A DNA stretch of 24,700 nucleotides. Source: Candidatus Hydrogenedentota bacterium. Its GTDB lineage: Bacteria > Hydrogenedentota > Hydrogenedentia > Hydrogenedentales > SLHB01. This document shows positions 1 through 24,700 of this stretch, in pieces. The notes below the pieces were generated by a model. It did no database searches, had not been told where the DNA came from, and saw only the letters and a program-made list of their open reading frames with translations. The position numbers and the translations under genes are program-made. The DNA lies in the NCBI GenBank assembly GCA_045863295.1, contig BTWA01000057.1, positions 1 to 24,700 on the forward strand, given 5' to 3'. Every line of letters begins with the position of its first letter. The stretch's first letter is position 1.

Positions 1-66
1 CGCGAGATGGTTGAACTTGCTACCGCACAATACGAAAGGATTCGGGCCATTGCGCGTCCGCAATGA
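1..66 (+). CDS. 3' end of an upstream gene (partial)
   Basis: Frame 1 is open from base 1 (REMVELATAQYERIRAIARPQ*) to TGA at 64-66 and overlaps the next start, as expected inside an operon. The product cannot be identified. Confidence 0.5.
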   Translation, partial: REMVELATAQYERIRAIARPQ

Positions 67-1600
67 CAAAACCGTCTTGGTCTTTGCCGTATTTGCGCTG
101 TTCGCGCTCTATGGGGCCTACTCATTGTTGACTGCCCGCGGTAACTACGGCGACCTGTTCCCACCGTACTCTACGTATCGTACGGATCCGCAAGGAGCCA
201 AAGTACTTTACGAAAGTCTGAAAGAAATTCCACAGATTGCTGTCCGCCGAAACTCGACTCCTTTGTCTGTACTTGAGCCCAATCGCGCAATGACCCTGTT
301 TGTCTTGGGCGATTCTTTGCCCTTCATGAATCAAGTCAATGTTAGCAGCGTCGAAGCCATTGAATCTTTCATGTCGGTGGGTGGCCGCGTGGTCATAACC
401 TTTCCTCCTCAGGCAGACGCAACCTGGAGTTCGTTCTGGCTACGCGAAGAAGTGCGCGATTCAGCGGAAGAACAGGAACGGGACGCGAAAAAGGACGAGC
501 AGGCCGAAGAAACGGAAGAAGCTGGTCTCGCAGAGGAAAGTGAAAAAGATTCCGGACAGCCAGGACGGGCGGGCACTAAAACCGAATACGAAGGCCGAAC
601 GAGGAATGCGCACGACGTGTTTGGACCGGACGACGCTGAAAAGGAGGACACGGATGGCGAGGAAGAGGATAGCGGACTCGACCCGGAAAGCCGTTACCAA
701 TCCCTAGATCCTTTCATCAATCTCGCCAATCGTTGGGGCATTGATTTTGGATTGCAGCCACTGGAGCAGCCCGACGGCGGGGATTTCATTCCCGCGCGCG
801 CGATGTTGCACGAAATTGCTCCGTTGCCCGCGGCATTGGATTGGCATCGGTTCTGGATCTACCAGCAAATGCGAGCTGCCGCGCCGCGCCGAAATCCGTT
901 ACCATCCGAACTCGAATGGTATAGCGCGCTCCATTTCAAGGATCTGACCGACGCGTGGCGCGTAATCTATTCGCGCGACGGCTTTCCCGTGGTCATCGAA
1001 CGATCCTACGGCAACGGTTCGCTGGTATTTGCTTCCGACACCTATCTGTTGAGCAACGAGGCTCTTCGAAGGGATCCGCAGGCCGACCTTGTCGCATGGT
1101 TCGTGGGCGCGAGCCGCGAACTTGTGTTTGACGAAACCCATCTCGGAATAGTGGAACAAGGTGGCGTGATGAGTCTCGCCCGCAAGTACCGCTTGCATGG
1201 TACTATAGTCGCCTGCATCATCCTTGCCGTGTTGCTCGTGTGGCAAAACGCATTCAGCCTGGCCCCGCCGCACGGCGAAGACGATAGTGAGGCGCTGGAG
1301 GGAACCGAAGGTCGCGAGGCCATTGCAGGGCTGCAGAACCTGCTTCGTCGCCACGTGCCCTCACGTACCTTGATCCAGCTTTGTGTGGACGAGTGGAAGA
1401 AGAGTCAGCCCCAGGGCGGGCGATCTTCGGCAGTCGCCGCCGCAGTCGATCGGTGTTATCAACAGATACAAGTGCAGGGTGCGACTCACCCTGTGGCGCA
1501 GTACAAGGCCTTGGCGCAGGAAGTCAACGCGAGAAAACGGGCGGTGCTGGGGCGCACGAGCGAGTCGAAAGAATCCGGCGATTCGAAACCAGCCGCCTGA
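50..1600 (+). CDS. DUF4350-type membrane-anchored protein (MoxR operon partner)
   Basis: N-terminal TM followed by 'YSTYRTDPQGAKVLYESL', later 'G.GSLVFASD...LSNEAL' and 'LVFDETHLG', then a second TM. Lies upstream of moxR/DUF58. Start placed at TTG 50 behind SD GAAAGGA (34-40); the ORF track starts at 11. Confidence 0.75.
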   Translation: MRVRNDKTVLVFAVFALFALYGAYSLLTARGNYGDLFPPYSTYRTDPQGAKVLYESLKEIPQIAVRRNSTPLSVLEPNRAMTLFVLGDSLPFMNQVNVSSVEAIESFMSVGGRVVITFPPQADATWSSFWLREEVRDSAEEQERDAKKDEQAEETEEAGLAEESEKDSGQPGRAGTKTEYEGRTRNAHDVFGPDDAEKEDTDGEEEDSGLDPESRYQSLDPFINLANRWGIDFGLQPLEQPDGGDFIPARAMLHEIAPLPAALDWHRFWIYQQMRAAAPRRNPLPSELEWYSALHFKDLTDAWRVIYSRDGFPVVIERSYGNGSLVFASDTYLLSNEALRRDPQADLVAWFVGASRELVFDETHLGIVEQGGVMSLARKYRLHGTIVACIILAVLLVWQNAFSLAPPHGEDDSEALEGTEGREAIAGLQNLLRRHVPSRTLIQLCVDEWKKSQPQGGRSSAVAAAVDRCYQQIQVQGATHPVAQYKALAQEVNARKRAVLGRTSESKESGDSKPAA

Positions 1601-1628
1601 CACAGGCGCGCACGACAGGAGCAGCAAC

Positions 1629-2588
1629 GTGGACCTCGATCGATTGAAAGATGTGCTGGAGCGATCCCGCCGTGAAGTGGCCAAAGTCGTTATCGGGCAG
1701 CAAGACGTGCTGGACAAGGCGCTCATTGCCATCTTCACCAATAATCACGCCCTTATCGAAGGCGTGCCCGGCGTGGCAAAAACCCTGCTTGTGCGTACTC
1801 TGGCCCACGTGCTCGGTTGCGAATTCTCCCGCATCCAATTCACTCCGGATCTGATGCCGTCCGACATTACCGGTACCAACGTGTTCAACTTGCAGCGCAA
1901 CGAATTCACGCTGGTCAAAGGTCCTATCTTCACCACGTTTCTCCTGGCCGATGAGATTAATCGTGCTCCGGCCAAAACGCAGTCTGCTCTGCTCCAGGCC
2001 ATGCAAGAACGCCGCGTGACAATTGACCGCGAAACCCACGTGTTGAGCGACAACTTCACGGTATTTGCCACGCAGAATCCCATCGAATATGAAGGCACCT
2101 ATCCACTGCCCGAGGCGCAGAAGGATCGGTTCATGATCAAGATCAGTATGGGTGCGCCAATGCGGGAGGACGAAATGGATCTTGCCCGGCGGACCCTGGG
2201 CCATGATGCCCCCGAGTCCGTACTTGATTCCGGTACCGTTCAGCCTGTGTTGCAGGCCACGGAACTGACCGAACTCCGAAGCGTCCTGCAGAAGGTCACC
2301 GTGCGCGATGAAGTGGTAGGTTACGTGGTGGATCTTATTCGCGCCACCCGCCAGCACGATGCCATTCTCGTGGGCGCCGGACCCCGCGCCACGCAGTCCC
2401 TGCTGCTGGCCTGCCGCATGGCCGCCGTACTCGAGGCGCGCGACTTTGTCGTGCCCGATGATGTCAAGGCCATGGCCTATCCCGTGTTGGAACATCGCAT
2501 CATACTGCGGCCTGAATACGAAATTGAGGGCCTGTCGGTGAGCGAAATCATTTCCCGAATCTTGCAGGAGGTTGCGGTTCCACGATGA
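1629..2588 (+). CDS. moxR: MoxR family AAA+ ATPase
   Basis: Walker A variant GVPGVAKT, RIQFTPDLMPSDITG, Walker B LLADEINRAPAKTQSALLQAMQE, ATQNPIEYEGTYPLPEAQKDRF. GTG start at 1629 after SD AGGAG. Confidence 0.95.
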   Translation: MDLDRLKDVLERSRREVAKVVIGQQDVLDKALIAIFTNNHALIEGVPGVAKTLLVRTLAHVLGCEFSRIQFTPDLMPSDITGTNVFNLQRNEFTLVKGPIFTTFLLADEINRAPAKTQSALLQAMQERRVTIDRETHVLSDNFTVFATQNPIEYEGTYPLPEAQKDRFMIKISMGAPMREDEMDLARRTLGHDAPESVLDSGTVQPVLQATELTELRSVLQKVTVRDEVVGYVVDLIRATRQHDAILVGAGPRATQSLLLACRMAAVLEARDFVVPDDVKAMAYPVLEHRIILRPEYEIEGLSVSEIISRILQEVAVPR

Positions 2589-3979
2589 TTGTTCCGCGCA
2601 CACGATTGCTGTTCTGGGTGGCCGTTATCGCAGTGCCCATGTCGGTGCTTGCTGTACCGCCAGCCGAGACCGGCTTGGGCATTGAAGGCTTGCCGCAGGC
2701 TATGGATCGCTTTGCTCAGCAAGGGCATCTTTTAGCAATCGGCCTGATTGGAGGCCTGGTCCTGCTTGCCGTGTTCGACGCTGCGCTAGCCTTCGGATCG
2801 TTGAATGGCGTGCGCGCGGAACTGCCTGAAGTGGCCCGGCTCACCAAGGATCGCGAAGGCACATTACCCGTGCACCTGTTTGCCGCTCCGGGCAAGCGCA
2901 GGTTGCTGCGCCTCGGTCTCGCATTCCCACCCGAGATTACGACGCCTTCCGAGACGATTGAAACGGAAATTGCAGGCACCACCGCCGCCGCTTCCGTAAC
3001 GTGGCCTTGCACGGCTACGCGCCGCGGACGCTATATACTTGATCGTGTTTATTTGGAAGGATCTTCGCCACTCGGATTCTGGGCCGTGCGATCGTCCGTG
3101 CCCACGCAGTCCGAAGTGCGCGTGTATCCCAATCTGATGCACGAACGACGCAACGTGGCCGCACTGTTTCTCAATCGGGGCGTATTCGGGATTCACCAGC
3201 AACGGCAGGTGGGTCAAGGCCGTGAATTTGAGAAACTGCGCGAGTACGTCCCGGGCGACAGTTATGACGACGTACACTGGAAGGCTACGGCCCGCCGGGG
3301 CCACCCCATCACCAAGACCTATCAAATCGAGCGTACTCAAGAAGTGTACGTGCTGATCGATACCTCCCGCCTCAGCGCCCGCAAGATGTCCGGAGGGATT
3401 GGCCTGCCCGAGACAACGCAGTTAGAACGCTTTCTCACTTCGGCCATGGTGTTGGGTCTTGCCGCGGAACGGCAAGGCGACTTATATGGGTTGATGACAT
3501 TTGACGACCGCGTCGGCACCTTCATTCGAGCCAAGAATGGCAAAGCTCACTACGGCGTGTGCCGCGATGCGCTCTACACATTGAATGCCTCGCGCGTGAA
3601 TCCTGATTTTGACGAAGTGTTTTCGTTCCTGCGGCTTCGGCTGCGCCGTCGCGCATTGGTCATATTCCTGACCAACCTAGACGATCCCGTCCTTGCGGAA
3701 AGTTTCGTGAAGAATGTGCACCTGATCGGAAGACACCACTTAATGCTGGTGGGAATGCCCATTCCGTCCGGTGTTAAACCGCTATTCCAGGATGACAAGG
3801 CCGATACCGTGAGCGATGTCTATGACCGGCTGGCGGGGCACATGCGCTGGCAGGGATTGCGCGAATTGGAACGCGTATTGCAGCGCCAGGGCGTCCAATT
3901 CCTGCTTTTGGACCATGCACGCATGGCCGCACAACTTGTCACCCAATACATGAACATCAAGCAAAGGCAGTTGCTATGA
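2585..3979 (+). CDS. DUF58 domain protein (vWA-like MoxR partner)
   Basis: Signature 'GREFEKLREYVPGDSYDDVHWKATAR', 'VLIDTSRLS', N-terminal TMs. ATGA overlap with moxR. Confidence 0.9.
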   Translation: MIVPRTRLLFWVAVIAVPMSVLAVPPAETGLGIEGLPQAMDRFAQQGHLLAIGLIGGLVLLAVFDAALAFGSLNGVRAELPEVARLTKDREGTLPVHLFAAPGKRRLLRLGLAFPPEITTPSETIETEIAGTTAAASVTWPCTATRRGRYILDRVYLEGSSPLGFWAVRSSVPTQSEVRVYPNLMHERRNVAALFLNRGVFGIHQQRQVGQGREFEKLREYVPGDSYDDVHWKATARRGHPITKTYQIERTQEVYVLIDTSRLSARKMSGGIGLPETTQLERFLTSAMVLGLAAERQGDLYGLMTFDDRVGTFIRAKNGKAHYGVCRDALYTLNASRVNPDFDEVFSFLRLRLRRRALVIFLTNLDDPVLAESFVKNVHLIGRHHLMLVGMPIPSGVKPLFQDDKADTVSDVYDRLAGHMRWQGLRELERVLQRQGVQFLLLDHARMAAQLVTQYMNIKQRQLL

Positions 3980-4989
3980 TCGTCGACTTCGAACGATTCC
4001 TGAGGGAGGAACGTCCATTTTGGGATGAACTCGACGCCAAACTTCACCGTCTGCAGGAAGACCATACGGCCACCCTCGATCTGGAGCAGATTCGCCGGTT
4101 CCATTATCTCTACGAACGCGCCGCCACGGATCTCGCCAAGTTATCGTCATTTCCTTCCGAACCCGAGTTGCAACGATTCCTGGAGTCGCTGGTGGCCCGC
4201 GCCTATTCCGAGATTCACGCCGCACGCGGTCAAACATATCGCTTCCATCCGGTTATCTGGTTCTGGCAAACGTTTCCCGGCACCTTCCGCAAACATTTAG
4301 GCGCATTCGGTCTTGCCTTGGTCGTCACTCTCGCCGGCGCGATTTTCGGTGGAACGGCAATTCTTGTAGATGCGGATGCAAAAGGCGTTCTGTTGGGGTA
4401 TCCCCACTTGCAGGTGGATCCGAGAGAGCGAGTGGCACAGGAAGAAATGACCGAGAGCATGGAGGATGTGGTTCAGGGGGTTGACACCCATGTGCTGGGC
4501 ACCGTGTTCTATATTCAAAACAACACCAAGGTGGCCTTCACAACAATGGCTCTGGGCGTGAGTTGGGGCATTGGCACTTTCCTTGTCCTGCTTGGTAACG
4601 GCGTTTTGCTCGGTGCGGTTGTTCTCGACTACATCCAGGCGGGGGAAACCATTTTCTTGATAGGCTGGCTGTTGCCGCACGGGGCTACAGAAATTCCCGC
4701 CATCCTGCTCGCGGGGCAGGCGGGCTTTGTCATTGGCGGCGCGCTCATCGGCTGGAGAAGCCGCGTAACCCTTCGCCAGCGGCTGCGCGCCATTCGCAAC
4801 GATGCCATAACCCTGATTGCCGGCGTCACTCTGCTCTTGATTTGGGCTGGATTCGTCGAGGCATTCTTTTCCCAATACCATGAACCCATCATTCCCTATG
4901 CCGTCAAGATAGCTTTTGGCACGGTGGAGTTGGTGGCCTTGTTCATGTATCTGTTCCTGGCGGGGCGGCGTGGAGGTGCGGATGTCTGA
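3976..4989 (+). CDS. SpoIIM/DUF95 family membrane protein
   Basis: 'IQNNTKVAF', 'GNGVLLG', 'LLPHGATEIPAILLAGQAG', 'AGFVEAF'; multiple TMs; ATGA overlap with DUF58. Confidence 0.9.
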   Translation: MIVDFERFLREERPFWDELDAKLHRLQEDHTATLDLEQIRRFHYLYERAATDLAKLSSFPSEPELQRFLESLVARAYSEIHAARGQTYRFHPVIWFWQTFPGTFRKHLGAFGLALVVTLAGAIFGGTAILVDADAKGVLLGYPHLQVDPRERVAQEEMTESMEDVVQGVDTHVLGTVFYIQNNTKVAFTTMALGVSWGIGTFLVLLGNGVLLGAVVLDYIQAGETIFLIGWLLPHGATEIPAILLAGQAGFVIGGALIGWRSRVTLRQRLRAIRNDAITLIAGVTLLLIWAGFVEAFFSQYHEPIIPYAVKIAFGTVELVALFMYLFLAGRRGGADV

Positions 4990-5803
4990 AGAACGCACAG
5001 GAATGCTTCGCATACGAACCCCCGAAGGTATCGCGTTTTCCTATCCGCTGGCCGGACCCGTTTCCCGGTTTCTCGCGTGGATTATCGACGCGGCCGTCAT
5101 GGCACTCACCTTCCTGGCCCTGCTCCTTCTGGTCAACTTCGCGATGCAGACCGGAAGCATTTTTTTTGATCTTGGCTCTATTCCGCTCTTCGCAGCGTTC
5201 GTCTGGCTCGGGTATTACGTATTGACTACCTTTTATGCGATGGCCCTTGAGTGGTTCTGGCGCGGCCGTACTATTGGCAAATGGGTCTTAAGGCTCCGCG
5301 TCATCAACGAGCAAGGCCTGAGACTGCAGTTCAGCCAAGTCGCCCTGCGTAATTTGCTGCGATTCGTCGATTGCTTTCCTACCTTCTATCTGGTGGGCGG
5401 CCTTACCTGTTTCTTGAGCAAGCGCTCGCAGCGCTTGGGCGACTTTGTTGCCGGCACCGTTGTTGTGCGCGAAAACCCTGTCAAAGTGCCCGACATAGAA
5501 CGGATACTCGGCGGCAAGTACAATTCATTCCGGGAATACCCCCATCTTGAAGCCAGGTTAAGACGGCGGATTGACCCCGAGGAAGCGCGCATCGCCTTGA
5601 CGGCTATTGTCCGGCGCGATCGCCTCGATCCGGCATCGCGCATCGAGGTCTTTAGGGCGATGGCGGATCGGTTCCGCGCGTATGCGGATTTTCCCGAAGA
5701 GGCGACCTTCGCGCTTACGGACGAGCAGTACGTGCGCAACGTGGTCGATGTTTTGTTTAGAACCCGTACAGCCAACACGGCGGACAAACGCAGGTCCGCC
5801 TAA
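4982..5803 (+). CDS. RDD family membrane protein
   Basis: 'TPEG...LAGPVSRFLAWIID', 'GRTIGK...LRV', 'QRLGDFVAGTVVV'. ATG 4982 after SD GGAGG (4972-4976). Confidence 0.9.
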   Translation: MSEERTGMLRIRTPEGIAFSYPLAGPVSRFLAWIIDAAVMALTFLALLLLVNFAMQTGSIFFDLGSIPLFAAFVWLGYYVLTTFYAMALEWFWRGRTIGKWVLRLRVINEQGLRLQFSQVALRNLLRFVDCFPTFYLVGGLTCFLSKRSQRLGDFVAGTVVVRENPVKVPDIERILGGKYNSFREYPHLEARLRRRIDPEEARIALTAIVRRDRLDPASRIEVFRAMADRFRAYADFPEEATFALTDEQYVRNVVDVLFRTRTANTADKRRSA

Positions 5804-5826
5804 TAAGCCACCGGAGAAAGCCGAGC

Positions 5827-7038
5827 ATGTCCTCCAGATCGCGCCTTGTGATGCAGGGGGTTATTGCGCTTGTTGTGCTGCTAATCGCTGGAGCGGCATT
5901 TGCCTTCCTGGCGCTGCCGAGCATGGTGGAGGCGAATTTGAACCGCGTCACCGTGCCGGGACCCTACAGTCACGGCCCCACCGCCTATCAGATTCACGTT
6001 CGTGCCACGGTAGTCGATCTTCATTCCGATGCGCTTCTGTGGAACCGTAACCTGCTCGTTCGTCAGAACCGAGGTCACGTCGATGTGCCGCGCCTGGCCG
6101 AGGCCGGCGTCGCGCTCCAAGTGTTTTCCGCGGTCACCAAGACGCCCAAGAACCAGAATTACGAAAGCAACGGCGCTGACACAGACAACATCACCGCGCT
6201 CGCCATCCTGCAGCGGTGGCCTCGGCCCACCTGGGACAGCACACTGCAACGTGCCCTGTATCAGGCCCAGCAGCTTCACGAGTACGCCGACAACTCCATG
6301 CGCGTGCTCCGTGTTATTGAAGATCGCGCATCGCTTGACGAGTTCATTCAAGGCCGCTTGCCGCGCCGCTACCGCGTCTCAGGACTCCTGGCGATCGAGG
6401 GACTGCATTGCCTGGAAGGCAAAATTGAAAACGTGGATGTCCTTTTCAAGGCTGGGTATCGAATGATGGGGCTCACCCATTTCTTCGACAACGAATTGGG
6501 CGGATCGGCCCACGGGTTGGAAAAAGGCGGTATCACTGAGTTTGGCCGTCAGGTAGTCAAGCGGATGGAAGAACTCGGTATTATCGTCGATCTTGCGCAT
6601 GCTTCCCCGCAGCTCTTCGACGACGTCCTCGCCATGGCCACGCGGCCTCTGGTTGTCTCCCATACCGGCGTGCGCGCCGTGTGCGACAATGCGAGAAATC
6701 TGGATGACGATCAGTTGCGAGCCGTAGCTGCAAACGGCGGAGTCGTCGGTATTGGATTCTGGGATGCAGCCATTTGCGATGTCAGCGTGGAGGGCATCGT
6801 AAAATCCATTCAACACGCGATATCCGTCGCCGGCATTGAACACGTCGCACTCGGATCCGATTTCGATGGCGCGACCACCACGCCCTTCGACGCTTCCGGC
6901 ATTCCCAAAATCACGGAAGCACTCATGCTCGAAGGAATGAGCCACGAAGACATTCGCGCCGTGTTGGGTGGAAACGCATTTCGTGTCATAAGCGAAGGTA
7001 TTCCGCCCGGTGAACCCGGACAGCAAACCGAAGAATAG
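5827..7038 (+). CDS. Membrane dipeptidase (peptidase M19 family)
   Basis: 'DLHSD', 'GHVDVPRL', 'LAIEG', 'VDLAH', 'VSHTG', 'RNLDD', 'GSDFDG'; N-terminal hydrophobic anchor. Confidence 0.92.
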   Translation: MSSRSRLVMQGVIALVVLLIAGAAFAFLALPSMVEANLNRVTVPGPYSHGPTAYQIHVRATVVDLHSDALLWNRNLLVRQNRGHVDVPRLAEAGVALQVFSAVTKTPKNQNYESNGADTDNITALAILQRWPRPTWDSTLQRALYQAQQLHEYADNSMRVLRVIEDRASLDEFIQGRLPRRYRVSGLLAIEGLHCLEGKIENVDVLFKAGYRMMGLTHFFDNELGGSAHGLEKGGITEFGRQVVKRMEELGIIVDLAHASPQLFDDVLAMATRPLVVSHTGVRAVCDNARNLDDDQLRAVAANGGVVGIGFWDAAICDVSVEGIVKSIQHAISVAGIEHVALGSDFDGATTTPFDASGIPKITEALMLEGMSHEDIRAVLGGNAFRVISEGIPPGEPGQQTEE

Positions 7039-7050
7039 CGCGCCGCGAGC

Positions 7051-7623
7051 TTAGCGACTCGGCCTTGGCCGGCCCGCCTCCAAACAGATTGCATCAAACA
7101 AATCGCTCACGCACGTCAGGCCGTAGTCGTTGAAATTCGCCGGATTCGTCCAGAACTCGTGCAACCGCCCCCGGCCCTCGCGCTGATACATCAGCACCTT
7201 GATCATCATCTGCGCTTTGTCCAAGCCGCGCACCAGGCGTGCCTCCGGTGTGGTTCCCTCGCACAATTCCCGGTGCAACTCACCGTAGCGGCGATCGATG
7301 CTCTCGAACAATTGTTCCGTCACGGCTTGCTCGGCCTCGGCCTTCAATTCTTTGAAGTGCGCGTCCGCTGCGGGCATGGGAATGTCCATCAACCGGCACT
7401 CCGCCAGATCGTGGATCAGCGCCATTGCGACCGCTTTCGAGGCGTCAAACACGTCGGGATTCCGATCCGCGTACAACATCGCCAGCAACGCCACAAAATG
7501 GCTGTGCGCCGCCACCGATTCCGGTTCCGCCACCCCGCGCAACACATACCCCGCGCGCGCCACCCGATCCAACGGATGGAGTTCGGAATAGAGGCGTATG
7601 ATGTGCTGTGTAAAGTCCTGCAT
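7051..7623 (-). CDS. HD-domain hydrolase (YfbR/HDDC2-like 5'-deoxynucleotidase family)
   Basis: 'RAGY..RGV..PESVAAHS', 'IHDLAE....D', 'TPEARLVRGLDK'. Confidence 0.88.
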   Translation of the reverse strand: MQDFTQHIIRLYSELHPLDRVARAGYVLRGVAEPESVAAHSHFVALLAMLYADRNPDVFDASKAVAMALIHDLAECRLMDIPMPAADAHFKELKAEAEQAVTEQLFESIDRRYGELHRELCEGTTPEARLVRGLDKAQMMIKVLMYQREGRGRLHEFWTNPANFNDYGLTCVSDLFDAICLEAGRPRPSR

Positions 7624-7630
7624 ACTAAGG

Positions 7631-7639
7631 ATTATGGCA
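7631..7639 (-). promoter_or_regulatory. Putative extended -10 element (TGC-CATAAT) of the HD gene
   Basis: Minus strand reads gTGCCATAATccttagtATG, i.e. 7 nt before the ATG with no SD. Confidence 0.45.
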
Positions 7640-7813
7640 CAAATGCAGTGTGCGATATGATTTGGCTAAAGTGGTGTAAGTCGAACTGTTGAACAACATA
7701 CCGGAGAATTGGGTCATTGATAGTGAGTTAAGATTGATGGACCTGAGCTAGGTAGTGCCATTGTACCTACGTATTCTAGCCAACGGATACCTCGCAAGAT
7801 ACAGGGATTACAA

Positions 7814-8692
7814 ATGTTACAAAGGTTTGGTGGTAGTTGGACAGAGGAGAAACTGGGGATTGTTGAGGCGTATCTGCGTGAATACGTCAAGATCTTACCG
7901 GGAAGGGGTCTGAGATTCGCATACATTGACGCCTTCGCCGGTACTGGGTACAGCGATCTTCCGGTATCCGATTTAGACCCTGAACATCTACTTTTCGAGG
8001 AGCTATCGGACAGTGATACCAGAGCATTTCTAGAGGGCTCGGCCATTCGCGCGCTGAGAATCGAGCCATCCTTCAACAAGTATATTTTTATAGAGAAGTC
8101 AGAGGCCAAAATTGAGCAATTAAGGAGCAGAATTAATGCACTTAATATCGATTCTTCAAAAATAGAGTATAGACCGGGAGACTGTAACAAGATTTTGCAG
8201 GAGATTTGTAAAAAGGATTGGGGAAAACACAGAGCAGTGCTCTTCCTAGATCCTTTTGGAATGCAAGTTAATTGGGAAACTGTGTGCGCCATAGCACGAA
8301 CCAAGGCCATCGACCTTTGGATTTTGTTTCCTTGTGGGGCGGGCGTAAATCGTATGCTGCCAGCGAACGGAAATGTATCACCCAGTTGGGCGAATCGCCT
8401 AAACCTTGTATTTGGAGACGATGGTTGGCGAAACGCGTTTTACCAGTCAGATCCTCAGCAAGACCTTTTTGCGCAGCAGGATACTATACAGAAAAGTGCG
8501 AATCCGGAATCTATCGGGTTATACTACAACCGGAAGCTTTCGACAATATTTGCGGGAGTCGCCCGAAATCCCAGAGCAATGCGAAACTCTAGGGACTACG
8601 TCATGTATCAACTGATGTTTGCGGCGTCAAATCCGAATGCCGTGAGCCCAGCAGTGAAAATTGCAGAGCACCTATTAAGACAAATTAAGTAG
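7814..8692 (+). CDS. tcmP: Three-Cys-motif partner protein TcmP (SAM-methyltransferase-like fold)
   Basis: '[14 protein letters not shown]', 'YIDAFAGTG', 'GSAIRAL', 'FIE', 'GDCN', 'LFLDPFG'; adjacent to DUF5131. Confidence 0.88.
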
Positions 8693-8693
8693 C

Positions 8694-9422
8694 ATGTCCA
8701 CGAACTCAAACATTGAATGGACCGAGTCCACATGGAATCCAGTCACGGGCTGCACCAAGATCAGTCCGGGATGCAAGCATTGCTATGCCGAGCGGCTGGC
8801 CAGACGATTGCAGGCCATGGGGCAATCCAACTATCGGAATGGATTCAAGCTCACATTGCAGGAACACGCACTGGAATTGCCGCTTCGCTGGAGACGCCCA
8901 CAGGTCATATTTGTCAATTCCATGAGCGACTTGTTCCACAAAGAAGTGCCCGAAGAATACATACATCGGGTGTTTGACGTAATGATCCGCGCGCACTGGC
9001 ACACGTACCAAGTTCTGACTAAGCGGTCAGATCGACTTGAAAGGCTCAGCCCAAGACTCTCGTGGAAACCTCATATTTGGATGGGTGTGAGCGTTGAAAG
9101 TGACAAGTACCTCTACAGAATAAGCAATCTCCGAAATACCGGTGCACACATAAAGTTCTTATCTCTTGAGCCGCTAATAGGCCCATTGCCTAGTCTCCAA
9201 TTGCAGGGAATTGATTGGGTAATCGTTGGCGGCGAATCGGGTCCAGGTGCAAGGCCGATGGATCCGGCGTGGGTAAGAGAAATACGCAATCAATGCGAAG
9301 ACAGCCGGACGCTGTTTTTTTTCAAGCAGTGGGGCGGGTTCAACAAAAAAAAGGCTGGCCGCGAATTGGACGGACGGACCTACGATGACATGCCCCCGCT
9401 AAACATGCCCGCTTCCGCCTGA
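8694..9422 (+). CDS. DUF5131 (phage Gp37/Gp68-like, radical-SAM-like) protein
   Basis: '[26 protein letters not shown]' (CX6CX2C), '[10 protein letters not shown]', 'LTKR', 'FLSLEPL', 'WVIVGGESG', 'FFFKQWGG'. Confidence 0.93.
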
Positions 9423-9425
9423 ATG

Positions 9426-12365
9426 TCAGATAGAGACGTCTTTTTCCTCGTCGTCTTCCAGCGGATACAAATCAGGCAGAGGCTCCAGCGTGGCCGGCGC
9501 CAGATCGGTCCTTATCGATGCGCGTTTTGCAGGGACCGCGGCGGCCGGCTCGGGTTTGCGTGTGGCGGGCTCGGGCCGCCGTGCCGGTACCGCGGGTTTC
9601 GGCTCGGGCGCCTTTGGCGTGGGTAATTCGGTCTTACCGCTTGGCGAGGCATAGCGTGTGGCCAATTGCGAGAGCGCCTTGGCCGCGCTGGCCAATTCCT
9701 CGCTTTCCTTCTTGTACGCGTCAAACTCCTGTTGCAGCATTGAAAGCTTTCGCTGGATCTCACCGGCTTGCGCGTTGGCCGCCGCCACCTGCCCCGCCGC
9801 TTCCAAGCGCAGGTCGTCCATCTCCTTGGCCGTTTTCTTTCGCGCGTTTTCCGCTTCCATCGCCCGCGTCTCAAGCGAAGCCTTGCCTGCAAGCAAGTCG
9901 TCCAACTCCGCGCGCGCGGCCGCTTGTTCCTTTTCCATTGTGACAACCCGCAACCGGAAATCGTCGCGCTCCCGGCCCATTTCCTCAAGCGCGGAAATCA
10001 ACGTCGCCCGTTGCGACTCGCCACTTTCTACAGCCTCCGCCAATTCTGCCCGGATGGCTTCAAGGTCGCTAAGCCTTCCCGCCAACGCATCGCGATCCGC
10101 GGACACCTGTGCCAGGGCTTCCTGTAATTCCGATTGCTGGTCCTTTGTCGCCGAAAGCGCGGCCTCACGTTCCGAGGCCGCCTGCCGCAATTGCTCATTC
10201 TGTGTTCGCAGGGCGTCCGCTTCGGCCGGGCTGACGGCGAAGCGTTCAGCGATTAGTGCTTCCAACTCACCGATTCTGTTCTCATGTTCGACCCGTTCCA
10301 GCGAAGCTTGCTCGCGGGCCGCCTCCAGCGCTTCGGCCAGGCGTTCAGCGCGCTCGACCAGTATGCGTGCTTCGTCCACGGCCGCGGCGCGTTTCATTTC
10401 CGCGGTTGATAACTCTTGCATCAACTGGTCAACCCGCTCGAGCAACTCGTTCCGCTCAGTCTCTGTCGCCGCCATGTTTCCGGAGAAATCGTTCAGCTTG
10501 GATTGGGCAGTTTCCAATTCACGCTGTGACGACATTAACTGTTGCGACAGGTGATCGGCGTGCTCCTTTGCAGCATCCAATTCCAGTCGCAGTTCATTCA
10601 TTTCAGACTGCATCAGGCCATGCCGCGAACGGGCTTCCTCCACCTCCGAACCCAATTCCGTGGAGCGTTGCTGTTCCGTAGCCAATTGCCCTTCCAGGGT
10701 AACGACTTGCTCGCGCAACGCTTCCGCCACTGAATCGGTCTGCTGCGCACTGGTCTCTATCACTTCTAAATCGGAGCGAACCGAATTCAAGTCCGCGAGT
10801 AACGCGTTTACACGCTCCTCGTGCGCAGACGCCTGATCGCGTATCGAGTTTAGTTCCGTGCGCAAGGTCTCGTTCGCCGCAAGTGCCGTTTCCAATTCTT
10901 CCGAAGCCCGCGCAGCCGTTTCCTTCGCGGCCTGCGCCTCCGCATGGGCTTTTTCGAGCGCTTCCCCCGAGTAACCGCTTTCCGATCGAACGCGTTCAAA
11001 CTCCTGGCGAAGCGACGCCAACTCGGACGTCAACGCTTCTTCTCGGTCCCGCAACGGCCCAATTTCCGATTGCAACGCCTCCAGTTCGGCTCCGGCGACG
11101 GTCTGTTGCTCGCGCGCCTTTTCGGCCTCCTCGTAGGCAACGGCCAGACGGCCTCGCAGCGACTCCATTTCGTCCAACAGTTCTTGTGCGGCATCCTGCG
11201 ATTCCGCCAGCATCGACAAATCGTTGCGCAACTGATCCGCTTCTTGCGCGCTCCGCGTCAGTCCGGCTTCCAACTCGCGCACTCGCTGGCGCAGTGCGTC
11301 CACTTCCGCGCCGCGCGCTTCCGCTTCCACCGCGCGCTGGCTCAGCGCATCTTTCTCCGCGCGAAGCGCGTCGCGGCCGTCGAGCAAAGCCGCCAGTTCG
11401 TCCTTGGCTTCGGCAAGCTGATCCCGCAGGAGATTCGCCGCTTCCTCCGCGCCGAGCCGTGTTTCCAATTCCTCCGCGAGCCGCTTGGCTTGGTGGTGGA
11501 ATTTCTCCGCCTCCTGGCGCGCGTGCAACACCTGTTCCTGATACCGATCAATCTCTGCCTTTGCCGAGTCGTGACTTTCCCGCTGCGTGTTTTCCGCCTG
11601 TCTGCGCACGCGATCGACTTGTTCGCGCAAGCTTGCCAACTCGTCTTGAAGGCTCTCGCATAATTGCCGCGACAGATCGTACTTTTGCGACAATTCCTCG
11701 CGTGCCCGTCGTTCTGCGTCCAACTCCTTGCGCAATGCATCGTGGCCGCCGCCCGGTGCCGGGCCCCCCTTGCCCACACGCTCGAGCAGGGTGCGCAATT
11801 CCTGAATCTCCGCCTTCTGCCGGGAGATTTGCGCTTCAGACTCCTCCCGCACCTGCCGCTTCAATAATTCCACCGGACGTTCACCCAGATGGGGTTTGAT
11901 GGTCACCAGCTTTCCGCCGTCCAGCAATTCCCGAAGTCCAGTGGGAAGGTGCCGCATCCGCGCGGGGTGAACACTCGTGGCAATGACCACCGCATGCCGG
12001 TTATCCAGAAAGATTCGAACGACCGCCTCAAGTTCTTCGAGGTTCTCGGAGAACTTCTCCAACTGATCGACCAGAAATATGGCGGAGGGCGCGTTTTCTA
12101 TCGGGGTGGGATCTTCGATGAGGCCCCGGATGGCCGGCGTAAAGTCATACGACGTGACAAAGCCGAGGCTGCACTTCGCGGCCGAGGCCTTCACATGATT
12201 GACGACGCTGTACAAAAGATGCGTCTTGCCGCACCCCTCATCGCCTATGACTACGACCGGCATCGGAGACACCGGCCGAAACTCCGCCACGGCGAGGCAC
12301 GATTCGTAGGCGAGCCGGTTGGACTCGTCTACTAGAAAAGTGCCAAAATTCAAGCGCTTCATCAA
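9426..12365 (-). CDS. DnaA/Hda-like AAA+ N-terminal domain fused to a long coiled coil
   Basis: Residues ~5-160 resemble DnaA domain III ('FGTFLVDESNRLAY', Walker A GDEGCGKTHLL, 'FLVDQLE'). They are followed by ~750 aa of E/A/L/R/Q-rich heptad sequence and a Pro-rich, acidic tail. Confidence 0.8.
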   Translation of the reverse strand: MMKRLNFGTFLVDESNRLAYESCLAVAEFRPVSPMPVVVIGDEGCGKTHLLYSVVNHVKASAAKCSLGFVTSYDFTPAIRGLIEDPTPIENAPSAIFLVDQLEKFSENLEELEAVVRIFLDNRHAVVIATSVHPARMRHLPTGLRELLDGGKLVTIKPHLGERPVELLKRQVREESEAQISRQKAEIQELRTLLERVGKGGPAPGGGHDALRKELDAERRAREELSQKYDLSRQLCESLQDELASLREQVDRVRRQAENTQRESHDSAKAEIDRYQEQVLHARQEAEKFHHQAKRLAEELETRLGAEEAANLLRDQLAEAKDELAALLDGRDALRAEKDALSQRAVEAEARGAEVDALRQRVRELEAGLTRSAQEADQLRNDLSMLAESQDAAQELLDEMESLRGRLAVAYEEAEKAREQQTVAGAELEALQSEIGPLRDREEALTSELASLRQEFERVRSESGYSGEALEKAHAEAQAAKETAARASEELETALAANETLRTELNSIRDQASAHEERVNALLADLNSVRSDLEVIETSAQQTDSVAEALREQVVTLEGQLATEQQRSTELGSEVEEARSRHGLMQSEMNELRLELDAAKEHADHLSQQLMSSQRELETAQSKLNDFSGNMAATETERNELLERVDQLMQELSTAEMKRAAAVDEARILVERAERLAEALEAAREQASLERVEHENRIGELEALIAERFAVSPAEADALRTQNEQLRQAASEREAALSATKDQQSELQEALAQVSADRDALAGRLSDLEAIRAELAEAVESGESQRATLISALEEMGRERDDFRLRVVTMEKEQAAARAELDDLLAGKASLETRAMEAENARKKTAKEMDDLRLEAAGQVAAANAQAGEIQRKLSMLQQEFDAYKKESEELASAAKALSQLATRYASPSGKTELPTPKAPEPKPAVPARRPEPATRKPEPAAAVPAKRASIRTDLAPATLEPLPDLYPLEDDEEKDVSI

Positions 12366-12400
12366 ATGGCGTCTCCCGGCCCGGTGCGTGGACTGGTGGA

Positions 12401-12429
12401 ATTCTAATCGCGTACCGATGGCCTGTCAA
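12401..12429 (-). promoter_or_regulatory. Sigma70-type promoter of the DnaA-like/coiled-coil gene
   Basis: Minus strand TTGACA (12429-12424), 17 nt spacer, TAGAAT (12406-12401). Confidence 0.7.
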
Positions 12430-12541
12430 TTGTCGCGGGCATATAAGATGCCGAAAGCAGAGGACTTGGAACGGGCAAACCAGGGCAATCGAATCCATCC
12501 AAAACCGAAACCGGCCAGGAATGGCGGAGACTTGTACACGC

Positions 12542-13483
12542 ATGCGAATCGACATCGCCGCGCAGACCGACATCGGACGCCGAAAAAAGAAGAACGAAGA
12601 TTACTTCGCTTTTTTTCGCGAAGACTGGCAAGGACTGGCGCTTTTCAAAGACGGCGCGTTCCTCTGCGTCGCCGACGGCCTGGGTGGCCACACCAGTGGC
12701 GAAATCGCCAGTAAACTGGCCGTCTCGCTGGTGAAGGACGTCCTCAAGGAAGAATGGCCCGCCCCAACCACCGAAGATCCCGCCGAAGACCCTGGCCCCA
12801 TTCCACTGCTAAAACGGCACACCGCCCGAGCCAATGAGAGCATATTTCAAACCAACCGGGAGTTCGTCAACAAGGGCCTGCCCATGGGCACCACCATTCT
12901 CTCGGCTATTGTCACACCGAAGAAGGTCTACATCGTCAACGTCGGCGATTCCCGTTGTTACCACATGCGCGACGGCGACATCATTGCAAAAACCGAAGAT
13001 CACTCCTGGGTCGACGAACAAGTCAAACTCGGTCTCATGTCCAAGGCGGAAGCCGAAAAAGACGACCGCAGGCACGTGGTTACCCGGTGCATAGGCACCC
13101 ATCCCGAAGTGGAGATGGACACCTATCTCTGGCACATCGTACCCGGCGACATGCTCCTGCTCTGCACGGATGGCTTGGTCAATATGGTCAAGGACTCTGA
13201 AATCGCCGAGTTCTTCAAGAAGAATTACAGCCCCGCGGAAATTGCCCACCACCTCATTAACGCCGCCAACGAAAACGGCGGAAAAGATAACATCACCGTT
13301 ATTGTCGCCGACATCAGCCCTAGTTTGAGAACGGTCGTCACGCGACGCATGCGGTCTTTTTCGCGCAGGCGTGGCGCCAAATTGTTCATGTTCCTAATGT
13401 TCATTTTGTTCGGCGCATTGTGCTTCTGGGCGGGGTATTTAACGGGCGCCGGGAAGTGGGGCAGCCTCTTTTCCATGAAATAA
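12542..13483 (+). CDS. PP2C/PPM Ser/Thr protein phosphatase (Stp1/PrpC-like) with C-terminal TM
   Basis: 'TDIGRRKKKNED', 'VADGLGGH..GEIAS', 'MGTT', 'NVGDSRCY', 'TEDHS', 'LLCTDGL', 'GGKDNIT'. Start taken at ATG 12542 after GGAGA. Confidence 0.93.
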   Translation: MRIDIAAQTDIGRRKKKNEDYFAFFREDWQGLALFKDGAFLCVADGLGGHTSGEIASKLAVSLVKDVLKEEWPAPTTEDPAEDPGPIPLLKRHTARANESIFQTNREFVNKGLPMGTTILSAIVTPKKVYIVNVGDSRCYHMRDGDIIAKTEDHSWVDEQVKLGLMSKAEAEKDDRRHVVTRCIGTHPEVEMDTYLWHIVPGDMLLLCTDGLVNMVKDSEIAEFFKKNYSPAEIAHHLINAANENGGKDNITVIVADISPSLRTVVTRRMRSFSRRRGAKLFMFLMFILFGALCFWAGYLTGAGKWGSLFSMK

Positions 13484-14206
13484 CAGATGGAATTCCGTTC
13501 CGTCCCATTCCACGTACGACTGGTGATACAACCAGTCGCCGGTATTGATGTAGAGCCCAGTTCCCCTTGGCGTCGGATACGTTTCCATCACTGGGTAATG
13601 GGTGTGCCCTAGAAAAACCACGTCCGCATCGCCAGCGGCCAGCGTGCGCTTCGCAAATTCCCGCAAAGGTCCAACTTCTGATCCCTGGCTCAAATCTTTG
13701 GCTTGGAACATGTGCCGGCTACCCCGAGCCACACCCTGCGCTATTCCCATGGCCCAATCCGGGTGCAACAGGCGGAACAACGAAACCACCCACGGAGATC
13801 GCGCTACCTTTTTGTACAACCGATAGCTCGTGTCGCTGGGATTGATGCCGTCGCCGTGAACGAACAAGACGCGCCGTCCCCCCATTTCGATCACAAGCCG
13901 GTCATGCAAATGAATGCCCAGATCGGTTTCAAGAAAGCGGCCGGCCCAAAAATCGTGGTTGCCACGAACGAAATGAATTTCCACCCCCGCGTCGCGTAAC
14001 GAAGCCAACGCGCGCAACACGTTGAAATAGCCGCTGAAGATGACCGTCCGGTATTCAAACCAGAAGTCGAAGAGATCCCCAAGAATCACAAGGCGATTGT
14101 AAGCAGTGGGATCAATGCTGCGCAGAAACGCCGTCAACCGCCCCATCAGTGCGCGCCCATCGGGCGCCACATTCAAGTGAACGTCCGAAAAGACGAGTGT
14201 CTTCAT
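13439..14206 (-). CDS. LpxH-like metallophosphoesterase (UDP-2,3-diacylglucosamine diphosphatase family)
   Basis: 'SDVH', 'GDLFDFW', 'GNHDFW', 'HGD', 'GHTH', 'NTGDW'. ATG 14206 overlaps the lepB stop (ATGA). Confidence 0.85.
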   Translation of the reverse strand: MKTLVFSDVHLNVAPDGRALMGRLTAFLRSIDPTAYNRLVILGDLFDFWFEYRTVIFSGYFNVLRALASLRDAGVEIHFVRGNHDFWAGRFLETDLGIHLHDRLVIEMGGRRVLFVHGDGINPSDTSYRLYKKVARSPWVVSLFRLLHPDWAMGIAQGVARGSRHMFQAKDLSQGSEVGPLREFAKRTLAAGDADVVFLGHTHYPVMETYPTPRGTGLYINTGDWLYHQSYVEWDGTEFHLLFHGKEAAPLPGAR

Positions 14207-14919
14207 CGAAGCAGGCTGATGCGGCTCAACGGCCAAAAACGGAATACCGCCCGGCCGATAATGGCCTGATCGTCAACGGCATGAAATGAACGGCTGTCCT
14301 TGCTGACAGGCCGATTGTCTCCGAGTACGTAGTACTCGCCAGGTCCAAGAAACTCGCGCGTGGTATTGCTGTGAAACTCCTTGCGAATTTCCTCGGGCAG
14401 GTAGGGTTCTTCCTTTCGTTGATTGTTTACGAAGATTCGCCCTTCCTCAATTTTGATCTCCACTGCGTCGCGTGGCGGTCCTTCTTGCGTGCTCGCGCTG
14501 ACCGTGTTCGAACTGGCTTCCGGCCCTTCCGCGATAACACGCTTTACATATCGCTTGTTCGCCTCATCCTTACTGTCAAAAACGATGATGTCGCCCGGAT
14601 GTATCGCGTCCACGCCCCCGAGAAATGGCAATTTGCTCAACACGTGCGGCAATTTCAGCACGAGGATCCGCTCATCATTCAGCAGAGTCGGCTCCATGGA
14701 CGGGCCCTGCACTTCGTATCCTTCGATCACCCATGTCTTCAAGGCAAGAAACAGCACGAGAAACCACACGATCATCTTTACAAACTCGACCATTTCTCGC
14801 CCGGCCGAAGAGGGGGGCGTGGTCGTGGCGTAAGGATTCACGATGGGTTCATTGAACTCTTGATCGTGCTCGTTCAAAAGAGAGAATCCCTTCCGTATGC
14901 GCAACTGCATGTCGCACAA
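14203..14919 (-). CDS. lepB: Signal peptidase I
   Basis: Catalytic Ser box 'GPSMEPTL', Lys box 'YVKRVI', 'GDNRPVSKDSR', N-terminal TM. Start uncertain (14919, 14910 or 14877). Confidence 0.93.
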   Translation of the reverse strand: MCDMQLRIRKGFSLLNEHDQEFNEPIVNPYATTTPPSSAGREMVEFVKMIVWFLVLFLALKTWVIEGYEVQGPSMEPTLLNDERILVLKLPHVLSKLPFLGGVDAIHPGDIIVFDSKDEANKRYVKRVIAEGPEASSNTVSASTQEGPPRDAVEIKIEEGRIFVNNQRKEEPYLPEEIRKEFHSNTTREFLGPGEYYVLGDNRPVSKDSRSFHAVDDQAIIGRAVFRFWPLSRISLLR

Positions 14920-14921
14920 GA

Positions 14922-15527
14922 CTATATAGAAAATCTACCACGCGAGAGCGCCGCTTTCAAATCCTCGCGTGTCGTAATCACATCCGAAAATACCGTTGCG
15001 AAGCGGCCCACATCCTCGAGCCGATGGGCATCGCTGCATGTTACCGGTGGAATGCCCAGCGTGCCCGACAGCTTTAATGCAAGCGCCTGTTCATGCGCCT
15101 GTAAGTTGACGCTGCGCACTTCTATCGCGTTTAACTGCAGATTAATTATACGATCATCAAACGAAAGTCCCGCCCGGGTAGGGTGGGCCGCAATGCAGAC
15201 GGCCCCGAGGCCATACGCCAACTCCAGCGCTTTCTCGGGTGCCCAGCGAGGTGTAAACCTTTTGGCTTCATCGGGTTCCAGTCCATAGATGAGAATATCT
15301 CCATGGCTGGACGTGTACTCAAATCCCGCTAAAAGTCGAAACCCAGGATGTCCCGAACGCTCCACCAACTCGGAGAGTTCCCGATCCGTCCACTGGTGGT
15401 GGTGTTCCGTTATGACTACTCCATCCAGACCGGCGCGTACGGCCCGGTCAATTAACCGATCCGGCTCAATTTGGCTGCACGCCGAATACCGCTTGGTGTG
15501 CAAGTGTAAATCGATTCGAAGTCCCAT
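14922..15527 (-). CDS. PHP-domain metal-dependent phosphoesterase
   Basis: 'DLHLHT', 'GLDGVVITEH', 'GFEYT', 'AAHP', 'SDAH'. Confidence 0.88.
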   Translation of the reverse strand: MGLRIDLHLHTKRYSACSQIEPDRLIDRAVRAGLDGVVITEHHHQWTDRELSELVERSGHPGFRLLAGFEYTSSHGDILIYGLEPDEAKRFTPRWAPEKALELAYGLGAVCIAAHPTRAGLSFDDRIINLQLNAIEVRSVNLQAHEQALALKLSGTLGIPPVTCSDAHRLEDVGRFATVFSDVITTREDLKAALSRGRFSI

Positions 15528-15557
15528 GGATTCCCTGGCCCGCGACTCTTCGGCGCG

Positions 15558-16658
15558 TCAAATCTCCTGCACCGACAAATCCAGCGCTTTCGGTACCGGA
15601 GAATCGCCACGCAACCGCGGCACCAGAACCTCTCTTTTGCCGAGAATCTGGCGTGCTACAAACAGGATCGCCGGTGGGTGCTCATAGGCCAGACCTTTCA
15701 AATACTGCCACCACTCCCCATTTTCAATCGTCCGTCCAAGCAGACTTGCCGGAATCACGCGCGGATCGATGCCCATCTGCTCCTCAAGCTCTTCCGTTAT
15801 CAGAGCCCCTTTCTCTCCGGCCTCCTTTACCAGTTCTTGGCGCTTCCGAGCCAGTTCCTGGAAGGCTGCGGCCGCCTGGCGGAATCGCTCAACGAACTCC
15901 GGCCACTGGGGATCTCGTTGTACAACCAGCTCTTTAAGAAACTTCACACGCACTTCAAACGGACGTGACTCCAGGCGGCCGGCACCCTCTTCGTCCGCCA
16001 TTAGATAGGTTAATGCCGTGCGAACGAAGGATTCCGGTTCTTGCAGGGGCAAGCTGTCCCGGATGTCCTTGGGGTATTCCGCATGCAAAATGGGGGCCTG
16101 ATTCTGGAAATTGAGCACCCGAGGCAGGGGCTCCGGGAAGGCGGAGTAGTCATATTCCAAACCCGCCGCGATTATATATCCCCGTACGCCGGTCCTGATG
16201 TCGCCTTTGTCCAGAGCGGCATCGGCCTTCTCAAAGAACAGGTTGCGCATGTTCGGCCGGATTCTCAACAGTTCATAGGCTTGCGCCGCGAAGCCATACT
16301 TGCCCAACCCCACCGCGTTGTCAGCGATCTTCATCACCAAAGGTGCGGGCAGCTGCGCGGGCCTCTTCGCGCCCAACTCCTGTTGAATGTGTTGCCAGAT
16401 ATCCGGGTCCTTTACCAAGCGCAATGCCTCGCGAAAGACAAGGTTGTTTTCCTGGTCCACATCCGGCAGCAGATAGCGATACTTTTCCTGGTTGAAACTC
16501 TCGGATGAATCCTGCCGCGCAGGCGAATACGGTTGAAACAGTATGCGGAATGTCACCAGATCGCCGTTCAACACAGATTTCGCGAACGCCTTGGCAATCA
16601 ACTCCGGATCGACCGGTCCCTTATCAGTCTGCTTCGAACGCTTTCCAAACAACGCCAT
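15558..16658 (-). CDS. Hypothetical alpha-helical cytoplasmic protein
   Basis: 366-aa ORF in operon orientation, 3 nt downstream of the J-like gene; no recognised family motif. Confidence 0.75.
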   Translation of the reverse strand: MALFGKRSKQTDKGPVDPELIAKAFAKSVLNGDLVTFRILFQPYSPARQDSSESFNQEKYRYLLPDVDQENNLVFREALRLVKDPDIWQHIQQELGAKRPAQLPAPLVMKIADNAVGLGKYGFAAQAYELLRIRPNMRNLFFEKADAALDKGDIRTGVRGYIIAAGLEYDYSAFPEPLPRVLNFQNQAPILHAEYPKDIRDSLPLQEPESFVRTALTYLMADEEGAGRLESRPFEVRVKFLKELVVQRDPQWPEFVERFRQAAAAFQELARKRQELVKEAGEKGALITEELEEQMGIDPRVIPASLLGRTIENGEWWQYLKGLAYEHPPAILFVARQILGKREVLVPRLRGDSPVPKALDLSVQEI

Positions 16659-16661
16659 TGC

Positions 16662-17252
16662 CTAGTTCCCTTTTGCAGCCACAAGGGCCGCCACAGTCCG
16701 CTCGCGCTCTTGCCAATCCACATGGGGCGAGGTAACCTCCGTATAGGGCAGACGCTTAAGAATGTCCAGATTCAGTAAGTGCCTGTAGTGCCGGAGAATC
16801 CGAGTGGCGTGGCGCTCCTGTCCCGGATTCCACCCGCTCGCCTCAACACATTCCTTATCCCGGCCCGCAGCCAGCATCAATTCTTCCACATACCGGCTCA
16901 AGAAATCCTTGCATGCGGCTTCAAACTCGCGCCTGAACCGATCGGTGTCGCCACTTCCCGACTGAACGGCCTCTATCCAGCGGACTTCGAGTTCCATCAC
17001 GTTCTTACGTGCATTCCAATAGGCCTGACGATCGTCCATTTCCCGGAGAATGACCAGTGCCGCGTTCAGTTTGGCCATTTCCAGCGTATAATGGGCCAAT
17101 AGTTGCGGTGTGATGACTTTTTGATGGATCTCCGTGACCAGGGCTTTCATCTTTGACCGGTATTCCTTGCGGACATCGCCGGGCTTTGCGTCTTCGGAAA
17201 CGCCCAGAATGGAGAAATAATTGACGTAACCGGCGTCTGGTGCGGCAGTCAT
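16662..17252 (-). CDS. J-domain-like protein lacking the HPD motif
   Basis: 'NYFSILGVSEDAKPGDVRKEYR' and 'MAKLNAALVILREMDDRQAY' match J-domain helices I-II and III-IV. Start ATG 17252 after GAGG; the ORF track starts at 17372. Confidence 0.75.
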   Translation of the reverse strand: MTAAPDAGYVNYFSILGVSEDAKPGDVRKEYRSKMKALVTEIHQKVITPQLLAHYTLEMAKLNAALVILREMDDRQAYWNARKNVMELEVRWIEAVQSGSGDTDRFRREFEAACKDFLSRYVEELMLAAGRDKECVEASGWNPGQERHATRILRHYRHLLNLDILKRLPYTEVTSPHVDWQERERTVAALVAAKGN

Positions 17253-17286
17253 GGCCTTGTCCTCGGTTGGATTCATTGAACATGCC

Positions 17287-17316
17287 ATTGTACCTATTAA
17301 TAGTGCGGAGAGGCAA
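17287..17316 (-). promoter_or_regulatory. Putative sigma70-type promoter of the J-like...LpxH-like operon
   Basis: Minus strand TTGCCT (17316-17311), 18 nt spacer, TACAAT (17292-17287), about 35 nt before ATG 17252. Confidence 0.5.
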
Positions 17317-17410
17317 TTTGCCTCCCCCTTGGACGCCCGGTCTGCTGGCATCCGGTGGAACAGAGGGTACAACCGGGGCTAAACTGTAAAGAATTTCCCC
17401 TGTCAAACCC

Positions 17411-17439
17411 TTGACATCCCACAGGCCATTTGCTACACT
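17411..17439 (+). promoter_or_regulatory. Sigma70-type promoter of barrel gene 1
   Basis: TTGACA, 17 nt spacer, TACACT with extended TGn. Confidence 0.75.
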
Positions 17440-17506
17440 TCGCCCCTGTGAGGGGTCCATGTGGGTACAGAATTGACCCTGTTTTCCGTATAACTGAGAC
17501 GATAAT

Positions 17507-17593
17507 CATCCAAAGCGGCTTCACATTGGAGGACGAAAGGAGGGATGAAGTCGGGGCCAAAGCACCTGCCTCCGAGGCCGTACGCAAGGGATG
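17507..17593 (+). ncRNA. Conserved structured leader element, copy 1 (candidate cis-regulatory RNA)
   Basis: Aligns without gaps to 19543-19629 (61/87 identical by hand count). Nested helices CATCC/GGATG, GCGGCTT/AGGCCGT and TGGAGG/CCTCCG, with compensatory changes in copy 2. Confidence 0.6.
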
Positions 17594-17634
17594 TCGTTTA
17601 TAGATTTCTGTGTTGCACGTCAGCGTTACCGTGA
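17545..17634 (+). CDS. Candidate leader peptide (uORF) MKSGPKHLPPRPYARDVVYRFLCCTSALP
   Basis: Purine-rich GAAAGGAGGG directly before the ATG; in-frame homologue at 19581 with synonymous changes. Confidence 0.4.
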   Translation: MKSGPKHLPPRPYARDVVYRFLCCTSALP

Positions 17635-17722
17635 GAAGCGGAATTTATTTTCTCACGTGTAGCTGGATGGCCGAGCGGTCGTTAGGACCGGCTCGACAAT
17701 ATAATGGAAGGAGTTTATAGCA

Positions 17723-19324
17723 ATGCGTAAACCATTGCTGTTTGCTGTTGTTGCGGTGGCCGCGCTTGTGGCCGTGCCCGCGATGGCAGAATTGCAGAAC
17801 CTCACGATTGGCGGCGATATCCGCATTCGTGCGAACTACTACTTCAACTACTCGCCGAAGCCGACGGTCGGCGGCGGCGCGGCGACGGCCAGCACCATCA
17901 TTTGGCCGAATTTCTTCCTGCCCCGTCGTCCCATCGGAACGGGCTCCCCGCTGTTGGGCGGTGGCTTCATTGCCAGCGCGCTCTTGTTTGATGATGATCA
18001 AAGCAACGACTTCAACATCATCGAACAGCGCACCCGCATCAACTTCAAAGCGGACTTCACCAACGACGTCAGCGCGTTCATTGAATTGGACAGCTACGAT
18101 ATCTGGGGTGAAGACTTCCGTTCGCGCAACTGGGTGACCGGCTTCGACAACCGCGCCGTCTCCAATGACGACGTGGAAGTGTACCAAGCGTACATCGAAG
18201 CGAACGAAATGTTCGGCTACCCGCTTCGTCTTCGGGTTGGCCGTCAGGAATTGGCCTTCGGCAGCGAGTGGTTGGTGGGCACGAACGACACCGCCGCGCT
18301 GTTCCAGGGTCTGTCCTTTGACGCCCTTCGTCTTACCTACGCGACCGACGTCTTCAGCATTGATGCGTTTGCCTCGAAGTTGAACGACACGACCCCGCGC
18401 GAGCAAGACGGCGACGTGGACTTCTACGGCGTGTACGCCAGCTACCTGGGCCTGGAAGACATCGTGATCGATGCTTACTGGTTCTACCTGCGTGACGCCC
18501 AGCGCCTCAACGACACGAACTTCATCGCGCCGTTGGAAGCGGTGGAAGATCTGCTTGGCCTCGACGACTACGACGTTTCCAACCTTCATACCGTTGGCCT
18601 CCGCGGAGCGGGCACGATCGGTAACTTCGACTTCGAAGCCGAAGCTGCTTATCAGTTCGGTGATGCTGACCAAGTTGGTTTCTTGTTCAAGCCGTTCCTG
18701 TATGGCGATGACGGCGCCGAGTTCGAAGCGTGGGGTGGCAACCTTGAATTGGGTTACACCTTCGACATCGCTTGGCAGCCCCGCGTTTACTTGGGCGGTG
18801 CCTATCTTGACGGTGAAGACGATCGCGACATCAGCTTCTTTGAATGGCTCAGCCCGTTCACGTCGCCTGAAGCCAGCGTGAGCTTCAACCGCCTGTTCTC
18901 GAACTGGGAATACTCCGAGTTCATTGAGAACACCGACCTCTCCAACGTCGCCATCATCCGTGGTGGTGTGAGCGCGATGCCGACCGAAAGCATCGAGCTG
19001 TTGTTGGCCGTGACCTACTTCTGGGCTCTTGAAGAGTTCGATTCCCCGGCTTATTTCTCGGTCGGCGGCTTCAAGGTCCCCGTGGCGCCGGCGCTCTCCT
19101 TCCTGACCCAGCAGAGCGACGACGAACTCGGCTTGGAAGTGGGCCTGTATGCGACGTACCACTACAGTGAAGACCTGTCGTTCTCCGTTGGCTACGCCCA
19201 CTTCTTCACTGAAGACGGCGCTTCCGACGGCAACTTCTCGAACCTGAACGGCACCGGCTTCATCGGTGGCACGAGCGACGACGATCTGGACTACGTGTAC
19301 TTCGAAACGCAAATCACGTTCTAA
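17723..19324 (+). CDS. Outer-membrane beta-barrel, alginate export (AlgE-like) family, paralogue 1
   Basis: Sec signal peptide (AMA|ELQN), 'GGDIRIR', 'EQRTRINF', 'YQAYIE', 'LRVGRQEL.FG', 'FDALRL', alternating beta-strand pattern, C-terminal 'YVYFETQITF' BAM signal, SD AAGGAG. Confidence 0.85.
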   Translation: MRKPLLFAVVAVAALVAVPAMAELQNLTIGGDIRIRANYYFNYSPKPTVGGGAATASTIIWPNFFLPRRPIGTGSPLLGGGFIASALLFDDDQSNDFNIIEQRTRINFKADFTNDVSAFIELDSYDIWGEDFRSRNWVTGFDNRAVSNDDVEVYQAYIEANEMFGYPLRLRVGRQELAFGSEWLVGTNDTAALFQGLSFDALRLTYATDVFSIDAFASKLNDTTPREQDGDVDFYGVYASYLGLEDIVIDAYWFYLRDAQRLNDTNFIAPLEAVEDLLGLDDYDVSNLHTVGLRGAGTIGNFDFEAEAAYQFGDADQVGFLFKPFLYGDDGAEFEAWGGNLELGYTFDIAWQPRVYLGGAYLDGEDDRDISFFEWLSPFTSPEASVSFNRLFSNWEYSEFIENTDLSNVAIIRGGVSAMPTESIELLLAVTYFWALEEFDSPAYFSVGGFKVPVAPALSFLTQQSDDELGLEVGLYATYHYSEDLSFSVGYAHFFTEDGASDGNFSNLNGTGFIGGTSDDDLDYVYFETQITF

Positions 19325-19355
19325 GTTCACGCGTTCAGCTTTCGCTGAGTCCTAC

Positions 19356-19388
19356 GCCCCCGCGAGGTACCTCCTCGCGGGGGCTTTT
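19356..19388 (+). terminator. Intrinsic terminator after barrel gene 1
   Basis: Perfect 12-bp stem GCCCCCGCGAGG/CCTCGCGGGGGC, 5-nt loop, then TTTT. Confidence 0.85.
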
Positions 19389-19447
19389 ACATACCGCCCC
19401 GTTTCACCGGCCGTGCCCTCTCGATCTCCTAAAATCCTCAGAACCCC

Positions 19448-19476
19448 TTGACTCGTTTCGTGCTCCCTGCTATAGT
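19448..19476 (+). promoter_or_regulatory. Sigma70-type promoter of barrel gene 2
   Basis: TTGACT, 17 nt spacer, TATAGT with extended TGn. Confidence 0.75.
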
Positions 19477-19542
19477 GCCAATCTGTTGGGGGATTGTGTA
19501 AACCTATATACGTAATACATCTTTTGCCGTCCAGGGATTCAC

Positions 19543-19629
19543 CATCCAGAGCAACCTCACATCGGGGGATGAAAGGGGGAATGCAGTCAGGTCAGCCATG
19601 CCTGCCTCCGAGGTTGTCCAAGCGGGATG
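19543..19629 (+). ncRNA. Conserved structured leader element, copy 2
   Basis: Helices CATCC/GGATG, GCAACCT/AGGTTGT and CGGGGG/CCTCCG. Same length as copy 1 and nearly the same distance from the -10 (72 vs 73 nt). Confidence 0.6.
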
Positions 19630-19652
19630 TGCCCAATAGATATCGAATGTGA
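19581..19652 (+). CDS. Candidate leader peptide (uORF) MQSGQPCLPPRLSKRDVPNRYRM
   Basis: GAAAGGGGGA before the ATG; ungapped homologue of the uORF at 17545. Confidence 0.4.
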   Translation: MQSGQPCLPPRLSKRDVPNRYRM

Positions 19653-19755
19653 TCAAATGAGCCGGTGTGGACGGGGGAAACAGTTCCATGCATGGCAGGG
19701 GTGCCAACCGAAACCCATTCGGTTCGGCAAACGATTTTCAAAGGAGCTCGAAGCA

Positions 19756-21366
19756 ATGCGTAAACCATTGCTGTTTGCCGTTATTGCGGCGGCCGCGCTT
19801 GTGGCCGTTCCCGCGATGGCGGAACTGCAAAACCTCACGATAGGCGGCGATATCCGCATTCGTGCGAACTACTACTTCAACTACTCGCCGAAACCGACCG
19901 TTGCCGGCGGTGTCGCGACGGCCAGCACCATAATCTGGCCGAACTTCTTCCTGCCTCGACGGCCCATCGGAGCATTTTCTCCGATCGGCGCGATTGCCCC
20001 GTTTGGCGCGATCACAAGTACATTGCTCTTCGACGACGATCAGAGCAATGACTTCAACATGATCGAACAGCGCACACGGCTTAATTTCAAGGCGGACTTC
20101 ACCAACGATGTCAGTGCGTTCATCGAACTGGACAGCTATGACATTTGGGGCGAAGACTTCCGCTCGCAGAATTGGGTGACCGGATTCGACAACCGCGCCG
20201 TTTCCAACAACGACGTGGAAGTGTATCAAGCGTATATCGAAGCGAACGAAATGTTTGGCTATCCGCTTCGCCTGCGCATCGGCCGCCAGGAAATGGCGCT
20301 CGGCAGCGAGTGGTTGATCGGCACGAACGACACCGCCGCGCTGTTTCAAGGCCTGTCTTTCGACGCCATCCGTCTGAGCTATGCAACCGACGTATTTAGC
20401 GTCGACGCATTCATGGCCAAATTGGCTGACACAACCCCGCTCGAACAGGACGGCGACGTCGACCTGTACGGCGTTTATGCCAGCTATCTCGGCCTGGAAG
20501 ACATCGTAATCGATGCTTACTGGCTGTATGTACGTGATGCCCGCCGCCTCAATGACACGAACTTTATCGCGCCGTTGGAAGCGGTGGAAGACCTCCTGGG
20601 TCTCGACAACTACGATGCGACGAATCTTCATACCGTTGGCCTCCGCGGAGCAGGCACCATCGGCAACTTCGACTTTGAAGCCGAAGTCGCGTATCAGTTC
20701 GGTGAAGTTGACCAAGTCGGATTCATGTTCAAGCCGTTCCTGTACGGCGACGATGGCGCAGAGACCAATGCATGGGGTGGAAATCTCGAGTTGGGGTATA
20801 CCTTCGACATCGCATGGCAACCCCGTGTCTACTTGGGAGGCGCATACTTCGACGGTGAAGACAACCGTGACATCACCTTCCTCGAATGGCTCAGCCCGTT
20901 CACCAGTCCGCAGGCGAGTGTCAGTTTCAACCGTCTATTCTCGAACTGGGAATACTCCGAGTTCATTGAGAATACAGAGCTCTCCAACGTTGCCATCATC
21001 CGTGGTGGTGTGAGCGCGATGCCGACCGAAAGCATCGAGCTGTTGTTGGCCGTGACCTACTTCTGGGCGCTTGAAGAATTTGACTCTCCGGCCTATTTCT
21101 CGGTCGGCGGCTTCAAGGTCCCCGTGGCGCCGGCGCTCTCTTTCCTGACCCAGCAGAGCGACGACGAACTCGGCTTGGAAGTGGGCCTGTACGCGACCTA
21201 CCACTACAGCGAAGACCTGTCGTTCTCCGTTGGCTATGCCCACTTCTTTACAGAAGACGGCATCAACGGCGGCAACTTCTCCGGCCTGAACGGCACCGGC
21301 TACCTGGGTGGCACGAGCGACGACGATCTGGACTACGTGTTCTTCGAAACGCAGATCACGTTCTAG
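19756..21366 (+). CDS. Outer-membrane beta-barrel, alginate export (AlgE-like) family, paralogue 2
   Basis: Highly similar to paralogue 1 over its full length. True start is ATG 19756 (MRKPLLF) after SD AAGGAG; C-terminal 'FFETQITF'. Confidence 0.85.
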   Translation: MRKPLLFAVIAAAALVAVPAMAELQNLTIGGDIRIRANYYFNYSPKPTVAGGVATASTIIWPNFFLPRRPIGAFSPIGAIAPFGAITSTLLFDDDQSNDFNMIEQRTRLNFKADFTNDVSAFIELDSYDIWGEDFRSQNWVTGFDNRAVSNNDVEVYQAYIEANEMFGYPLRLRIGRQEMALGSEWLIGTNDTAALFQGLSFDAIRLSYATDVFSVDAFMAKLADTTPLEQDGDVDLYGVYASYLGLEDIVIDAYWLYVRDARRLNDTNFIAPLEAVEDLLGLDNYDATNLHTVGLRGAGTIGNFDFEAEVAYQFGEVDQVGFMFKPFLYGDDGAETNAWGGNLELGYTFDIAWQPRVYLGGAYFDGEDNRDITFLEWLSPFTSPQASVSFNRLFSNWEYSEFIENTELSNVAIIRGGVSAMPTESIELLLAVTYFWALEEFDSPAYFSVGGFKVPVAPALSFLTQQSDDELGLEVGLYATYHYSEDLSFSVGYAHFFTEDGINGGNFSGLNGTGYLGGTSDDDLDYVFFETQITF

Positions 21367-21395
21367 AAGTACACGTCCGACACACGCTGATATCT

Positions 21396-21436
21396 CCGCC
21401 CCTGTGGGACTTCTCCTGCAGGGGCGGGTCCTTTTT
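21396..21436 (+). terminator. Intrinsic terminator after barrel gene 2
   Basis: Stem CCGCCCCTGTGGGA/TCCTGCAGGGGCGG (with G-U pairs), loop CTTC, followed by a T-tract. Confidence 0.8.
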
Positions 21437-21477
21437 CCGCCCAGTAAACCCATCTTGCCTACGCTCAGTATAAACTA

Positions 21478-21506
21478 TTGACAAAAAATACAATCTGCGA
21501 TATATT
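21478..21506 (+). promoter_or_regulatory. Sigma70-type promoter of barrel gene 3
   Basis: TTGACA, 17 nt spacer, TATATT. Confidence 0.7.
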
Positions 21507-21770
21507 TCGAAGTTAATGGGAGTCCGCCGAGTACGTGCCTGACAAAGCCGAACGTCCGGCCGGAATTCGATGACCACGCATTTTCGGGCCCGGAGCGGAT
21601 GTAGGGGTTAGGCTCTGGAGTACGGCCAACCGACTTTTGATTCGAACAAACGTATTCAGGGGAGATTGGGTTTGCACCCACGAACCGGATGCATAGCTGC
21701 GGTCGAACCACGGCAATGCAGGCGAAGTCAAATCCCAGGCTCGACATATAACTGAAAGGAGCCCAAGGAA

Positions 21771-23381
21771 ATGCGCATATGCCTGCTACTCGTCTTCACG
21801 GCAATGGCCGTGCTTGTGGGCGTGCCGGCAATGGCGGAAGTGCAAAACATCACTATTGGCGGCACCATCCACATCCGAGCCAACTATTACTTCAACTATT
21901 CCCCAAAACCAACGGTGATCGGCGGTGTTCCAACCGCAAATACCATAATCTGGCCCAACTTCTTCCTTCCACGCCGTCCGATTGGGTCTTTTTCGCCGTT
22001 AGGCGGCATCGCCCCCTTTGGCGCCGTAACCAGTTCCCTGCTTTTTGATGATGATCAGAGCAATGATCTCAGCCTGATCGAACAGCGCACGCGAATCAAC
22101 TTCAAAGCGGATTTTACGAATGACGTCAGCGCGTTCATCGAATTAGAGAGCTACGACTTTTGGGGCGAGGATTTCCGGTCCCGAAATTGGGTCACCGGTT
22201 TCGACAACCGTGCCGTCTCCACCGACGACGTTGAAATGTTTCAGGCGTACATAGAGGCCAATGAGATGTTCGGCTATCCTTTGCGCCTGCGGGTAGGCCG
22301 TCAGGAAATATCATTGGGTAGCGAATGGCTGGTGGGCACCAACAACACCCCGTCGTTCTTCGCGGGCCTCTCGTTTGACGCTCTTCGGCTAACCTATGCC
22401 ACCGATGTGTTCAGTATCGACGCATTCGCTTCCAAGTTGAACGACACCACACCCCGTGAACAAGACGGCGATGTGGACTTTTACGGCGTCTATGCCAGCT
22501 ACCTGGGCCTTGAAGACATCGTATTCGATGCCTACTGGCTCTATCTGCGCGATGCCCAGCGTCTCAACGACACCAACTTCATTGCCCCGTTGGAGGCCGT
22601 GGAAGATTTGCTCGGTCTGGACGACTACGATGTTTCCAACCTTCACACGGTCGGATTGCGCGGCGCGGGTACCATCGGGAACTTCGACTTCGAAGCCGAA
22701 GCGGCGTATCAGTTCGGCGATGCCGGTCAAGTGGGTTTCCTGTTCAAACCGTTCCTATACGGCGACGACGGCGCCGAGTTCGACGCGTGGGGAGGCAATC
22801 TTGAACTCGGCTACACGTTCGATGTCGCTTGGCAACCCCGCGTATATTTGGGCGGAGCTTACTTCGAAGGGGAAGACGATCGCGACATTAGCTTTCTGGA
22901 ATGGCTCAGCCCGTTCACCCGTCCCGAGGCCAGCGTCAGTTTCAACCGGTTATTCTCCAGTTGGGAATACTCTGAGTTTCTCGAGAACTCGGAAATGTCC
23001 AATGTGATGCTGGTTCGCGGCGGCGTGGGAGCCATGCCGACGGAGAGCATTGAGTTGTTGCTTGCTGTCAGCTACTTCTGGGCACTCGAAGAGTTCGATT
23101 CCCCGGCCTATTTCTCGGTCGGCGGTTTTAAAATGCCCGTCGCGCCCGCCTTGTCGTTCCTCACTCAGAAGAGTGAAGATGAACTCGGCCTGGAAGTTGG
23201 CCTCTATGCGACCTACCACTACAGCGAAGATTTGGCCTTCTCGGTGGGCTACGCCCACTTTTTCACGGAAGACGGCGCAGCCGACGGCAGCTTCTATGCG
23301 CTGAACGGCACGGCATTTCTTGGCGGTGGCGGCGACGACGACCTCGACTACGTGTATTTCGAGACCCAACTCAGCTTCTAG
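21771..23381 (+). CDS. Outer-membrane beta-barrel, alginate export (AlgE-like) family, paralogue 3
   Basis: Full-length paralogue with signal peptide (AMA|EVQN), C-terminal 'YVYFETQLSF' and SD AAGGAG. Confidence 0.85.
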   Translation: MRICLLLVFTAMAVLVGVPAMAEVQNITIGGTIHIRANYYFNYSPKPTVIGGVPTANTIIWPNFFLPRRPIGSFSPLGGIAPFGAVTSSLLFDDDQSNDLSLIEQRTRINFKADFTNDVSAFIELESYDFWGEDFRSRNWVTGFDNRAVSTDDVEMFQAYIEANEMFGYPLRLRVGRQEISLGSEWLVGTNNTPSFFAGLSFDALRLTYATDVFSIDAFASKLNDTTPREQDGDVDFYGVYASYLGLEDIVFDAYWLYLRDAQRLNDTNFIAPLEAVEDLLGLDDYDVSNLHTVGLRGAGTIGNFDFEAEAAYQFGDAGQVGFLFKPFLYGDDGAEFDAWGGNLELGYTFDVAWQPRVYLGGAYFEGEDDRDISFLEWLSPFTRPEASVSFNRLFSSWEYSEFLENSEMSNVMLVRGGVGAMPTESIELLLAVSYFWALEEFDSPAYFSVGGFKMPVAPALSFLTQKSEDELGLEVGLYATYHYSEDLAFSVGYAHFFTEDGAADGSFYALNGTAFLGGGGDDDLDYVYFETQLSF

Positions 23382-23411
23382 CCGGAACGTGGCAACGGAA
23401 ACTCAAGGTTA

Positions 23412-23450
23412 CCACCCCCGCGGACGTTGCAGCGGGGGTGGCTTTCGTTT
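23412..23450 (+). terminator. Intrinsic terminator after barrel gene 3
   Basis: 10-bp stem CCACCCCCGC/GCGGGGGTGG followed by CTTTCGTTT. Confidence 0.75.
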
Positions 23451-23557
23451 GCACTTGCTGCCCGGATCAACTCATGCTTTGACCAAAGGTATCTTGAAAT
23501 TAACCCCGGCCACCCATCAGACTCATACCTTACCAGCGACCACCACGAGGGCAACGC

Positions 23558-24568
23558 ATGGGAATGGGGAAGAAAGAGGCCGAACAGCGTTTCAAGGCCT
23601 CGGACACGCTTTACAAGGAAGGCAAATTCGCCGACGCGCTCATCCATCTGGATGCGCTGAACAAAGCGTTTCCCAGTACCCGTAACGTTCTATACCCCCG
23701 TGCGGGCTGCCTGTATCGGCTTGGCCGTTACGACGAAGCCGCCGAAATCTGCGATGAACTCTCCAAGCGGTTTCAGGACAAGCGTGCCGACAGGCTTCGC
23801 CAGCAAATCAACGCCAAACGCTTTAACTTGATTGCCCAAGGGCACACCCCGGATTCCACCGACATCGACTCCCTCAGCGCCGATTTGGGCGATCTTTTCG
23901 CTCCGGCCATTCCTCCGCCTGCTGCGCCCAAGGAACCCATTAAGGAGGGACCCGACTGGAAGAAGATCGGTCTGATTGGGGGCGGAATCCTGGCTGTAGC
24001 CCTGTTACTGATCATTCCCTTGTTACTGGCGCCGGAAAGAGCGCCCGAACCGGCCGCCAGCGGATCTCAGGCGACCGCCGAAAGCGATGCGCCAATTCCC
24101 ATGATCGCAATGAGCGATGACGGCGAATTGGTCTTCTTCGGCTATGCACCAACTATGCTTGGCTGGTTTCTGGTCGGATTCAGCCTCCAACTGTTTCACT
24201 ACACGCTCACGTTGTTTCTTACGTTGATGGCCACGAACAAGTTGCCGGACGGGACACTCGGCGAGGTCATACTCAATTGCATGATTGTTTCGGGGATTTG
24301 CGCGCTTATTTCCACTATTCCGTCGTACTTCTTCCGCATTGGCGGGTGTTTCAGTTTCTTCATTAACATGAGCATTTTGCGCAGCAACTACGACATGGGT
24401 TTCGTTGACTTCATCGTGCTATACGCAATAGGCCTAGTCACTGGGTTTCTCATTTTGCTTGTGATAGTTGGAATCGGCATTGCGTTTGGATTTGCCGCCA
24501 TGGCTTCCGCCACGCCAGAAGCCATGGTCACAATCCTACCCCGGATATTTCACGACTTTGTCCAATAA
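23558..24568 (+). CDS. TPR-containing multi-pass membrane protein
   Basis: N-terminal TPR-like helices ('LYKEGKFADAL', 'CLYRLGRYDEAAEIC'), a Pro-rich linker, one TM, a short polar spacer, then ~3-4 hydrophobic segments. Start may be 23564. Confidence 0.75.
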   Translation: MGMGKKEAEQRFKASDTLYKEGKFADALIHLDALNKAFPSTRNVLYPRAGCLYRLGRYDEAAEICDELSKRFQDKRADRLRQQINAKRFNLIAQGHTPDSTDIDSLSADLGDLFAPAIPPPAAPKEPIKEGPDWKKIGLIGGGILAVALLLIIPLLLAPERAPEPAASGSQATAESDAPIPMIAMSDDGELVFFGYAPTMLGWFLVGFSLQLFHYTLTLFLTLMATNKLPDGTLGEVILNCMIVSGICALISTIPSYFFRIGGCFSFFINMSILRSNYDMGFVDFIVLYAIGLVTGFLILLVIVGIGIAFGFAAMASATPEAMVTILPRIFHDFVQ

Positions 24569-24700
24569 ACTGTGTAACAACAGTTCCACCGCACCATTGT
24601 AGAATGCAACGCAAGTACAGTGTGCGCGTGAAATATCCTCAGCGATTCTAGACAATTTTAACTTTTTATACCTACGACACAGTGCCGAAAGTAACCTGCC

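Follow-up and report, generated by a model that had tools for sequence, protein, structure and literature searches.

Ribosome standby sites are known from tisB and the MS2 coat gene, leaders of the ermC type carry a Shine-Dalgarno sequence (SD) and an AUG in a folded leader on which a ribosome stabilizes the downstream mRNA, and the 5' UTR of Escherichia coli ompA is a long structured leader whose stabilizing effect depends on stem-loops together with ribosome binding. Orphan riboswitch candidates in Rfam typically combine covarying helices, invariant unpaired nucleotides, one gene class and a lineage-restricted distribution. In the cry3A mRNA of Bacillus thuringiensis, the STAB-SD is an SD in the 5' UTR, distant from the gene start and complementary to the 16S rRNA 3' end; as outlined for Agaisse and Lereclus (1996) in PMC4113751, it is credited with retaining a 30S subunit on an mRNA of very high expression and halts the 5'-3' exonuclease RNase J1. 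It is a bare sequence known from Firmicutes, with no conserved RNA scaffold and no adjacent AUG. The standby site on lpp mRNA (PMC5924895) is one of the upstream regions, in 5' UTRs that are long or structured, at which a 30S subunit waits before moving to a partly sequestered ribosome-binding site (RBS). Known standby sites are unstructured and S1-dependent, do without an SD-anti-SD duplex, and none is known as a phylum-conserved covarying family. Strong SDs are described as stabilizing mRNAs even when they lack a start codon in PMC3997798, which also mentions translational attenuation leaders of the ermC type with short ORFs.

Within the 24,700-nt stretch of Hydrogenedentota DNA analyzed here (the window), a structured element with features of several of these systems occurs twice, 125-130 nt upstream of two genes for Alginate_exp-type porins (Table 1). 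The two copies form the ungapped 87-nt block that the first-pass annotation had recognized, with 61 of 87 columns identical on recounting, and the preceding promoter-like sites have -10 hexamers that start 73 and 72 nt ahead of the blocks, in agreement with its figures. Copy 2 is the sole significant DNA match to copy 1 in the 6.3-Mb genome (E 5.9e-6), a covariance model recovers these two copies and no others from that genome, and the block is absent from the leader of a third porin paralogue in the window. In each of two coded runs, one RNA-library contig spans leader and porin gene 1 (17534-18003 in X2; 17603-17997 in X1), although these contigs are assemblies that cannot show start, strand or level and possibly include DNA, and we therefore draw no conclusion on the transcription start from them. 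Positions 17250-17533 and leader 2 have no such contig, an absence that proves nothing.

Table 1. Coordinates of the leader and porin-gene features in the window
Feature	Position	Strand	Details
Promoter-like site, leader 1 (TTGACA-17-TACACT)	17411..17439	+	Sigma-70-like; predicted TSS ~17446
Structured element, copy 1	17507..17593	+	P1 17507-17511/17589-17593; P2 17515-17522/17574-17581; P3 17528-17532/17569-17573
P4 of copy 1 (weak, variable)	17552-17555/17565-17568	+	
Core loop of copy 1, GAAAGGAGGGATG	17535..17547	+	9-nt complement of 16S 3' tail, one base, ATG 17545-17547
Conserved 3' tail ATAGAT after P1, copy 1	17600..17605	+	
Porin gene 1 RBS	17708..17739	+	AAGGAG 17708-17713; ATG 17723; start codon within hairpin AGCAATG/CATTGCT 17719-17739
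Porin gene 1	17723..19324	+	Pfam Alginate_exp, 533 aa
Promoter-like site, leader 2 (TTGACT-17-TATAGT)	19448..19476	+	Sigma-70-like
Structured element, copy 2	19543..19629	+	P1 19543-19547/19625-19629; P2 19551-19558/19610-19617; P3 19564-19568/19605-19609
Core loop of copy 2, GAAAGGGGGAATG	19571..19583	+	ATG 19581-19583
Conserved 3' tail ATAGAT, copy 2	19636..19641	+	
Porin gene 2	19756..21366	+	Pfam Alginate_exp, 536 aa; SD AAGGAG 19741-19746; start-codon hairpin 19752-19772

The first-pass annotation had drawn nested helices through both copies and cautioned that two sequences lend them limited support. Single-sequence folding z-scores against shuffles are indeed only -1.1 and -0.5, so that a fold derived from the two copies alone is indistinguishable from chance, and the helices gain significance only once relatives are added. 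Across 103 distinct sequences, pairing holds in 89.3% of helix cells, compared with 67.3% for shuffles and 29-45% for slid controls, and compensatory cells number 529 against 158, with none of 500 shuffles reaching as high a value. P1, P2 and P3 are each 90-94% paired, with compensatory changes at 16 of 17 pairs. The three covarying helices thus stand, as do CATCC/GGATG as P1 of the window copies and the exchanges noted in their P2, namely two G-C to A-U swaps and one U-G to C-G. When mutual information was scanned without reference to structure, the top 12 column pairs all proved to be helix pairs; the single new pair, columns 12/152, lengthens P2, and the scan yields no pseudoknot or extra covarying contact. 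A structure-blind MAFFT/RNAalifold run likewise retrieves P2. Other parts of the original drawing fared less well: the GA(C/T)...GTC closing helix is paired in just 29-39% of sequences and is not conserved, and the CACAT bulge, conserved between the two window copies, dissolves phylum-wide, where its first C pairs within P2 and its other bases vary. P4 was rejected as a conserved helix, being weak and variable, with the hairpin unpredicted in 17 of the 103 sequences. The conserved scaffold accordingly consists of P1-P2-P3, about 17 bp enclosing a loop of about 38 nt.

When related genomes were searched with the covariance model, as the first-pass annotation had proposed, 104 of the 135 from Hydrogenedentota proved to carry the element. 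A homologous porin gene follows on the sense strand in 102 of the 105 copies examined, its start 48-168 nt away, with a median of 107 nt from the element end to the porin ATG. For 71 of the 105 copies, a promoter-like site scoring 10 or more out of 12 precedes the element, placing the predicted transcription start ahead of the element rather than downstream of it; 55-100 nt precede the element in most families, and in one (f13) it begins ~10-15 nt from the predicted transcript 5' end. Another family (f10) has the element in none of 6 genomes while encoding 5-7 porin homologues per genome, whose leaders have promoters ~100-170 nt upstream but contain neither an element copy nor GAAAGGAGG; the element is hence dispensable. 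Against Rfam 15 (4227 families), the whole window gives no match at gathering score, the region over the element (17350-21800 searched) no overlapping match even at E<=10, and the loci of ten relatives no match at E<=1, and the openly accessible literature yielded no description of riboswitches or RNA motifs from Hydrogenedentota (Hydrogenedentes). The proposal of an undescribed, structured cis-acting leader RNA is borne out by this lack of matches together with the phylum-wide spread, the porin link and the covariation, and a new RNA family, represented by 103 distinct sequences, is well supported.

The purine-rich loop of the first-pass annotation is present, but its content had been overlooked: it holds a perfect SD followed by an AUG, in an almost invariant core GAAAGGAGG-N-AUG. 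The 16S rRNA 3' end reads GAUCACCUCCUUUCU in 6 of 6 copies from five relatives' genomes, which makes GAAAGGAGG a perfect 9-nt complement. Among the 103 sequences, the five core G positions change at most once each, and the four A positions change only to G (29, 4, 1 and 4 times); since nearly all core substitutions are A-to-G, they are wobble-compatible with the 16S tail. Such a pattern is what pairing to U and C would be expected to leave, although purine-only variation could equally reflect protein recognition or a ligand pocket. Hybridization of the core to the 16S tail is predicted at a median of -18.4 kcal/mol, versus -8.8 kcal/mol for the genes' own RBS. The element thus shares with the STAB-SD, whose 9-mer we take to be identical to GAAAGGAGG, a 16S-complementary SD in the 5' UTR remote from the start codon. 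SD and AUG are kept in 101 of 103 sequences, the base preceding the AUG varies (G 89, A 12, U 2), and the second codon is A-rich. The spacing between SD and AUG is 1 nt, at which the genome's own SD-ATG pairs show no enrichment, in contrast to 6-9 nt, and true RBSs bearing the same 9-mer have their ATG 4-9 nt away.

In thermodynamic folding, the loop SD appears just moderately exposed, with a mean unpaired probability of 0.58 versus 0.41 for the remainder of the element. The minimum-energy fold of both window copies pairs the core GGAGG with CCUCC; we discarded this pairing as a candidate for the conserved fold, since it is the 5' segment, not the loop, that covaries with the 3' strand. The alternative core:CUCC pairing reaches 79.4% versus 79.0% in shuffles, and so shows no covariation, can form with 4/4 pairs in just 46 of the 103 sequences, and is abolished in many lineages by the covarying P3.

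Our leading, if still tentative, reading is that the element is a structured ribosome-capture leader, acting as a stabilizer or a standby site. The P1-P2-P3 scaffold would display GAAAGGAGG-N-AUG in the 5' UTR, where the 16S 3' tail of a 30S subunit (CCUCCUUUC) could pair with the 9-mer far more tightly than with the porin RBS; as the AUG is too near the SD for normal initiation, the captured subunit would be expected to linger. Once parked, it would shield the porin mRNA, which is very highly transcribed, against decay that starts from the 5' end through RNase E/G or RNase Y, both present here, and would also stand by for the real start codon, which lies ~175 nt downstream in a small hairpin (in relatives, ACGCA-nnA-UGCGU), so that porin output would track the supply of free ribosomes. 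What the data show is the RNA structure, its association with porin genes throughout the phylum, and the loop's complementarity and substitution pattern; ribosome binding at the loop, and what it does, we infer. In PMC9943677, bound ribosomes are described as blocking RNase E scanning; against capture, PMC3997798 relates that in E. coli a 5'-end-bound ribosome protects distal sequence poorly. Further points count against the capture reading: the loop SD is predicted to be just moderately exposed, family f10 does without the element, a pure docking site needs no AUG, yet the AUG is invariant, and capture does not account for the AUAGA tail or for the invariance of the P1 sequence.

Set against the described systems, the element differs from the STAB-SD in having both a conserved scaffold and an adjacent AUG, and in coming from a diderm candidate phylum rather than from Firmicutes. 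A search for RNase J (TIGR00649, E<=1e-30) found none in any of the 135 Hydrogenedentota genomes, its control being positive in 10 of 14 reference genomes; in the window's own genome the best match scored 45.7 bits where the cut-off is 400. The RNase J1 block attributed to the STAB-SD therefore cannot apply here. Like the porin genes, lpp encodes a very abundant outer-membrane protein; unlike known standby sites, the element would tether the subunit through a predicted ~-18 kcal/mol duplex, which could hinder rather than help transfer to the real RBS. The ompA leader also belongs to a major outer-membrane protein mRNA and has no sequence or structural similarity to the element; it uses the gene's own RBS and competition with Hfq, and Hfq was not found in the window's own genome (96% complete).

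A more specific version of capture would have the scaffold trap the 30S subunit in a complex that persists without translating, held by a 9-12 bp duplex with the 16S tail and the too-close AUG. How long the major porin mRNAs last and how much they are translated would then reflect the free-ribosome pool, making the element a cis-acting "ribosome sensor". A structured RNA family of this kind has no described counterpart, and we regard this version as unlikely.

If the loop AUG is instead a genuine start, a short uORF would be translated, and the act of translation rather than the peptide would unzip the 3' strands of P3, P2 and P1, remodeling the leader and so altering how readily the porin RBS is reached or how the mRNA decays. 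The retention of SD and AUG, the free base before the AUG and the A-rich second codon agree with this, as does the weakly structured RNA behind the AUG (median 22 nt, -3.0 kcal/mol), a short stretch that also speaks for capture. The reading frame itself is unconstrained: uORFs run from 4 to 60 codons with no common peptide or stop position, which led us to reject a conserved leader peptide; their median length of 16, against 18 in a control frame, belongs to matching distributions, and 5 of 99 stop within 3 codons. None of 97 runs in frame into the porin gene, a count close to the 2-3 expected by chance and hence without weight. Leader peptides of the ermC type, by contrast, are conserved and stall on a drug. 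The 1-nt spacing lies outside the genome's functional window, and GUG or UUG never replaces the AUG among the 103 sequences. We consider such a uORF rather unlikely.

The first-pass annotation had cited riboswitches and attenuators as the usual occupants of such leaders, and a riboswitch would account for the fold with its covariation support in P1-P3, the near-invariant unpaired nucleotides and the restriction to one gene family across the phylum. In that reading, the loop and the helices beside it would recognize a small ligand, which might be a substrate of the porin or a metabolite connected with the envelope, and its binding would change the fate of the porin mRNA. A covarying fold, an invariant loop, one gene family and no Rfam match make up the profile of many orphan riboswitch candidates. 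Here, however, conservation falls on a single strand of a large loop and not around a multi-helix junction, and the conserved nucleotides spell a ribosome-binding consensus, an exact anti-16S complement with wobble-only variation; the perfect SD and AUG point to ribosome capture instead. Neither window leader contains a terminator-like site, the sole candidate alternative helix is the non-covarying core:CUCC pairing, and an expression platform of either kind was not found. With no further covarying contacts in the mutual-information scan either, a riboswitch seems improbable to us.

Equally improbable, in our view, is control of porin synthesis by another trans factor landing on the loop, whether an RNA-binding protein specific for GGA-rich loops or a small RNA whose seed is of the CCUCC type. 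Post-transcriptional regulators classically target porin mRNAs in other phyla, an invariant loop on a variable stem is typical of protein and sRNA sites, the loop contains two GGA motifs, and CsrA is encoded in the window's own genome. The distribution of CsrA does not follow the element, which led us to reject a CsrA-bound leader: of the 23 genomes in family f11, 15 have the element and 1 has CsrA, and all 6 genomes of the element-free family f10 have CsrA. A small RNA would need a seed identical to the 16S tail, and ribosomes far outnumber any sRNA. As partners of the leader, CsrA, Hfq and RNase J are all disfavored.

Least probable is a purely protective stem-loop, a structural 5' stabilizer of the kind known from ompA, where 5'-terminal stem-loops stabilize the mRNA: the position of the element at the predicted transcript 5' end in family f13 would suit it, but 55-100 nt precede the element in most families, and a partnerless SD-like loop would not remain invariant phylum-wide while the stems vary freely.

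To our knowledge, no post-transcriptional control has so far been described in Hydrogenedentota, and the porins preceded by the element probably outnumber all other outer-membrane proteins of these bacteria. The SD-like stabilizers and standby sites known to us are all short sequences, unstructured and species-specific. Should the displayed SD and AUG indeed capture ribosomes, this would be the first folded scaffold to have evolved and been kept for that purpose, in a lineage without RNase J, the enzyme of the classic STAB-SD. Short and sharply bounded as it is, the element could be a portable expression element.

The window carries three tandem genes for ~535-aa products of the Pfam Alginate_exp outer-membrane beta-barrel family (porins), each with its own sigma-70-like promoter (3/3) and a leader of ~260-280 nt, and strong terminator-like hairpins lie at the ends of genes 1 and 2. 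Leaders 1 and 2 share an 87-nt block, hereafter the element, in which 61/87 positions are identical as counted from invariant alignment columns, and a search of the organism's own 6.3-Mb genome recovered only these two copies. The block was not found in leader 3 (~258 nt; promoter plus leader 21478-21770), and gene 3, with a promoter and a leader lacking the element, constitutes a natural internal control. The start codon of genes 1 and 2 falls within a small conserved hairpin, which most relatives form as ACGCA-nnA-UGCGU; this sequence sets the second codon to CGU as well. Contigs assembled from two RNA libraries run from the leader into gene 1, weak evidence that agrees with co-transcription of the two. 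Elsewhere in the window, a 979-aa ORF combines an N-terminal DnaA-type ATPase domain with a long stretch weakly matching coiled-coil families.

Coordinates of the porin genes, their leader features and other features in the window
Feature	Coordinates	Remark
Alginate_exp gene 1	17723-19324	
Alginate_exp gene 2	19756-21366	
Alginate_exp gene 3	21771-23381	
Sigma-70-like promoter, gene 1	17411-17439	
Sigma-70-like promoter, gene 2	19448-19476	
Sigma-70-like promoter, gene 3	21478-21506	near-consensus TTGACA-17-TATATT
87-nt shared block, leader 1	17507-17593	ungapped against leader 2
87-nt shared block, leader 2	19543-19629	ungapped against leader 1
AUAGA(U) tail, leader 1	17600-17605	
AUAGA(U) tail, leader 2	19636-19641	
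Start-codon hairpin, gene 1	17719-17739	AGCAATG/CATTGCT
Start-codon hairpin, gene 2	19752-19772	counterpart of gene 1 hairpin
RNA-library contigs, leader into gene 1	17534-18003, 17603-17997	
979-aa ORF	9426-12365 (-)	

Folded singly, the two window copies did not exceed shuffled controls in stability (z -1.1 and -0.5); since they alone could not decide against chance, we searched relatives with covariance models. A first model, built from both copies, matched at full length in 22 of the 61 relatives' genomes searched, and a second, combining its 29 matches with helix P3 as drawn in the first-pass annotation, detected the element (E<=0.01) in 104 of the 135 genomes of the phylum and 70 of the 86 high-quality ones, at one to three copies per genome. 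From ~140 listed places, 105 were taken into the alignment, yielding 103 distinct sequences. Genomes of one family (f10) encode 5-7 porin homologues each and no copy of the element; in another (f11), 15/23 genomes possess it. Several public contigs (loci L056, L058, L060, L062 and others) that encode this porin, some of them along with the leader element, are labelled Nitrospirales, Nitrospiraceae or Bathyarchaeia MAGs, and these labels look doubtful.

Of the 105 copies, 102 are in sense orientation to a gene that follows 48-168 nt (median 107) downstream and whose product begins M-R-K and bears a signal peptide ending in AELQNV. In two of the remaining three the available downstream DNA is too short, and the third is a weak, degenerate match. 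Promoter-like sites (score >=10 of 12) precede 71 copies, and between the end of the -10 hexamer and the element lie 16-165 nt (median 76). In family f13 this gap is only 16-20 nt, which puts the element at the 5' end predicted for the mRNA there.

The helices P1, P2 and P3 proposed from the window alone proved correct in every coordinate and base pair, and the covariation expected of them is present in the larger alignment. On the model-guided alignment of the 103 sequences, standard pairs occupied 89.3% of cells against 67.3% in shuffles (P1 91.7%, P2 94.0%, P2 extension 89.6%, P3 92.3%), 20 of 21 pairs showed double changes, and compensatory cells numbered 529 against 158, a value reached in 0/500 shuffles; when the 3' partners were displaced by 1-3 columns, pairing fell to 29-45%. 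A structure-free mutual-information scan placed helix pairs in all top 12 ranks, with no pseudoknot and no contact to the loop. As the model-guided alignment is fitted to the structure, 102 sequences (all but the weak match L037) were realigned with MAFFT, blind to structure, and tested again. Here RNAalifold found an 8-bp P2 unaided, and the full structure was 85.1% paired versus 72.4% shuffled, with P3 at only 70.3% because its register slips.

P3 is the conserved helix: its 5' xGGAG and 3' CUCC strands change in concert (GGCA/UGCC, GGAC/GUCC, CGAG/CUCG, GCGA/UCGC and others). In the window copies, the fold of lowest energy pairs the loop GGAGG with CCUCC instead; this alternative shows no covariation (79.4% vs 79.0% shuffled), is feasible with 4/4 pairs in just 46/103 sequences, and where feasible is usually less stable than P3, which wins in 41 cases, ties in 16 and loses in 19. 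The small GAC/GUC helix also proposed earlier is not conserved (29-39% paired), and P4 is a short, weak, variable hairpin (segment median 22 nt, median -3.0 kcal/mol) predicted in all but 17 of 103 sequences. These results favor drawing the element as a long irregular stem, P1-P2-P3, that closes a ~38-nt loop. No Rfam 15 family matched the window or ten relatives' loci, and a full-text literature search, with subscription journals mostly outside its scope, found no Hydrogenedentes riboswitch or Hydrogenedentota RNA motif.

Within the loop, the core G-R-A-A-G-G-A-G-G-N-A-U-G is near-invariant. All six 16S rRNA genes read, from five relatives' genomes, end in GAUCACCUCCUUUCU (the organism's own 16S gene is cut by a contig end, and the tail is taken from these relatives), which makes GAAAGGAGG perfectly complementary, over 9 nt, to the ribosome's tail. 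The four core A positions, opposite U, change only to G (29, 4, 1 and 4 of 103), and the five G positions, opposite C, change at most once each, a pattern that fits base pairing with the 16S tail. The predicted hybrid energy has a median of -18.4 kcal/mol, versus -8.8 for the porin genes' own ribosome-binding sites, and the core is predicted to be only moderately accessible, with an unpaired probability of 0.58 compared with 0.41 elsewhere in the element. The AUG follows the 9-mer by one base in 101/103 sequences, and that base is variable, being G in 89, A in 12 and U in 2. In duplexfold, the G-A-U around the AUG pairs with 16S AUC across a bulge, which does not explain the last G of the AUG or the free preceding base. 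Downstream, 46/103 copies have a conserved AUAGA(U) 5-8 nt 3' of P1, versus 0/101 control windows (70/103 for the looser AUA[GA]A); no pairing partner of it was found. AUAGA-like words also occur directly upstream of the porin Shine-Dalgarno (SD) sequence in 24/100 leaders.

Remodeling of the leader by translation of a uORF would accommodate the SD, the AUG and an A-rich second codon, but we consider it unlikely on account of the SD-AUG spacing and the unconstrained frame. Across the organism's genome, ATG is over-represented 6-9 nt after an SD, with no enrichment at 1 nt, and real ribosome-binding sites bearing the same GAAAGGAGG place ATG at 4-9 nt. The frame behind the loop AUG runs for 4-60 codons, with lengths distributed as in a control frame and no common peptide or stop position. 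The loop geometry differs from that of functional start sites in this genome. A riboswitch, whose general profile as an orphan candidate the element shares, is less probable still: its conservation is one-stranded and ribosome-complementary, and no expression platform (terminator-like site or covarying alternative helix) is present. CsrA (PF02599), encoded in 104/135 phylum genomes, is disfavored as a partner by its distribution, being present in 1/23 f11 genomes, where the element occurs in 15, and in 6/6 f10 genomes, where it occurs in none; the low f11 count suggests a lineage-specific loss. Hfq was not found in the organism's own genome.

The simplest reading of these sequence patterns is that the P1-P2-P3 scaffold serves to display a ribosome-binding sequence of exceptional strength, on which a 30S subunit is captured; we infer both the binding and its effect. 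The captured subunit might protect the porin mRNA, or serve as standby loading for the porin start, where a pre-loaded subunit could help initiation at start codons held in small hairpins. Precedents are described for both. The STAB-SD in the 5' UTR of cry3A mRNA is reported to bind 30S and stabilize the transcript (PMC4113751), a review cites strong SDs as stabilizing several long-lived mRNAs even where a start codon is missing (PMC3997798), and mRNA-bound ribosomes are reported to impede RNase E scanning from the 5' end (PMC9943677). For loading, the heavily translated lpp mRNA is described as docking a second ribosome upstream (PMC5924895), and tisB as requiring an upstream single-stranded site plus 5' structure (PMC6690012, PMC7708055). 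The same review describes a 5'-end-bound ribosome in E. coli as poor protection for distal sequence (PMC3997798).

Docking by itself does not need the invariant AUG. This AUG, the nearly invariant sequence of P1 despite its being a helix, the moderate core accessibility, the AUAGA(U) tail and the f10 porins without an element argue against ribosome capture or are not explained by it. The organism's genome encodes both an RNase E/G homologue and RNase Y, whereas RNase J (TIGR00649) was found in 0/135 phylum genomes by a search whose control worked; as the classic STAB-SD route, which runs through RNase J, cannot apply here, we class the element as working like STAB-SD or standby sites and not as a member of that class. 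The element is a new structured RNA family, one that probably does for these porin genes what unstructured SD-type stabilizers or standby sites do elsewhere.
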